Shown: piece after piece, positions 1-64,000 of the stretch
Numbering within the stretch: position 1 is the first letter of the stretch
Layout: every line of letters starts with the position of its first letter
Assembly (NCBI GenBank): GCA_023382265.1
Contig: JAMCPX010000015.1
Coordinates: 748-64,747, forward strand
Reading direction: 5' to 3'
DNA length: 64,000 nt
From: Deltaproteobacteria bacterium
Lineage (GTDB): Bacteria > JAMCPX01
Position numbers and translations under genes: made by a program
The notes under the pieces: generated by a model
Told to the model about the DNA's origin: nothing
Databases searched by the model: none
The model's input: the letters and a program-made list of their open reading frames with translations, nothing else

Positions 1-782
1 ACTACGATATATTTTCTGGAAACACCTTTGAGGGTAAAACAATTATACCAATTATCAGCGCTTTGAAGCAGCGGTATACAATAAGAAAGTTTACTGTTGT
101 TGCAGATGCAGGAATGCTCAGTGAAAACAACCTTCAAGAGCTTGAGAAAGCTGGTATTGACTATATAGTTGGCGCACGGAGTGGTTATCTGAGTATTACA
201 GAGGCAAGAAGTATTGCAAACAAACTTGATAAGGTAGACAAAAGGGTGATCAAGCACGATGCAATCTTGTATGAATACTCAACAGCACGAGCCAGAAAAG
301 ATAAAGCAGATAACGACAAAGCGATTTTAAAGGCGCAGTATTATTTGCAGAATCCTTCAGCAGCTATGAGGCGGTTAAGGTTTTTATCAGATATCGGCAA
401 GAAGGATTTTATCCTCAATGAAAAACTTATAGAGAAACATCGACTCCTTGAAGGAATAAAAGGATACAAAACAAACATTACTGATGTATCAGAACAGCTT
501 CTGATCGCTCGATACCACGATTTATGGAAAATAGAACAATCCTTTAGGATCGCAAAATCGGATTTAGAAGCCCGCCCAATTTATCATCGTAAGGAACTGT
601 CAATACAATATCATTTTTTGATTGTGTTTGTTGCGTTGTGCATGACACGCGTTATTGAGCAAGAAAAAGGTAAATCTGTTAGACAGGTGGTCGATGAACT
701 CAAAGACAAGTGGACTATTACATTAAAAGACGAAATTTCTGGCAATTCCGTAAATATCCTTATCAACAAAAAACCGCACTAA
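1..782 (+). mobile_element. IS4-superfamily (IS1634-like) DDE transposase gene, 5' end cut by the window edge
   Basis: The frame is open from nt 3 to TAA at 780-782; the listed ORF 63..782 merely starts at an internal TTG. Contains VVADAGMLS and a C-terminal YHDLWKIEQSFRIAKSDLEARPIYHRKE (Y-x2-R-x3-E-x6-K type signature). Confidence 0.8.
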
Positions 783-2107
783 TTGGGAAACTCAGGATAG
801 ATATAGGTGAATGTAGTCGTGGTAAATGTGGAAGGTACGCTTGTTATTGGATAGCTTATACTTACCGGTGTTCCGGCAGTAAGCACAGGATATGGTCTTG
901 ACAGGATATCCATAACAGGAAAGTCGTTTGCGCCGTTTGAATCAAGCAGGATCAAGCCGGTGCCATTGTTGGACAAAAAAGCATCGCTATACGCCCAGAA
1001 CATCCAGTTGCTCAGCTCGATGTCGAGCTTGTTGGTCAGTGCTGTCATGTACGCGGCGCTGTTGTTCTCGTTGTGATCAAGTCCCATCTCATCAATGATA
1101 TACGGGGTCTTCATTGTACTGCTAACATTGACTATTTCGGGTATCGTTGTCTGCAGGGAGGATATATCCGCAGTGTTTATACTGCTTCCGGAGCTCAAAG
1201 GGTAGTAGTGTGGTGCAAATATGAGGTTTTCGAAATCTTTCGGAAAAGTGGTGCTGCTTACGCCTGTATTATAGTTGTGGAGAAGGTTGGTCATCGTTAC
1301 AGAAGGCTCAAAAGCAATGGCATGTGATGGATCAACCTTTCTTATGGCATTTGCTACCTTTTCATAAAATGGAACAAGTGCCTCAATTTCAAAGTCCGTT
1401 GTAAAAAGGTTGTACTGCCCCGGGAAAGGCTCATTCATTATCTCATAACCGAGTACCGAGGTGTTGGTTGCAAACAAGGCTGCTACACGCTGCCATGCCA
1501 TGGCATAATGTTCTTGCAAACCCATTCCACCAGGTGCAGGCCTGTCGTCCCAGAAGTTTTGGAAAGACTGTGTAATTGCTGGAACCAGATAATTTGTTGC
1601 CCAGTTGCTTGTACTGCATTGGCTCACCTCATAACCTGCAAGGTCACATGCCCATGCAGGTGCCCCGTCTCCATAGCAAAGAGATTGGCTGTAAAGGTCC
1701 TGGTGCATGTCAAGAAGCACGAGCAAGCCATCATCAGCGCACATCTGAACCTCCTGCCGGATCTGATCAAGATAATTTGTATCAATCATGCCGGGTGCCG
1801 GCTCAAGCCCTGCCCATATAATAATGAGCCGTACGGCATTGAATCCTGCCCGTTTGATATTTGCAAAATAAGGTGCAGCATCAGCGGTTGTTGCTGTAGC
1901 AGGTAGGGAGTCCGGCAGATAAGGAGGTAATTTCTGGCTTACATTTATTCCGTGTATAATAATGACCCGGCCCTGCGTATCCCTGAGCCATGTACCGTCT
2001 GACCAGACAGTTGTATGGTTAACAGCAGGAGTTGTTTTATTGCCTGAGCATCCCGAGATTGATGCAGGCAATAAAATGGATAAAAAGATATAAATCATAA
2101 GTTTCAT
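779..2107 (-). CDS. Secreted lipoprotein, glycoside hydrolase family 5 (endoglycoceramidase/cellulase-like), probably C-terminally truncated
   Basis: 442 aa. Signal peptide plus lipobox (ISGCSG). Clan GH-A motifs: EIMNEP (acid/base) and IIDEMG (nucleophile region). The 3' end overlaps the transposase stop by 4 nt. Confidence 0.8.
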   Translation of the reverse strand: MKLMIYIFLSILLPASISGCSGNKTTPAVNHTTVWSDGTWLRDTQGRVIIIHGINVSQKLPPYLPDSLPATATTADAAPYFANIKRAGFNAVRLIIIWAGLEPAPGMIDTNYLDQIRQEVQMCADDGLLVLLDMHQDLYSQSLCYGDGAPAWACDLAGYEVSQCSTSNWATNYLVPAITQSFQNFWDDRPAPGGMGLQEHYAMAWQRVAALFATNTSVLGYEIMNEPFPGQYNLFTTDFEIEALVPFYEKVANAIRKVDPSHAIAFEPSVTMTNLLHNYNTGVSSTTFPKDFENLIFAPHYYPLSSGSSINTADISSLQTTIPEIVNVSSTMKTPYIIDEMGLDHNENNSAAYMTALTNKLDIELSNWMFWAYSDAFLSNNGTGLILLDSNGANDFPVMDILSRPYPVLTAGTPVSISYPITSVPSTFTTTTFTYIYPEFPN

Positions 2108-2188
2108 GCTTGTAATTTATTATAGGATACACAGGCTGTCAATCCCAAAGATGCAGACTCAAGATTAAGAAAACGTAACCCCACCCAT

Positions 2189-2209
2189 CCTCCTTTTGGT
2201 AATGGGAGG
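2189..2209. repeat. Hairpin repeat CCTCCTTTTGGTAATGGGAGG (copy 1 of 2)
   Basis: The 21-mer differs at one base from the copy at 21189..21209. CCTCC/GGAGG stem; the flanking CCACCCATCC resembles the GGATGGTGTGG flank of copy 2. Confidence 0.7.
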
Positions 2210-2395
2210 CTTTCTCAATTCATGCTACTATTGTATTTGTCGGGCAAACCTATTCGTACCTCAGTAATTCTATGGGGTCGAACTGTGCCGACTTGTACGG
2301 CGTGGTGTGCGCCGAAAAATATACACGCGAAATTGTACGGGCTATTGATAATCTTTAAATGGGCAAGCATGTGAATGTGGCTTAGAGTTTAACTC

Positions 2396-2439
2396 AAAAA
2401 TGCAATAGGGTGGGGCGGGGAAACCCCGCCCTTGCATTT
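2396..2439. repeat. AAAAATGCAATAGGG-family intergenic element (copy 1), nested hairpin; probable terminator of the NHL gene
   Basis: AAAAATGCAATAGGGTGGGGCGGGGAAACCCCGCCCTTGCATTT. Outer stem AAATGCAA/TTGCATTT, inner stem GGGGCGGGG/CCCCGCCC. Lies 70 nt downstream of the minus-strand stop at 2509. Confidence 0.65.
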
Positions 2440-2508
2440 AACTCTTTCATAATTATTTTTCGTGGCGGCCCAACGGGTCGCCCCTACAATCTTAACTTCT
2501 CAACTATC

Positions 2509-4494
2509 CTATGGATACACCCTGTTTAAATACTCATTATACGAGGTAATTATGCTCCCGTCAGGCAATGTGGCAATCTGATTAGCAGGACCATTCAATG
2601 TTGTCACATATGACGCAGAGCTTGTACCCTGGTTTATAAGCCATATATTTGCGCCGCCTGTTGAGTTGTCTGTTCCGTAGAACTGTCCGGATGGCCCAGT
2701 TGATACTGCATATAGTCCAATGTTGTTCATCAGCACTGTGGGTGCAACCGGACCGCTGCCTGCAGAGGATGCACTCTTAAGGTTAAATGCACCTGAATCA
2801 GGTATGATAAGCGTGCTGCCCTGAGTCAGAAGTTGCAAGAATCCGCTCAACCCGGAGACAAAGGATGCGCTGACCTGTGTGCCGGATGCATCATACTTTG
2901 CAATGGTGTTTGTACCTATATTCACAAACACATTACCAGATCCATCAACAGCCACATCATACGGCGTGCCGAGCCCGCTAATATCAAGCCACGGGCTTAT
3001 GGTGCCTCCGCCTTGCGGTACTGTCTCAATTTTGCCAACCCCTGCATCGGCCATCAATAAAACCCCATTGGGGCTGAAGGTGCAGCCTAAAACCTGTCCG
3101 CCGGGGATTGCATTGCTTGTCGCATAGATGGATGTCTTGTTGTCTGGTGTAAGCTTAACAATCATCGGCCGTTGATAAAAGACGGATATGTATACATTGC
3201 CTGCACTATCAGCTCCCATGTTTCCATAATATCCATAAGGCCCTGCTGCAAACCATGTGATTGTATCGGGAACTCCGGCTCCGGTGAATGTTACCTTTGA
3301 GACCACAAGATCATTGCTGTTAGCAATGTACAGATTGTCGTTAGTATCAAAGGTCATGCCCATGGGATTTAAGCCATTGCTGGTGGTGAAGCCCTGACTT
3401 ACAGTGCCGGCCCCGGTCCCAACACCGATTACCTTGGTTATTGTATTATTATTTGGACACGACACAAGCAGCACATTCTGTGATTGCCAATACACAACGC
3501 CTGCTGCACTTCCAGCGGCGCATATAGCAGTTGCCCATGTAGTATTCAAGGCATGCGAACTGATGTTGTATTGTGCTATGTTATTGCCTGCAGCGATGTA
3601 GAGATAGCCGTTTATCTGCGATATGCCCTGTGGGCTTGTGAGCGTGCCGGCTCCAAGGCCTGTCGGCTGAGAGCCGCTCCCATTGATTGTATACTTATAC
3701 ACTGAGCCGTTTGATGGATATGTTACGTACAGGTTGCCTGCATTATCATTGGTGAGCATGAATGGCTTTAAGGCCTGGGATCGCCACGCAGTCACCTTGC
3801 CATTATCCGGGTTTACAATCTTTATCCAGTATTTTCCGCTTCCATCTGTTATTGTTTCTGCTACATACAGTACATTGTTGGTGAATGTTATGCCAACGGG
3901 GTTGTTCAGTCCTGTTGCAATGACCTGTGCAACGCCGTTTTGATCAATCTGAGCGATATGGCCTAAGCCATCCGTTGTATACAGCATGTTGGCCGGCGTA
4001 GCTGTAATTGCCATGGGTACAAACATAATATCAATCGGTTGGACAGTTCCTGACGGCACAAGCTCATACGCAACCGCATTGCTTGCCAGTTGGTTTACCG
4101 CTACATTGGTAACGATCGTTTGTGTAAGCCCGTTACCGGTTACCAGCGATGCCGGTGGTTTGATCGTAATCTGTGAGTCGGTCCAGTTTATTGCTGTGCC
4201 TGCGTCAGCACCGTTCATATAAACTTTGCCTGTGCCTTGAGTGGTCGAGAAATTTACGCCTGTGATTTTTACAATCGTGTTCACAGATGCTATTGGTGTA
4301 ATGTTTGTGATCAATGGCTCAATGCCTGTTGGTCCTGTTGTTCCTGTTGGTCCTGTTCCGCCTGTTGCTCCTGCCGGACCTGCTGCACCGTTCTTACCAT
4401 TTGAACCTGAACAGCCCCCTGAAAGCATGGCTGTGCCGAGTATCCCTGTTATTAATAAACCTAATACGATCTTAAATATGTTTTCCTTTATCAT
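2509..4494 (-). CDS. Surface lipoprotein with a short collagen-like GXY stalk, an IPT/TIG domain and NHL-type beta-propeller repeats
   Basis: 661 aa. Lipobox LSGGCSG. Eight GXY triplets (GKNGAAGPAGATGGTGPTGTTGPTG). ITGVNFS IPT-like segment. Repeated NLYV/NVYI/LYIA blades typical of NHL repeats. Confidence 0.7.
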   Translation of the reverse strand: MIKENIFKIVLGLLITGILGTAMLSGGCSGSNGKNGAAGPAGATGGTGPTGTTGPTGIEPLITNITPIASVNTIVKITGVNFSTTQGTGKVYMNGADAGTAINWTDSQITIKPPASLVTGNGLTQTIVTNVAVNQLASNAVAYELVPSGTVQPIDIMFVPMAITATPANMLYTTDGLGHIAQIDQNGVAQVIATGLNNPVGITFTNNVLYVAETITDGSGKYWIKIVNPDNGKVTAWRSQALKPFMLTNDNAGNLYVTYPSNGSVYKYTINGSGSQPTGLGAGTLTSPQGISQINGYLYIAAGNNIAQYNISSHALNTTWATAICAAGSAAGVVYWQSQNVLLVSCPNNNTITKVIGVGTGAGTVSQGFTTSNGLNPMGMTFDTNDNLYIANSNDLVVSKVTFTGAGVPDTITWFAAGPYGYYGNMGADSAGNVYISVFYQRPMIVKLTPDNKTSIYATSNAIPGGQVLGCTFSPNGVLLMADAGVGKIETVPQGGGTISPWLDISGLGTPYDVAVDGSGNVFVNIGTNTIAKYDASGTQVSASFVSGLSGFLQLLTQGSTLIIPDSGAFNLKSASSAGSGPVAPTVLMNNIGLYAVSTGPSGQFYGTDNSTGGANIWLINQGTSSASYVTTLNGPANQIATLPDGSIITSYNEYLNRVYP

Positions 4495-4528
4495 AATTTT
4501 TATCTCCCTTTGTGATTTAACTTTAATT

Positions 4529-4623
4529 CCCTGTAGCTACTACAGGGTTTCCTTATGTCATTCCTGTGAAAGCAGGAATCCAGAAAACTAAAAGATTGGA
4601 TTCCGTATCAAGGATGGAATGAT
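4529..4623. repeat. Cluster of palindromic elements upstream of the NHL gene
   Basis: CCCTGTAG-cta-CTACAGGG (8-bp stem, 4529-4547). Then GTCATTCCTGtgaaagCAGGAATCC ... GGATTCC..GGAATG (4557-4623). Confidence 0.6.
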
Positions 4624-4644
4624 AATTTAATTGCTGTGTTTGTA

Positions 4645-5067
4645 TTATATTGCTGCAGGAGGTGGATGGAAGATAGCCTTGACAAAATATTCTGGTTTAA
4701 AAAGAATCACTGCTTCAAAAAGAGTGTATTTAGTGTAAATGATAAAAGATGTCATATTAGGTATGATGGCAGTGGTATCCGGGTTATCATCAATGCTCTG
4801 TCTTTTACTCATGGGATAGGATTGCTGAGAATGTTGCGATTGTAAGATGGTAGGAGAGTTAATCGGCGTATAAAATGGGTCTTGCCCCTGCCATTTGACA
4901 AAGCCTTCAGAAGATGTGACCCGATCAGATATGCTTTCAGAAGATGTATCCTGATCAAAATTAAATAATACAGTGGTGTACCCTATAGATGGCATTGCAA
5001 GCAACACAAGGATATAAAACAATGTGAGATATCTTCTATTCACAGGATTATATGTCTTTTGCATCAT
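4645..5067 (-). CDS. Hypothetical secreted/membrane-anchored protein
   Basis: 140-aa ORF with an N-terminal hydrophobic segment (LTLFYILVLLAMPSIG). Co-directional with the NHL gene. No recognisable motif. Confidence 0.35.
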   Translation of the reverse strand: MMQKTYNPVNRRYLTLFYILVLLAMPSIGYTTVLFNFDQDTSSESISDRVTSSEGFVKWQGQDPFYTPINSPTILQSQHSQQSYPMSKRQSIDDNPDTTAIIPNMTSFIIYTKYTLFEAVILFKPEYFVKAIFHPPPAAI

Positions 5068-5105
5068 ACACCAATCCCCATGTTCATAAGTCTATAAGAT
5101 TAACC

Positions 5106-5139
5106 AAAAAAATGCAATAGGGTGGGGCGGTTTTGCAAT
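5106..5139. repeat. AAAAATGCAATAGGG-family element (copy 2)
   Basis: AAAAATGCAATAGGGTGGGGCGG is identical to copy 1 over 23 nt. Lies downstream of the epimerase gene. Confidence 0.65.
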
Positions 5140-5192
5140 CCACTTCTGTGTGTTTCGTGCGATCCACCTGTGGGTGCGGACGGGGCACTCAT

Positions 5193-6131
5193 CTAAATGG
5201 TGGAAAAGTATTCAATCGTCTTTTTAAGTCCGTCCTTAAAATCAACAATTACCTTATAACCAAGGTATTTGATTGCCTCTGCTATATCTCCCTGCGAATG
5301 CTTCACATCACCCTTTCTTTCTTCCTCATAATCAGGATTGGCATTCTTACCCGTTATTCCTTCGATATAACTTAATAATTCATTTAATGTGTATCTATTG
5401 CCGCATGCAACATTAAAGACCTTCCCGGATACACCTGGAGAAGAACAGGCGTTTATATTAGCCTGAACAACATTATCTATGTGTGTAAAGTCTCTTGACT
5501 GTTCTCCATTCCCGTAGACTATGGGTCTATCACCTTTTAGTATTGCTGTTATAAATCTTGGTACTACTGCCGCATACATGGATTTTGGATCCTGCCTTGG
5601 TCCAAATATATTGAAGTATCTTAGACTTACCGTTTCTATATCATAAACCTGCGAAAACACATTGCAATAATACTCTCCTGTAAGCTTGCTTACAGCATAA
5701 GGCGAAAGGGGTAATGGTATCATATTTTCCTTTTTTGGAAGGACGCAGGTATTACCATAAGCAGATGAACTCGCTGCATATACAACTCTCTTTACCTTAT
5801 TATCAACGCTTGCCTTAAGCACATTCAATGTACCATTTATATTTACTGCATTTGTTGTAATAGGGTCCTCAATGGATTTTTGCACAGACGGGATTGCTGC
5901 TTGATGTAAAACAAAATCTATTCCATCCGTAGCCTTTCTAACAACATCTGTATCCCTTAAATCACCTTCCATCAGTTCAAAGTGCATATGAGAAGCCGCA
6001 TTCAAAAGGTTCTCTTTTTTACCCGTAGAAAAATTATCCAGCACCCTTACAAAATGGCCGTCGTTTAACAATTTGTCGGTGATATTTGAGCCGATAAACC
6101 CTGCACCGCCTGTAACAAGGAATTTAGCCAT
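5193..6131 (-). CDS. NAD-dependent UDP-sugar 4-epimerase (TviC/WbpP-like)
   Basis: 312 aa. TGGAGFIGSN Rossmann motif, DNFSTG, and a YAVSK (YxxxK) catalytic motif. Adjacent to a TviB/WbpO-like dehydrogenase. Confidence 0.85.
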   Translation of the reverse strand: MAKFLVTGGAGFIGSNITDKLLNDGHFVRVLDNFSTGKKENLLNAASHMHFELMEGDLRDTDVVRKATDGIDFVLHQAAIPSVQKSIEDPITTNAVNINGTLNVLKASVDNKVKRVVYAASSSAYGNTCVLPKKENMIPLPLSPYAVSKLTGEYYCNVFSQVYDIETVSLRYFNIFGPRQDPKSMYAAVVPRFITAILKGDRPIVYGNGEQSRDFTHIDNVVQANINACSSPGVSGKVFNVACGNRYTLNELLSYIEGITGKNANPDYEEERKGDVKHSQGDIAEAIKYLGYKVIVDFKDGLKKTIEYFSTI

Positions 6132-6165
6132 TTGCTCTCCTCTTTATCATAAAAATATTTAACTG

Positions 6166-6205
6166 AAAAATGTAATAGAGTTGTGGGGGCGAGATTACCC
6201 CGAAT
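6166..6205. repeat. AAAAATGCAATAGGG-family element (copy 3, diverged)
   Basis: AAAAATGTAATAGAGTTGTGGGGGCGAGATTACCCCG. Lies downstream of the dehydrogenase gene. Confidence 0.5.
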
Positions 6206-6246
6206 CTACTTGTTTGCTCCATGTAATTGTTTACTCATTATTTTGG

Positions 6247-7560
6247 CTATAGTTTTATAACCTTATCGCTTTTAATACTCTTAGTAGCATTTTTTGTATC
6301 AAATACAAGTTTTGCGTACTTTACAATCCAATCGTAATTATAAACAGAATGATCGGTAAGTATAATTACGCAATCAGCATCCGATAAAATTTTTTTGTTT
6401 AATTTTGTAGATTTCATAGATAAACCATTTTCTTCTATTCTATCAACGTAAGGATCGCAGTACATAATTTTACCATATCTATGTCTGATCTCTTCAATCA
6501 CGGGTATAGAAGGGGATTCTCTTAAATCGCTCACATCCCTCTTGTATGCAACACCAAGAATCAGTACCTTACTGTTTTTTATGCTCTTGCCTTTTTTGTT
6601 AAGCAGTTCTGCAAGACGATTCACTATGTATAAAGGCATATCGTTATTTATATCTGTGGCGAGTTCTATAAACCGAGTTCTATAATTAAAAACCTTCATC
6701 TTCCATGTTAAATAAACAGGGTCTATGGGAATGCAATGCCCGCCTATACCAGGCCCGGGATAAAATGGCACGAATCCATAAGGCTTTGTTTTTGCAGCAT
6801 CTATAACCTCCCAGATATTTATGCCAAGCTTATTACTTATAATAGCCATTTCATTTATAAGGCCTATATTTACGCTTCTGAATGTGTTCTCAAGCAGCTT
6901 CACCATCTCCGCCGTATCTGCCGATGAAACCGTTACAACATTCCTTATAATCTGCTTAAATAACAACTGAGCCAATTCCGTAGAAAACTGCGTTACTCCG
7001 CCTACAACCTTTGTAATATCGGGTAGCTTGTATCTCTTATTACCTGGGTCTATTCTCTCCGGTGAAAAGACTGCAAAAAAATCCTTATCAAGCACATAAT
7101 TTTTATCTTTAATCGTTTCTACAACATATTCTCTTGTTGTACCCGGATATGTTGTACTTGTTAATATAATGAGTTTTGGTTTTGATATATGCGACTTTAT
7201 CTCTTTAACCGCAGATGTTATAAAGTACATGTCCGGCTCTTTTGATTTTCCCAACGGTGTCGGTACACATATATCAATCACATCTGTGTTATCTATGTTG
7301 TCATAAGAACTTGTATAGCTTATAAAACCGGTTTCATTTATATCTTTAAGCTCTTCAGAACCAATATCCGTTATATAAGATTCATTATTTTTTAATGCGT
7401 TGACTCTTTTTTCATTAAGATCAATCCCAATCACATGAAAATTATTTTTAGCAAACTCCAATGCGTAAGGCAGACCTACGTAACCAAGACCTATTATCGT
7501 CACCTTAGCATCATGTGCGGTTATTTTTTTCTTTAAAAGATCAAAAAAAGATCCCTTCAT
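6247..7560 (-). CDS. Nucleotide-sugar 6-dehydrogenase (UDP-GlcNAc/UDP-ManNAc dehydrogenase, TviB/WbpO-like)
   Basis: 437 aa. N-terminal GLGYVGLP Rossmann motif and catalytic-Cys motif GGHCIPIDP. Confidence 0.85.
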   Translation of the reverse strand: MKGSFFDLLKKKITAHDAKVTIIGLGYVGLPYALEFAKNNFHVIGIDLNEKRVNALKNNESYITDIGSEELKDINETGFISYTSSYDNIDNTDVIDICVPTPLGKSKEPDMYFITSAVKEIKSHISKPKLIILTSTTYPGTTREYVVETIKDKNYVLDKDFFAVFSPERIDPGNKRYKLPDITKVVGGVTQFSTELAQLLFKQIIRNVVTVSSADTAEMVKLLENTFRSVNIGLINEMAIISNKLGINIWEVIDAAKTKPYGFVPFYPGPGIGGHCIPIDPVYLTWKMKVFNYRTRFIELATDINNDMPLYIVNRLAELLNKKGKSIKNSKVLILGVAYKRDVSDLRESPSIPVIEEIRHRYGKIMYCDPYVDRIEENGLSMKSTKLNKKILSDADCVIILTDHSVYNYDWIVKYAKLVFDTKNATKSIKSDKVIKL

Positions 7561-7600
7561 TTATTCCACATCGTCCTATTAGTTGATTTTAGCAAGAATT

Positions 7601-8677
7601 TTAAAGGTATTCCTTAAGATTCTTCTCTCTCAGAATATTTACTATTTTTGATATGGTTTCATCACTGCCTTTTTTTGTAACAAGCACTACACCGGAAGAT
7701 GCTATAACAATAATATCTGATATGTTTGCGGTAACAACAAATCCATATTCGTTCATAACTATATTGTTAGAGCTTCCAATATCAATGCCGTTACCAATCC
7801 TTCTATTCCCCTTTTCATCCTGTTTAATGGCAATGCCTGCCAGCTGTTCAAAGCTTCCAAGATCTGCCCAGCCGGTATTCATTTCGATAACGTACACGTT
7901 ATCCAACTTTTCAATAATACCTTTATCTATTGATAAATCCTGAAGCTTTATATATTCCTCTTTAATCGTCTTTCGTTCATAAGGACCTTTCAGCTGCTTT
8001 TTTATCCTATTAAGGGCATCAGACAGCTCTGGCATATATTTTTTTATTGCCGCAAGCATTATGTCCGCCTTTGCAACAAATATGCCTGCATTCCATAGAT
8101 ACCCCTCTTTTATGAATTGTTCTGCAAGTTGCATATCCGGTTTCTCGGTAAACCTTCTGACCCTGTAAAGACCCGGAGTGTCTTTTAAAGAAGATGTTTC
8201 TCCTTTTTCTATATAACCATAATTAGTAGAAGGTGATGCCGGTTTTACACCAAAAATCACGACGCCGTTTATTTTTTCACACGCATCAATTGCCGCCTTT
8301 AAAAGAAGGGATAATTTATTATCATCTTCTATGTAATGATCTGCCGGCATTACAATCATAACAGGATTCTGTTCCCGTTCTGTAATATGAATTGCTGCAA
8401 GCCCGATTGCGGCAGCAGTATTCCTGCTGATCGGTTCTGTGATCACATTTACTACTGATAATTCTTTTACAGCATCATAAATGGGTGCAAAGACTTCTTC
8501 ATTGGTTACAACAAAAACATTTTTCCTTTCTGTAACATTCTCAAGTCTTTCCATGACTTGCCTTATGAGAGGTTTATCCCGCCCTATTGCAAGTGTAGGC
8601 TTTGGCTTTGAAATTCTTGATAGTGGCCACAACCTTTTACCCTGTCCGCCGGCAATGATAACACCATACACACTCAT
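7601..8677 (-). CDS. Mannose-1-phosphate guanylyltransferase (nucleotidyltransferase part of ManC)
   Basis: 358 aa. AGGQGKRLWPLSR signature at the N-terminus. Overlaps the upstream cupin gene by 4 nt. Confidence 0.85.
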   Translation of the reverse strand: MSVYGVIIAGGQGKRLWPLSRISKPKPTLAIGRDKPLIRQVMERLENVTERKNVFVVTNEEVFAPIYDAVKELSVVNVITEPISRNTAAAIGLAAIHITEREQNPVMIVMPADHYIEDDNKLSLLLKAAIDACEKINGVVIFGVKPASPSTNYGYIEKGETSSLKDTPGLYRVRRFTEKPDMQLAEQFIKEGYLWNAGIFVAKADIMLAAIKKYMPELSDALNRIKKQLKGPYERKTIKEEYIKLQDLSIDKGIIEKLDNVYVIEMNTGWADLGSFEQLAGIAIKQDEKGNRRIGNGIDIGSSNNIVMNEYGFVVTANISDIIVIASSGVVLVTKKGSDETISKIVNILREKNLKEYL

Positions 8678-9021
8678 TTTGTTCTCCCATAGTCATCCTC
8701 AAAACGAACTACATCATCCATATGCGATGTTGATACCTCATATATATACGCGTCTGTTATTGCATTTATCCTGTGTTTTGTTCCCGGCTTTATTCTTATA
8801 CTCTCGCCTTGTTTTAATTCTACTTTTTCGGTATCTTTAGAATCAGGCAACTCCATAACCACTTTTCCTTTTTCAAGAAACATCGTCTCATCTTTCTGCT
8901 TGTGCATTTGTAAACTTGAACGCGTCCCTGCCTTAAGAAATAGCAGCTTACCAATATAAAGCTCTGATTCAGCCCATACGAGTTCATAGCCCCACGGCTT
9001 ATTTATCCTTCGCGGCATCAT
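8674..9021 (-). CDS. Stand-alone cupin, type-II phosphomannose-isomerase-like (ManC C-terminal domain homologue)
   Basis: 115 aa. KPWGYE...SLQMH...H-containing cupin motifs and a C-terminal DDVVRFEDDYGR, as at the end of bifunctional ManC. Confidence 0.7.
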   Translation of the reverse strand: MMPRRINKPWGYELVWAESELYIGKLLFLKAGTRSSLQMHKQKDETMFLEKGKVVMELPDSKDTEKVELKQGESIRIKPGTKHRINAITDAYIYEVSTSHMDDVVRFEDDYGRTK

Positions 9022-10193
9022 ATAATATTCGATGCAGTATCGGCAATTATTTTATTACCTATTTCAATCTCCTTTACACTTTTTGTTATGATAGCGGTTG
9101 CAGTATCCGATTGAACATCAATAACCAGTAATTTACCCAGTACCTCTTTAGGAAGATGCAGCACTTTGCCCGTAGCAGGGTCTTTTACCGGTTTTCTATC
9201 TTTGTATATAACGAATGTGTTCCCAACCCGAACACCAGAATTACTCCCTCTATCAATATATACAATATTTCCCTCTCCATATATTTTACTGCGGGTCTTA
9301 CCGTAAGCTATGTAACCCTGAACCGGATCGGCCGCCAGTGTAATATTTATAGTTTTTGTGCCTTCCTCATAAGGAAGAAGTTTATCATGTACTCTGATAA
9401 CGTCAAAAGATTCTACGATATCACATTCAGATACATTTGCATTGTCCACTTTTGTAATTTTTAATATCCCGAGGATCTTTATCTTATAGCCAAGAGAATC
9501 ATCGGATGCCGGGTCATAAACTTTACCATCGGTTTTATAAATAAAGAATCTATCTCCTACATTGACCCCAGAACCGCTTCCGATATCTACAAATACCTTA
9601 TCATGCTGTCCGAATATATGTTTTTCGGAGTTTAAAGAAGCTACGATTTCTCCTGCCGATATCAGCTCGTGTGCTGTTATAAACCCGGCAGAGTCTATTG
9701 AAGGATACATGTAAGTATTTTCTTTGGTAGTTACAAATGCAGAGCTATAAGGGGTAGCAGTTTCTATTGAAGGCTGCTCCTCCTCTTGACCAGTAGCAGT
9801 CTGTACACCCTCGGTAAACGGTTGTACTGCACCAGGTGTAATAGCTTGTGCAGACATGGTAGTTGATGTCATACCCTGTGCAGTAATGGCCGTTAAGGGG
9901 ATTGCCGAAGCAGGTAAAAGTGATATTGATTCACCAGGATAGATGAGATGTGGATTCGTAATATATTTGTTTTGCTCCCATAACTTAGGCCAAATCCATG
10001 GATTATCATTAAATCTTAATGCTATGCTCCATAAGGTATCCCCACGCTTAACTATGTAAACATTTACATCTTTATCTGTATCAGTCATCCCATACACAGA
10101 TATAAAAACCATCATCAGAGCTGATACAAAAAACATTAAGGTTCTTTTGTTTATCTTCATAGCCCTCCTCGCTTTTTTGTTAACTATTATCAA
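9018..10193 (-). CDS. LysM-domain peptidoglycan-binding protein
   Basis: 391 aa. Signal/TM segment, then YIVKRGDTLWSIALRF...LIYPGESISL (LysM). Confidence 0.75.
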   Translation of the reverse strand: MIIVNKKARRAMKINKRTLMFFVSALMMVFISVYGMTDTDKDVNVYIVKRGDTLWSIALRFNDNPWIWPKLWEQNKYITNPHLIYPGESISLLPASAIPLTAITAQGMTSTTMSAQAITPGAVQPFTEGVQTATGQEEEQPSIETATPYSSAFVTTKENTYMYPSIDSAGFITAHELISAGEIVASLNSEKHIFGQHDKVFVDIGSGSGVNVGDRFFIYKTDGKVYDPASDDSLGYKIKILGILKITKVDNANVSECDIVESFDVIRVHDKLLPYEEGTKTINITLAADPVQGYIAYGKTRSKIYGEGNIVYIDRGSNSGVRVGNTFVIYKDRKPVKDPATGKVLHLPKEVLGKLLVIDVQSDTATAIITKSVKEIEIGNKIIADTASNII

Positions 10194-10397
10194 CTACTGT
10201 TGATTTAGTCAACTGTATAATATATTTCATTTAAAAACAGTAGAAGGCATATATTTTTTGAGGGAATAATCTTTGTGTATATGATCCATATCTTACCATC
10301 CATTTTTACTTATAATTAAGCTTTTAAAAAAACGGAGAGTTCTTTTTTTATTCTTTTTAAGATATTAAATTACGGCAAATAAAAAAACAGGTAAATA

Positions 10398-10426
10398 TTG
10401 ACAAACATATATTAGTGGCATATCAG
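10398..10426 (+). promoter_or_regulatory. Candidate sigma-70 promoter of the small lipoprotein gene
   Basis: TTGACA (10398-10403), 17-nt spacer, TATCAG (10421-10426). About 35 nt upstream of the ATG. Confidence 0.3.
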
Positions 10427-10461
10427 CGATATATAAATATAAAAAGGAGGTATTAGGAACT

Positions 10462-10641
10462 ATGAAAAGATTAATGGTATTAGCCCTTGTTCTGGCTTTT
10501 GGTGTAGCAATGACTGGTTGTCATAAAGAGGAAGCAACGCAGCCATCTGCACCTGCAGTAGAGACTGTAACCCCGACCGCTGCACAGCCTGCTTCACCGA
10601 CCGCTGCACAGCCCGCTTCACCTACAACACCAGCGAAATAG
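10462..10641 (+). CDS. Small lipoprotein (59 aa) with a tandem PTAAQPAS repeat; absent from the ORF track (<60 aa)
   Basis: AAGGAGG lies 8 nt upstream of the ATG. MKRLMVLALVLAFGVAMTGC lipobox. 24-nt tandem duplication at about 10574-10621. Followed by a terminator. Confidence 0.6.
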   Translation: MKRLMVLALVLAFGVAMTGCHKEEATQPSAPAVETVTPTAAQPASPTAAQPASPTTPAK

Positions 10642-10661
10642 CGAAACTCGTTTTACTATTG

Positions 10662-10691
10662 AGGGGAGGCAATACTCCCCTTCTTTGTTTT
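10662..10691 (+). terminator. Rho-independent terminator
   Basis: AGGGGAG-gcaata-CTCCCCT (7-bp stem) followed by TCTTTGTTTT. Confidence 0.6.
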
Positions 10692-10707
10692 AATAATTAT
10701 AGCATCA

Positions 10708-11676
10708 TCATTTAAGCTTTTTAAGAAAACTTTTATCCTTAAGTAATCTGTTTAGAATAGTGTACAGGCTGATTGACGGGTCCTTTAGAGAGTTAACATA
10801 GTCGTCCGAAGACAGTCCTGCAATAGCTTCTTCTATATTTTGAACAATATGACCCACGGCGATCTGTTGAAGCCCTCTGATGCGTTTTTTAAAGATTAAT
10901 TCCGGTTTGATATATTTTTCCATATATTCCTTATGCCTTAAGATGGCATCCAATAGCTCATTTATACCTGTCCCATCAAGTCCATTGGTAAGTATTATTG
11001 CCGTATCCCATGTTTCTTTGGGAGTACCCGAGGTTTCAATAATAAATTTAAGTGCGTTCATGATTTCTTTAGCACCGGTATGATCAGACTTGTTAACAAC
11101 GAATATATTTGCAATCTCCATAATGCCTGCTTTCATTGCCTGAACAACATCACCTGCTTCAGGAACAAGCACCACTACAACAGTATCCGCAATATTCATA
11201 ATATCAAGTTCGGTCTGTCCTACCCCAACGGTTTCAAGGATTATAAACCGGTAACCCGCAAGTTCAAGCAGCATGGATGCATCGCTTGTAATCTTTGATA
11301 TGCCTCCATGAGCTCCTCTTGAACCGAGGCTTCTTATAAAAACACCTGCGTCAAGAAAGTGATGCTGCATTCTTATCCTGTCCCCAAGTATTGCACCTCC
11401 TGTAAAAGGACTTGACGGATCTGTTGCAATAATACCCACTTTTTCGCCTTTAGCCCGTATGTGTTTAATTATCCAATCAATAATCGAGCTTTTCCCTGCA
11501 CCAGGTGGTCCTGTAAATCCTATTTTATAAGACTTTTTGTCTTCCTCAATCAGAGGCACAATAGATGTTATATCGATCTGACCTTCTTCGAGTAACGTAA
11601 TGGATCTTGCAAGTGCTGAAACGTCACCCCGTCTTACCCTTTTTATCAATGCCTCTATTTTGTGTTCTATAACCAT
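10708..11676 (-). CDS. meaB: MeaB/ArgK-family G3E GTPase (methylmalonyl-CoA mutase-type metallochaperone)
   Basis: 322 aa. P-loop GPPGAGKSS, VNKSD (NKxD), and GVGQ switch motif. Confidence 0.8.
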   Translation of the reverse strand: MVIEHKIEALIKRVRRGDVSALARSITLLEEGQIDITSIVPLIEEDKKSYKIGFTGPPGAGKSSIIDWIIKHIRAKGEKVGIIATDPSSPFTGGAILGDRIRMQHHFLDAGVFIRSLGSRGAHGGISKITSDASMLLELAGYRFIILETVGVGQTELDIMNIADTVVVVLVPEAGDVVQAMKAGIMEIANIFVVNKSDHTGAKEIMNALKFIIETSGTPKETWDTAIILTNGLDGTGINELLDAILRHKEYMEKYIKPELIFKKRIRGLQQIAVGHIVQNIEEAIAGLSSDDYVNSLKDPSISLYTILNRLLKDKSFLKKLK

Positions 11677-12428
11677 CTTACCACTACATAATCTCCGATA
11701 CTCGAGGCTGTTTTATTAAAAGCACTTTCTGAGTATACCGCAATCTCAAGCAAATTAAAGCTGTTAATTACTGCACATAGTGTATCCCTTTCACACTCCT
11801 CATAAGTTTTTTTTATACCGTTTATTGTGAACCTTTTTAATGTTATACTAACCGAACGTTTTTCAGGCAGTATGTCATTTTGAATGTTGGTTATAAGATT
11901 ACCAAAGTGGTCTATATGAATAATCTTACCTGTAATACTTTTTTCTTTAACTATTGATTCGGGTATATCAAGCAAAACAGGCTTTTCAAGCTTTTCACCA
12001 AGCAGGCTTCTATCCCATTTTATGGATAATTCCGCAGCCAATGGAGCAAAGATGTCCCTACCGTGAAATGTGTTTAAAATATTTCTTTTGGGTTTTATTT
12101 TATAGCATGCATAAGGTTGAGTCTTGATAACATAAGTAAATATGCCGTTATCGGGACCTATAAACACATGTTGTTTTGTTTTTAAGACAATACCATACCT
12201 TTTACCTCCCACCCCTGGATCTACAACAGCGACATGTACAGTCCTTTCCGGAAAATATTTGTAGTACGTATTGATTGAAAATGAGGCAGCAAGAATGTCA
12301 TGCTTTTTTAAAGCGTGTGTGGCATCTACGATTATGGCTTTAGGATTAATATTGAGTATGACTCCTTTCATTGCCGCCGTATAGCCGTCTTCTGTCCCAA
12401 AATCTGTACAAAGAGTTATAATAGACAT
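11667..12428 (-). CDS. S-adenosyl-L-methionine hydroxide adenosyltransferase (DUF62, chlorinase/fluorinase-like)
   Basis: 253 aa. N-terminal LCTDFGTEDGYTAAMKGV signature. Overlaps meaB by 10 nt. Confidence 0.8.
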   Translation of the reverse strand: MSIITLCTDFGTEDGYTAAMKGVILNINPKAIIVDATHALKKHDILAASFSINTYYKYFPERTVHVAVVDPGVGGKRYGIVLKTKQHVFIGPDNGIFTYVIKTQPYACYKIKPKRNILNTFHGRDIFAPLAAELSIKWDRSLLGEKLEKPVLLDIPESIVKEKSITGKIIHIDHFGNLITNIQNDILPEKRSVSITLKRFTINGIKKTYEECERDTLCAVINSFNLLEIAVYSESAFNKTASSIGDYVVVRWL

Positions 12429-12445
12429 AAAACTTCATACATGGC

Positions 12446-13066
12446 TTAATCTGCCGTTACATGCTTTATGTGTCTTACAAGATACATGGTAAAAAGGACG
12501 ATACCGGCTGCAAGTATGAGATAATCAAACCTGTGAAAGTATGGTCCGAGTGTATCCCATTTCTGACCAAGCTTAAATCCTATCCATGCGATTAAGAAGC
12601 TCCAGATTAACGAACCTGTAAATGTATAAAATATGAATTTAAAAAAATTCATACGTGAGATACCCGCAGGCAGTGATATGAATGTCCTTATAACCGGTAA
12701 GAGCCTGCCTGTAAAAACTGTTATATTGCCGTGCTTGTTGAACCATCTATCGGTCATATCGAGATCGTGTCTGCTTATCAGGATGTATTTACCGTATTTC
12801 TCGATCAAAGGTCTTCCTCCGTATATACCGGCAGCATAGGCAATTATTGAGCCGATTACACATCCAAAGGCTCCTGCGACAGCGACATAAAATAGCTGGA
12901 ACTTTTGTATAAAAACAAGGTAGCCTGCAAAAGGCAGTATAATCTCGGATGGAAGAGGTATACATGCACTTTCTATTGCCATCAATATTATTATACCGCC
13001 ATAACCGAACGTACTTATGGTTGATATTATAATGCCTGCTATTACTTTAAAAAATCCAGATATCAT
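12446..13066 (-). CDS. DedA-family (VTT domain) membrane protein
   Basis: 206 aa. Multiple TM helices and a GRLLPVIRTFISLPAG motif. Confidence 0.85.
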   Translation of the reverse strand: MISGFFKVIAGIIISTISTFGYGGIIILMAIESACIPLPSEIILPFAGYLVFIQKFQLFYVAVAGAFGCVIGSIIAYAAGIYGGRPLIEKYGKYILISRHDLDMTDRWFNKHGNITVFTGRLLPVIRTFISLPAGISRMNFFKFIFYTFTGSLIWSFLIAWIGFKLGQKWDTLGPYFHRFDYLILAAGIVLFTMYLVRHIKHVTAD

Positions 13067-13071
13067 ATCTT

Positions 13072-14472
13072 TTATTTAGCGCACTGTCCGCCGCCAGGCA
13101 TACTGGATGAATTAATGCCCTGCTTTCCTATTACAGGACTTAATTCTAATATACCAACCGATTGCATAGGATTAGCCTGAGCTATCAGATTTGTATTATC
13201 TACCAGAATAATAAAGGTATTCTGCTTTATGCCAAGACCTTTTACAGTATTATTATTTGCCTGTATGGTTTTTATTATGTCGTTATAATCAGCATATTTA
13301 ACACGGTATTGCTTGTTAAAATCCTTCAGGGAAGGTGATTTTAAAATGGCTTCAAGCATATTGATCTGATCATTTACTCCCATTCCATTTGCCCTGTTAA
13401 TGACAGATACGGTTTTTATTAATTCCGTATCATCGTATGATATACCCATAACATGTAATGTGGTATTATAGTATTTTTTTTCCTTAACAAGTAGTTTTAA
13501 TAAAGATACAGCTGCGTTTATGGCTGCTTTATCATCGAGGTTAAAAAAGATGGAGATTTGATTTTTTTCAACAGGTCTGGCAGGCAGATACCTGTATCCA
13601 AAATCATTCATATAATCTATATAATCGCCGTCTACCTCTTTCAGCCTCGTTTTTATTAGTCCAAAACTCGTCGTCATCGTTACATCATCGCTGAAGATTA
13701 AAGCTGGGACCTCTTTTATATTAAATTTTGTGGACAGCTCTTTTCCTTCTTTTGTTTTCACATCAACAGCATTTACAGTGGATTTATAGAAAAAGTTTCC
13801 AATACTCTGGCTGATCATATTAGGATGGTATAAATCTGTCCAGCCTCCCTCGAGTATGGTAACGTTCACACTGACAGGAGGTTTTAATGTTTTACAGTAG
13901 GGAAGTGCTGCATAATCGGCACATATGGCTCTTGTTAAATGTGCCATTTGCATGGGTCCCTTGTATCTGTTATTATTTATAAAAAGGGTAGGGCTTGCAT
14001 TTATACCGAGTTTCTCTGTGCTTGTAAAATCTTTATCAAGCATCTGCCTGGCATAGCCGGATTTAACAAATGAAGTAATCTTATTTTTATTTATTCCATT
14101 ATCCTTACTGCATTTATCATCGTTCATGGTGCTATTATAACATAGTAAGTAATTATAAAATTTATTCCTGTAGAACTTTTGTATAGCTATCTGAACAAGA
14201 TCTTCATTAAGCTCCTGTGGTCCATGCAAACTTGTGAAATCGCCATTGACGTCTTTGCTTACGATATAATGAATTCGTAAACTAAAAGCATTTTTAAAGT
14301 CAGGCATCAACCTAATGATTGTGTTTTCAGCGTTTATTCCGAAAGGACAATGACTCATAACATAAAGCTCTAAAACAGGTTTGCCTGATTGGTGTTTTGT
14401 GCATGACATCAATAAAGAAGATGCGATCAAGATCGTATAAAAAAGATTCTTTGTTATTCTGAACATATTCAT
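13072..14472 (-). CDS. Secreted hypothetical protein with an N-terminal thioredoxin/DsbA-like CPFG motif
   Basis: 466 aa. Signal peptide/lipobox (LLMSC). YVMSHCPFG redox-like motif. The rest is unassigned. Confidence 0.45.
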   Translation of the reverse strand: MNMFRITKNLFYTILIASSLLMSCTKHQSGKPVLELYVMSHCPFGINAENTIIRLMPDFKNAFSLRIHYIVSKDVNGDFTSLHGPQELNEDLVQIAIQKFYRNKFYNYLLCYNSTMNDDKCSKDNGINKNKITSFVKSGYARQMLDKDFTSTEKLGINASPTLFINNNRYKGPMQMAHLTRAICADYAALPYCKTLKPPVSVNVTILEGGWTDLYHPNMISQSIGNFFYKSTVNAVDVKTKEGKELSTKFNIKEVPALIFSDDVTMTTSFGLIKTRLKEVDGDYIDYMNDFGYRYLPARPVEKNQISIFFNLDDKAAINAAVSLLKLLVKEKKYYNTTLHVMGISYDDTELIKTVSVINRANGMGVNDQINMLEAILKSPSLKDFNKQYRVKYADYNDIIKTIQANNNTVKGLGIKQNTFIILVDNTNLIAQANPMQSVGILELSPVIGKQGINSSSMPGGGQCAK

Positions 14473-14729
14473 ATCTCCATGTTTTTTATTTTACTCTCCC
14501 TCTTGTATATCGCTACTTCATACTTTGCAACATCAACAAGATAATGATACGAGCCGATATATATCTCATAAAGCCTCGGTTCATTTTCGTCTATCAATTC
14601 TCCGTTAAAAGCGTTCTCTTCAAGCAGATAGTCCAGCAGCTTTCTGATCTCAACAAAACTTATATCGTAATCAGTTATTATATTGAAGATCGCATTTTTA
14701 TGTACAATAGGATAAACGTCCATATACAT
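14469..14729 (-). CDS. Hypothetical protein
   Basis: 86-aa ORF. A 4-nt overlap with the downstream gene suggests co-translation. No motif recognised. Confidence 0.45.
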   Translation of the reverse strand: MYMDVYPIVHKNAIFNIITDYDISFVEIRKLLDYLLEENAFNGELIDENEPRLYEIYIGSYHYLVDVAKYEVAIYKRESKIKNMEI

Positions 14730-14821
14730 GCTTTTAGAAAAGCATTGTTAGCCTGTCAAGCTAAAAGCTATCTTTCTATACACGGTTTTATTTTTATAAA
14801 ATAATTGATGCAGTAAATCCA

Positions 14822-14922
14822 GTTAGAAAGGACGCGGCTTTAAACCGTGCCCTCTCTATGAGGAAATTATAAAATCATTATATCATCCCCGCCATTTATT
14901 GGTGTTTTTTAACGGGGTAAAA
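14822..14922 (+). repeat. 101-nt repeat element, copy A (identical 24-mer core GTTAGAAAGGACGCGGCTTTAAAC)
   Basis: Core 14822-14845 is 24/24 identical to the reverse complement of 41038-41061. The remainder is roughly 65-70% similar and ends in GGGGTAAAA. Lies 54 nt upstream of waaA, in the same orientation. Confidence 0.75.
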
Positions 14923-14976
14923 AAGTATTCATTCACTTGACAATAATGTGTTGTAATAAGAAGCTATTGTGCTGTA

Positions 14977-16227
14977 ATGGTTATATCATTTTTTATTTTA
15001 TACAATGTTCTGGTAATTATAGGCATAATAATAATTGCCCCATTTTTACTTATAAAAAATACATCTTCTTTTAAAAACATATCAGAGCGAATGGGCGGAT
15101 TACCCGCTATAAATAATTGTATATGGGTTCACGCCGCATCTATAGGAGAAGTAAAAGCATCTATCCCCATATTGAAAAAATTAATTTCTCTCGGATACAA
15201 TGTTTTATTAACGACAATGACCCCGTCTGGCAGAAAATACGGTTCATCTCTTGATATAAAAGGACTTTTTGTTTCTTATGCTCCAATAGATAGTTTATTA
15301 TTTACAACTATAGCCGTAAAAAGAGTAAAGCCGAAGGCATTTGTGATACTTGAAACCGAAATCTGGCCTAATCTTATATTGTCCGTATCTGTAGCCGGAG
15401 TAAAGATAACAGGAGTCAACTCAAGATTAACAAAAAAGGCATCCAAGGGTTACATGTATATGCGGCCGATTATGAAGTTTCTCTTAACGAGATTTACAAT
15501 ATTATGCGTCCAGACAAATGATGACAAATCAAGATTTTTATCACTTGGTGCGGAAGACGGTACAATACACGTAACCGGTAATTTGAAGTATGCCATGACA
15601 ATTAATAGCGATACCTACATCGCCAAAGATATAAAAAAGCTATTCTATAATAAACGGATCATTATTGCCGGAAGTACTCACAGAGATGAGGAGGCAATTG
15701 TTCTCAGATGTTTTTCTTTATTAAAGCAATCCATAAATAACATTGCTTTGATCATAGCTCCAAGACATTTAGAAAGGGTTTCCGAGATAGAGGATTTAAT
15801 TATAAAGGAAGGGTTCGGATATATAAAAAGGTCAATATTAAATAAGCCGTCCAATGGGCAGGCGGAAGTATTGCTTGTAGATACAATAGGAGAGCTTTCG
15901 GATATTTATAGCATTGGGGATGTGATTTTTATCGGTGGAAGTATGACGCCTGTAGGGGGACACAATTTAATTGAGGCGATAATACATAGGAAACCCGTAA
16001 TATACGGACAACACACAGAGAGTGTGAAAGAACTTGTGCAGCAATTGGACAATAAAGGCGGGATCATGGTTCATGATGAGAATGAATTGTGTAATGCAAT
16101 AAAAGGGCTTTTGGAGGATCCGGATAAGGCAAGATTACTGGGTAATGTGGCTTACGGGATCATCAATCAAAAAGTTAATGTTGTGGATAATATTGTAAAA
16201 ATTATGAAGACAGAAAAAATAATTTAA
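14977..16227 (+). CDS. waaA: 3-deoxy-D-manno-octulosonic acid (Kdo) transferase
   Basis: 416 aa. N-terminal TM helix, WVHAASIGEV signature, and a GT-B C-terminal half (GGSMTPVGGHNLIEA). Confidence 0.9.
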   Translation: MVISFFILYNVLVIIGIIIIAPFLLIKNTSSFKNISERMGGLPAINNCIWVHAASIGEVKASIPILKKLISLGYNVLLTTMTPSGRKYGSSLDIKGLFVSYAPIDSLLFTTIAVKRVKPKAFVILETEIWPNLILSVSVAGVKITGVNSRLTKKASKGYMYMRPIMKFLLTRFTILCVQTNDDKSRFLSLGAEDGTIHVTGNLKYAMTINSDTYIAKDIKKLFYNKRIIIAGSTHRDEEAIVLRCFSLLKQSINNIALIIAPRHLERVSEIEDLIIKEGFGYIKRSILNKPSNGQAEVLLVDTIGELSDIYSIGDVIFIGGSMTPVGGHNLIEAIIHRKPVIYGQHTESVKELVQQLDNKGGIMVHDENELCNAIKGLLEDPDKARLLGNVAYGIINQKVNVVDNIVKIMKTEKII

Positions 16228-16253
16228 AGTTCAGTCATTCCGCTGTATGGAGA

Positions 16254-19106
16254 TTATAAAACCGAACCGCACATTGAAGCAAACGGGCAGGAAGAACAAA
16301 AAGCTTTATCAGTGTTATCCCTTTCAAAGGGTATATCTTGATTCAGAATTTCCATGATAACGTTTTGTAGTGATGGGATTAATATGTTTTTCATTATATT
16401 CTCTTTATTCCCTTTAGTAAACAGAACGTGCTCTTTATTCTCCTTTACCATATATAGACTTGCATTGAGCCGGTCATAATTTACCGATGCTGCTGATGAT
16501 TTATACATGTAGAGATAAACCGGCAGTTGAAATGATTTTATGAGTCCCTTCATGGTTGCTCTATCGGTAATGGGTTTGTTGATTTCAAGTAATTTCGTGA
16601 TTCCGGGTATGGGTACCTTACTTCCAGTTTTGTAGTCAACTATAAAAATTTCATCAGCACGTTTATCTATCCTATCGATAAAACCTTTGAGTTTAATATT
16701 CCTGCCGTTTATGGGAAAATCAGCGCACTTTTTCGTTTCAAGTTCTAATATGTATGGTTTTTTATTAAAATCTTTTTTTATAAAGTCGGAAAGTAGTTTT
16801 TTTATGATCGCCTTTAGTAGGAAATACTCTCCATTATCTTCTCCGTTGAATGCTTTATTAAAACTGCCGTCGATAAGCCCGGCAAGCTCTTCTTCGCTGG
16901 CATCATTATAAGTGTACACGCCATGTTTAAACTTTTCATAAAAATCTTTAAGCACTCCATGAATAAATGAGCCTATATTCTTTGCTTCGATATCCTCCCC
17001 GAGTTCCTCAGGTTCTTTTAATCCGAGGACATATTTATAATAAAACCTGACAGGACAGTTCATGTACGTGTCTATGGCACTTGGAGAAAGCCCTTGTGCC
17101 ATGATACCGGCAACTACATCCATGATGACACGGTCCTTTTTTATCTTCGCTTTACTTTGATCCTTAATCTCTGTTTTGAATTGCTTTTTTACAAATCTTA
17201 TTCTGCCAATCAATTCATCCTTGTTGTCATTTTTTAATACGACCAGCTTATTTTTCTGTTTTTCTTCCTCCCATATTATTTCCTCTATGAATCTGCTTTT
17301 CTCTGCATCCTCTGTCTTTCTATAAATGAGGTATACCTCTTTTGCGCCTTTGATAAGCCTTCTAAAATGATACCTGAAAACATGCTCACGTTCTGTATAT
17401 GTCGGAAGTTTAAGAGCCTTCTTAACCTGAAACGGAAGAAGAGGCTCATACTTGGATACCGATGGTATAACGCCTTCATTGCAATCAAGCAGAACCACTC
17501 TGTCAAAATTCAAAATCCTTGTTTCAAGTAATCCCAGTATCTGTAAACCTGTTAACGGAATACCGTTAAACGGGATGGTTTGCATCTCGACGTAGCTGTT
17601 GAACATAGTGAAGATCCTTTGCTTTTCGAATTGTTCTTCTTTAAACCCCGAATGCCTTAATATCTCTATGATGTCCATTAAACCTTTTATAAAGGATGGT
17701 GAGAACTTATACTGTATCGCATGACTGTTTTTAAGAATGGACTGGATAACATTATCAAGGGAGTCGGCGAAATCACGAACAGCCAGCCGATCAGGCTCAA
17801 ATGGTTTAAAAAACAATCCATGTATCTCTTTTATGCGCGATTTTATCGTATCCGTACTAATTGATCTCTCTTCCGTATGGTTTAGACCGTCTATGGCATA
17901 ATTATAAAGTTTTTCGTTTTCTATATCTTCCAACTTAAGAAATACTTTACCATTGTCTATGATATATCTTTCCAATTGCTGCACAATTGCATTAATGATT
18001 TGATCATGCATGCCCTTTATATAGGGATGTTTGAGCACTCTTAAGTAATCTTTTGCATAATAATCCTTATCATCCCTTCGGGATCCCTGTGCATTAAAGA
18101 TGCTGTCGATCAAGGTATAAAACGGTGTTCTTTTCAGAGGATAGCCCATTGTAACATTGTAGTTGTAAGGGAAATAATCCATTACGTTCGACAGAAGCGA
18201 TAAAAGTGTACCTGCATCGGGTAAAACAATTGCCGTTTTGATTAGACTCGAATCGCTGTCTTTCAGTATGCTGTACACGGATTCCACCTCCTCATGCGTA
18301 TCAGAGGCTTCATACAATACTATTCTCGGCGGCTCAGTGTTTAACGGGCTATTTATATTCAGCTCTGCGTCAAGACTCTGTTTAAGGGTTGTAACAGTAT
18401 CATCTACCGATTCTATCTGAGTAAAAAATGATGCTCTCTCATTTTTGAGCAGGGTTTTTATGACCTCAGACTCTGCTTTTGTAAGTGCAATAAGCCCGGC
18501 AAAGTATATATGTTCAAATTCGTCAAGGGTCTTATCTTTTATATTTGCGGCTGCCCTGTAATAATTCAATCCCCTTGTTGTAAGTTGCATCCGATCAAGC
18601 CTGCGATGGAACTCGTTTCTTATACTTGAGAAACGGCTTAGCAGCTTCCCGATACCCTCCGGCATATTCGGCAGGTTTATGGATTTGACATTGTTATCTT
18701 CTACAAGCTCTGCATCAAACTCCTCTATTACCTTGAATATCTCAATACCCCAGAAAACAAAGCCCTCAAAGCTCTTGAAAGTATGACCTTCTATCATTCG
18801 GTCTATTCCTTTAGCGATATTGAACAGCTCATATACTGCATCCAATAATGCTATTTCCCTTACATTATTATTTGCAGCATAGTCCATAAATTCCGTTATG
18901 GTGAAAATGTGCGGCGGGAAAAATGATGATTTTAGCCTATCCGAAAGGTAGTTTACAAGGTAAATGTCCGGCCTTTTCCCGGGGAATATGACGGCATACC
19001 TTGAGAGGTCTGTATTTGTTCCAGCCCTTTCAATAAGCCTTTCCCCGATATGGGTAATCAGCGATTCTTTATATGAAAATGCCTCTATAACAGCCATAAG
19101 CCACAA
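16254..19106 (-). CDS. AddB-like PD-(D/E)XK nuclease family protein with a C-terminal Cys4 cluster
   Basis: 950 aa. C-terminal CPVRFYYKYVL ... DRIDK..IVDYKTG ... CSSCPFASMC (RecB-type nuclease plus Fe-S staple cysteines). No Walker A motif seen. Confidence 0.7.
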   Translation of the reverse strand: MWLMAVIEAFSYKESLITHIGERLIERAGTNTDLSRYAVIFPGKRPDIYLVNYLSDRLKSSFFPPHIFTITEFMDYAANNNVREIALLDAVYELFNIAKGIDRMIEGHTFKSFEGFVFWGIEIFKVIEEFDAELVEDNNVKSINLPNMPEGIGKLLSRFSSIRNEFHRRLDRMQLTTRGLNYYRAAANIKDKTLDEFEHIYFAGLIALTKAESEVIKTLLKNERASFFTQIESVDDTVTTLKQSLDAELNINSPLNTEPPRIVLYEASDTHEEVESVYSILKDSDSSLIKTAIVLPDAGTLLSLLSNVMDYFPYNYNVTMGYPLKRTPFYTLIDSIFNAQGSRRDDKDYYAKDYLRVLKHPYIKGMHDQIINAIVQQLERYIIDNGKVFLKLEDIENEKLYNYAIDGLNHTEERSISTDTIKSRIKEIHGLFFKPFEPDRLAVRDFADSLDNVIQSILKNSHAIQYKFSPSFIKGLMDIIEILRHSGFKEEQFEKQRIFTMFNSYVEMQTIPFNGIPLTGLQILGLLETRILNFDRVVLLDCNEGVIPSVSKYEPLLPFQVKKALKLPTYTEREHVFRYHFRRLIKGAKEVYLIYRKTEDAEKSRFIEEIIWEEEKQKNKLVVLKNDNKDELIGRIRFVKKQFKTEIKDQSKAKIKKDRVIMDVVAGIMAQGLSPSAIDTYMNCPVRFYYKYVLGLKEPEELGEDIEAKNIGSFIHGVLKDFYEKFKHGVYTYNDASEEELAGLIDGSFNKAFNGEDNGEYFLLKAIIKKLLSDFIKKDFNKKPYILELETKKCADFPINGRNIKLKGFIDRIDKRADEIFIVDYKTGSKVPIPGITKLLEINKPITDRATMKGLIKSFQLPVYLYMYKSSAASVNYDRLNASLYMVKENKEHVLFTKGNKENIMKNILIPSLQNVIMEILNQDIPFERDNTDKAFCSSCPFASMCGSVL

Positions 19107-19149
19107 TAATTAGCATGGATCCTGGAAAATCGGATTTTCAGCTTTTCTG

Positions 19150-20229
19150 TTAAATCTTTGCCCTCAAGTACTGCTTTGGCCATGATGCGTCGGCTTTAAG
19201 CGACCTTGCTGCATGCAATGGCCAGTAAGGGTTTCTCAATACCTCTCTCCCAAGTACGAGAGCGTCTGCAATACCTGTTGCAATGATCTGCTCTGCTTGA
19301 AAAGGCTCGGTAATCATACCCACTGCCCCTGTAGGTATGCCGGCTTCTTTTCTTATCGCTGCAGCAAACGGTGTTTGATATCCCGGGCCTTCAGGTACGA
19401 CTGCGTAAGGTACAAGCCCGCCGCTTGAGCAGTCGATCAAATCTATACCGTATTCCTTGAGTTTATGAGCAAATTTTATTGCTTGTGCAATGTCCCATCC
19501 TCCATCAACCCAATCTGTTGAAGAAACCCTTACAAAAACGGGAAGGTTATCTGGCCACAGTTTTCTTACCAACTGTGCCACCTGTAAAGGCATCCTCATA
19601 CGGTTTTCTAAACTACCGCCGTAGGTGTCCGTTCTATGATTTGAAAGCGGGGATAAAAATTCATGCAGAAGATAACCATGTGCCATGTGTATCTCAACGA
19701 CTTCGAACCCGGCTTCAATACTTCGTCTAACAGCGGATGAAAACATGGATAATACCTCATCAATATTAGGCTGTGTCATCTCCAATGGTATCTGGTAGGA
19801 GTAGGAAAAAGGAATTGGTGAGGGCCCTATCGGCTGCCATGCTTTTGCTCCATGCTCAATTGGTTTCCCGCCGTTCCACGGAGCATCTGTTGAAGCCTTG
19901 CGTCCTGCATGTGCAATCTGGATACCCGGTACAGCACCCTGTTCTTTGATGAAAGAAGTGATACGTTTAAGCGGCTGAACGTGTTTATCAGACCATATGC
20001 CAAGGTCATACGGCGAAATGCGGCCTTCCGGTGAAACAGCAGCAGCCTCGGTAATAACAAGGGCTGCTCCTCCTACCGCACGGCTGCCGAGGTGAACCAG
20101 ATGCCAATCCGTAGCAAGCCCATCTTCGCATGAATACTGGCACATCGGTGAAACAAAAATACGGTTCTTAAATTCAAGTTCCCGTAATTTTAATCTGGAA
20201 AACAATTTTGTTTCCATTAAAACCTCCAT
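19150..20229 (-). CDS. Old-yellow-enzyme family NADPH:flavin oxidoreductase (YqjM/NamA-like)
   Basis: 359 aa. NRIFVSPMCQY, HMAHGYLLHEFLSP, RVSSTDW and GMITEP motifs. Confidence 0.9.
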   Translation of the reverse strand: MEVLMETKLFSRLKLRELEFKNRIFVSPMCQYSCEDGLATDWHLVHLGSRAVGGAALVITEAAAVSPEGRISPYDLGIWSDKHVQPLKRITSFIKEQGAVPGIQIAHAGRKASTDAPWNGGKPIEHGAKAWQPIGPSPIPFSYSYQIPLEMTQPNIDEVLSMFSSAVRRSIEAGFEVVEIHMAHGYLLHEFLSPLSNHRTDTYGGSLENRMRMPLQVAQLVRKLWPDNLPVFVRVSSTDWVDGGWDIAQAIKFAHKLKEYGIDLIDCSSGGLVPYAVVPEGPGYQTPFAAAIRKEAGIPTGAVGMITEPFQAEQIIATGIADALVLGREVLRNPYWPLHAARSLKADASWPKQYLRAKI

Positions 20230-20343
20230 ATTAACAATATGGATTTATATAATTCAAATAAAGAAAAAAGTGAAGCAGGAATTGTTTGAGAGGTACTGAC
20301 AGAAGGCTTATTTTAGCGGCGTACAGTTAGGTATGCAGCTTTA

Positions 20344-21117
20344 TCATCGGTTCTCAAGCTTTTTCCCTACAGCAGCCCAGCTCTTCGGATCAATAAGGTA
20401 ACTGTAATGTGTAAATGGCGTAGCCTCGATCTTTGTAGTACCATCCATAGCAGCTGACTCGGACGGCAGTATCATCAGATCGTTTTTGCTCCAGAATGTT
20501 ACTCCGCGTACACCCTTTGGCCAGTGTTTTTTTTCTAATTCTTTTATGAGTTTGCTGTCCGGTCTGATTTCCCTTATTATTGCCGTGTTTGCATAGCGTG
20601 CAGAGTACGTCCCATGGTGCGGACTGCCAAGAGTTATTAGTGTTTTAACATGAGGCGAAAGCCTGTATTTGCTTATTGCTAAACGCGAAATTAAGCCGCC
20701 AAGACTGTGGGCAACGATCTCAACCTGATTTTCTCCTGTGACCTTTCTAACGTCATTGATAAAACGTGCAAGGGCTGCGGTCATACTTTTGATAGATTGT
20801 TCAGAATCAAAGTGAATCTTATAACTGCGTCTCCTGCCCAGCAGCCGGAGATACCATGACATGAGAAGGAAGTTTCCCCTGTTTCCTCCAAAACCATGAA
20901 CAAATATAAGCGGCGGATATCCGTCGGACTTGATAGGATCAAGTTTTTCATGTCTTGAAACCAATAACGAATAGCTTAGCAGGGGAATCTGTAAAAGATG
21001 GCGTATAACATCAGGGTCTATCTTGTTGTAATTTTTGACAACCTTACTGCCTATGAAAACGCCTGTTTTTACAGTTGTACTGCCTATTTTATGCATGATT
21101 GATTGTGATCTTTTCAT
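20344..21117 (-). CDS. Alpha/beta-hydrolase, lipase/esterase-like
   Basis: 257 aa. HGFGGN oxyanion motif and AHSLGG nucleophile elbow. Confidence 0.75.
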   Translation of the reverse strand: MKRSQSIMHKIGSTTVKTGVFIGSKVVKNYNKIDPDVIRHLLQIPLLSYSLLVSRHEKLDPIKSDGYPPLIFVHGFGGNRGNFLLMSWYLRLLGRRRSYKIHFDSEQSIKSMTAALARFINDVRKVTGENQVEIVAHSLGGLISRLAISKYRLSPHVKTLITLGSPHHGTYSARYANTAIIREIRPDSKLIKELEKKHWPKGVRGVTFWSKNDLMILPSESAAMDGTTKIEATPFTHYSYLIDPKSWAAVGKKLENR

Positions 21118-21188
21118 ATATAAAAATATGTCTTATACCTTACACAAATCGAAAATGTATGTCAAACTAATACGGACTGTTACAACGC

Positions 21189-21209
21189 CCTCCTTCTGGT
21201 AATGGGAGG
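21189..21209. repeat. Hairpin repeat CCTCCTTCTGGTAATGGGAGG (copy 2 of 2)
   Basis: 20/21 identical to 2189..2209. CCCTCC/GGGAGG 6-bp stem. Lies between the FadL-like and lipase genes. Confidence 0.7.
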
Positions 21210-21329
21210 ATGGTGTGGTTTAACATGGCTATCCATATAACACAGGAAAAGTCACAGATTGGAATTTCGTTAAAAACGCATTTGAAAATAAGAAAGTCAA
21301 AATCATTGCCTTGTAAAGATTGTTTAAAC

Positions 21330-22667
21330 TCAGAACTTATAAGATATCTCAAACCCTGTATCGACTATATAACCTTTGCTCTCATATCCGGGATAACCTG
21401 GGTTCTGGATGCCTGCTGTTATCGGGTCAGCATCGACGGCTATGCTTTTGTACGTTTTTCTGTCGCCGAGTATAATGCCCTGCACATGGACAGTATAGGT
21501 GAGAAATCCGTCATCATACGGCTGGATATAGCTTGCACCTGTTGAAATGACATTTTGTACATTATCAACATAGTTGGTACTCCTCATTTGAGGAGGTACA
21601 GGTGTCGGCTCGTAATAATAACCTCCCATAATGCGCCACGAAGAATTAAGCCTATAATTAACCCCTATCCTCGGTATATATATGTCATCAAACGCCTGGC
21701 CTGGATAGGTAACACCTGTTTTTGGATCAGTGTATGATTCATCCTGCGGCTTTACCCCATGATTGTCTACGTAACCTGACCATCCTACCCATGTAAGCTC
21801 GCCGTCTAATTCCAGATCATCTATGGGCTTATACATAACAGCTATAGATGCGTGAGCTGGTGTATAAAACAGTATCTGTTTTATTGTTTGTGTGAATTGA
21901 TTTGATATAAGCCCCGGGATATTGAACGATTGTGGCATATGAACATAAGCCGCTCCCACTATAGGGAAATCGTCTGCACTCATATATGAGGCACCAACCT
22001 TGAAACGATCGGATGGGTTAAATAGAATACCGAGGTTTGCTACATAGGTATACTTCTGCGTATTAGCTACATTCATATACCATATTGACTGATTAAGCGG
22101 ATTGGGAAAGTACTCGTAAGAGTATGTCATTGACTTGATAAATAAGGATACGCCGCCGCCTATTGAGAGGTAAGGCAATATCTTGAGTGCAATCGTAGGC
22201 AGGATAATCTGTTGCTCTGTTGTATTTTCAAGAAACTCAAAATAAAGCTTATTTGTAAAAAACGCCTCACTTGCATCCGGGTAATGTGCAATCTGCTGCA
22301 TGACATCCCCTAAAGGGGTATAAACACTAATACCCACGTACAAAAATTTTAGTCCGAAATTATGGGTAATTCCGGCAGAAAGCCCTTCTATATTCGTATC
22401 GTCTGTATTTTGAAGACCGGAGCCGAACGGCTTTGTATATAGGTGATCAAAGGCGATCAGGAATTGTGCACCCATTGATTCTTTTGTTTGTGTAATACCC
22501 GCGGGATTGTAGTATGTTGCAGTCCAATCATCGGCAGAAGCAGCACGCGCATTACCCATTGCAATACCTTTTGAATCGACACCGAATGTGTCATACACAT
22601 TTGCGTAAACAGAACTGTTAACAGTGAGAATTAACAGCGCGATTAAAAACATTATTGTCTTATTCAT
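21330..22667 (-). CDS. Outer-membrane transport protein (OMPP1/FadL/TodX family)
   Basis: 445 aa. Signal peptide (SSVYA), N-terminal GNARAASADDWTATYYNPAG motif, beta-rich sequence, and a C-terminal aromatic residue (..SYKF). Confidence 0.8.
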   Translation of the reverse strand: MNKTIMFLIALLILTVNSSVYANVYDTFGVDSKGIAMGNARAASADDWTATYYNPAGITQTKESMGAQFLIAFDHLYTKPFGSGLQNTDDTNIEGLSAGITHNFGLKFLYVGISVYTPLGDVMQQIAHYPDASEAFFTNKLYFEFLENTTEQQIILPTIALKILPYLSIGGGVSLFIKSMTYSYEYFPNPLNQSIWYMNVANTQKYTYVANLGILFNPSDRFKVGASYMSADDFPIVGAAYVHMPQSFNIPGLISNQFTQTIKQILFYTPAHASIAVMYKPIDDLELDGELTWVGWSGYVDNHGVKPQDESYTDPKTGVTYPGQAFDDIYIPRIGVNYRLNSSWRIMGGYYYEPTPVPPQMRSTNYVDNVQNVISTGASYIQPYDDGFLTYTVHVQGIILGDRKTYKSIAVDADPITAGIQNPGYPGYESKGYIVDTGFEISYKF

Positions 22668-22754
22668 TTTTTCTTCCTTTTTTATAGATTGAATTAACTA
22701 TTTCATTAACTACAAATTATTGCATAAGACAACATATAATGTTAACAGGTATAC

Positions 22755-23177
22755 ATGAGAGAGTACAAAAACCCCGTACCAACGGTAGACATTATTATTG
22801 AAACGGATAATAAGTTGATTCTTATAGAAAGAAAAAATCCGCCTTACGGATGGGCAATACCGGGTGGTTTTGTAGATTATGGTGAATCACTTGAGACCGC
22901 TGCGCAAAGAGAGGCTCTTGAAGAAACATCACTCGAAGTAAGTCTTATCGAACAATTTTATACATACTCTGCTCCTTCAAGGGACCCGAGGTACCATACA
23001 ATCACAACAGTATTTATAGCGAGACCATTTAAAGGTGAACCAAAAGCGGAGGATGATGCAAAGTCTTTAAAACTATTTACACAGCATGACTTACCCGATA
23101 ATATTGCGTTTGATCACAGAATGGTATTGCAGGATTATTATGAATATAAAAAAACGGGTAAAAGACCAAAGCCGTAA
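22755..23177 (+). CDS. NUDIX hydrolase
   Basis: 140 aa. Nudix box [24 protein letters not shown]. Confidence 0.85.
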
Positions 23178-23182
23178 ATGAT

Positions 23183-23764
23183 ATGTCGGAGCTTAATTTA
23201 CAGGAGCAAAAAGAACTTTTAATACTCGCAAGGAATACGCTGGAATCTTATTTAAAAGATAGAAAAATTCCGGAGTATGAAACAACAAACCCTGCACTTT
23301 TAAGGAAAGCCGGTGCGTTTGTAACATTGAATAAGCATCACACACTCAGAGGATGTATCGGTAATTTTGTTTCTACGGATCCAATCTGTAAAAATGTGCA
23401 GATAATGGCTATTGCTGCTGCGGTTGAAGACCCAAGATTTCGCAATGTCACATTTAAAGAGCTACAAGATATTGATATTGAAATCTCTGTCCTATCAGAA
23501 CTTCAGTTAGTACAAAGCCCGGACGAGATCAAAATAGGAGAGCATGGTATTTATATTACGAAGGGTTTTTACAGAGGAGTTTTATTACCGCAGGTTGCAA
23601 CGGAGTATGGATGGGATAGAGACACATTTTTAAGTGAAACGTGTATCAAAGCAGGACTTCCGCCAAACGAATGGAAGAAAGGCGGTATAAAGATTGAAAA
23701 ATTCAGTGCCCAGGTTTTTAATGAAAAGGAATTGCTGGATTGCAGGGTTGAGACAGAGGTTTAA
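23183..23764 (+). CDS. AMMECR1-domain protein (AmmeMemoRadiSam system protein A-like)
   Basis: 193 aa. GAFVTL...LRGCIG and PRF motifs. Confidence 0.8.
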   Translation: MSELNLQEQKELLILARNTLESYLKDRKIPEYETTNPALLRKAGAFVTLNKHHTLRGCIGNFVSTDPICKNVQIMAIAAAVEDPRFRNVTFKELQDIDIEISVLSELQLVQSPDEIKIGEHGIYITKGFYRGVLLPQVATEYGWDRDTFLSETCIKAGLPPNEWKKGGIKIEKFSAQVFNEKELLDCRVETEV

Positions 23765-23797
23765 AATAGTGAGCCCATGCCTTTAATATTGTATAAG

Positions 23798-24937
23798 TTA
23801 AAACAAGCCTGATAAAAGGCTGACTGGCTCTTTGTTGAGAACGGATGATATAAACCCCTGAACAACAAGATTCTCCGCTTCATCGCGGGGTATACCGCGG
23901 CTTTTTATATAAAACATTGCATCTTCATCAACAGAACCTGAGCTTGCACTATGTGAGGCTTCTACCTCATCCTCATCTATCCAGAGGCTTGGAATGCCGT
24001 CAAAACGAGCCGTATTCCCGAGGGTGATGGCTTTTTCAGCCTGCTCTACCTTTGAGTTTTTTGCACCGGGCGCTACGTATGTTAATGCCCTGTAATTAAG
24101 TCTTGAATTATCCCTGATAGCTGCTCTAACATGCACCGAAGTTGACGTCCGGGGTGCTCTGTGGAATGTTTCATAAGATACATCTTTCTGAGCATCTCCG
24201 GAGCCTATTATAACGCTTAACATTCTGCTTTCGCCGTAGGGAGCATAAAGCATTGAACGGGTGCTTATAACAGTATTTACAGCCTCAAGATCAATATTGT
24301 ACCAGTTGATCCTGGCATGCTCTCCAACCACCGCCCTTTTTATTGCAGTATAAAAAGAATCGTGCCTTGATTTATTTAATGTAACATAATTAAGTGTTGA
24401 GCCTTTGCCTAAATAAACCTCTACATTATCAAATATCAAGGCTGTATTATCCGTTTTTATAATTCTAAGTAATGTCATGTTTGTTTCCGGCTCAATCATA
24501 ATAAGATCATGATGGACCATTAAACTATTATGTTGTGTAGATTTAACGAATTCCACAACAGGCTTGTCAGGGCTTGACTTTACATGCATTGAAAAACCAT
24601 TCAAATAAGACCTATCTATTTGAAGAAAAATATCATCCATGGAATGGAACTTTCCCCTGTTATCAGTATCCAATTTCATAAGTTTAAACAGATGATTACT
24701 TTGTTTTTCTGCATCTATTTTATCTAATAAAACATAAGGATTCAGATGTGAGCCGTTCCGTGTAATATAGCCGTCAATATTACCTATAACAGATTCGTGA
24801 TTTAGAGTTTTTGCAATATGATCTGCATAGTCTCGATATGCTTCTGCACTGCCATTGGATGCGGGATTCAAATCAGCAAGATTTATTAATTTTGTATCAA
24901 ATCTTTTCCATTGAGGTAAAACGATATTTATCGACAT
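23798..24937 (-). CDS. sufD: Fe-S cluster assembly protein SufD
   Basis: 379 aa. SufB/SufD beta-helix family. Last gene of the sufC-sufB-sufD order. Confidence 0.8.
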   Translation of the reverse strand: MSINIVLPQWKRFDTKLINLADLNPASNGSAEAYRDYADHIAKTLNHESVIGNIDGYITRNGSHLNPYVLLDKIDAEKQSNHLFKLMKLDTDNRGKFHSMDDIFLQIDRSYLNGFSMHVKSSPDKPVVEFVKSTQHNSLMVHHDLIMIEPETNMTLLRIIKTDNTALIFDNVEVYLGKGSTLNYVTLNKSRHDSFYTAIKRAVVGEHARINWYNIDLEAVNTVISTRSMLYAPYGESRMLSVIIGSGDAQKDVSYETFHRAPRTSTSVHVRAAIRDNSRLNYRALTYVAPGAKNSKVEQAEKAITLGNTARFDGIPSLWIDEDEVEASHSASSGSVDEDAMFYIKSRGIPRDEAENLVVQGFISSVLNKEPVSLLSGLF

Positions 24938-24938
24938 G

Positions 24939-26327
24939 TTACGCGCCTTTCATTTCGAGCTGGATCAGCCTGTTAAGTTCGACTGCATAACCCATTGGAA
25001 GCTCTTTTGCGATTGGTTCAATAAATCCTCTTACAATGAGGGCCACAGCATCATCTCTCGGTATGCCCCTGCTCATAAGATAAAACAACTGTTCTTCATC
25101 TATCTTGCCCACAGTTGCCTCATGTCCAACCGATGAATTAGGGTTTAATTGTTCTATAATGGGGACCGTATCAACAGATGATTTGTTATCAAGAAGTAAT
25201 GATTGACATTCTACGTGTGCCTTTGCACCGATTGCCTTTTTACCTATTCTCACAAGTCCTCTGTAAACAGATGTCCCGCCGTCTTTACATATACTCTTTG
25301 AAATAACGCTTGCACTCGTGTTTGGTGCTAAGAGTATTACCTTTGCGCCTGTATCCTTGTTTTGGCCATTGCCTGCAAATGCAACATTAAGATGCTCTGC
25401 CTTTGCACCCATACCGATGAGTATTGACGCAGGATAAAGCATTGTTACGCCGCTGCCCATTGAGCCTCCTATCCACTCCATTATACCATTCTCTTCAACA
25501 ATTGACCTTTTTGTATTGAGATTATAAACATCCGTACTCCAATTCTGTATGGTTGTATATCTTGCCCTTGCGTTTGCTTTTACAAAGATCTCAACAACCG
25601 CTGAGTGCAGAGAACTTACACTGTATCTCGGTGCAGTGCATCCTTCTATATAATGAACCTCTGCACCGGATTCCACAACAATAAGCGTATGCTCAAACTG
25701 TCCCGATGATTTTGTATTCATCCTGAAATATGTCTGCAAAGGTATTTCTACGTTTACGTTTTTGGGCACATACACAAAGCTACCGCCGCTCCATACGGCA
25801 CCATGAAGTGCTGCAAATTTGTTATCATTGGGAGGAACACATTGTGTCATAAAGTATTCTTTTACAAGGTCAGGATAATCCCTGACGGCAGAATCCATAT
25901 CGGTAAAAATAACACCCTTATCTTCCCATGCCTTTTTCAGGTTTGTATAAACAGCTTCTGACTCATACTGGGCTACGAGTCCTGCAAGATATTTTTTTTC
26001 AGCCTCCGGGATACCTAGTGCATCATAAGTCTTTTTTATCTGCTCCGGAACGTCATCCCATTTTAATGCCTTATAATCCTCGGGTCTTATGTAAAATATG
26101 ATTTCATCAAAATTAAGCTTTGATAAGTCGGGTCCCCACTTGGGCATAGGCTTTTCTTTAAAGATCCTGTATGATTCAAGCCGTTTTTCAAGCATCCATG
26201 CAGGCTCTCTTTTTTGTTTCGATATTTCCCTTATGATATCTTCATTTAAACCTTTTACAGTCTTAAATGCATAAGGAGATCCTGCAGGTTGTGTTGTGGT
26301 TTTGTCAACTTCCCGGACCTCTTCCAT
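24939..26327 (-). CDS. sufB: Fe-S cluster assembly scaffold SufB
   Basis: 462 aa. Conserved SufB C-terminal region (HEATVGKIDEEQLFYLMSRGI). Confidence 0.9.
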   Translation of the reverse strand: MEEVREVDKTTTQPAGSPYAFKTVKGLNEDIIREISKQKREPAWMLEKRLESYRIFKEKPMPKWGPDLSKLNFDEIIFYIRPEDYKALKWDDVPEQIKKTYDALGIPEAEKKYLAGLVAQYESEAVYTNLKKAWEDKGVIFTDMDSAVRDYPDLVKEYFMTQCVPPNDNKFAALHGAVWSGGSFVYVPKNVNVEIPLQTYFRMNTKSSGQFEHTLIVVESGAEVHYIEGCTAPRYSVSSLHSAVVEIFVKANARARYTTIQNWSTDVYNLNTKRSIVEENGIMEWIGGSMGSGVTMLYPASILIGMGAKAEHLNVAFAGNGQNKDTGAKVILLAPNTSASVISKSICKDGGTSVYRGLVRIGKKAIGAKAHVECQSLLLDNKSSVDTVPIIEQLNPNSSVGHEATVGKIDEEQLFYLMSRGIPRDDAVALIVRGFIEPIAKELPMGYAVELNRLIQLEMKGA

Positions 26328-27068
26328 TTATAACTCCTTTAACCATTCATAACCCGTTTGATCGAGTTGTTGCGCAAGCTCATATCCGCCGGACTTCGCA
26401 ATCTTACCATCCATCATTATATGCACAAACTGCGGCTTTATATAATCAAGTATGCGCTGATAATGTGTTATAAGTAAAAGGGTTAAGTTATTTTCTTTTA
26501 TGAGCTTGTTTATACCCTCAGATACAAATTTTAATGCATCTATATCAAGTCCAGAATCTATCTCGTCAAGCACAGCGAATCTTGGCAAAAGTACAGCCAT
26601 CTGAAGTATTTCATTGCGTTTTTTTTCACCACCGGAAAAACCTTCATTCAAATACCTGTCAAGAAATGATTGTGGAATATCCATTGCATTCAACCTTTTT
26701 AAAATCGTTTTATGAAAGGCAAGTATAGGGACATCCTTACCTTCTTTTGCAGTAACAGCTGTTCTTAAAAAATTTTCTACAGAAACCCCGGATACCTCTA
26801 TCGGATACTGAAAGCCTAAAAAGATACCAAGCCGTGCTCTATCATCCACAGGCATGTCAACAATGGATTTGCCTTCAAATAGGATATCGCCTGATGTAAT
26901 TTTGTATTTGGGATGACCCATAATGGTATAAGATAAAGTTGATTTACCAGAGCCGTTTGGGCCCATGATAACATGAGTTTCAGAAAGATTTATGCTAAGA
27001 TTAAGTCCTTTAATAATCTCCTTACCTTCTACCTCTACTTTTAACCCATTTATCTCAATTAATGACAT
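26328..27068 (-). CDS. sufC: Fe-S cluster assembly ATPase SufC
   Basis: 246 aa. Walker [10 protein letters not shown], signature FSGGEKKR, and Walker [12 protein letters not shown]. Confidence 0.92.
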
Positions 27069-27346
27069 CTATCCTCCTTATCATTAGTATGATAGTCATT
27101 TAATAACTACTGTTCAATATCATATCAAAAGTGCTATGACAACTTTAAAAAAACATAATCTGTTTTACTTGTGTTATTTAAATTTCAAAAGCGGAGTTTA
27201 ATATGGATAATTTTCGTAATTTATATCTCAATGATTTATATAAAAGGAGGTATAGGTTATGATACAATTTTAATTTAATAAAAATATTCTATGTCAATGT
27301 GTCGCATATAAATTCCCATCACCTGAAGCCTCATCATAAAACCCCT

Positions 27347-27595
27347 TTATGGGTATATCTTTGTGTATTCCACTGTAGTGGTAAAACTACTTTGTGTTGT
27401 ATAGACTCCGCCAGAGGTTTGAGTAATGGGATAACCACCAAATGCATAGAGATAGCTATTGTAAGCAGCACCGGTATGTGGTAGTTGGCATTGTGTTGCC
27501 GCAGTACTCGTAGTTTGCGCATTGAATATTGAAATAACACTTAACCCTATTATCAATGAAACAAAAAATAATGTAACATTTTTAAATATCTTCAT
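27347..27595 (-). CDS. Small secreted hypothetical protein
   Basis: 82 aa. AAAGGAGG SD 5-6 nt upstream of the ATG. Signal peptide (VISIFNAQ). Thr/Ser/Tyr-rich mature part. Confidence 0.5.
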   Translation of the reverse strand: MKIFKNVTLFFVSLIIGLSVISIFNAQTTSTAATQCQLPHTGAAYNSYLYAFGGYPITQTSGGVYTTQSSFTTTVEYTKIYP

Positions 27596-27925
27596 AACAT
27601 CCTCCTTTGTAAATTTTTATAGCTTTAAAAGTATAAATGGTTAAAAGAAATGGATTATTAAAGATGATATTATATAAAGCCTGTAAAAAAAGTAGGTTTA
27701 TACGAGAGAGAAAAAAAAGTTACTCTTTTGCGAAGACGTTTTTAATGAATAATGCATTTTATCTCCGCCTTGATTTTTTCGTTACATAGCATAAAAAAAA
27801 GTTAAGCGTCTTTATAAAAGCGTTTTAAAGAAAACAAAACATAAAGTTATTCTTGACCTGTTTGCGAAAATATAAAACAATACATATTATTAAACTAAAA
27901 TTTGTAAAAAAGGAATGGTTCTGAA

Positions 27926-29329
27926 ATGGATATGATGGAAAATAACAGTAAAAAAAATGGACTAAGGGGCTTTATTAAAGCTCATAAAATTATATCATCT
28001 ATAATTGGAATATTATTTGTATTCGCTGTAATATTTGCAAGCTTTGTAAGATATAGTGAAAGCCCAAACTTCTGCAAGAATTGTCATATAATGATACCTT
28101 ATTATAATGCATGGCATGCATCTACGCATAACTTTGTTCCCTGTGTAGAATGCCATTATCCTCCAACTAAAAACTTAAAAACTGCCGTATGGCATAAAAT
28201 CCAGAATTTCTCCATGGTTGTCAGGTACTTCACGAAAACATATAATCCAAGACCATTTGCAGATATACCTGATGCAAGTTGTATGCGTATAGGCTGTCAT
28301 TCAACAAGGCTATTACAAGGCTATGTCGTAACCCCCAAAGGTGTTATCTTTAATCATACACAGCATCTTGAAAAAATACTGAAAACCGTAAAACTAAGGT
28401 GCACAAGTTGTCATTCTCAGATTGTCGTTGGCAGACACATTGAAGTTACTTATGAAACATGTTTTCTGTGCCATTTTTCACAAGACAATAGGACAAACAA
28501 TAATAAAAACGTAAATAATTGTCTTGGCTGCCACGAGATCCCAAGAAAAACCATATTGGTGAATGGGATAGAATATAACCATAGGACTTTTATAGAAAAT
28601 AACCCGAATATAAAATGTATTTACTGTCATCTTGATGCAATTCAGGGCACTGGAGCGGTTCCCAAAGAACGGTGCTACGCATGCCACAATGTCACTTCAA
28701 GGTTTAAGTATTATACCGATACAACATTTATACACAAATGGCATGTTACAAAACACAAGATTACATGTACCTTATGCCATCTTGAGATAAAACATGGTTT
28801 AATAACTTCTCCAAAACCACTTGAATACGCAAGTAACTGCACGATCTGTCATAGTAAAAACATGCATAACGCACAGGAAGATATGTACATGGGTAAGGGT
28901 GCTATCGGTATAAAAGGCGACGCAAGCCCTATGTTTAGAGCGAATGTAAAATGCATTGCATGCCATAAGGTAGCAACTCAGAACAAGCTTCAAGCAAGGC
29001 TTATCGGTCAAACGTACATAGGTGGTGTTGTTGGATGTAAAGCATGCCATGGAAAAGGTTATGGAGAGATTTATCAGGGATGGAAAGATGGGTTAAAATC
29101 CATGATTTCCGATGCTGACGCAAAATATGCAATTGCAAAAAAACTTATTGATACAACGCCCAAGACAGCTCCAAACTATAATAAGGCATTGGTATTATAT
29201 AAAACTGCATCGTATAACCTTTACTTTGTAAAGGTTTCAAAAGGTATCCATAACATCGACTATGCATCAAGTATACTTGATAAAACAAGCTCCAGTTTTA
29301 ATGAGGTTATAAATCTTTTAAAGAAATAG
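27926..29329 (+). CDS. Membrane-anchored multihaem c-type cytochrome (NapC/NirT-like N-terminus; 11 CXXCH plus 1 CX4CH)
   Basis: 467 aa. One N-terminal TM helix. Haem motifs: CKNCH, CVECH, CMRIGCH, CTSCH, CFLCH, CLGCH, CIYCH, CYACH, CTLCH, CTICH, CIACH, CKACH. Confidence 0.85.
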   Translation: MDMMENNSKKNGLRGFIKAHKIISSIIGILFVFAVIFASFVRYSESPNFCKNCHIMIPYYNAWHASTHNFVPCVECHYPPTKNLKTAVWHKIQNFSMVVRYFTKTYNPRPFADIPDASCMRIGCHSTRLLQGYVVTPKGVIFNHTQHLEKILKTVKLRCTSCHSQIVVGRHIEVTYETCFLCHFSQDNRTNNNKNVNNCLGCHEIPRKTILVNGIEYNHRTFIENNPNIKCIYCHLDAIQGTGAVPKERCYACHNVTSRFKYYTDTTFIHKWHVTKHKITCTLCHLEIKHGLITSPKPLEYASNCTICHSKNMHNAQEDMYMGKGAIGIKGDASPMFRANVKCIACHKVATQNKLQARLIGQTYIGGVVGCKACHGKGYGEIYQGWKDGLKSMISDADAKYAIAKKLIDTTPKTAPNYNKALVLYKTASYNLYFVKVSKGIHNIDYASSILDKTSSSFNEVINLLKK

Positions 29330-29506
29330 GGAAGACCGTGATTGAACGAACATATGGGTTTGATTAATCAAGCCCATACAGCTCTATTGGATTTACTGGT
29401 TAAACCCGGAAGCGGGTCTTATCCATGACTTTAATTATGCTTATTCCCTTTGCTTAACAACTCAAAAACTGCTACTGGATATTAAAATAGGAATAAGGAA
29501 ATCTAT

Positions 29507-32500
29507 ATGACACCTTCTGATAAAGAAGCATTGCTATATTCGATCGATCAGAAAGAATATATCAGTATAAGACGGATAATGAACTCAAGAGGTATAGAAG
29601 TTAGCGAAGAGTTTCCCGAACAGTTGATAAAGGTAGCAGATGCGATTACAGCGTACATCTCACCTGAGGATTTTATGGATGCTCTTCTCTCTGCTCCTGA
29701 TGAGGAAGAAGCGATTGAATTTATACATTCACTGATCAAAGACGACCGGTTAAAAACAATAAAAAATTTGCCGTGCTTGATTCAGTTATCGGGTACGAGT
29801 CATGTTCTTTCAAGATATTTAATTCAAAATGTCGATGCATCAGAAAAACCTGTAATTACGGAAGATGAATACCTCATCTTATTGAGTAGTATCCCTTTTG
29901 ATGCCGATTATCCGTCAAGAATAAGACAGTTTAAAAACAAGATGATATCCGTAATAGCAATGTATGATCTCTGTGGTTTTATAGATTTTAAAACTACGGT
30001 TTTAGCTATTTCCAATCTTGCAAGTTCGATACTTAAACAAACAATAAATTATTTTTCTTCAAAAATGGGAATAGACCTGTCAAAAGGTTTCTCAATAATT
30101 GGTATGGGTAAACTTGGCAGCAAAGAGCTGAACTATTCATCGGACATAGATATCATATATATGGTTTCAGATGATCTGTATGAACGTATGGGGTCCGGCA
30201 TATTGACAAAATTCGCAGAACAGCTTACGGGTTTGTTATCAGAGCAGACAGAGGATGGGATTCTTTACAGAGTAGATCTTGGATTGAGGCCTGACGGTAA
30301 AAAGGGCACACTCATACAACCATTATCTTATATGGTTTCATATTATGAATCATGGGGCGAGACATGGGAAAGGCTTGCAATGATTAAGGCATCGCATGTT
30401 GCAGGGGATCAAATGCTTACAAACTTATTCCTTGAGGACATACAGCATTTTATTTTTAGACGAAACCTCGACTTTTCTACTATTGAGGCATTAAAGGATA
30501 TAAAAAATAAGATACAGTCGTTTCTTTTAAGGGGTATGGAACAATCGTGGAATGTAAAACTCGGCAGTGGTGGAATAAGAGAGCTTGAATTTGCGGTCCA
30601 GGTTATTCAGCTAATTAGAGGAGGGAGAGATGCAGCTTTGAGGGTTAAACCACTGATCGATGCGATATCTGCATTATTGCAGTTAGATATTATACAACCG
30701 GATGTGTCATCTAAACTTACAAATGCATACATATTACTAAGGACACTCGAGCATAGAATACAGGAGTATCAGATGCTCCAAACCCAGAGTATGCCGGAAG
30801 ACAATAAGAGCAAGAGAAGGGTATTGAGAGGTATACTCGGACCCGGGGAAAGGATTGCATCAAACGCAGACAGAATTGCGGAAGAAAGCCTTCAACATGC
30901 TAAAGAATCTGTTTGCAATTTTTTCCAGCAATTATTTTATGAGCAGGAAAAGGTAATAGAGGCAAAAAGGCCTGATGAGGTAACAAGGCTTTTCATTCAC
31001 AACGTTTCCGACGCAGAAATAAAACCGGCACTTTTACAGCTGGGTTTTAGAGATGTGGAGAAGGCAATGGAGTATACGAAGATATTGAGTGCAGGCATAC
31101 CAACGGCAAGATACGGCGAAAAGACAAAACGGCTGCTCAATTGGCTCGCGCCCGTTTTTTTGAAAGAGACGTCGATGACTGTTGACCCGGATGCGGCACT
31201 TGAGCATCTCATAGAATTCATAAGGAGAATCGGGGCAAGAGGCATCTTCTTTTCTTTATTAAAAGAAAATCCTAAAACACTTTTTACACTTATTCAATTT
31301 TTTAGTATGTCTGATTACCTTTCACATCTTTTGATTAAATATCCTGAGAATCTTGATGCACTCGTGCTCTCAAGATATGCGATAACCGAACGCAGCTATG
31401 GCGAGATGTATGAAGAGCTGCATAATCTCTATAAACAACTTAAAAGCTATGAAGATAAACTTAATCTGCTAAGGGATTTTAAGAACATGGAGATACTGAG
31501 GATCGGTATAAATGATATAAATGGGAATCTTAATATAATGGAGGTTTCGGAACAGTTATCAAGTCTTGCAGATGTGATACTTAATATGGCATTACTTGCC
31601 GTTTTGGAAGAACTCAAGCCAGTTTATGGAACCATCCCTGATATGGAAACCGATGGCATGGCAGTGATTGGTATGGGTAAACTTGGAGGTAAAGAGCTTA
31701 ATTATAATTCCGATCTCGATCTTGTGTTTATATACGGCTCGGATAAGCCAACCACGAAACAACTGTCGGCTCAGGAGTATTTTTCAAAGGTGGTGCAGAG
31801 ATTTATAACAGCCATAAGTCTGCCGACGCAAAACGGGTATGCTTATAATATCGATACAAGGCTAAGACCGTCAGGCAATCTCGGACCGCTTGTCGCACAC
31901 ATTGATGCCTTCATACAGTATCACCTTGAAAGCTCAATGACATGGGAGAAACAGGCATTGCTAAGGGCCCGGGGCATTATAGGACCTCCCGTGCTTTTGA
32001 ATAGATTGTTTGATGGAGTCAGGCAGGCATTTAGCTCTATAAAAAGGGATGAAAGTTTAAAAATGGATATACACGATATGCGTATGAAGCTGGAAAAGAG
32101 CGTTAATTCCAATACAGGATACTATAATTTCAAAAAGGGTTCGGGCGGATTAATGGATATAGAATTTATAGTGCAATATCTTGAACTATTATACGGCAGT
32201 GATTCACCTGTTATTATGGAAAGAAATACTTTTCTTGCACTTGAGCTGTTAATGGAAAATGGCTATATAAGTAAAAAGGATATGGATATATTAAAAGACG
32301 GATATATGTTTTTGAGAAAGCTTGAGAATAGAATGCGTATAGATAGAGATTTTTCCGTAGAAAGTATTTCAATGAATGAAAAGGATGCCTATCCTGTAGC
32401 TTTAAGAATGGGTTTTACAGGGCAGTATGCGGGAAGGATATTCCTCGAAATGGTTAAAGAAAAAACCCAGGATATAAGAAAAGTGTATAGTGCATATTTT

Positions 32501-32512
32501 AGAAACGTGTAG
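29507..32512 (+). CDS. glnE: Bifunctional glutamine synthetase adenylyltransferase/adenylyl-removing enzyme
   Basis: 1001 aa. Two nucleotidyltransferase modules: GMGKLGSKELNYSSDIDIIY and GMGKLGGKELNYNSDLDLVFIY. Confidence 0.9.
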   Translation: MTPSDKEALLYSIDQKEYISIRRIMNSRGIEVSEEFPEQLIKVADAITAYISPEDFMDALLSAPDEEEAIEFIHSLIKDDRLKTIKNLPCLIQLSGTSHVLSRYLIQNVDASEKPVITEDEYLILLSSIPFDADYPSRIRQFKNKMISVIAMYDLCGFIDFKTTVLAISNLASSILKQTINYFSSKMGIDLSKGFSIIGMGKLGSKELNYSSDIDIIYMVSDDLYERMGSGILTKFAEQLTGLLSEQTEDGILYRVDLGLRPDGKKGTLIQPLSYMVSYYESWGETWERLAMIKASHVAGDQMLTNLFLEDIQHFIFRRNLDFSTIEALKDIKNKIQSFLLRGMEQSWNVKLGSGGIRELEFAVQVIQLIRGGRDAALRVKPLIDAISALLQLDIIQPDVSSKLTNAYILLRTLEHRIQEYQMLQTQSMPEDNKSKRRVLRGILGPGERIASNADRIAEESLQHAKESVCNFFQQLFYEQEKVIEAKRPDEVTRLFIHNVSDAEIKPALLQLGFRDVEKAMEYTKILSAGIPTARYGEKTKRLLNWLAPVFLKETSMTVDPDAALEHLIEFIRRIGARGIFFSLLKENPKTLFTLIQFFSMSDYLSHLLIKYPENLDALVLSRYAITERSYGEMYEELHNLYKQLKSYEDKLNLLRDFKNMEILRIGINDINGNLNIMEVSEQLSSLADVILNMALLAVLEELKPVYGTIPDMETDGMAVIGMGKLGGKELNYNSDLDLVFIYGSDKPTTKQLSAQEYFSKVVQRFITAISLPTQNGYAYNIDTRLRPSGNLGPLVAHIDAFIQYHLESSMTWEKQALLRARGIIGPPVLLNRLFDGVRQAFSSIKRDESLKMDIHDMRMKLEKSVNSNTGYYNFKKGSGGLMDIEFIVQYLELLYGSDSPVIMERNTFLALELLMENGYISKKDMDILKDGYMFLRKLENRMRIDRDFSVESISMNEKDAYPVALRMGFTGQYAGRIFLEMVKEKTQDIRKVYSAYFRNV

Positions 32513-32526
32513 AGGAGAAAGGTCCT

Positions 32527-33000
32527 ATTAAAACGCAAAAAGTAAATAAAATATATAAAACTCAGGATATAGAAAAACTTTATGCGATAGGTGAGGCTGC
32601 AAAGAAAACAGGACTTGCTGTCCCAACACTGCGTATGTATGAACATGAGGGTGTTATTATACCATACAGAACTCACACAGGCAGAAGATTTTATTCCCAT
32701 GCAGACATAGTAAGAATAAAATGTATAAGAGATCTTATAAAAAAGATAGGGCTGAATCTTGAAGGGATAAGGAGACTATTTTCACTATTACCTTGCTGGG
32801 AGGTAAAGGGTTGTTCAAGAAATGATCGACTTAATTGCCCTGCATATCAGGATAGCAGCAAGCCGTGCTGGATGTTTATAAAGGTTGTATGCAGAAAAGT
32901 AAGTACCGAGTGTAAAACGTGCTCAACCTATATGATGTCTACAAACTGTCATAACAGGATGAAGCTGATTCTCCGCGGCATTGGTTACGAGAAAGCATAA
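32527..33000 (+). CDS. MerR-family regulator with a C-terminal Cys-rich (two CW motifs) domain; start codon non-canonical and uncertain
   Basis: The HTH YAIGEAAKKTGLAVPTLRMYEHEG lies upstream of the first in-frame ATG (32635). The open frame 32491-32634 has no ATG/GTG/TTG. ATT at 32527 follows GAGGAG by about 10 nt. Confidence 0.7.
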   Translation: MKTQKVNKIYKTQDIEKLYAIGEAAKKTGLAVPTLRMYEHEGVIIPYRTHTGRRFYSHADIVRIKCIRDLIKKIGLNLEGIRRLFSLLPCWEVKGCSRNDRLNCPAYQDSSKPCWMFIKVVCRKVSTECKTCSTYMMSTNCHNRMKLILRGIGYEKA

Positions 33001-33003
33001 GGT

Positions 33004-33924
33004 TTAGTAATAAGAAGAAAAGCCTTTTTGGTTTATCCCGATCTTTTCAATCAGGTTATATTCCGTGCATGTGTTCCCTTTAATAAGCAGGTTTACCTGC
33101 TCAGAAGTTACAGGAAAGGATTCTAAATGTTCAAACATTTTTGCAAATAGCTTGATAAGCGTTAAAGGTATGTGAAGCTTCAATTTTTTATTAATAACAA
33201 AATGTTTTATAATCGTATCCACGATTTGATTATAGGTAATGGTTTCGGCTCCGCATGCAGTGTAAGTCTTGTGATATGTTGTTGGGTCCGTAATGATCAT
33301 GGAGATAGCCTTTGAAAGATCATCCACATGTACAGGCTGAAATTTGTACCTCCCGTTACCTATGACAGGTACGACAAATGGAAGCATCTCGGCAATACCT
33401 TTTACGGTATTGGTAAAGTTTATAGTAGAGGCTGTTTCATCACCAAACACAATCGATGGCCTGATAATTGTATAATCCAGAGCCTGCGCCTTAATAAATT
33501 CTTCTGCAATATATTTTGTTCTTATATAACCTTTTTCCGTATCTGGTCTTACCCCGTTAGCACTGATATGAATCCACCTTTTAACCCTTGAACTCACTGC
33601 TTGTTCATGTATTAGTCTCACGCCGTGTACATGTGCAAGCTCATAAGTTATATCTCTTGAAGTGGATTCTCTCAAAATGCCTATCAAGTAGATAACCGCA
33701 TCACATCCTTCAAGGGCATTGTTGGGCAAATGCTGTTCATTTATGTCACCATACATAAGCTCTGCATTCTCAAGTATGGGTTTATCGAGGTTTGATTCGG
33801 AACCTTTTCTTAAAAATAATCTTACACTATATCCATCATTGATAAGTTGTTTTACAACATGTGTACCTATATAACCCGTACCGCCTGCTATGAATACTCT
33901 CATAGCCATTTTTATTACTACCAA
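33004..33924 (-). CDS. NAD(P)-binding atypical SDR (NDUFA9/NmrA-like)
   Basis: 306 aa. N-terminal IAGGTGYIGTHV Rossmann motif. Confidence 0.75.
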   Translation of the reverse strand: MVVIKMAMRVFIAGGTGYIGTHVVKQLINDGYSVRLFLRKGSESNLDKPILENAELMYGDINEQHLPNNALEGCDAVIYLIGILRESTSRDITYELAHVHGVRLIHEQAVSSRVKRWIHISANGVRPDTEKGYIRTKYIAEEFIKAQALDYTIIRPSIVFGDETASTINFTNTVKGIAEMLPFVVPVIGNGRYKFQPVHVDDLSKAISMIITDPTTYHKTYTACGAETITYNQIVDTIIKHFVINKKLKLHIPLTLIKLFAKMFEHLESFPVTSEQVNLLIKGNTCTEYNLIEKIGINQKGFSSYY

Positions 33925-34228
33925 ATTTGGTTGTTGTAAATCTTATATTACAGATTTGCGGTTCAATGCCAGAAACTATCGTTAGAATTAAATGCAACGG
34001 TTGGTAGGGCAGGGGAAGAGAGCGCTTAAATCCCGCCCCCGGAGCAACACTGTGAACAGCTTTCACGATTTAAATGGTTTACGCCGTCCGGTGTCTTTAG
34101 TAGGTTCACAAGAAACTCCGCTATTTAAATTTTATACAATACGTTCTTAACTCACCATAAAATTATCAGGTAAAATGCCACTTTTTCTAACCGTGTGAAT
34201 GTTCCGGCACACGAATTTCTCATAATAA

Positions 34229-35692
34229 TTATTGAACTGCATAAACAGGGAAGGTTGTTACGGTTAATGAATAGGTATTCTCCTCGGTCAAAGGTGTAAA
34301 AGTTGTACCGGATATGTCATAGAACGTTAGCGGATGCATTGGAACGGATATGGTTTGAGACGGTGTACCGTGTTGTGCAAAGAACACCCACACCTTTTTT
34401 GTATTATCCGCCGATGTAAAATACATGGCCCTTGCACCTTTAAGCTTAAATTGTGATGAAACGTCACTATTATAAACCGTACCCGAGAGTATGGCGGCCA
34501 TTGTCTTAAGCGAACCAAAGGCCTGCTTTGGCTGCGGAGGTGTTGTGTATGAAGGCGACGTAATGTAATTAAAAAGTCCGAAATGACACTCCTGCTCGGG
34601 AAAGGAACAATTTGTTCCGTCAATAAAATCATACCAGTACAAACCGGTTATTCCCTGTTCTGTTGCTTCAAGGTATGTACGAACGAGCCACCTTGACTGC
34701 ATGGATTGATCAACCGGCGGATATGTGGGCCAGCCGACCTCCGTGATCCATAGAGGTTTTGATACGTTATGTTTCTTTAAGACGGCTTTAATGTTATCGC
34801 ACATTTGATCAAGAGAGAGCTGTGTTGTAGAACTAAAATCGGGTGCGACTGATGGGGGATAATTCATGTAAGGATGAAAGGCAATTGCATCAATGTAATC
34901 ACCCAGATCAGGATATAAGCTCAGTACCTGGTTTATAAACGTATCTCCGGTTAAATTCAACCCGTACGACTTCATCAGGACACCGCCAAATACTACCAGG
35001 TCATGAGGGTCTGCCGTCTTTATCGCTTTCGAGGCATCCTCGAGCAGGAGACCGTACGCTTTAGGGTTAGGGTCCGGCGGCCAGAAACCGATGCCAAAGG
35101 CCCCGGTATTCTCCTCGTTCCAGATTTCATACCTTGTGATCCTTCCCTTATAATGTAAAGCTACTTGATAGGCAAAATTGGCGAATGTTTGAGGGTCATC
35201 CGGTGGATACGCATTAGAGCCCTCTGAATCTGCCCAGGCATTTCCATAATCGAGTATCGCCGTAATCTGCATGCCGTTGTCCAGCACGGCATTCACGAGG
35301 TTATCATATCCTGAAAAATCAAAATTATCCTGCTGAGGCTCTATCTGCGACCAGGTAAAATCTGTCCTGACATTAACAACGCCTGCTGATTCTAATTGTT
35401 GCAGTTGATAGGTGCATGAAGCCGCATCGGCAGCATTAGAAGGGTCTTTGCACATATCCAGATGTGTGGAAATACCCAGCATATTAGAAAAAGGCTGATT
35501 GCTTATTATTGATGAAGATTTAGACCGGGAACATCCATAGATAAAGACTAACAATACAAACACAAGCACTGAATGATTTTTTATAAAGAAAATGAGGCCA
35601 TGATGTTTATCATAGCAAGTTAAGTTTTTATATGAGTTTTTTCTCCTCTCTGCCATTTTTATATTATTATCATTAATCCTGGGGAAATACAA
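34229..35692 (-). CDS. Secreted lipoprotein, clan GH-A glycoside hydrolase (GH5/GH39-like)
   Basis: 487 aa. TM/lipobox (FIYGCS), EIWNEEN (acid/base) and WITEVGWP (nucleophile). The start may be an internal Met. Confidence 0.65.
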   Translation of the reverse strand: MYFPRINDNNIKMAERRKNSYKNLTCYDKHHGLIFFIKNHSVLVFVLLVFIYGCSRSKSSSIISNQPFSNMLGISTHLDMCKDPSNAADAASCTYQLQQLESAGVVNVRTDFTWSQIEPQQDNFDFSGYDNLVNAVLDNGMQITAILDYGNAWADSEGSNAYPPDDPQTFANFAYQVALHYKGRITRYEIWNEENTGAFGIGFWPPDPNPKAYGLLLEDASKAIKTADPHDLVVFGGVLMKSYGLNLTGDTFINQVLSLYPDLGDYIDAIAFHPYMNYPPSVAPDFSSTTQLSLDQMCDNIKAVLKKHNVSKPLWITEVGWPTYPPVDQSMQSRWLVRTYLEATEQGITGLYWYDFIDGTNCSFPEQECHFGLFNYITSPSYTTPPQPKQAFGSLKTMAAILSGTVYNSDVSSQFKLKGARAMYFTSADNTKKVWVFFAQHGTPSQTISVPMHPLTFYDISGTTFTPLTEENTYSLTVTTFPVYAVQ

Positions 35693-35748
35693 CAGAAAAG
35701 GTTCCTATATCATTACCCCTCCACATCTCTTTCCCTTGCATTTGCCGG

Positions 35749-37101
35749 CTAACTCTTTTGCAGTTCATATTCCTTAATTTTCTTATAGAGCGTTGTCCTA
35801 TCTATTCCGAGGATATCTGCCGATTTACTTATGTTCCAGCCATTATCCATTAAAACCTTGTAGATATGCTTTTTTTCGACATTCGTAAGAGACATGTCCT
35901 GAGATTTTTCCAACTTATCGGGTTCAAGCCTTATGCAATTCCCAATCTCTTTTTTCGTGATGATGTTGTCCCTGGCAAGCACAACAGACCTTTCTATAAC
36001 GTTTTTTAATTCCCTTATATTGCCGGGCCAGTGATACTGCATAAGTATTGCCATGGCCTCTTCATCTACCCGTTCTACTCTTTTGTTTGTTTCTATATTG
36101 AATTTCTCTATCATGTGTTGAACAAGTAAAGGTATATCTTCGGGTCTTTCTTTAAGAGGCGGCAATTCAATTGTTATGACGTTCAGCCTGTAGTAAAGAT
36201 CCTCTCTGAATTTGTTTTCTTCTATTGCCTTTATCAAATCTTTGTTTGTTGCACTGATAATCCTTACATCGGTTTTTACAGGTATGGTTCCACCAAGCCG
36301 TGTGAATTCTTTTGTTTCAATAACCCTTAATAAATCCATTTGAAGCTTTAAACTTATGTCCCCTATTTCATCGAGAAACAAAGTCCCTCCGTCAGAGAGT
36401 TCAAACCTGCCTTTTACGGTACTTGTAGCCCCTGTGAAGGCGCCTCTTTCATGTCCGAACAATTCATTCTCTAATAGCGTCTCGGTAAGTGACGCACACG
36501 ATACAGTTATGAATGGTCCGTCTTTCCTCAGGCTTTCTGCATGAATTGCCCTTGCAATAAGTTCTTTGCCTGTCCCGCTTTCACCGTGAATCAGTACGGT
36601 AATATTCGTTTTTGCAACGGTTTTTACAAGCTCAAATATATCATGCATCCGTTTATTTTTACTTATGAGTTCCTGAAACTGGAATTGTTTTGCAAGCTCT
36701 TTTTTGAGATATATGTTTTCCTGTTCAAGCTCCTGCTGTTTCATGATCTTCTTGATAGTCATGGAAATCTCTTCGGGCTCGAAGGGCTTCATCAGGTAAT
36801 CATAAGCCCCGTCTTTTATGGCTTTTACCGCTGTTTCAACAGTTGCGTAAGCCGTCATTATTATTATAGGTATCTCGGGCAGGATTTTTTTTACCTCCGC
36901 CAAGAATTGTAAACCGTCCATCTCCGGCATTTTTAAATCTACGAGTAAAAGACTCCACCCCTTTTTGGTTATTTCTTCAAGAGCCCGTTTACCGCTTTCA
37001 ACAGCAAGTACCTCATATCCATCCTCTTCCAGCCATATAGAAAGAGAATCTCTTACGCTTTCTTCGTCATCCACTATCATTATACACGGTTTACGATTCA
37101 T
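35749..37101 (-). CDS. Sigma-54-dependent response regulator (NtrC/AtoC family)
   Basis: 450 aa. Receiver domain ([13 protein letters not shown]), AAA+ domain with GESGTGKE and the GAFTGA loop, and a C-terminal Fis-type HTH. Confidence 0.92.
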
Positions 37102-37648
37102 TCTGCATCTCCAATTCCGATAATTTTTTATTCAGTTGAAACTGATGGTTGGCACAGAATTTATCCGTTTTTTGATCAACGTCTGCTACCTTGTTTGACA
37201 GGTGCATAACGCAGTGCTCAAGTTCGCAATGTGTGAATCCAAAGGTATGCCCCAATTCATGAAGTGTTTCTTTTGTCAGTCTTTCAATTAACAGGTTCCT
37301 ATCATATTTTAAGCCGTAAAATTCCTGTCTTAGTCTTGCTGTTGAAACTATTGCGGCTCTACCATCTAACTGAGCTTCGCCAAAAACATAGGTAAGGATT
37401 GGTATAAACAGATCAACATCTGTAATACCTACGGTTCTGAATGCCGATGAATTGTGATTTGTGACGATATACTTTAATATCTTTGTAGAATGATACTGCA
37501 TTCTCATAGGATCAAATGCATAGGTTGGTCCTTCTATATGTGGAAGGATCTTTAACCGTATGTTTAATATTTTTTCCACCATCTCTGCTGTTACCTCTAC
37601 TATACTTTTATCAAGATCTCCTATTGGCTGGACATAAATGTAACCCAT
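37091..37648 (-). CDS. amzA: Archaemetzincin-like zinc metalloprotease (peptidase M54)
   Basis: 185 aa. HELGHTFGFTHCELEHCVM...C motif. Overlaps the regulator gene by 11 nt. Confidence 0.8.
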   Translation of the reverse strand: MGYIYVQPIGDLDKSIVEVTAEMVEKILNIRLKILPHIEGPTYAFDPMRMQYHSTKILKYIVTNHNSSAFRTVGITDVDLFIPILTYVFGEAQLDGRAAIVSTARLRQEFYGLKYDRNLLIERLTKETLHELGHTFGFTHCELEHCVMHLSNKVADVDQKTDKFCANHQFQLNKKLSELEMQNES

Positions 37649-37660
37649 TTAACCATTATA

Positions 37661-39256
37661 TCATATAGCCTTTTTAATGGGTAGGGTGATCTTTACCGTT
37701 GTTCCTTCTCCGATTTTACTCTCTATATCTACATTACCTTCGTGTTTTGAAATGATTCCATAAACAACTGCCAATCCCAGACCGGTACCTTTTTCTTTTG
37801 TCGAGAAGAATGGTTCAAATATCTTTTTTAGGTTTTCTTCCGAAATCCCTATGCCGCTATCCTTAATAGTTATAAAGATGTTTTTATCGTTATTATCCGT
37901 TTCAATATATAACTCTTTTTTGTTGTCTTTCATTGCTTCGCAGCCGTTGATCAATACATTCATAAATGCCTGCTTGAGTTGATCTGGATCAGCCATTGTT
38001 AGAGGCATCGCTGAAAAAGATTTATTTATAGTTATAGCCTGAATGGTAATCATATTATTGATAAGCGCGATCGTTTCATCAAGTAATAAATTAACATCAA
38101 CAAGCCTGTAATGCGGCTCCCTCTGCCTTGAGAAATCAAGCAGGTTTTTTACAATACTTGATGTTCTCTGCGTTTCTTTTTCCATAACAGAGAGATAGTT
38201 TATGGATTTTTCAAAATCTTCCGGAGATAAATTCCCCTGTTTAAACTTTTTAAGCAGAACCTTAATATAGGTAAGAACACCTGTTAACGGGTTATTTATC
38301 TCATGTGCCACTGTTGCAGCGAGCTTTCCAAGCGAGGCAAGCTTTTCGGCCCTTACAATCTGCTCCTGAGCCTTTTTTAATTCATTAGTTCTTTCGTTTA
38401 CCTTAATCTCAAGCGTTTGAACAAGATTAATTGTTTCTTCTTTTGCCTCTTTTAATTTTAACATCATGTCATTAAATGCGTTGGCAAGCGTGCCAAGTTC
38501 ATCGTATGATTGGATGATAATGGGATGGGTAAGATCACCTTCTGTTATTCTTTTTGTGCCTTCTACAAGATTTTTTACAGGCGTATCTATAAATTTTTCT
38601 ATGAAAAGTGATATAATGATTGATATAATGAATACCGATAAAACCCCTGAAATAATTATTCTTATCTCCATATCATGGATTTCCTGTTCAATAGATGAAA
38701 GTGACATGGTAATATCAAAAACACCGAGTACCTTTTTGTGTGCAGGATGAGCGTGGCATGAGGCAGAAGAACATTCGGGTTCATTGTATATAGGTGTTAT
38801 CATGCCGAGTACCTTATGACCATCAAGACTAAAAACGCGCGTTCTCTTAGGTGTATTAAGTTTCTCAAGCGGTTTTCCAATAGCATGGCATGCGTAGCAG
38901 GCTTCTGCACTCTTATTGACCATGACTCCGGTTTCCCTTTTATCAGTGGAATACATGATTCTGCCTTCTTTGTTGAAAAACCTTACTCTTTCTATACCTT
39001 TTTGCATACCAATGTCTTCAATAATTCTGTAAACATTCTGTCTCTGGTTCTGCAGCATGTCATACTTAGTGCTTTTTACTACTGTATTGCTGAACTGGGT
39101 GGCACCTCTGATCACTTCATCTAATAATTGTTTTTTTTGATCTCTAATATTTAGATATACTACTGTACTGAAAACCGCTATAACGATAAGGCTTATGTAT
39201 AATATCAATTTGAACCCTATATTCCTGTATTTCACATACCACCTTATCCTCTTCAA
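37661..39256 (-). CDS. Sensor histidine kinase with a periplasmic domain carrying CXXCH and CX4CH motifs
   Basis: 531 aa. Two TM helices flank about 160 aa containing CYACH and CSSASCH. Also HAMP, H-box VAHEINNPL, DSGIGI and GTGLGL. Confidence 0.9.
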   Translation of the reverse strand: MKRIRWYVKYRNIGFKLILYISLIVIAVFSTVVYLNIRDQKKQLLDEVIRGATQFSNTVVKSTKYDMLQNQRQNVYRIIEDIGMQKGIERVRFFNKEGRIMYSTDKRETGVMVNKSAEACYACHAIGKPLEKLNTPKRTRVFSLDGHKVLGMITPIYNEPECSSASCHAHPAHKKVLGVFDITMSLSSIEQEIHDMEIRIIISGVLSVFIISIIISLFIEKFIDTPVKNLVEGTKRITEGDLTHPIIIQSYDELGTLANAFNDMMLKLKEAKEETINLVQTLEIKVNERTNELKKAQEQIVRAEKLASLGKLAATVAHEINNPLTGVLTYIKVLLKKFKQGNLSPEDFEKSINYLSVMEKETQRTSSIVKNLLDFSRQREPHYRLVDVNLLLDETIALINNMITIQAITINKSFSAMPLTMADPDQLKQAFMNVLINGCEAMKDNKKELYIETDNNDKNIFITIKDSGIGISEENLKKIFEPFFSTKEKGTGLGLAVVYGIISKHEGNVDIESKIGEGTTVKITLPIKKAI

Positions 39257-39290
39257 TATTATTATAGCAATATCATAATAAATGCTATAG

Positions 39291-39743
39291 TTAATGCATT
39301 ATCTGCATCCAGAATGTCTTAAAATCAAAACCATTAAAAGTGGGGCTCTTTTTATTATGACAGTTTACACACGTGTCAGCAGCATTACGGTTTAAGCCGG
39401 CATTCCATACTTCATTAAAGTTCTTCATTGTATCCATATCCGAATAATCGCTGCCGGGTCCGTGGCATGCTTCGCATTGCACGCCGGGTAAGGACTTTCT
39501 ATCATCTGTTGTATGACACCTAATACAATCAGGGTTATCTTTTTGTTTTGCATTCAGTGCATCATAAGCCGCTGCGTGAGCAGTTTTTTTCCATATTTTG
39601 TATTGTTTTTCATGACAACCGGCACACGAGTCAACGCCAACGTAGGTGTGTTTTTTGATTGACATGGTGCTGTTTTCGGCAAATGCCGTGCCATTTAAGC
39701 CAATACAAATCATCATTACTATAAATAACGATACAGTTTTCAT
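39291..39743 (-). CDS. Periplasmic tetrahaem c-type cytochrome (cytochrome c554-like family)
   Basis: 150 aa. Signal peptide (GTAFA). Haem motifs: CAGCH, CIRCH, CEACH, CVNCH. Confidence 0.85.
   Translation of the reverse strand: MKTVSLFIVMMICIGLNGTAFAENSTMSIKKHTYVGVDSCAGCHEKQYKIWKKTAHAAAYDALNAKQKDNPDCIRCHTTDDRKSLPGVQCEACHGPGSDYSDMDTMKNFNEVWNAGLNRNAADTCVNCHNKKSPTFNGFDFKTFWMQIMH
39678..39693 (-). promoter_or_regulatory. Near-consensus sigma-54 -24/-12 element inside the cytochrome signal-peptide coding region
   Basis: The minus strand reads TGGCACGGCATTTGCC, against the consensus TGGCACG-N4-TTGCW. Confidence 0.35.
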
Positions 39744-39784
39744 AATTATCTCCTTGTACTTTTCATAAATGTAAAAAAGCTTAA

Positions 39785-40933
39785 TCAGCCTCTGACGATC
39801 TCCTCTTCTTCCGCTTCTTCGGTGTGTTTTTCATCAACAAATACCGGGAAGTGTTTTGCCGTAAATGCGAATGCAAGGAATCCTATTGTGACAAGGAAAA
39901 CCGAGATCACAATTTCACCAAATGCGGGGAAATAAGTACCGAGTGCAGGATTTTCTATCCCTGTTATTGCAACATCGAGCCTGTTCATTACAAAGCCCAC
40001 GATAACAAGCAGCGATGCGATGAATAATCCCTTTGTATTTGTTCTAACTGCAGGTATCAGTAACAGGATCACTGGGACGATGATCTGAATCATGGTTTCT
40101 AAATCAAACATTATACTCTTGAAATTTGTGGATAAAACGGCGGATATCGCCCCGCGATTAACGAGATCCAATATTTTCAGGAGAAGGTAAAAAACCATTA
40201 TAAGCACATTCACTCTTGCAAGTCCGTTTAAAAGATCAAGCTCAAGACCCTTTCCAAGAAACCGCCTGCTTAAAAAGGCTTCAAAAGTAATCATGGCAAG
40301 CCCGACAGATACAGCAGATATAAAAAAGAATACAGGCAGTAATGGCGAGTACCATAGTTTGTATAATTTTTCAGGCACAATCAAAAATAGTGAACCAAGT
40401 GAAGATTGATGCAGTGTTGACAGTATCACGCCAAGTATGGCTATTGGTATTATAAATGAATGTATAAGTTTTTCCAGACGATGAAAACCCAATCCCTCAA
40501 ATACAACCGTACTGAACTCAAGAGTAAGCACGCTGAGATAAAGCATGACGCACCATGCAACTTCAAACATCACAGAGTGGTGGTTCCAGAATACAAGCGG
40601 ATGCCATATATCAAACCATTTTCCCAGATCATAAATCAACCCTACGGCTACCAATGAATAGCCAAGAAAGCCTGTGAGTATTGCCGGCATCAGTATGGGT
40701 TTATAATTATCAATTCTGAATATATAAACTGTAAGGGCTATTAAAAAACCGCCGGCAGCCAGACCAACACCTGTAACGACATCAAATCCAACCCACAAAC
40801 CCCATGGGGAGTTATCGCTGAGGTTTGTTACTGCTCCAAGTCCCTTTGTAAATCTGATAATGGTGTAGTATACTCCGAGTAACAATATTACTGCTATCAC
40901 AATTCTCCAAAATGTTATCTTTGGCAATTTCAT
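39785..40933 (-). CDS. NrfD/PsrC/HybB-like polytopic quinone-interacting membrane subunit
   Basis: 382 aa, about 10 predicted TM helices. Context with an NrfC-like ferredoxin. N-terminal pattern as in the NrfD family. Confidence 0.75.
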   Translation of the reverse strand: MKLPKITFWRIVIAVILLLGVYYTIIRFTKGLGAVTNLSDNSPWGLWVGFDVVTGVGLAAGGFLIALTVYIFRIDNYKPILMPAILTGFLGYSLVAVGLIYDLGKWFDIWHPLVFWNHHSVMFEVAWCVMLYLSVLTLEFSTVVFEGLGFHRLEKLIHSFIIPIAILGVILSTLHQSSLGSLFLIVPEKLYKLWYSPLLPVFFFISAVSVGLAMITFEAFLSRRFLGKGLELDLLNGLARVNVLIMVFYLLLKILDLVNRGAISAVLSTNFKSIMFDLETMIQIIVPVILLLIPAVRTNTKGLFIASLLVIVGFVMNRLDVAITGIENPALGTYFPAFGEIVISVFLVTIGFLAFAFTAKHFPVFVDEKHTEEAEEEEIVRG

Positions 40934-40960
40934 AAATACCTCTCAATCCTTTATTTAACA

Positions 40961-41061
40961 TTTTACCCTGTTATAAAGCCCCACCATTTATGGCTGGGAT
41001 AATATGATCAATTTTAAGTCCTTATAGAAAAGGTGTAGTTTAAAGCCGCGTCCTTTCTAAC
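40961..41061 (-). repeat. 101-nt repeat element, copy B (inside the operon, between the 76-aa gene and the NrfD-like gene)
   Basis: Reverse complement of 41038-41061 = GTTAGAAAGGACGCGGCTTTAAAC, 24/24 with 14822-14845. Same orientation as the downstream gene. The TAG stop of the 76-aa ORF lies within the core. Confidence 0.75.
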
Positions 41062-41287
41062 GGGTTTTTTTCTGTTCTGATTCTTTGACCTTTTCTCTCC
41101 TGTTTATTATCCACCATAAGCCGGCAAACATGGCTCCGCCTGTCAAAACCTTCGGTGTTAAAAAGCTGCGTTTTGTAAATCTGTTCGCCAGCACATTTAA
41201 TTGTTCTTGCTTGATATCAACAGGGGCCTGTTTGGAAGCCGTATTTTGGTTTAATAGTTTTAATAAAAGTGTACTCATTGTATTCAT
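41057..41287 (-). CDS. Small single-pass membrane protein, paralogous to the C-terminal anchor of the adjacent ferredoxin
   Basis: 76 aa. KVLTGGAMFAGLWWIINRREKVKESE versus the ferredoxin tail VVLVGGVVLTGIWWITSRRDEVKKFE (13/26 identical). 4-nt overlap with the upstream gene. Confidence 0.5.
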   Translation of the reverse strand: MNTMSTLLLKLLNQNTASKQAPVDIKQEQLNVLANRFTKRSFLTPKVLTGGAMFAGLWWIINRREKVKESEQKKTR

Positions 41288-42066
41288 TGTTTTTCTCCTT
41301 TGCCGGGAAGTTTCTTTTTTTCTTTGTGTGTCAATTCAAACTTTTTAACCTCATCTCTTCTGCTTGTAATCCACCATATACCTGTCAGTACCACTCCGCC
41401 AACAAGTACAACGGTAGGAACTTTATCGAGGGCTGCCCATGTATACATCGGCATGGGCTTGTCTGGGAAGGCAACATTGAAGGGATAGCCGAGCTTTTCA
41501 AATGGGACATTTGAGATATACAAAACGGATGTGCCTCCAACCTCTTCGAGTCCAAAAATATGGTTTACATATTTATCAGGTTCTGCAGTAATTCTTTTTT
41601 TTGCCTCTTTTATCAAATCATCTCTATCTCCGAAAATGCTCGCACCCGTCGGGCAGGCTGCGGTACATGCCGGTTCAGAGCCTTCTTCAATCCTGTCATA
41701 GCACATATAACACTTCTCAATATGAGGAACGACCTTATCCCATTGGTACCTTGGGACATGAAAAGGACATGAAAACATACAATACCTGCAGCCAATGCAT
41801 TTATCCTTGTCATATATAACAGGCCCGGATGATGTTTTCGTAAGAGCGCCGACAGGACATACCGAAACGCATGTCGGCTCTTCACAATGCATACACATCC
41901 TTCTCACATAGGTGTTGGGTAGTCTTTCCTGAACAACAGTATACGCTTCGTATGAGAGCTCTTTGTCTAAAGAAAGGGGCAGGTCATTGCGAAGTTTACA
42001 GGCTTCTTCACATGCCCCGCACCCTATACACTTTGTGATATCAACCAGTATACCCTTTTTACTCAT
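41284..42066 (-). CDS. NrfC/HybA/DmsB-type 4x[4Fe-4S] ferredoxin subunit with a C-terminal TM anchor and no Tat leader
   Basis: 260 aa. CIGCGACEEAC, CMHCEEPTCVSVCP, CIGCRYCMFSCP and CYMC..CTAACP. Starts MSKKGILVD (no RRxF). Confidence 0.88.
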   Translation of the reverse strand: MSKKGILVDITKCIGCGACEEACKLRNDLPLSLDKELSYEAYTVVQERLPNTYVRRMCMHCEEPTCVSVCPVGALTKTSSGPVIYDKDKCIGCRYCMFSCPFHVPRYQWDKVVPHIEKCYMCYDRIEEGSEPACTAACPTGASIFGDRDDLIKEAKKRITAEPDKYVNHIFGLEEVGGTSVLYISNVPFEKLGYPFNVAFPDKPMPMYTWAALDKVPTVVLVGGVVLTGIWWITSRRDEVKKFELTHKEKKKLPGKGEKQ

Positions 42067-42085
42067 ATTTCCCTTCCCTTCTTAT

Positions 42086-42748
42086 CTAATGAGCAAGAAA
42101 CTCCTTCTCAAACTTCTCTATTGCCTTCTCGCCCATCCTGCTCAGCATACCTTCTGTTAGGCATCCGCCGTCCTGGCTTGTTTCACCGATACCATACTGT
42201 AATGCACTCTCGCCAAGTGCAAACTTACGGAATCTGGCTACTTCCAACTTAAACCACGCAACAGCATCCTCTGCAATTTTTAATACTTTAAGGTTTGTAG
42301 AGAGGTTTGTCGGCTTTACCTCTAATATCCATCCTACCCTGTAAGGCTCTGTAAGAATCTGTGCAGGATTGGTAAGCAAATATTCGTTGATAGCCGTAAC
42401 TTCTCCATCAACAGGTGCGGTAAATGACAGTTCTCTTTCACCCTGTTTTACTGTAAATACCTTTTCACCTTGTTTTATCTTTGTCCCAGCTGCAGGTATT
42501 TCAACTTTCTCAATTTCACCAAGAATCTTTCTCGTAAAGTCGTCAATGCCCACACGGACTTCGCCTGTCGACATTATCCTTGCCCATGTATGACCGGGGT
42601 AGAAAAACGTGCTCATTGGCACACGGAAGTCTGCTATCCCAAGCCTTGCGGGTGCTGCTGTCTTTAGCTGTTTCTTTTCAAACGCCTGGACCAGAAGGTC
42701 AAGCATCACGAAACCTATTATTGTTATTGCTACCATTAAAGCAACCAT
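42086..42748 (-). CDS. Membrane-anchored GcvH-fold (glycine-cleavage H-like) protein lacking the lipoyl lysine
   Basis: 220 aa. N-terminal TM helix. HTWARI..VGIDDF...APVDGEV...EPYRVGWILEV aligns gap-free with E. coli GcvH; the lipoyl-Lys position is Glu. Confidence 0.7.
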   Translation of the reverse strand: MVALMVAITIIGFVMLDLLVQAFEKKQLKTAAPARLGIADFRVPMSTFFYPGHTWARIMSTGEVRVGIDDFTRKILGEIEKVEIPAAGTKIKQGEKVFTVKQGERELSFTAPVDGEVTAINEYLLTNPAQILTEPYRVGWILEVKPTNLSTNLKVLKIAEDAVAWFKLEVARFRKFALGESALQYGIGETSQDGGCLTEGMLSRMGEKAIEKFEKEFLAH

Positions 42749-42772
42749 GTTATTCTCCTTTTTTTTAATTTT

Positions 42773-43507
42773 TTACTTGTTAAGCAAAAACACCTTAACA
42801 AGCGTACGCCATTCTTCTTCGCTCTCAACAGTGCTTAAAAACCTGTTAATCTCACCGCCATCGGTCATAGTTATTCCGATTTCCGTACCGATTACACTGC
42901 GTAACCTTTCCGACTCTATAGCCGTCCATTTTGCCGTCATATCTGCATGCATTAACCATCTCATATCATCATTATCTGTCCTTGATGTTATGAGCCAGCC
43001 TTCTGAATAAGGGTCATTACTTATACAACTCACATCTCTTTTTATGCCATTATTTGTTGTAACAATTTCTCCGTTTACCGGGCTAATAATGTCTGCACTT
43101 TTATTCCCGCACCATACCTTTGCAAACGGCTCTCCCATCCTGATAATTTGCCCCGTGTCCGGTAAATCAATATGATTAATTCCATTTAACAGCTTAGATG
43201 CAAAATCATCTATTCCTATTTTAACTATATTTTTATCTTCTAACTTTACCCATGTATGTGCTTGATGGTAATAGTAATTTTTTCTAATTATGAATCCTTT
43301 CACTATTTCAATCTCAGGATTAAACCTTTTAAGATCGCTCGTTTTATTTGCCGCTTCTGAATATACTGCGCATCTTTCATACTCGCCTGCCAGGCATAAA
43401 CTATCGGTTTTGATCTGATCCACCGGTATCATCTTCTTAAATGGTATTGCAGTGCAATACTCTACCAGTATCTTTTTTATGAAAGGGCATTGTCTTTTGT
43501 TTTCCAT
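42773..43507 (-). CDS. GcvH-fold protein with an N-terminal 4-Cys segment, lacking the canonical lipoyl lysine
   Basis: 244 aa from the ATG at 43507 (GAAGGTG SD 6 nt upstream). The listed GTG at 43516 has no spacing to the SD. CPF..YC..C..C N-terminus; HTWVKL..IGIDDF..SPVNGEIV..DPYSEGWLI. Confidence 0.7.
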   Translation of the reverse strand: MENKRQCPFIKKILVEYCTAIPFKKMIPVDQIKTDSLCLAGEYERCAVYSEAANKTSDLKRFNPEIEIVKGFIIRKNYYYHQAHTWVKLEDKNIVKIGIDDFASKLLNGINHIDLPDTGQIIRMGEPFAKVWCGNKSADIISPVNGEIVTTNNGIKRDVSCISNDPYSEGWLITSRTDNDDMRWLMHADMTAKWTAIESERLRSVIGTEIGITMTDGGEINRFLSTVESEEEWRTLVKVFLLNK

Positions 43508-43544
43508 TTTAATCACCTTCTTTCTATTTGCTATCTATGTATAA

Positions 43545-43560
43545 TGCATACATTGTGCCA
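43545..43560 (-). promoter_or_regulatory. Sigma-54 promoter (-24/-12) of the GcvH-like/NrfCD-like operon
   Basis: The minus strand reads TGGCACAATGTATGCA, with GG and GC at the consensus spacing. About 40 nt upstream of the ATG at 43507. An NtrC-type activator is encoded in the same operon. Confidence 0.65.
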
Positions 43561-43615
43561 TAATATGGTTTTTTTGTAACATCTTAGTTTGTAAGCATTA
43601 ATTAATCTATTGCGC

Positions 43616-43695
43616 AGATTGTAGAGAATAATGACCTCTATAACACGATATAAGTGTTGAGATTGTCCACGCTGTGTGGAATTTCTCTACAATCT
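43616..43695. promoter_or_regulatory. Candidate enhancer (UAS) region: 13-bp inverted repeat pair and a TCCAC-N5-GTGGA palindrome
   Basis: AGATTGTAGAGAA (43616-43628) and its exact complement TTCTCTACAATCT (43683-43695). TCCACgctgtGTGGA at 43666-43680. Lies 56-135 nt upstream of the -24 element. Confidence 0.4.
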
Positions 43696-43756
43696 TACAG
43701 CATATTTTTTTTGTTGCTTTTAAAAAAATGCAGGTATTTAATCTTAATATCTTTTT

Positions 43757-44596
43757 ATGAGCAGATTTGAGGAAATAAAAGAAAGATTAAAACTTTTTAT
43801 AGAGGGAAAACATGCAAAAAAGTGCGGACTCGCACTTGGCGGGGGTGTTGCATGGGGCATTTCGCACATAGGGGTATTAGAAGCACTTGAGGAACTTGGA
43901 ATAAAGATCAATGCGATAGCAGGCACGTCAGCAGGAAGCCTTATTGCATCTTTGTACGCATTTGACGTCCCTATAAAAACCATAAAACAAGAGGCAATGA
44001 AACTTGGTATCTCCGATATTATAAAACTAAGGCTGCCAAGGATGGGGCTATCATCAAGTGAAGGCATAGGAGAGATCATTAAAAAAATTATTGGAGACGT
44101 AAAGATCGAGGATGCAAAGATTCCCTTATACATACCCTCGGTAAATCTGACCAATGGACAGGCAGAGGCTTTTGATAAAGGGAGCGTTGCTGATGCTGTA
44201 AGGGCGAGCAGCTCTATACCGGGTATTTATGTGCCGCTCGAAATAAATAAGCACTTATATGCCGACGGTTCATTGCTTGCGGATGTGCCTTGCGAGATTC
44301 TTAAAAGAAATGGTATGGATTTTGTTATAGGAGTTGAACTGATGGATGAGGAGGAATTCATGAAATCTCCAACGAATATTTTTGAGGTAATTATGAAGAG
44401 TATAAGAATAATGATCAATGAAACCCGGATGGAGAGGCTGAGGTTTGCCGATGTAATAATAAGACCCGGTGTTCATGGAATCGGACAGTTTGAATTTGAT
44501 AAGGCAGAGCATCTTATCAGAAGGGGTAAAGAAGCTGTTTCAGAGCACATAGAGTTTATAACAAAAAGCTTGAGTTATAATAAGGAGGCACAATGA
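43757..44596 (+). CDS. Patatin-like phospholipase
   Basis: 279 aa. GGGVAWG oxyanion motif, GTSAGS (GxSxG), and DGS catalytic Asp. Confidence 0.88.
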   Translation: MSRFEEIKERLKLFIEGKHAKKCGLALGGGVAWGISHIGVLEALEELGIKINAIAGTSAGSLIASLYAFDVPIKTIKQEAMKLGISDIIKLRLPRMGLSSSEGIGEIIKKIIGDVKIEDAKIPLYIPSVNLTNGQAEAFDKGSVADAVRASSSIPGIYVPLEINKHLYADGSLLADVPCEILKRNGMDFVIGVELMDEEEFMKSPTNIFEVIMKSIRIMINETRMERLRFADVIIRPGVHGIGQFEFDKAEHLIRRGKEAVSEHIEFITKSLSYNKEAQ

Positions 44597-46098
44597 CAGA
44601 GCACATTGCATCTATAAATCCGTCAACACTAAAACCCATTGACAATGTTGACGTAACAACGAAGGAAGAGCTGCTGGAGATTGTTCAAAAGGCAAGAAAA
44701 GCCCAAAAGGCGTGGGAGGCTATCGGGTTTGACGGCAGGAAGCCTTTTTTTAATCGGCTTTCATCGTACCTGCTGGATCATTATGAGGAGGTTGCAAGGT
44801 TTATCTCTCAGGAAAATGGCAAACCGTATCTTGAAGCCATACTCGCAGAGGTCTATCCCTCTATAGATGTTGTAAATTTTTATTCAAAAAGGGCAAAGAA
44901 ACTGCTTTCCGATAAAAAGATCCCGATCAGGATTTTCAAATTCATGGGTAAAAAAAGCTATATCATGTATAAATCAGTAGGTGTTATCGGCATTATAAGT
45001 CCATGGAATTATCCATTTGCAATACCATTTTCAGAGATCATCATGGCACTTGTTGCCGGTAATACGGTCATACTTAAACCGTCCGAACTAACACCTTTGA
45101 TAGGTAAAAAGATAAAAGAGCTTCTTGATACAGCAGGATTTCCTGATGGTGTATTCTCTATTGTTTACGGGGACGGTAAGATCGGGGCAGAGCTTGTTAA
45201 GGCAGATCTGTCAAAGATCATTTTTACGGGCAGTGTAGCAACAGGCAGAAGGATCATGGCCGCTGCAGCCGAGAATCTTATTCCCGTTGTACTTGAGCTT
45301 GGAGGTAAGGATCCGATGATCGTATTAAAAGATGCCGACCTTGATATGTCTGCAAGGGGTGCTGTCTGGTCAGGGTTTATGAATTCCGGACAGACATGCG
45401 CATCTGTTGAAAGGGTTTATGTTGATGAAAGTATAAAGGATAGATTTGTTGAACTCGTAATAAAACATACTGGTGAAATAAGACAGGGTGATAAGCTTGA
45501 AAATGAAAGTACTGATATGGGTCCTATGATAGACCATAGGCAGCTATCAATCGTAGAGAATCATGTTAAGGACGCTGAATCAAAGGGTGCAAAGGTCTTA
45601 ACAGGCGGGAATAGACCAACTAATCTTAATGGATATTTTTACAAGCCGACAGTGCTTGTCAATGTTGATCATTCCATGCAGATCATGACAGAAGAGACAT
45701 TCGGTCCTGTGCTGCCTATTATGGGGTTTAAAACGGAAGAGGATGCCATTAAGCTTGCGAATGATTCAAGGTACGCGCTTACCGCAAGTGTCTGGTCAAA
45801 GGATATAAAAAGGGCAGAGGCAATAGCAAGACAGCTTGTTGCGGGAACAGTAACAATAAACGACCATATAATGACTTATGGTATACCTGAAACGCCATGG
45901 GGAGGCTCAAAAGAATCGGGGTTCGGCAGGACACATTCAGATATAGGGCTAATGGAGTTTGTAGAACCCATTCATATCCATGTTGACAGGGCATGGATTA
46001 AGAAGAAACCGTGGTGGTATCCTTATGATCGGAAAACATTACTATTCCTAAAAGTTATGATCTGGTTCACAAAAAGGGCTAAATTCCTGGTAAGCTAA
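44593..46098 (+). CDS. NAD(P)-dependent aldehyde dehydrogenase
   Basis: 501 aa. LELGGKDP and GQTCASVER catalytic-Cys motif, plus EETFGPV. 4-nt overlap with the patatin gene. Confidence 0.9.
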   Translation: MTEHIASINPSTLKPIDNVDVTTKEELLEIVQKARKAQKAWEAIGFDGRKPFFNRLSSYLLDHYEEVARFISQENGKPYLEAILAEVYPSIDVVNFYSKRAKKLLSDKKIPIRIFKFMGKKSYIMYKSVGVIGIISPWNYPFAIPFSEIIMALVAGNTVILKPSELTPLIGKKIKELLDTAGFPDGVFSIVYGDGKIGAELVKADLSKIIFTGSVATGRRIMAAAAENLIPVVLELGGKDPMIVLKDADLDMSARGAVWSGFMNSGQTCASVERVYVDESIKDRFVELVIKHTGEIRQGDKLENESTDMGPMIDHRQLSIVENHVKDAESKGAKVLTGGNRPTNLNGYFYKPTVLVNVDHSMQIMTEETFGPVLPIMGFKTEEDAIKLANDSRYALTASVWSKDIKRAEAIARQLVAGTVTINDHIMTYGIPETPWGGSKESGFGRTHSDIGLMEFVEPIHIHVDRAWIKKKPWWYPYDRKTLLFLKVMIWFTKRAKFLVS

Positions 46099-46297
46099 TA
46101 ATCGACTAAAAAGCTATCTTGTTATCCTTCGCTCCTGTCTTTAACAGGGTATACTACTGCCATTTCACTTGGCTATCACAAAAAAAATATATTTATAGAA
46201 AGTTTGGTAAGTATTTGGTATGAGGAGTTTATGGATGAATATCTCTTTAAACAAGTATCAGGATTGATTGAACGGATTTAAAAGCTCGAAGAGGCTT

Positions 46298-46754
46298 ATG
46301 TCCAATAATAACAACATAATCTTTTCATCAATTAAGGACAACCATAACCGAGGTTCAGTCGGCCAATTTCTTATTGACAACATCAAGTCGAAATCAGACT
46401 TGTCGATTGTTTCGGCATACTTTACCATTTACGCTTACAACCAACTTAAAGGACAACTTGATAATATAAATCATCTCAATTTTCTTTTTGGGAACCAACT
46501 TTTATCAAAGCTTTAGACCCGAGCAAGACTAACAAACGAGATTTAAAATTGAAGATGATAAAATTGTAATTCCAATTCAAAGCCGATTGACACAGAAAGC
46601 CATCGCAAAGAAATGTGCGTAATGGATTCAGCAAAAAGTGGATATCAAGTCAATGGTAAAGCCAAACTTTCTGCATGGGGAAATGTATCATATTACTCAA
46701 AAAAGCGGAGTAGAGAAAGCAATAGTTGGAAGTTCAAAGTTTATAGTGAATTAA
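46298..46754 (+). pseudogene. Decayed N-terminal fragment of a PLD-nuclease/helicase-type defence gene
   Basis: MSNNNN..GSVGQFLIDNIK..LSIVSAYFTIYAY..LNFLFG. The reading continues only after two 1-nt frameshifts (about 46493 and about 46545). In-frame TAA at 46619-46621. HxK motif mutated (FLHGEMYH). Ends at IVGSSKFIVN with no helicase part. Confidence 0.7.
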
Positions 46755-46929
46755 ATCCATTTTTAAAAGACAAATTTAATTATACTTTATTCTATCATAC
46801 TGACTCAAGTTCCAAGCAGGCGTTATGTACTGATAAAGACAGGCGGTTCTATGCCTTGGTAGTCCTTAAGGACCACCGACCTTGATGTTAAAATAGTGTT
46901 ATAAAATGTTGTTTGTCATTTTCGATACA

Positions 46930-47721
46930 TCACTTTATAAGCCTTTTGCGGATTAGCTTGTACGCAATAATAGCCATTGGAATACTTATCATTCCTGTGA
47001 TTGATGATAGTATAAAGGTATGGGTATTAAAAATCCCTGAGTTTAGATCCCTTACACAGATTACCATTGGAACAAGAGGAGTATAGTTTGCAATCTTACC
47101 TATCAAATGAGGGAGTGTATTTATTGGAAAGAATATACCTGAAAATAAAAATAGAGGTGTCAGAACAAGCGTAAAAAAGTAATTAAAAAACTCGTACGAA
47201 TGCGCAATGCCAACAAATATAATGGATAGCGCAGAAAAGAACAAGCCGTCTGCAATTACAATCCATAGGGATAATAGAAACAGCCATGAGTGTATCAATC
47301 CCATTAAACCCATTATCGTGATAAAGAATATGCTGCTAATGAGACCTTTTATCATACCCCATATAATTTCTCCAGCTACTATCTCCGATAGATTTACGGG
47401 TGTAATCATTATTGACTCATAAGTTTTTTGTGTGATCATCCGTGTATAACTTGAAATGGTAGATTCAAAGCTTGCAGCATACATTGTGGATGAGAGTATA
47501 AGACCCGGCGCAAGAAAATCTATATACCTCATTCCGTTTACCTTGTGCACAAGTTTACCCATGCCAAAACCCATTAAAACAAGATAAATCAAAGGTTCTC
47601 CAAGATTGGCAACAAGACTTGGCTTTAAAAATTTTGTCCAAACCAGAAAGTTCCTATAAATTATCCTATAGATCAATCTAATACTTATCATGAGAAATAC
47701 TTTATGCTTAAATCTGTTCAA
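46930..47721 (-). CDS. ABC-2 type transporter permease (NodJ-like), no cognate ATPase adjacent
   Basis: 263 aa, six predicted TM helices, typical ABC-2 length and pattern. Confidence 0.75.
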   Translation of the reverse strand: MNRFKHKVFLMISIRLIYRIIYRNFLVWTKFLKPSLVANLGEPLIYLVLMGFGMGKLVHKVNGMRYIDFLAPGLILSSTMYAASFESTISSYTRMITQKTYESIMITPVNLSEIVAGEIIWGMIKGLISSIFFITIMGLMGLIHSWLFLLSLWIVIADGLFFSALSIIFVGIAHSYEFFNYFFTLVLTPLFLFSGIFFPINTLPHLIGKIANYTPLVPMVICVRDLNSGIFNTHTFILSSITGMISIPMAIIAYKLIRKRLIK

Positions 47722-47823
47722 CTTACAATATTTTTAAAATTGTTGTTCTTATACCAGATTTGACAAGCCGAATAAATTCTTATAGCTTTTAATAAAAAAT
47801 GTAAGTAATACTATTTCTATTCT

Positions 47824-49218
47824 ATGAAGATGCTATTTATAATTCCTCAGTTTTTATCGGGCGGATCACGGTATACACATGCACCCCAAGTAATTCCTTA
47901 TCTTGGTATAGCTTACATGTCTGCTGTTATTAAACAAAACGGCTATGAAGTTTATATTATAGATGCCATTGCAGAAAGACTGTCCAAAAAAAATTTAATG
48001 GAAAGAATAAAAGAGATAAACCCCGATGTCGTAGGTTTAACAGCACCAACACAACAGATATATGATGCGTATGAGATTGCGAGCATTGTTAAATCAATAT
48101 CATCACGCACTATAACCGTTATTGGGGGTTATCATGCAAGCGCTTTACCGGAACAAACACTGAAGGATTTTGATAGCTTCGATTATCTTATTCACGGTGA
48201 AGGTGAGTACGCGTTATTGGAGCTATTGAATGCGATTTCCAAAAATAATATTGAGCAGTTAAAGACTATAGATGGGCTTGCATACAGGGAAGGCGATAAT
48301 GTAATAGTGAATTTACATAACAATTACATTGATTTAAACACACTGCCGATGCCAGATTTTAATGAATTCAAACTGGAAATATACAAACCATTTTACACGT
48401 TCATAAGCCATGATTTAAGGGAGTTACCCATAATGACATCACGGGGATGCCCATATGATTGCGTTTTTTGCTATAGATCCGGCGGTGATATAGTAAGGTA
48501 CAGGGACATAGAATCCGTGATTGAAGAGATAAAGCGAGATATCGATGTTTACGGAGTTAACCAGATCCTTTTTGTTGATGAAACATTTACATTAAATATG
48601 AAAAGGACATCTGCGATTTGCGATAGGCTTATAGAGACAGGATTAAGCAAAAGGATAGAATGGGGATGTGAGACAAGGGTAGATGTTGTTAATAAGGAAT
48701 TGCTCGTAAAGATGAGGAGGGCAGGATGCAGGGTAATTTCTTATGGTATAGAATCGGGGGCTCAGGAGATACTCGATAAGGCAACAAAGGGTTTAAAGAT
48801 CGAGGATATAGAGAAGGCGGTTCAATGGACAAAAGAAGCGGACATACAGATATATGCGAATTTTATTATAGGACTTCCTTATGATACCGAAGAAACAATA
48901 AAAAAGACTATTCGTTTTTCAATAGGGCTGGACCCGGACGCGGCATCTTTTTCGATTCTCACACCATTCCCCGGCACCGGATTAATAGATATGGTAAAAA
49001 AAGGGGAGGGCGGTCTTAAAATAATTTCTTATGATTGGAGAGATTACGGCAAACAGGTCGGGAAATCTCTGGAGCTTAATAATATAAGCAGGAGAAAGCT
49101 CGAGGCTCTTCAACGTAAGGCATATATGAGGTTCTATATAAGACCAAAAAAGTTTATAAATCTATTCAAAATCATCGGGCTGAAAACGTTTATTAAATAT
49201 CTTTTGGATTTTATATGA
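47824..49218 (+). CDS. Cobalamin-binding (class B) radical SAM protein
   Basis: 464 aa. N-terminal B12-binding Rossmann-like half (YLGIAYMSAVIKQNGYEVYIIDA), then SRGCPYDCVFC (CX3CX2C). Confidence 0.85.
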   Translation: MKMLFIIPQFLSGGSRYTHAPQVIPYLGIAYMSAVIKQNGYEVYIIDAIAERLSKKNLMERIKEINPDVVGLTAPTQQIYDAYEIASIVKSISSRTITVIGGYHASALPEQTLKDFDSFDYLIHGEGEYALLELLNAISKNNIEQLKTIDGLAYREGDNVIVNLHNNYIDLNTLPMPDFNEFKLEIYKPFYTFISHDLRELPIMTSRGCPYDCVFCYRSGGDIVRYRDIESVIEEIKRDIDVYGVNQILFVDETFTLNMKRTSAICDRLIETGLSKRIEWGCETRVDVVNKELLVKMRRAGCRVISYGIESGAQEILDKATKGLKIEDIEKAVQWTKEADIQIYANFIIGLPYDTEETIKKTIRFSIGLDPDAASFSILTPFPGTGLIDMVKKGEGGLKIISYDWRDYGKQVGKSLELNNISRRKLEALQRKAYMRFYIRPKKFINLFKIIGLKTFIKYLLDFI

Positions 49219-49227
49219 TTGTTAAAC

Positions 49228-49268
49228 AAAAAATGCAATACTCAATCACCCTCGCATCGCGAGGGGGG
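49228..49268. repeat. AAAAATGCAATA-family element (copy 4) with a GC hairpin
   Basis: AAAAAATGCAATACTCAATCA CCCTCGC-atc-GCGAGGG, followed by ACCATCCTCC as seen beside the CCTCC hairpins. Confidence 0.55.
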
Positions 49269-49368
49269 TTCAACCATCCTCCGTTCAGGATTAGTTGCCT
49301 TACATTGATCTTGAATATCTATTACATCTATGTTTTAAATATCGAATATCATATTTTAAAGGAGCGAG

Positions 49369-50544
49369 ATGTTTTATATAGCGAGTGAAGAAGATATAAA
49401 GAAAGGCAGGGTTACTGATGTATATTTTGAAAGAGCTAATATCATACTTAATGCAAAAGGTCTTTCAAAACAAGTATCAATGGAAATAAGAACGAAAGGC
49501 TTACCCCTTAATATGGAATGGGGTATTTTTTCGGGAATAGAAGAGGTAATAGAGCTTTTGAAAGATAAACCTGTCGACGTGAGGGCAATACCGGAAGGAA
49601 GTATTTTTGGTGCATTTGAGCCTGTTATAGAGGTAGAAGGGAATTATACAGACTTTGGTATTTACGAAACAGAAATCCTTGGTTTAATATGCCAGTCAAG
49701 CGGTATTGCCACTAATGCTGCAAGGGTTAAACTTGCTGCGGATAATAAACCCGTATATAGCTTTGGTGCAAGACGTACACATCCGGCAATAGGACCAATG
49801 GTTGAAAGAAGTGCATATATAGGCGGGTGTGATGGGGTTGCCTCCGTTTTAAGCGCCAGCAAAATAGGTATAAAACCTGTAGGTACCATACCGCATGCAC
49901 TGATCATACTTGTAGGGGACACTATAAAATCAACTGTATATTTTGATGAATTAATAGACAAAAATGTTCCAAGACTCATTTTGATCGACACGTTCAATGA
50001 TGAAAAGTTTGAAGCCATAAAGGTAGCAGAGGCTTTAAAAGATAAATTATACGCAATAAGATTTGACACCCCGGGCTCAAGAAGGGGTAATATGAAACAG
50101 CTTATAAATGAGGTAAAATGGGAGCTCGCGATTCGCGGCTATAAAGATATAAAGATCATGGTTAGCGGCGGGCTTGATGAAAACAAAATAAAAGAAATTG
50201 TAGAAGTTGTTGATCTGTTTGGAGTTGGCACTTATATATCAAATTCTCCCGTTATAGATTTTGCTATGGACATAGTTGCAATAGAGCAAAAGCCTATTGC
50301 CAAGAGAGGAAAGGAATCGGGGAGAAAAACACTTTTAAAATGTAAACAATGCGGTTCTCGTTTTGTTTCTCTATTTCCATCAAATGACACAAGGTGCAGG
50401 TCATGTGGTGGAGGACTTGAAGAACTCATGAAACCTGTTATAAAGAATGGCAGGGTATTGATAGACATGCCGTCCAATACACAGATAAGGAATTATGTAA
50501 TAGAACAAATAAAAAATTTAAAAAATATTGAGGAGGTTAAATGA
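49369..50544 (+). CDS. Nicotinate phosphoribosyltransferase (archaeal-type) with a C-terminal zinc-ribbon
   Basis: 391 aa. N-terminal ..VTDVYFERA.., type-II PRTase core, CKQCGSRF...CRSCGG. Confidence 0.8.
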   Translation: MFYIASEEDIKKGRVTDVYFERANIILNAKGLSKQVSMEIRTKGLPLNMEWGIFSGIEEVIELLKDKPVDVRAIPEGSIFGAFEPVIEVEGNYTDFGIYETEILGLICQSSGIATNAARVKLAADNKPVYSFGARRTHPAIGPMVERSAYIGGCDGVASVLSASKIGIKPVGTIPHALIILVGDTIKSTVYFDELIDKNVPRLILIDTFNDEKFEAIKVAEALKDKLYAIRFDTPGSRRGNMKQLINEVKWELAIRGYKDIKIMVSGGLDENKIKEIVEVVDLFGVGTYISNSPVIDFAMDIVAIEQKPIAKRGKESGRKTLLKCKQCGSRFVSLFPSNDTRCRSCGGGLEELMKPVIKNGRVLIDMPSNTQIRNYVIEQIKNLKNIEEVK

Positions 50545-51647
50545 AGGTTACGATATCAGCTATAAAGGCAGATATAGGCAGTATAGGTGGACATATTAAA
50601 CCGAGCAGGAGTATAATAGACCGGGTTAAGGAGTATATCAGGTCGGAAGGCAGCGGAACTGTTATTGATTCCTACATCTCTTATACAGGGGATGATATTG
50701 CTATATTAATGACCCATGAACAGGGAATAGGCAGTGATAAGATACACAGGCTTGCTTGGAATGCATTTAAAGAAGGTACCGAAGTTGCAAAAGAACAGGG
50801 ATTATACGGGGCAGGACAGGATCTATTAAAATCAGCATTTTCGGGTAATGTGAAAGGTCTTGGACCTGCTGTCGCAGAGATGGAAATAGAAGAAAGAAAG
50901 GCGGAGCCGTTCTTGTTTTTTGCGGCAGATAAAACAGATCCTGGAGCATACAATTTGCCTCTTTATCTTTCTTTTATAGACCCCATGTATTGTTCGGGAC
51001 TTATACTAAATCCTGTGTTAAGCAAAGGGTTTAAATTTGTAATAATGGATGTAGAGCACATAAAGGCGGACAGAGTAATTGAACTTGAAACACCGGAAGA
51101 GATATACAGCATTGCAGCTCTCCTCAGGGACAATCAGAGGTTTGTTGTAGAAGCCGTATATTCGCGTTACGATGGTACTCAGGCTGCATCGGTTAGTACA
51201 ACAAGGTTGCACAATATAGCAGGGACTTATACAGGCAAAGATGATCCAATAATGCTTGTTCGTGTGCAGGGTAATTTTCCGGCAACAGGGGAGGTGCTGT
51301 CACCTTTCAGTATAGGGCATTATGTTGCAGGTTTTATGAGAGGCAGTCATAATGGTCCTCTTATGCCTGTTAAACACAATACGCCTACATCATTTTTTGA
51401 CGGGCCCCCAATGGTTTCATGCCATGCATTTTCGGTAAGAAACGGTAAGCTTACAGAGTCGGTTGATGTTTTTGATCACCCATTCTGGGATTATATAAGG
51501 GATCACGTTTCTCAAAAGGCATTAGAGATTAGGAGACAGGGTTTTTCCGGTCCGGCGATGCTGCATTACAGCGAACTTGAGTATGGCGGTATTGTTGAAA
51601 CAATGAAGAGACTGGACAAGAGGTTTCAGCTTAGAAAAAAGAAGTGA
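50541..51647 (+). CDS. fbp: Bifunctional fructose-1,6-bisphosphate aldolase/phosphatase (class V FBPase)
   Basis: 368 aa. N-terminal MKVTISAIKADIGSIGGH signature and typical length. 4-nt overlap with the upstream gene. Confidence 0.9.
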   Translation: MKVTISAIKADIGSIGGHIKPSRSIIDRVKEYIRSEGSGTVIDSYISYTGDDIAILMTHEQGIGSDKIHRLAWNAFKEGTEVAKEQGLYGAGQDLLKSAFSGNVKGLGPAVAEMEIEERKAEPFLFFAADKTDPGAYNLPLYLSFIDPMYCSGLILNPVLSKGFKFVIMDVEHIKADRVIELETPEEIYSIAALLRDNQRFVVEAVYSRYDGTQAASVSTTRLHNIAGTYTGKDDPIMLVRVQGNFPATGEVLSPFSIGHYVAGFMRGSHNGPLMPVKHNTPTSFFDGPPMVSCHAFSVRNGKLTESVDVFDHPFWDYIRDHVSQKALEIRRQGFSGPAMLHYSELEYGGIVETMKRLDKRFQLRKKK

Positions 51648-51731
51648 GCGCAAATAGTTTAACGGATTTTCTTACCAACTTGATATTTAATGATTTTATA
51701 AGTATATTAAATATCAGGGAAAGGAGAATGC

Positions 51732-52028
51732 ATGGCTACAGTAACAAAGGAAGATGTTCTTAATGCTCTCAGGACGGTTATGGATCCCGAGGTTGGAATG
51801 GATGTAGTAACGCTCGGACTTATAAGAAAAGTGGATATAGATGATAGCAATAATATCAATGTTGACATGATCATGACCGTACCGGGGTGTCCTCTAGTAG
51901 ATTACCTGTTAATGAGTGTTGAATCAAAAATTAAAGATATAGAAGGTGTAGGAGATGTAAACGTAATGCTTCTTGATGAGCAGTGGACACCTCCATGGGC
52001 TGATACGAATCAAGAAACAAAAATATAA
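51732..52028 (+). CDS. DUF59/MIP18-family Fe-S assembly protein (SufT-like)
   Basis: 98 aa. VMDPEVGMDVVTLGLI and TVPGCPL motifs. Confidence 0.8.
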   Translation: MATVTKEDVLNALRTVMDPEVGMDVVTLGLIRKVDIDDSNNINVDMIMTVPGCPLVDYLLMSVESKIKDIEGVGDVNVMLLDEQWTPPWADTNQETKI

Positions 52029-52042
52029 ATAAAGGTCAAAAT

Positions 52043-52486
52043 ATGAGGATATCTTCAAAGGCAAGGTATGGCGTAAGGGCAATGGCGAGGCTGTATACCG
52101 AATACGACAATGAACCGGTATCCCTTAAAGCGATTGCAAAGATAGAAATGATAGATGAAGCTTATCTTGCACAGCTGCTGTTAAAATTCAAGAATGCAGC
52201 TTTGATAACAACAGCGAGAGGCAAAGGCGGAGGTTATGTTCCATTAAAGGATGCAGAAGATATTACTCTCATAGATATGCTAAAGGCAGTAGAAGAAGAG
52301 ATTATCCCACTGGAATGCTTTGTTAATACAAGTATTTGTCCATTGACTGATAACTGTTTTACCAAGGACTTCTGGTATACTCTTAAGCAGCAAATAGAAG
52401 AGGCACTGTCTGGAATAACCCTTAAGTCCATCCTTGTAAAACATACCGAATCTGCAAGCCAAAAAAAATTACAGAGCTTGATCTAA
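52043..52486 (+). CDS. Rrf2-family transcriptional regulator (IscR-like, three Cys ligands)
   Basis: 147 aa. MRISSKARYGVRAM wHTH start; CFVNTSICPLTDNC. Confidence 0.85.
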   Translation: MRISSKARYGVRAMARLYTEYDNEPVSLKAIAKIEMIDEAYLAQLLLKFKNAALITTARGKGGGYVPLKDAEDITLIDMLKAVEEEIIPLECFVNTSICPLTDNCFTKDFWYTLKQQIEEALSGITLKSILVKHTESASQKKLQSLI

Positions 52487-52491
52487 AAGCT

Positions 52492-52719
52492 TTAAGGTTC
52501 TGTAGGCAATCCTTTATATGCCTGTTTTGTATCCTGGTTGATTCTCCGCGCTACATTTTTTCCAATCCCTGTTGTATACTGTTCTACCTTTTTTGTGTTG
52601 CTGTTGTTTATCGCCTGAATTCTTCGGGATACGGTACTTTTCTTACCTGCTACATCCTTTATAAAGACTATCGCAAGTATTATAACTCCAATTATTATTA
52701 TCCATTTGAGCAGCTTCAT
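52492..52719 (-). CDS. Small membrane protein, hypothetical
   Basis: 75 aa. One N-terminal TM helix and a basic tail. Confidence 0.4.
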   Translation of the reverse strand: MKLLKWIIIIGVIILAIVFIKDVAGKKSTVSRRIQAINNSNTKKVEQYTTGIGKNVARRINQDTKQAYKGLPTEP

Positions 52720-52775
52720 ACATAAATTATATGCATTTTATAAAAAAAGTCCATTTCTTTAAATGCATCTTAGGG

Positions 52776-54074
52776 TTAACTGTCAGTCTTAATGCGATAA
52801 TCACCCATAGGTTTAACAAATAAAGGTAATTTGTTCAGCCGATCTATTACTAAATCAGGCTCTGCCTGCGCAAGTTCTTTAAAATCAGCAGGTCCTGTTG
52901 CCATTGATATCACATCTATACCGGCATTTCTTGCTGTCTCAATATCAATCGTAGAATCTCCGACATATACTGTCTGTTCCCTTTCTAAATTAAGTTCTTT
53001 AATAATGCGCTCCACAGTATCGGGATAAGGTTTGCCTTTTAAACCGTCACCTATTCCTATAACGTATTTCAGATATTTATAGATACCAAGTTTCTTCATA
53101 AGATTACGTGCGGATTCGCCGCGTTTATTTGTTGAAACAGCCATTATATAACCTTCATTGTAAAGCCTCGAAAGTGTTTCTTTTACATCTTTTAGTAAAA
53201 CGGTTCTATCCAGGTATATCTTTTCATAATTCTCTCTGAATAACATTATTGCACTGTCAATATCTTCTATACCTTTGATGCCCGACATTACATCTTCTAT
53301 TGGTAAGCCGATAGTTTTTAAAACAGCTTCGTACGAGTATTCCGGCAGATTAAGTTTCCTCATTGCATAGTTAAAGCTTTCATATATTGGTCCGTACGAA
53401 TCTATAAGAGTGCCGTCAAGATCGAAGATAATACCCTTTACAGGCTTCTTAAGGCGATTTATAATATCTCTATAGTCGTTGTAATAAAAAGCAGGAATTT
53501 TATTATCGTTACAGTATGTTTTGAGTGTGGAATGGGCAAAAACGATATCGGCATCTTTAACAGCACATGTATCTGATAAGCCGTTTCCAATATAAATCAC
53601 CCTGTCAAAATATGGTTTCATTGCCTTTAATATATCCAGTTTACAAACACCACAAAGATCACATTCTTTTGAAGAATACGGGAAATCAATGGTAACTCTA
53701 TTATCATAATCCGTGATTTTATTCGCAAAAATCGGAATGCTCTCATCTATTCCTGCCTTCTTAAGAACCCCCTCTATAAATGTATCAAACCCATCGCTCA
53801 TTATCACATGTGATGCATCATAACACTTTATAAAGTTAAGAAATGATGTGAAATATTCATCAACAACAGCTTGCTCTATGTAAAAATCCTTTAAAGGTTG
53901 TGCCGATAAGCCCTCATGATTAAAAAGTCTCCTGTAAATCTCAGGGATCCCGATTTTACCTTGGGAAATCTTGTCCTGTAAGTCTGGATACTGTTTAACG
54001 ACAACGGCCAACTCTTCGCTAAGATCTCGTTTGTTTATAGTTCCATCAAAATCGCTTATAAAAAGTATTTTCAT
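52776..54074 (-). CDS. Fusion of two HAD-superfamily phosphatase modules (MtnX-like HAD-IB plus phosphoglycolate-phosphatase-like HAD-IA)
   Basis: 432 aa. SDFDGT plus a CDLCGVCK motif in the N-half. FDLDGTLIDS ... GDSTIDIETARNAG in the C-half. Confidence 0.75.
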   Translation of the reverse strand: MKILFISDFDGTINKRDLSEELAVVVKQYPDLQDKISQGKIGIPEIYRRLFNHEGLSAQPLKDFYIEQAVVDEYFTSFLNFIKCYDASHVIMSDGFDTFIEGVLKKAGIDESIPIFANKITDYDNRVTIDFPYSSKECDLCGVCKLDILKAMKPYFDRVIYIGNGLSDTCAVKDADIVFAHSTLKTYCNDNKIPAFYYNDYRDIINRLKKPVKGIIFDLDGTLIDSYGPIYESFNYAMRKLNLPEYSYEAVLKTIGLPIEDVMSGIKGIEDIDSAIMLFRENYEKIYLDRTVLLKDVKETLSRLYNEGYIMAVSTNKRGESARNLMKKLGIYKYLKYVIGIGDGLKGKPYPDTVERIIKELNLEREQTVYVGDSTIDIETARNAGIDVISMATGPADFKELAQAEPDLVIDRLNKLPLFVKPMGDYRIKTDS

Positions 54075-54135
54075 TGTTTATCTTGACAGAATAGCATAAA
54101 GCTTTCGATTAATAAAGTAAAAAATAGATTTATCC

Positions 54136-54174
54136 AAAAATGCAGTAGGGAGCAGACTTTCCTATTGCATTTTT
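54136..54174. repeat. AAAAATGCAATAGGG-family element (copy 5), near-perfect 16-bp-stem palindrome between divergent gene starts
   Basis: AAAAATGCAGTAGGGA-gcagac-TTTCCTATTGCATTTTT. Confidence 0.65.
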
Positions 54175-54199
54175 CAGGCTTATAATTATTATTTTAAGG

Positions 54200-55246
54200 A
54201 TGAGTATAAATAATATGAAAATTCTTATAGCAAGGACAGATAGAATTGGGGATCTGGTACTTTCAACCCCTGTTTTTGAGGCATTAAAGAAACATATACC
54301 TCAATCATACATCATTGTTATGGCAAAAAAAGATGTAATAAACATATTAAATGGAAATCCTTTTATTGATGAGATGATAACGTACAGCCCTTCCGGTGTG
54401 CACAAAGGCTTAAAAGGAACATTGGAACTTGCCGACACACTAAGAGAGAAAGGGATAAACATAGCAGTTGAATTATTTATGTCGTTTTATCCTGCACTTG
54501 CAATAAGTCTTGCGGGGATAAAAATGCGAATAGGCCCTGGTTCAAGGATTTACTCTCCAATGCTTTTAACGCATGTTATAAAACAGGAACGAAAACAGTC
54601 TAAACACAATGAAGCATTGTATAACCTTATGTTATTAAAACCGCTTGGAATTGAAGACATAAATATAAAACCGCGCATTTATCTGTCCGATAATAAAGAT
54701 AGCTGCGAAAAGTTTCTTTTGAATAATGGTTTGAAGCCCTTTGGTTATGTTGTTGTCCATCCCGGTATGGGTGGTTCTGCAAAAAACTGGAGTGCTGTTA
54801 ATTATGCATCTTTAATTGGTGCAATAACAAGACATTTGAAATTACAGGTACTTATAACAGGAAGTAAGGCTGATTTACCTATCGTAAAGACTATTATGGG
54901 GCTGCTTAAACCGGATCAATATATAAAAAATATGTGTTGTGTTTTATCATTGGAACAATTAAAAACAATCATTTTTTTCTCTAAAGCCGTTGTTGGGCCG
55001 TCAACAGGTCCTATGCATATAGCAGCAGCACTTTATAAACCTACCATAGCTCTTTTTTCACCATTGAAGGCTCAATCAAAAGTACGATGGGCGCCGTATT
55101 TACTTGATAATGTTTCAATATTAAGCCCTAATGTTGTATGTGATAAAAATCATTGTTATAATAAATGTATACATTATGATTGTATGAATATAATAAAGGT
55201 ACAGGATGTTATCAAATATCTGGAGGGTGTGATTGAAATTCAGTAG
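54200..55246 (+). CDS. Glycosyltransferase family 9 (LPS heptosyltransferase-like)
   Basis: 348 aa. N-terminal RTDRIGDLVLSTPVFEALK and C-terminal GPSTGPMHIAAAL. Confidence 0.85.
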   Translation: MSINNMKILIARTDRIGDLVLSTPVFEALKKHIPQSYIIVMAKKDVINILNGNPFIDEMITYSPSGVHKGLKGTLELADTLREKGINIAVELFMSFYPALAISLAGIKMRIGPGSRIYSPMLLTHVIKQERKQSKHNEALYNLMLLKPLGIEDINIKPRIYLSDNKDSCEKFLLNNGLKPFGYVVVHPGMGGSAKNWSAVNYASLIGAITRHLKLQVLITGSKADLPIVKTIMGLLKPDQYIKNMCCVLSLEQLKTIIFFSKAVVGPSTGPMHIAAALYKPTIALFSPLKAQSKVRWAPYLLDNVSILSPNVVCDKNHCYNKCIHYDCMNIIKVQDVIKYLEGVIEIQ

Positions 55247-56192
55247 AATTGTAAGCATGTTTGGCCCATTAAAAGGTCCGATTAGAAGATACGTTATTAA
55301 AAGAAAATTGAGATTTCCAAAACTTATCTCTTTGGAATTAACTAATGCGTGTAATGCAAGATGTATTATGTGCCCGAGGGAACAACTTACAAGAAAAATA
55401 GGCAATATGAATACAGAAATAGTAGAAAAGGTATGCAGAGATTCATATAAAAAACCACTAAAAAAGATGAACCTTTTTGGCTTTGGTGAATCACTGCTTT
55501 ATCCGAGACTTGTCGAGGTGGCAAAGTATATAAAACAAACACTGCCTTATGTTGAACTAAACCTTAGTACAAATGCACAGCTGCTTAATAATGGAATCGC
55601 TGATGGACTTTTGAGATCCGGTATAGACAGAATAAACATAGATATTGATGGTGCTGCAAAATCGACTTATGAAGCCGTTAGGAAACAGCTTGATTATGAT
55701 GTGGTTGTTAACAATGTAAAGGAATTCATAAAAAAACGTAATCAAGATAACTCAAAGATAAAACTTTCTATTACCATGATTGATATGGATATTACACATA
55801 ATGAAATCAAATCATTTAAAAAAATGTGGACTGGTTTGGCGGATGAAATCTTTTTAAACAATTACAACACATGGGCAGGGATATTTACGGATAGAAATAT
55901 AAATAATAAACAACTTGTTCGTCCTTCATTCCCCTGCAAAAATTTATGGAGAGAGATGACGATAAACTATAATGGTAAGGTTTCTTTCTGTTGTATGGAT
56001 TTTAATTCCACGATTATTATAGGTGATGTAACGAAACAGAGTATCGAAGAGATATGGCATGGGGAAATAATCGGGAAACTAAGAAAACTTCATCTTGAAG
56101 GTAAAGCTAACGAGATACCTTTGTGCAGGAATTGCAACGAGTATGTTTTTCAGAGTGATAGCTTCTGGGCGAACTTGTTTATTGAACAATAA
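55233..56192 (+). CDS. Radical SAM protein with a SPASM/twitch-type C-terminal Cys cluster
   Basis: 319 aa. CNARCIMC (CX3CX2C). C-terminal FPC...FCCMD...CRNC. Overlaps the upstream GT9 gene by 14 nt and lies 8 nt before the next GT9 gene. Confidence 0.85.
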   Translation: MKFSRIVSMFGPLKGPIRRYVIKRKLRFPKLISLELTNACNARCIMCPREQLTRKIGNMNTEIVEKVCRDSYKKPLKKMNLFGFGESLLYPRLVEVAKYIKQTLPYVELNLSTNAQLLNNGIADGLLRSGIDRINIDIDGAAKSTYEAVRKQLDYDVVVNNVKEFIKKRNQDNSKIKLSITMIDMDITHNEIKSFKKMWTGLADEIFLNNYNTWAGIFTDRNINNKQLVRPSFPCKNLWREMTINYNGKVSFCCMDFNSTIIIGDVTKQSIEEIWHGEIIGKLRKLHLEGKANEIPLCRNCNEYVFQSDSFWANLFIEQ

Positions 56193-56200
56193 TATCGAAA

Positions 56201-57211
56201 ATGAAGATCCTTCTCATTAGATTTAGTTCACTTGGTGATGTAATCCTTACGATGCCTGTTGCAATAGCGTTACGGCATTTGTATCCTTCTGCATCTGTGG
56301 AACTTGCCACAAAAGCCGAGTATGAAGGTCTTTTCACTCCTCCGGATCCTTTTGACAGAGTGATCTATCTTCATAAAAATGAAAACATAGGGATATTAAG
56401 ATCTTTAATCAATGATGGTAAATACGATATAATTGCGGATCTTCATAAGAACTTGAGAACAGCATTGCTTATGCCTTTTATAGCAGCTGGTAAGAAGAAA
56501 CATTACAGTAAAGGGTCAATCTCAAGAAGATTGTTTGTAAAAACAAAAATAAGGATATCTTCATTCCCGCCCGTTGTACAAAAATACCTTATGACTTTTG
56601 GAATCGAAGAGATACCCCAGCCTCCATGGATTACATTGAAAGAATACGAACGGGATAGAGGATACCAAATACTGAGGAATACGGGTGTAGAAAAACATAA
56701 AGTGATCGGGATAGCACCGGGTGCAAAATGGAATACAAAAAAATGGTCTATCAAAAAATATATTAAACTAAGTGACTGGTTTGAGCGAAACGGACTTGAT
56801 GTTGTTTTTGTTCTTGGGAAAGGAGATGAGCAGGAAAAAGATATATTGATGCACTCGTCGTCAAATGCCAAAATCCTTGATACATCAAGTTATCTATTAA
56901 AAGAGATAATCTATGCCATCTCATGGATGGATGCATTTGTAAGCGGAGATACTGGACTTATGCATCTTGCCGAATCAACCGGTATACCGGTTGTTACATT
57001 GTTTGGTCCAACTACAAAGGAGTTCGGCTTTTTCCCGACAAATCATAACAGCATTGTTATAGAAAAAGATCTTTCCTGCAGGCCGTGTTCACTTCACGGA
57101 TCGGATGTGTGTATCAAGGGCGATAGCGTATGCATGGAAGGCATTACCGTGGACGAAGTAGAAGAGGCTGTTTTAACCGTATCTACTGTCAGAGAAAAAG
57201 TTATACGTTAG
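56201..57211 (+). CDS. Glycosyltransferase family 9 (heptosyltransferase, WaaF/WaaC-like)
   Basis: 336 aa. IRFSSLGDVILTMPV and GDTGLMHLAES motifs. Confidence 0.88.
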   Translation: MKILLIRFSSLGDVILTMPVAIALRHLYPSASVELATKAEYEGLFTPPDPFDRVIYLHKNENIGILRSLINDGKYDIIADLHKNLRTALLMPFIAAGKKKHYSKGSISRRLFVKTKIRISSFPPVVQKYLMTFGIEEIPQPPWITLKEYERDRGYQILRNTGVEKHKVIGIAPGAKWNTKKWSIKKYIKLSDWFERNGLDVVFVLGKGDEQEKDILMHSSSNAKILDTSSYLLKEIIYAISWMDAFVSGDTGLMHLAESTGIPVVTLFGPTTKEFGFFPTNHNSIVIEKDLSCRPCSLHGSDVCIKGDSVCMEGITVDEVEEAVLTVSTVREKVIR

Positions 57212-57270
57212 ATACAAGCATTCTCATATTAATTGCAAAATATTCAGAATAAACTCTAAGATTATATTAT

Positions 57271-58026
57271 ATGAAAGAATTATCCGTTGTTATTGTAGCT
57301 TATAATGAGGAAGATAGAATAAAAAGATGCCTTGAAAGCATAAAATGGGCAAACGAGATCATCGTTGTTGATGGTTTTAGTAATGACAGCACGGTAGATA
57401 TTTGCAAGCAATACACAGAGAAAATATACCAGAGAAAATGGGATGGATTTATTTCTCAGAAAAACTACGCATTATCACTTGCAACAAAGGAATGGGTGCT
57501 TTCTCTTGATGCGGATGAAGAACTGTCGGAGTTGCTTATGGATGAAATAAAAGGGGTACTGGGAAACAATGATGTGGATTGTGATGCTTATTCAATGCCG
57601 AGGAAAACATACTATCTCGGCAGATGGATACTGCACTCGGGCTGGTATCCCGATAGGAAAGTCAGGCTAATAAAGAAGGGCGCCGGTATCTGGGGAGCCG
57701 TAGAGCCGCACGATGCTTTGATTGTAAAAGGCCGTGTTTGCAGTCTTAAACATGACATACTGCATTGGTCGTTCAGAAATATTGCCCATCATATACAAAA
57801 GCTTAATTATTTTACAGATTCTGCAGCTCTGGAGGTCATAAAAACAAATAAACGGGTAAACATAACTGATATAATATTCCATCCTATCGGCATGTTCATA
57901 AAAATGTTTTTGTTGAAAAAGGGTTTTCTTGACGGTATTCAAGGATTTATAGCTGCTGCTGTTTCATCTTTCCATGTGATGATGAAGTATGCAAAGGTAT
58001 GGGAGAGGACCGGAGGCAAAAAATGA
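57271..58026 (+). CDS. Glycosyltransferase family 2
   Basis: 251 aa. LSVVIVAYNEEDRI and LDADE (DxD) motifs. Confidence 0.88.
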   Translation: MKELSVVIVAYNEEDRIKRCLESIKWANEIIVVDGFSNDSTVDICKQYTEKIYQRKWDGFISQKNYALSLATKEWVLSLDADEELSELLMDEIKGVLGNNDVDCDAYSMPRKTYYLGRWILHSGWYPDRKVRLIKKGAGIWGAVEPHDALIVKGRVCSLKHDILHWSFRNIAHHIQKLNYFTDSAALEVIKTNKRVNITDIIFHPIGMFIKMFLLKKGFLDGIQGFIAAAVSSFHVMMKYAKVWERTGGKK

Positions 58027-58098
58027 CGGGTTGGAATTCAGGAATGAAAAGGGCCAAGCCCTTATATTATATTGGAAAGAAAATAAAAGACTAATAAC

Positions 58099-59217
58099 AT
58101 GAAAATCGTTGAAGTGATAAATTTACCCTGGTGGAATGCATCGGCAGAGTACTGTATTTCATTATCGAAAACCCTTTCAAAAAGAGGGCACGGTATAATT
58201 GTGATATGTGAAAAAGATACACCGGCACATAAAAAGGCAATTGAAACCGGACTTGAAATCGACACCTTACTTACATTTAAACCGCGGTATATTTTAAAAG
58301 ATTTATTAAATATAAGAAAGGCTTTCAGGGGCATATATAGAGACGTACAGCTTGTCAATGTTCATACAGCCAATGCGCAAAGCCTGTTCGTTATTGCAAG
58401 GCTGTTATTCAGGCTTGATTTCAAACTTATAAAAACCAGGATTGATGCCAGGAAGATTAAGCCCCATCTATTGAACAGGCTTTCCTACAGATCACTTGAT
58501 GGAGTTATAGTTACAAACAAAAAGGAACTGGAAGATATTAAATCGTTTGCCGGGATATCTTTAAACAGAATAAAGGTAATACATGGTAGTGTCGATGCAG
58601 AATATTTCAGGCCTGTTAAACAAAATAAAATTAAAAGACAAAAATTTAATATACCGGAGGCATCACTCGTAGTCGGTAATATAGCAAGGCGGTCACCTAT
58701 AAAAGGACACGATATATTTTTCAAATCTGCACATCTAATTGATGCTGAGATAAAAAACGTCTTTTTCGTGCTTGCAGGTATTGATGATACCATATCAATA
58801 GACAGACTCAAAAATATGGCAGAATCAGCAGGTGTCATTGATAAAACCCTATTCCTTGGTTTTGTAAAAGACATAAATGAACTTCTTGAATGTCTTGATA
58901 TAGGTGTTGTTAGTTCACTCGGTTCAGAAAACCATTCAAGGATAACGCTTGAATACATGGCATGCGGTGTGCCTGTAGTTGGTTCAGATGTTGGTGCTGT
59001 TGGCGAATTGATAGAAAACGGCAAAACGGGTTTTGTCGTAAAGCCCTCTGATTTTATAGGTCTTGCCGACGCTGTTATAAGGCTCTTGAAAAGTAAAGAG
59101 ATGCACGAACTTTTTAGTTACAATGCGAGAAATTTGATAGAGGAAAGATATTCTGCAAAAACCTTCGCTGAAAAAACGGAACAATTTTATGCTGAGGTAT
59201 TATCATGGAAGATGTGA
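58099..59217 (+). CDS. Glycosyltransferase family 4 (GT-B, group 1)
   Basis: 372 aa. C-terminal EYMACGVPVVGSDVGAVGELIENGKTGF (EX7E). Confidence 0.88.
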   Translation: MKIVEVINLPWWNASAEYCISLSKTLSKRGHGIIVICEKDTPAHKKAIETGLEIDTLLTFKPRYILKDLLNIRKAFRGIYRDVQLVNVHTANAQSLFVIARLLFRLDFKLIKTRIDARKIKPHLLNRLSYRSLDGVIVTNKKELEDIKSFAGISLNRIKVIHGSVDAEYFRPVKQNKIKRQKFNIPEASLVVGNIARRSPIKGHDIFFKSAHLIDAEIKNVFFVLAGIDDTISIDRLKNMAESAGVIDKTLFLGFVKDINELLECLDIGVVSSLGSENHSRITLEYMACGVPVVGSDVGAVGELIENGKTGFVVKPSDFIGLADAVIRLLKSKEMHELFSYNARNLIEERYSAKTFAEKTEQFYAEVLSWKM

Positions 59218-60245
59218 AAGGCATACTTATCATACATACAGGTCAGATAGGCGATAATCTTTTAACAACGCCGGTTATACGGAGCCTGAGAAAGGCAATG
59301 CCCGACTCTTATATTGCCTTTCTTACATCAAAACCTGATTACCATGTTTTTAGTTTTAATCATTATCTCAATGAGATCATCCTGCTTGATAAGAGCATTC
59401 CTTTGATGGAGTATGCCCGGTTTCTATTTAATTTGAGAAAAAGACGTTTTGATCTCGCGCTTGATTTTCTCGGAAATCCAAGAACGGCTTTCATAACGTG
59501 GTTCTCCAATGCAAGATATAGGATTGGTTATGATTTAAGATTGAGGAGATACGCATACAATTATGTTGTAGAAAGAGATAAAAAACCGAAGTATAGTGTT
59601 AATTTTAAATACGATCTGCTTAAGGCAATAGATATAAACGGCGATGACATATCCCTTGACTTATTCATACCCGAGTCTGCACGGATATTCGCCCAGGAAT
59701 TCATAAAAAGCATAAATACCATTCCCGGTCCCATATTTACTATCTCTCCTGTAAGCAGAAGAGCCTATAAACAATGGCATGCAGAAAAATTCGCGTTGCT
59801 TTCAGATATGCTTATAGAAAGATTTCATGCAAAACTCATTTTTTTGTGGGGACCAGGAGAGAAGGCTTACGTACAGCAGATCATTTATATGATGAAAAAT
59901 AAACCGCATCTTTCTCCGCAGACACCCACGATAAAAGAGCTTGGGGCATTGATAAAACTTGCCGTAATGCACATTGGCAACGATAACGGCATTAAACATA
60001 TTGCAATTGCAATGGGTACACCTACCGTAACAATCCATGGGCCAAGTGATCCGGTAAGTTGGGAACCTCCCGGCAGTAAGATAAATGTATGGATAAAAAA
60101 GGATGCAGGGTGCGGGAAATGCGTTCCCAAAAGATGTAAACATGATTTAAAATGTCTTGACGCAATTAAGCCTCACGACGTATTGAATGAAGTAGAAAAG
60201 CTTTATAACGGTATCCATGCAAAAGGGCTTTTACATGTTTCTTGA
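59205..60245 (+). CDS. Glycosyltransferase family 9 (heptosyltransferase-like)
   Basis: 346 aa. IHTGQIGDNLLTTPVIRSLR and GNDNGIKHIAIAMG motifs. Overlaps the GT4 gene by 13 nt. Confidence 0.85.
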   Translation: MEDVKGILIIHTGQIGDNLLTTPVIRSLRKAMPDSYIAFLTSKPDYHVFSFNHYLNEIILLDKSIPLMEYARFLFNLRKRRFDLALDFLGNPRTAFITWFSNARYRIGYDLRLRRYAYNYVVERDKKPKYSVNFKYDLLKAIDINGDDISLDLFIPESARIFAQEFIKSINTIPGPIFTISPVSRRAYKQWHAEKFALLSDMLIERFHAKLIFLWGPGEKAYVQQIIYMMKNKPHLSPQTPTIKELGALIKLAVMHIGNDNGIKHIAIAMGTPTVTIHGPSDPVSWEPPGSKINVWIKKDAGCGKCVPKRCKHDLKCLDAIKPHDVLNEVEKLYNGIHAKGLLHVS

Positions 60246-60420
60246 CAAAAATCTTATAACAATCATACTGGTACTAATAGAGATTAGGTGAAGTGTTATT
60301 GCAAAAAATGGCACTTTGTACCATAACGAAGCAATTCCCTAATAGCTGTAGATTGCTTTTACTTGCTCGCAAAGACTATGCAATAATATTTAGTGTATTT
60401 GTATTAATCTACCATTTTTT

Positions 60421-60493
60421 GGTCCTATAGTCTAGAGGCCCAGGACGTTGCCCTCTCAAGGCGAAAACGAGAGTTCGAATCTCTCTAGGACCA
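60421..60493 (+). tRNA. tRNA-Glu (anticodon CUC)
   Basis: Manual cloverleaf. Acceptor GGTCCTA/TAGGACC. D-arm GTCTAGAGGCCCAGGAC, identical to the canonical tRNA-Glu D-arm. Anticodon stem TTGCC/GGCGA with loop CT-CTC-AA. T-arm GAGAG-TTCGAAT-CTCTC. Discriminator A; CCA not encoded. Confidence 0.93.
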
Positions 60494-60626
60494 TATTTTC
60501 GGTTTAAGGATCATCCGTCCATAGATCGTCTCAGGAAATGCGGGGTTAAAGTCCGCTAAGCTTATGCATCGCACGACCAATCATTTTTGTATGAATAGCC
60601 CACGGACAAACATGTATGGGGCAGGT

Positions 60627-61991
60627 TTACTTTATTGTTGCTGTTATAGCCTGTGTTTGAATAGAAATAACATAAACAGAATCTGATAAAATATCGGTTA
60701 CGTATGCTTGATTGGTTAAAGGATCAACCAATACATTTGATGGTAAGCCAAGCCCTATGAGTGCTTTTATACCCGTTGCAGCTATTGTATTTAAAACGAA
60801 TTCATCTCCGTTGTTAAGCAATGTTTTACCCGGAGATATATAAAAAGATACCGAATCATCGAGACTGTCGAAGAATAAACTCTGTCTTGCAGGATAGGGT
60901 TGTAGTCCGGAAGCTGTACCGGTGACAAAATAATTGTTCTCATTTGAACTATACACAATACTCCATGTCTCTGTTTGTGTGGTGCAATCGTTTGTTGTTA
61001 TTGATTGTAAAGATGGTGCGTTTGAGGCAGGTACTGAGCTTGTTAATTGTAAACCATTATAGCTGCTTGCTGTATTTGAGATATTACATCCGTCATCTAT
61101 ATTCAGAAATGTTATATAACCATCTTCATTAGGTACTACGCCTATGTACGAAAAATGGTTATCGTCAAGAAGAAACCTCTGACTTGATATCCCGAAATTT
61201 GCAGGTATTCCTGTAACACTGAATTCATAAGCCGTTGTCCAGTTTGATGTGTTGATGGCTTCAAAATAATAGCTTGTTCCCGATAGGACTGTTGCATATA
61301 AAATAGTATTACCATTATTCATTGCCTCCATAGATGTTACAGGATTATCAACGGTTACATTTGATATCTGATTAAGCGAATCGGGATCGAATATGCCTAT
61401 AACAGGCCGCAGCATATAGGAAATAAAAAGTTTACTATTATCGGATGATAATGTCATAGAAGATGGTGTAAAGGTTAAAGTAGCAGGGCTGCCGGCACTT
61501 GGGGTTATAAAATTACCAACAGTAAAAGCTTCAAGGTAAAAGCTATTTTTATAACTATCAATCACAAACAGTTTTGATGTGCCTGTTATGATTGTACTCA
61601 TAACAGGATATCCTTTAAGTGTGGTTGTAGTTATTACAGAATTTGTTGATAGATTAATTGCTTCAAGCAGACCCGTTGATTGAGTAAAACCTGCAACATA
61701 AAGATACCCGTTGTTAAATTCAACAGCCGCAGGGTACATATTAAGAGGTATTGCATTATAAACGCCTGAATGCGTTGTTACCGGTATAACACTATTGTTT
61801 GATGTGTTTATTTCTGAGACCGTACCTGTAAATGTGTTTGCAACAAACAATGTTCTGATGCCGGTTACAGGTAAATAACCAATTGTCATTGTTGAAGGAT
61901 ACGTGAAATTACCTGTGGAAGTTGATGGATTTGAGCAGGCGGATACCAATAAAACTAAAAACACCGGTAGTATGTAAATTTTTTTTATCAT
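60627..61991 (-). CDS. Lipoprotein with YVTN/beta-propeller-like repeats (paralogue 2)
   Basis: 454 aa. Lipobox LVSAC. C-terminal NQAYVTDILSDSVYVISIQT blade. The central insert is homologous to the upstream paralogue (..C.TQTE.W.I.YSS..N.F...G..SGL..). Confidence 0.6.
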   Translation of the reverse strand: MIKKIYILPVFLVLLVSACSNPSTSTGNFTYPSTMTIGYLPVTGIRTLFVANTFTGTVSEINTSNNSVIPVTTHSGVYNAIPLNMYPAAVEFNNGYLYVAGFTQSTGLLEAINLSTNSVITTTTLKGYPVMSTIITGTSKLFVIDSYKNSFYLEAFTVGNFITPSAGSPATLTFTPSSMTLSSDNSKLFISYMLRPVIGIFDPDSLNQISNVTVDNPVTSMEAMNNGNTILYATVLSGTSYYFEAINTSNWTTAYEFSVTGIPANFGISSQRFLLDDNHFSYIGVVPNEDGYITFLNIDDGCNISNTASSYNGLQLTSSVPASNAPSLQSITTNDCTTQTETWSIVYSSNENNYFVTGTASGLQPYPARQSLFFDSLDDSVSFYISPGKTLLNNGDEFVLNTIAATGIKALIGLGLPSNVLVDPLTNQAYVTDILSDSVYVISIQTQAITATIK

Positions 61992-63388
61992 TTTAATGTA
62001 TCCACAAGTGAAAAATCACTTAAGTCAATAACGTCAATGGAATTATCGATATAATTTAAAACATAAAGGTAGCGTTGATCCTGTGATAAAGCCATTGCAA
62101 ACGGCCCGTTGCCAACACCTATCCTTGCTATAACGGATTCCGAATTCGTATTGATCACATATATTGAACCGGAATTCAAGCATGCTGCGTACAATGTGGA
62201 TCCATCGGTGCTTAAAAGTAATGCATCAGGAGATTTTCCTACTTTTATGTATCTCTCAATAGTATTATCCGCCGTAGAGATGACTACGATACTATCAAGT
62301 CCTGTATAGCTCACGAAAAGCTTTGTTCCATCAGGCGTTATTACAGCATCTTTTGTTGCAGGTATTGCAGTAGCTGTACCTGTGCCGGGAAGGTTTGGTA
62401 TATTTATTAAACCTGTTGAAGCTGTAGTATAGAAAGTAAAGTTATCACCCGTTTTATAAGGAAGATTGGGAGGGTATATGGTAAAATTTACATAACCGTT
62501 ATCAGATGTGTACGGTATTCCTATCTGAGGGTGTTTTTGCATTAAACCTGAAACAGAACCTTCGGCATCAAAATCATTAGTTTCTGAACTAAATGTTATT
62601 GTCCATAATTCTGATTTTGTCTGGCAGTTTACGGTTTTAACAGAAGACATAGTTGCAGTATTATCGGGTGTAACAGTATTAAATACCGGCTGGCTGGCAG
62701 AACTGGGATACATTGGATTAAACTCGCACTGGTCATTCAATGATATTACCGAGATATTGTTATCATCACCCCGTGTTATATATCCGTACGTATCAGGTGC
62801 CTGGTTATTAACAGATATGGGGAATGGTATAACAGCAGCGAATAGCGGCAGAACGCCTGAGCCGTTATTTGTAAGATCAATCCTGTACAGCTCTTTTTTC
62901 TGATATGCAGAAACAACAGAAACATCATTTGATACCATATCGCATACCAGTAAGAGTTGATCTCCATTAACGTTCCCTGCCGACGTTATGGATATGGGAT
63001 CCTGATCAACCGCAACACTTCCGGTGATTGCATTAACAGAGGTATCAAATATTAAAACCCTATTATTTGATCTGTCGGTAATCCATAAAAGTCCATTATC
63101 TGAAAGATATGAGCTGCCTAATAAAGATATATCAGAACCATTGTAGTTTAACTTTATTGCTCCGGTATAAGCAGGCTTGATTGGATTTGAAAGGGATATC
63201 TTTGAAATAAAGCTTGAGCAATATTTTGTATCTTGATTACTATTTACAACGTACAGCATGTTACCGGGCATCATTACCATAGAAACAGGACCATCCATTG
63301 CATTTGACGGGACCGGAGTACATTTGGGCGTATAAACGCAATCACTCAGGAAAAAAAACATAAGTATGGAGATACTAATATGCTTCAT
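61988..63388 (-). CDS. Lipoprotein with YVTN-type beta-propeller repeats (paralogue 1)
   Basis: 466 aa from the internal ATG at 63388 (MKHISISILMFFFLSDC lipobox). The ATG overlaps the yidC TGA by 1 nt (TGATG). Repeats LYAACLNSGSIYVIN and LYVLNYIDNSIDVID. Confidence 0.6.
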   Translation of the reverse strand: MKHISISILMFFFLSDCVYTPKCTPVPSNAMDGPVSMVMMPGNMLYVVNSNQDTKYCSSFISKISLSNPIKPAYTGAIKLNYNGSDISLLGSSYLSDNGLLWITDRSNNRVLIFDTSVNAITGSVAVDQDPISITSAGNVNGDQLLLVCDMVSNDVSVVSAYQKKELYRIDLTNNGSGVLPLFAAVIPFPISVNNQAPDTYGYITRGDDNNISVISLNDQCEFNPMYPSSASQPVFNTVTPDNTATMSSVKTVNCQTKSELWTITFSSETNDFDAEGSVSGLMQKHPQIGIPYTSDNGYVNFTIYPPNLPYKTGDNFTFYTTASTGLINIPNLPGTGTATAIPATKDAVITPDGTKLFVSYTGLDSIVVISTADNTIERYIKVGKSPDALLLSTDGSTLYAACLNSGSIYVINTNSESVIARIGVGNGPFAMALSQDQRYLYVLNYIDNSIDVIDLSDFSLVDTLK

Positions 63389-64000
63389 CAATATTTTTTT
63401 AATATATAATATTGCTGGCCTATGCTGAATAGATTGTTTACTGTCCAGTAAAGAACAAGTCCGGCAGGTAAACCCCAAAAAATTACAGTTAACATTATAG
63501 GCATAATCCATAACAGCATTCTTGTTTGTGTTTGATCCATTGTCATAGGCGTTAACAATTGCTGAAAGAACATGGAAGCTCCCATAATCAAAGGTAGTAC
63601 GTGTATGCCTATTTGTTCGCCGTATAAACTGATAACAGCAATTGTATCCGGGACAGATAAGTTTTTTATCCACCATATAAAAGGTGCCTGTCTTAGTTCT
63701 ATAGAATTGAGAAGTAGTTCATATAATCCTATAAAAACGGGTATCTGTATCAACATCGGCAGGCAACCGCCGAAAGGGTTTACTTTATTACTTCTATACA
63801 GCGATGTAGTTTCTCTGTATAATTTTTCTTTATCGCCCTTGTATTTTTCCTGTATTTCCTTGAGCTTTGGCTGCAGATTTTGCATTTTTTTCATTGATTT
63901 GTAGCTTATTTGACCAAGCGGAAATAAAACTATCTTTATCAATATCGTAAATATAACAATGGTCCAGCCGTAATTATGGATAAAGTTATTTAAAAATTTA
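63388..64000 (-). CDS. yidC: Membrane protein insertase YidC, C-terminal part (5' end beyond the window)
   Basis: The frame is open to nt 64000 (..HNYGWTIVIFTILIKIVLFPL..). KMQNLQPKLKEIQEKYK..VNPFGGCLPMLIQIPVF conserved core. Confidence 0.9.
   Translation of the reverse strand, partial: KFLNNFIHNYGWTIVIFTILIKIVLFPLGQISYKSMKKMQNLQPKLKEIQEKYKGDKEKLYRETTSLYRSNKVNPFGGCLPMLIQIPVFIGLYELLLNSIELRQAPFIWWIKNLSVPDTIAVISLYGEQIGIHVLPLIMGASMFFQQLLTPMTMDQTQTRMLLWIMPIMLTVIFWGLPAGLVLYWTVNNLFSIGQQYYILKKY

Follow-up and report, generated by a model that had tools for sequence, protein, structure and literature searches.

What might a membrane redox locus do that pairs an NrfC/NrfD-type module with two GcvH-fold proteins and encodes no catalytic subunit? 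Such a locus lies in the window (the whole analysed stretch of 64,000 nucleotides), where nine genes, all on the minus strand, run from 43507 down to 35749. The answer we favour, with a probability of about 0.45, is that it would be a self-regulated respiratory accessory module, working by the mechanism proposed below.

The nine-gene locus and its wider cassette

Profile-HMM annotation bore out the families given by an earlier, sequence-only reading, and the ORF coordinates and spacing of the co-directional array were reproduced. In order, the genes encode GcvH1, GcvH2, a ferredoxin (FeS), a small TM protein, NrfD, a cytochrome, a kinase, an archaemetzincin (M54) and NtrC, with intergenic gaps of 24, 19, -4, 123, 41, 34, 12 and -11 nt. 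The repeat element read earlier in the 123-nt spacer (40934..41056) was found to be a dispersed copy of ~105 nt, ~80% identical to a second, intergenic copy at 14815-14925(+). A terminator scan of this spacer gave no convincing terminator, and no stable fold was detected (fold z-score 0.87).

Judged by gene neighbourhoods, the locus belongs to a widespread type of cassette, present in at least 15 bacterial phyla. With GcvH2 as query, 335 relatives were found among species-representative genomes; the family forms 97 clusters at 50% identity (E <= 1e-30), and 79 loci were kept for the neighbourhood survey. FeS and NrfD genes were both present in 67 of the 79, and 43 held FeS, NrfD, kinase, NtrC activator and archaemetzincin together. 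In a sample collected through NrfD (five relatives, 53-56% identity), the kinase-NtrC-archaemetzincin trio was found in four loci and GcvH-like genes in three, the other two having none. The tightest core is FeS, NrfD, haem kinase, NtrC and archaemetzincin; L095 and L096 are minimal cassettes. GcvH-fold genes thus accompany the FeS/NrfD pair in many phyla, but the association is not universal, as some cassettes lack any GcvH gene.

The absence of a catalytic partner extends to the homologous loci: in ~85 of them no catalytic subunit was conserved within 10 kb, no molybdopterin or hydrogenase subunit was conserved nearby, and the surroundings of the cassette yielded no further conserved gene family. 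FeS/NrfD modules with a multihaem cytochrome as their only partner have been recognised before as a class, known mostly from predictions, with Geobacter Cbc4, Nhc, Hmc, and the MBNT15 and Melioribacter complexes as examples (PMC13591261, PMC9386147, PMC8076601), so the missing subunit is not anomalous. No paper in the searched library described the cassette, in keeping with the view that the system is undescribed.

Promoter and regulators

The proposal that the locus is sigma-54-driven gained support. A -24/-12 promoter-like element, TGGCACAATGTATGCA (TGGCAC-N5-ATGCA; 43545..43560, minus strand), was the top intergenic sigma-54 match within the window, ends 37 nt from the GcvH1 ATG (43507) and is kept in orthologous loci. 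Elements matching at least 9 of 11 positions preceded the first GcvH gene in 11/47 loci, compared with 18/940 control windows (named loci: L006, L011, L012, L016, L028, L021, L024, L034 and L035), and a perfect site was present in L089. The NtrC-type activator has a candidate enhancer (UAS) at 43674..43695 (minus strand). It contains TGTAGAGAAATTCCACAC and corresponds to the distal arm of a perfect 13-nt inverted repeat (43616-43628 / 43683-43695), the proximal arm of which (43616..43628, minus strand) is also upstream of the promoter. L003, L011, L012, L016 and L028 have a copy of the motif TGTAGA(G)AAnTTnnCnACAC located ~150-190 nt upstream of GcvH1. In the orthologous loci that keep the sigma-54 and UAS-like elements, protein identity is 45-60%.

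The kinase (37661..39256) combines a haem-motif sensor with HAMP-HisKA-HATPase. Its sensor matched the haem-c MCP sensor family (PF21563, E 9e-7), with 3b42 and 3b47 as top, though weak, PDB matches, and its periplasmic domain carries CYACH and CSSASCH motifs (CXXCH; CX4CHxH), both of which were found in 46/51 cassette kinases. NtrC (35749..37101) has the REC-Sigma54_activat-HTH_8 architecture (REC, AAA+, HTH_8) and is overlapped by 11 nt by the archaemetzincin gene (37091..37648). The latter encodes a zinc peptidase scoring 171.7 bits against an NCBIfam cut-off of 145 and matching AmzA structures at E 1e-24; its HExxHxxGxxHCx4CxM motif is intact, as it is in 39/41 cassette copies. We propose that the kinase uses c-type haem to sense either a small ligand or the redox state of the periplasm, as its motifs suggest, and phosphorylates the NtrC-type activator. 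This would then, as the conservation of the DNA elements suggests, bind the conserved upstream element and open the sigma-54 promoter before GcvH1, while the archaemetzincin would act together with NtrC on some substrate.

It is unlikely that FeS/NrfD and the GcvH-like proteins serve instead as a redox or quinone-pool co-sensor for the kinase/NtrC pair, with targets elsewhere, and form no bulk respiratory enzyme. Such a role would suit Bacteroidota, where all seven genes lie in one co-directional array and scanned upstream regions had no sigma-54 site before the structural genes, a typical accessory-sensor layout. The long GcvH-like protein of this phylum is itself sensor-like, being a lipoprotein with a periplasmic PBP_like_2 domain, a TM and then a cytoplasmic GcvH domain. 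Some lineages also have a receiver domain inserted in GcvH-like proteins, and TM-REC-GcvH fusions adjoin the orthologous kinase, which puts the GcvH domain inside the phosphorelay. In the window's clade, however, the conserved sigma-54 promoter lies before the structural genes, which would therefore be the output there; the kinase already possesses a haem sensor domain, and the proton-channel and quinone residues of NrfD are kept as in working enzymes.

The membrane module and the GcvH-like proteins

These residues were identified in NrfD (39785..40933), a HybB/HmcC-type membrane subunit of 382 aa with ~10 TM helices and 28% identity to E. coli HybB, scoring below cut-off with both HmcC (327 bits) and HybB (286 bits). 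HybB residues Y99, E148, H184, E291 and R329, from a list for E. coli of which four were tested by mutation (PMC8076601), are kept in 61/61 cassette NrfDs; Y99, E148 and H184 are important for HybB function. The position of HybB Arg89 is Met in the window's NrfD and Arg in 59/61 relatives. The subunit is predicted from its sequence to be haem-free and quinone-reactive. It is followed by a secreted tetrahaem c-type cytochrome (39291..39743; 150 aa) with a signal peptide and four CXXCH, of the Cytochrome_C554/c7 family (cytochrome c554 match, E 3e-5), whose orthologue also follows NrfD in L001, L003, L010, L011, L014-L017 and L028. Fusions of a c7-type cytochrome to the C-terminus of NrfD, via an extra TM helix, occur in other lineages and place the cytochrome at the complex. 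The cytochrome is optional, and since it is missing from most cassettes, including all Bacteroidota ones, the redox partner may differ between lineages.

FeS (41284..42066) is a HybA/HmcB-like ferredoxin (Fer4_11) whose four [4Fe-4S] Cys motifs are all complete. Twin Arg follows its C-terminal TM anchor, which is of the HybA type. FeS scored 255.8 bits with HmcB and 207.5 bits with HybA, both below cut-off. Its ORF starts 12 residues ahead of the first Cys cluster and cannot be extended because a stop codon precedes, so that it has no Tat leader, in agreement with the sequence-only reading. Topology rules and the orthologues nonetheless point to a periplasmic FeS domain. The neighbouring small TM protein (41057..41287; 76 aa, single span) is paralogous to the C-terminal anchor of FeS, with 42.5% identity to residues 220-259 of the latter; it is present only in close relatives of this locus, and matches the FeS C-termini of L089, L092, L095 and L096.

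Leaderless subunits can be exported on a partner, as FdnH is on FdnG, DmsB on DmsA and QrcC on QrcB. FeS/NrfD could thus be the quinone-coupling anchor of a Tat-signal catalytic enzyme encoded elsewhere, possibly a hydrogenase, formate dehydrogenase or molybdoenzyme, which we regard as improbable. All 20 leaderless FeS orthologues begin directly at the first Cys cluster, the nearest solved relative of FeS is the co-exported FdnH (1kqf_B), no Tat-signal partner was found in the cassette, L095 and L096 hold nothing able to carry the FeS protein, and tatC adjoins the cassette in four loci. Against such an anchor, no catalytic neighbour is conserved across the ~85 loci, the 40 FeS orthologues with their own Tat leader lack one too, and the cytochrome-NrfD fusions point to cytochrome partners.

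As a respiratory accessory module, the complex would have as its core a haem-free HybB-like NrfD that provides proton half-channels and a menaquinone site, and the four-cluster ferredoxin would be anchored to the periplasmic side of NrfD. Electrons would, in this lineage, pass between the ferredoxin and the soluble tetrahaem cytochrome c, making the module a putative menaquinol:cytochrome c oxidoreductase, or the reverse, comparable to the predicted Geobacter Cbc4 and the Nhc/Hmc membrane modules. The earlier idea of a quinone-coupled, self-regulated module is partly supported.

GcvH1 (42773..43507; soluble, 244 aa) and GcvH2 (42086..42748; 220 aa, N-terminal TM anchor) both matched Pfam GCV_H (E 2e-23 and 6e-21), GcvH1 scoring below the GcvH equivalog cut-off. 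An AF2 model of GcvH1 had a core pLDDT of ~90 and TM-scores of 0.89-0.93 to H-proteins, confirming the fold. The N-terminal region of GcvH1 has four Cys; its C-terminal helical extension, which bears a DGG motif, lies outside Pfam coverage and is shared with GcvH2. The lipoyl-lysine column holds Asn in GcvH1 and Glu in GcvH2. The GcvH-like domains are predicted to face the cytoplasm, because of basic residues after the TM and the Bacteroidota lipoprotein-PBP-TM-GcvH forms. With the lipoyl lysine missing, and with FeS and the cytochrome placed in the periplasm, these proteins, which had stood as the module's only unassigned partners, are unlikely to be direct electron partners. We propose from domain fusions and topology a regulatory role, in which they would be cytoplasmic-face accessory subunits linking the module to the phosphorelay, neither being a lipoyl carrier.

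Lys or Arg occurs at +1 of the lipoyl site in 87% of family members, so these proteins may carry an unusual modification. This modification, or the Cys residues near the GcvH1 hairpin, might pass reducing equivalents to a cytoplasmic FeS and then to menaquinone, perhaps from ferredoxin of 2-oxoacid:ferredoxin oxidoreductases, with the cytochrome re-oxidising quinol outside. We find this scheme hard to credit. It would accommodate the leaderless FeS, the 2-oxoacid:ferredoxin oxidoreductase genes flanking the cassette in L078, L091 and L092, an HdrD-like CCG protein adjoining GcvH1 in L078, and one relative with three GcvH-like domains fused to an FAD/FeS/CCG oxidoreductase. However, Arg replaces Lys at +1 in 17% of members, the largest GcvH1 subfamily has neither, the fused domains of P0251 also lack Lys, and no lipoate ligase or synthase lies within the cassette. 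A periplasmic FeS is favoured by the basic tail that follows its anchor and by the N-in NrfD topology (manual count), and the Tat-leader orthologues are certainly exported.

Comparison with known systems

The Geobacter sulfurreducens Cbc4 complex (CbcSTU) follows the same trio logic of tetrahaem cytochrome c, iron-sulfur and haem-free membrane subunit, likewise without a catalytic subunit. Its predicted activity is that of a quinol:cytochrome c oxidoreductase, and it has been proposed to connect periplasmic cytochromes with the menaquinone pool (PMC13591261). Compared by description only, Cbc4 is not described as including GcvH-like genes, an archaemetzincin or a dedicated haem kinase/NtrC, and CbcS is described as inner-membrane anchored, unlike the apparently soluble cytochrome here. 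The Hmc (HmcABCDEF) and Nhc (NhcABCD) complexes of Desulfovibrio also join an FeS/NrfD-type membrane module to multihaem cytochromes. Among NCBIfam models, the FeS subunit matched HmcB best and the membrane subunit HmcC, both far below the Hmc equivalog cut-offs (255.8 vs 420 and 327 vs 550), and a distant cassette, L008, has an HmcD-like small protein (PF28260). In contrast to Hmc and Nhc, this locus has no 16-haem or 9-haem cytochrome; it also lacks the cytochrome b (HmcE) and CCG protein (HmcF) of Hmc, and therefore an electron route to the cytoplasm. Hmc and Nhc, in turn, do not include GcvH-like proteins, a kinase/NtrC pair or M54.

E. coli hydrogenase-2 HybA/HybB has the same subunit types, the C-terminal anchor and the five HybB residues (PMC8076601), but the locus is below its cut-offs and has no hybO or hybC; HybA has its own Tat leader, and HybB has Arg89. 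The archaemetzincin shares the full motif of AmzA and AMZ1/2 and passes the NCBIfam subfamily cut-off, with CxxH for the last CxxC in the window's clade. The family has no assigned physiological role (PMC3427221). A literature search found no paper with an M54-NtrC genomic context, and in the cassette the pairing with an NtrC-type activator gene is fixed. Two other proteins likewise use the H-protein fold outside glycine cleavage: LbpA, from the sHdr sulfur-oxidation system, and Streptococcus pyogenes GcvH-L (PDB 5a35, a structural match). Both reportedly keep the lipoyl lysine and are lipoylated, whereas the cassette proteins lack this lysine, are membrane-anchored or have a four-Cys N-terminus, and carry the DGG extension.

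Gene content of the array and its conservation

ORF calling returned nine co-directional minus-strand genes running from 43507 down to 35749, as the sequence-only reading had described, with the same spacings (24, 19, -4, 123, 41, 34, 12 and -11 nt), and profile searches upheld the family assigned to each product. Two proteins, GcvH1 and GcvH2, were assigned the GCV_H fold (Pfam, E 2e-23 and 6e-21). The iron-sulphur protein (FeS, 41284-42066) matched Fer4_11 with four complete Cys motifs and was nearest to HmcB and HybA, while the polytopic subunit (NrfD, 39785-40933) matched PF03916 NrfD (E 7e-22) and was nearest to HmcC and HybB. A four-cluster ferredoxin adjoining an NrfD-family polytopic protein is the make-up of an NrfC/NrfD-type (CISM-like) module. 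The 76-aa protein was found to be a paralogue of the FeS C-terminal anchor, and the cytochrome (150 aa) carries a signal peptide and four CXXCH motifs. The kinase has a HAMP-HisKA-HATPase build, and its periplasmic part, which contains CYACH and CSSASCHAH motifs, matched the haem-c MCP sensor family. The activator (REC, sigma-54 AAA+ and HTH_8), the HisKA kinase and a -24/-12 element together point to a two-component system of the NtrC family.

The 123-nt gap between the 76-aa gene and NrfD is filled, as first reported, by a repeat (40950-41056, minus strand). It is about 105 nt long, around 80% identical to an intergenic copy at 14815-14925 (plus strand), and shares with it an exact core of 19 nt. 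The existence of this second copy led us to reject a chance match. The repeat had no Rfam match, and its predicted fold was no more stable than those of shuffled versions; Rfam matched nothing in the window but a tRNA gene (60421-60493, plus strand). Elsewhere in the window, a MerR-family regulator (32635-33000, plus strand) has a Cys-rich C-terminal tail (CWEVKGC...CPAY...PCW), and its relative in L006, one of the related loci from other genomes (L numbers), is annotated MerR. Three ORFs of 246, 462 and 379 aa (23798-27068, minus strand) are possibly a SufC/SufB/SufD-like Fe-S assembly cluster, judging by ORF size and order alone.

We used a four-sequence GcvH alignment to scan 185,579 species-representative genomes, one per species, and found 335 relatives of the TM-anchored GcvH-like protein, from which 79 loci were kept for counting cassette content. 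Crude ORF calling on high-GC loci meant that content was counted by tblastn. FeS and NrfD were both present in 67/79 loci, which answers in the affirmative whether GcvH-fold genes are co-conserved with this pair. FeS, NrfD, kinase, NtrC and archaemetzincin (M54) occurred together in 43, many of the others being truncated contigs, and a homologue of the tetrahaem cytochrome was found in only eight. The cassette is spread over at least 15 phyla or candidate phyla, including Bacteroidota, Acidobacteriota, Methylomirabilota, Thermodesulfobacteriota, KSB1 and Schekmanbacteria.

Gene order varies with lineage. Bacteroidota have a long TM-GcvH, FeS, NrfD, TM-GcvH, kinase, NtrC and M54; Thermodesulfobacteriota and Syntrophorhabdus keep this order and add the Cys-rich GcvH1; Acidobacteriota, Abyssobacteria and the window's clade have GcvH1, GcvH2, FeS and NrfD plus cytochromes. 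Around GcvH1 homologues of 45-47% identity a six-gene core was retained (GcvH1, GcvH2, FeS, small TM protein, NrfD, tetrahaem cytochrome), and in one related locus, L003, the kinase, M54 and NtrC were kept but moved to a divergent position. Fer4_11 and NrfD genes again adjoined relatives of 27-31% identity.

Relatives of the window NrfD number in the thousands and are annotated HybB-like, NrfD/PsrC or Ni/Fe-hydrogenase cytochrome b; in many, a c7-type cytochrome is fused to the C-terminus. We sampled five loci from this side, with NrfD at 53-56% identity to the window's. L089 (Schekmanbacteria) has two GcvH-like genes and L091 one, each with the kinase-NtrC-M54 trio. L095 (Terriglobia) and L096 have FeS, NrfD, kinase, NtrC and M54 with no GcvH-like sequence within 9 kb. 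L092 (KSB1) has FeS and NrfD and, farther on, a TM-REC-GCV_H fusion gene after that of the orthologous haem kinase, and lacks NtrC and M54. Because of these five loci, we place the tightest core at FeS, NrfD, haem kinase, NtrC and M54; the GcvH-like proteins are frequent accessories of the cassette and not part of that core.

The sequence-only reading had also claimed that no catalytic partner lies nearby, and ORF clustering of about 85 loci bore this out: neither a molybdopterin nor a [NiFe] subunit recurs. Clustering the unlabelled ORFs of these loci brought out no recurrent families other than antisense shadow ORFs, tatC (four loci) and, within the window's clade, an MqnA/D-like gene. It is nevertheless conceivable that FeS and NrfD form the anchor for a catalytic partner encoded elsewhere; we consider this unlikely.

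Several neighbours were noted in passing. The MqnA/D-like gene (VitK2_biosynth, futalosine pathway) follows the cytochrome in eight loci (L003, L010, L011, L014-L017, L028) and is absent from that position in the window, while tatC adjoins the regulator genes in L003, L011, L012 and L068. Genes for 2-oxoacid:ferredoxin oxidoreductase flank the cassette in three unrelated lineages (L091, L092 and L078, 8055-9928). Tandem GcvH-like genes occur with neither FeS/NrfD nor regulators on the contig in L020, L023, L026 and L038 (Ignavibacteriales/Bacteroidetes MAGs) and in L069 (Syntrophorhabdus), where their neighbours are transporters or housekeeping genes.

The GcvH-like proteins

Structure prediction gave an H-protein barrel-sandwich fold (AF2 core pLDDT about 90), with TM-scores of 0.89-0.93 to 1onl, 1htp and 3ab9. 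On alignment, the lipoyl-lysine column at the hairpin tip (ESVKAAS in E. coli) is Asn in GcvH1 and Glu in GcvH2, and only 13 of 132 family members have Lys there. One position on, Lys occurs in 93/132 and Arg in 22/132; neither is found in the largest GcvH1 subfamily. The two window proteins scored 77.1 and 62.6 bits, below the TIGR00527 equivalog cut-off of 115.85, and likewise did not reach the 'not_gcvH' and 'GcvH_rel_desulf' cut-offs. A genuine or lipoylated GcvH was rejected on these grounds. No further GcvH-like sequence was found in the window, and no gcvT/gcvP-type Pfam match (aminomethyltransferase, glycine dehydrogenase) among the called genes flanking the cassette of a close relative, over the equivalent of about 33-50 kb of the window.

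All family members have an N-terminus unlike that of GcvH, either a TM helix with an embedded acidic residue or a 4-Cys motif. They also share a C-terminal extension of about 60 residues outside Pfam coverage, made up of an amphipathic helix, an invariant DGG and a terminal helix. The Cys-rich N-terminal domain of GcvH1 had a pLDDT of about 30, and its structure therefore cannot be described. In Bacteroidota the long form consists of a lipoprotein signal, PBP_like_2, a TM helix, RRRR and GCV_H. From this build and the basic residues after the TM helix, the GcvH domain is predicted to be cytoplasmic. The GcvH-like proteins have no lipoyl site, and electron exchange between them and a periplasmic FeS is unlikely.

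An inserted receiver domain separates the TM helix from the GcvH domain in at least three distinct 50%-identity clusters. Single proteins of this build were seen in a KSB1 MAG (L092, 19094-20245) and in P0312 and P0317, two GcvH-like proteins from the full-library search; the L092 fusion gene lies directly 3' of the orthologous haem-motif kinase in that locus, which has no NtrC or M54. Another library protein, the distantly related metagenomic P0251 (1391 aa), combines three Lys-less GcvH-like domains with FAD_binding_4/FAD-oxidase_C, 2x[4Fe-4S] and two CCG domains, and an HdrD-like CCG protein adjoins GcvH1 in L078 (6418-7623). At 50% identity the library search yielded 97 clusters at an E-value threshold of 1e-30; a threshold of 1e-10 raised this to 1819, a figure that takes in true GcvH. 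In public sources the GcvH-like proteins are labelled either hypothetical or glycine cleavage system H.

Regulatory genes, membrane subunit and ferredoxin export

A sigma-54 promoter-like element, TGGCACAATGTATGCA, precedes the GcvH1 start by 37 nt. We searched the 300 nt preceding the first GcvH gene for elements matching 9 or more of 11 positions and found one in 11/47 loci versus 18/940 control windows. It was present in every window-clade locus where the gene start could be placed, and a perfect site was found in Schekmanbacteria; upstream of Bacteroidota cassettes none was recognisable. Farther upstream in the window is a 13-nt perfect inverted repeat. The motif TGTAGA(G)AAnTTnnCnACAC occurs about 150-190 nt upstream in the window and five relatives, and TGTAGAGAA...CACAC is a candidate NtrC target.

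CxxCH and CxxxxCHxH motifs were present in 46/51 cassette kinases, and the best, weak matches of the sensor to solved structures were the Geobacter haem-c PAS sensor domains 3b42 and 3b47. The window M54 scored 171.7 bits, above the subfamily cut-off of 145, and contains the motif HEXXHXXGXXHCX4CXM; the catalytic motif is intact in 39/41 cassette copies, and the final CXXC is CXXH in the window's clade. M54 tracks NtrC: the genes are adjacent, usually overlapping, and M54 is missing where NtrC is missing. We had also considered that M54 cuts after the DGG of the GcvH-like proteins to leave a bare Gly-Gly end; this was dropped, as M54 is kept in GcvH-less cassettes and tracks NtrC.

To examine the membrane subunit, E. 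coli HybB was aligned with 61 cassette NrfDs, using the residues given for the quinone site and proton half-channels in PMC8076601. HybB Y99, E148, H184, E291 and R329 were invariant, D109 and E155 were kept in 60/61 and K198 in 58/61. The Arg89 position is Arg in 59/61 and Met in the window protein (Met82, motif PILMPAIL). Substitution of Arg89, Tyr99, Glu148 or His184 in E. coli HybB reduces hydrogen oxidation (PMC8076601). With these quinone-site and proton-channel residues kept, the NrfD subunit looks functional. Alternatively, the cassette could encode a redox-sensing accessory complex, a reading we judge improbable.

The window FeS has no Tat leader, as had been claimed: there is an upstream stop codon, and the start lies 12 residues before the first cluster. 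By a manual K/R count, on which the NrfD topology rests, 15 basic residues fall in predicted cytoplasmic segments versus 6 outside. This count suggests an N-in NrfD like the HybB model, which would put the FeS docking face in the periplasm, in agreement with the cytochrome and with NrfD-cytochrome fusions in related lineages. An N-terminal Tat-type leader was found in 40 FeS orthologues, none of which has W[WL]x(1-3)RR after the C-terminal anchor. In the 20 leaderless proteins, including the window's, an invariant twin Arg directly follows the anchor in 17-19. The two groups are probably two clades, and the pattern may therefore reflect a single evolutionary event.

This either/or arrangement of Tat leader and post-anchor twin Arg was seen across the orthologues of L008-L096 and the window. 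Leaderless-clade NrfDs were also seen with an extra C-terminal TM helix and a c7-type or longer multihaem cytochrome domain (L034, 9818-11413; L024, 9357-11594; P0139, P0152, P0153 and others). No Tat-signal partner was found in the window or in minimal leaderless cassettes. The leaderless proteins may hitch-hike across the membrane on a partner whose gene lies elsewhere, may bear an export signal of an unrecognised kind, or may stay in the cytoplasm. A dithiol or ferredoxin-linked system that faces the cytoplasm would suit a leaderless FeS; topology rules favour a periplasmic one, and we regard such a system as distinctly unlikely.

Proposed mechanism and relation to known systems

In most anaerobic respirations, FeS/NrfD modules couple the quinone pool with redox reactions in the periplasm. 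We read the sequence features and the co-conservation of the cassette, both direct observations, as a menaquinone FeS/NrfD module under haem kinase/NtrC/sigma-54 control with GcvH-like accessories, and give this mechanism as a whole slightly less than even odds (about 45%). A periplasmic haem-based signal would switch on the kinase, and phosphorylated NtrC would activate the sigma-54 promoter. The operon would then yield a membrane subunit that resembles HybB, reacts with menaquinone and probably conducts protons, with the four-cluster ferredoxin on its outer face, and in the window's lineage the soluble tetrahaem cytochrome would link the ferredoxin to other periplasmic redox proteins. We infer that these products form a complex, whose net activity would be menaquinol:cytochrome c oxidoreduction in either direction. 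The GcvH-like proteins may be cytoplasmic-side accessory or regulatory subunits, a role that would suit their tethering to the membrane, their predicted position in the cytoplasm and their fusion to receiver domains.

A further reading, which we hold to be doubtful, is that of a new kind of phosphorelay-controlled respiratory unit. Here the non-lipoylated, membrane-tethered GcvH-like proteins would gate or regulate the proton-conducting NrfD/FeS module from the cytoplasm, in some lineages being phosphorylated directly via the inserted receiver; the archaemetzincin would work with the sigma-54 activator; and the leaderless FeS would be exported by an unrecognised route needing its C-terminal anchor and invariant twin Arg. 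If the GcvH-like proteins are indeed regulated subunits of a proton-conducting quinone module, this would be a new post-translational control of respiration.

The cassette provides a common, testable context for three poorly understood families: bacterial archaemetzincins, which had an NtrC-type activator as their partner in every locus examined; H-protein homologues that are membrane-anchored and not lipoylated; and HybA-like ferredoxins with no export signal. Its parts are currently labelled "glycine cleavage system H", "Ni/Fe-hydrogenase cytochrome b" and "polysulfide reductase", names that would mislead metabolic reconstruction from metagenomes.

In sequence, FeS and NrfD lie between HmcBC and HybAB, under every curated cut-off. 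The window FeS scored 255.8 bits against an HmcB equivalog cut-off of 420 and NrfD 327.3 against 550 for HmcC; the corresponding values were 207.5 against 263 for HybA and 285.8 against 450 for HybB, to whose E. coli member the window NrfD is 28% identical. The Hmc partners HmcA (16 haems), HmcE (cytochrome b) and HmcF (CCG protein) are absent from the window array and not conserved in related loci, and no hydrogenase genes (hybO/hybC context) were found in either. Hmc or Hyb membership was rejected, the scores being below cut-off and the partner genes absent.

The FeS/NrfD/cytochrome part is alike in composition, the only property compared, to Geobacter Cbc4 (CbcSTU; PMC13591261), and is also alike in composition to complexes reported in MBNT15 and Melioribacter (PMC9386147). 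None of the complexes listed in a review of NrfD-like subunits (PMC8076601) includes a GcvH-like protein, an archaemetzincin or a kinase/NtrC pair of its own. Full-text searching of an incomplete library for combinations of these parts turned up no paper that describes the cassette, so its status as undescribed is provisional. We regard the cassette as an NrfCD-type quinone module with an unusually rich, conserved set of added parts.
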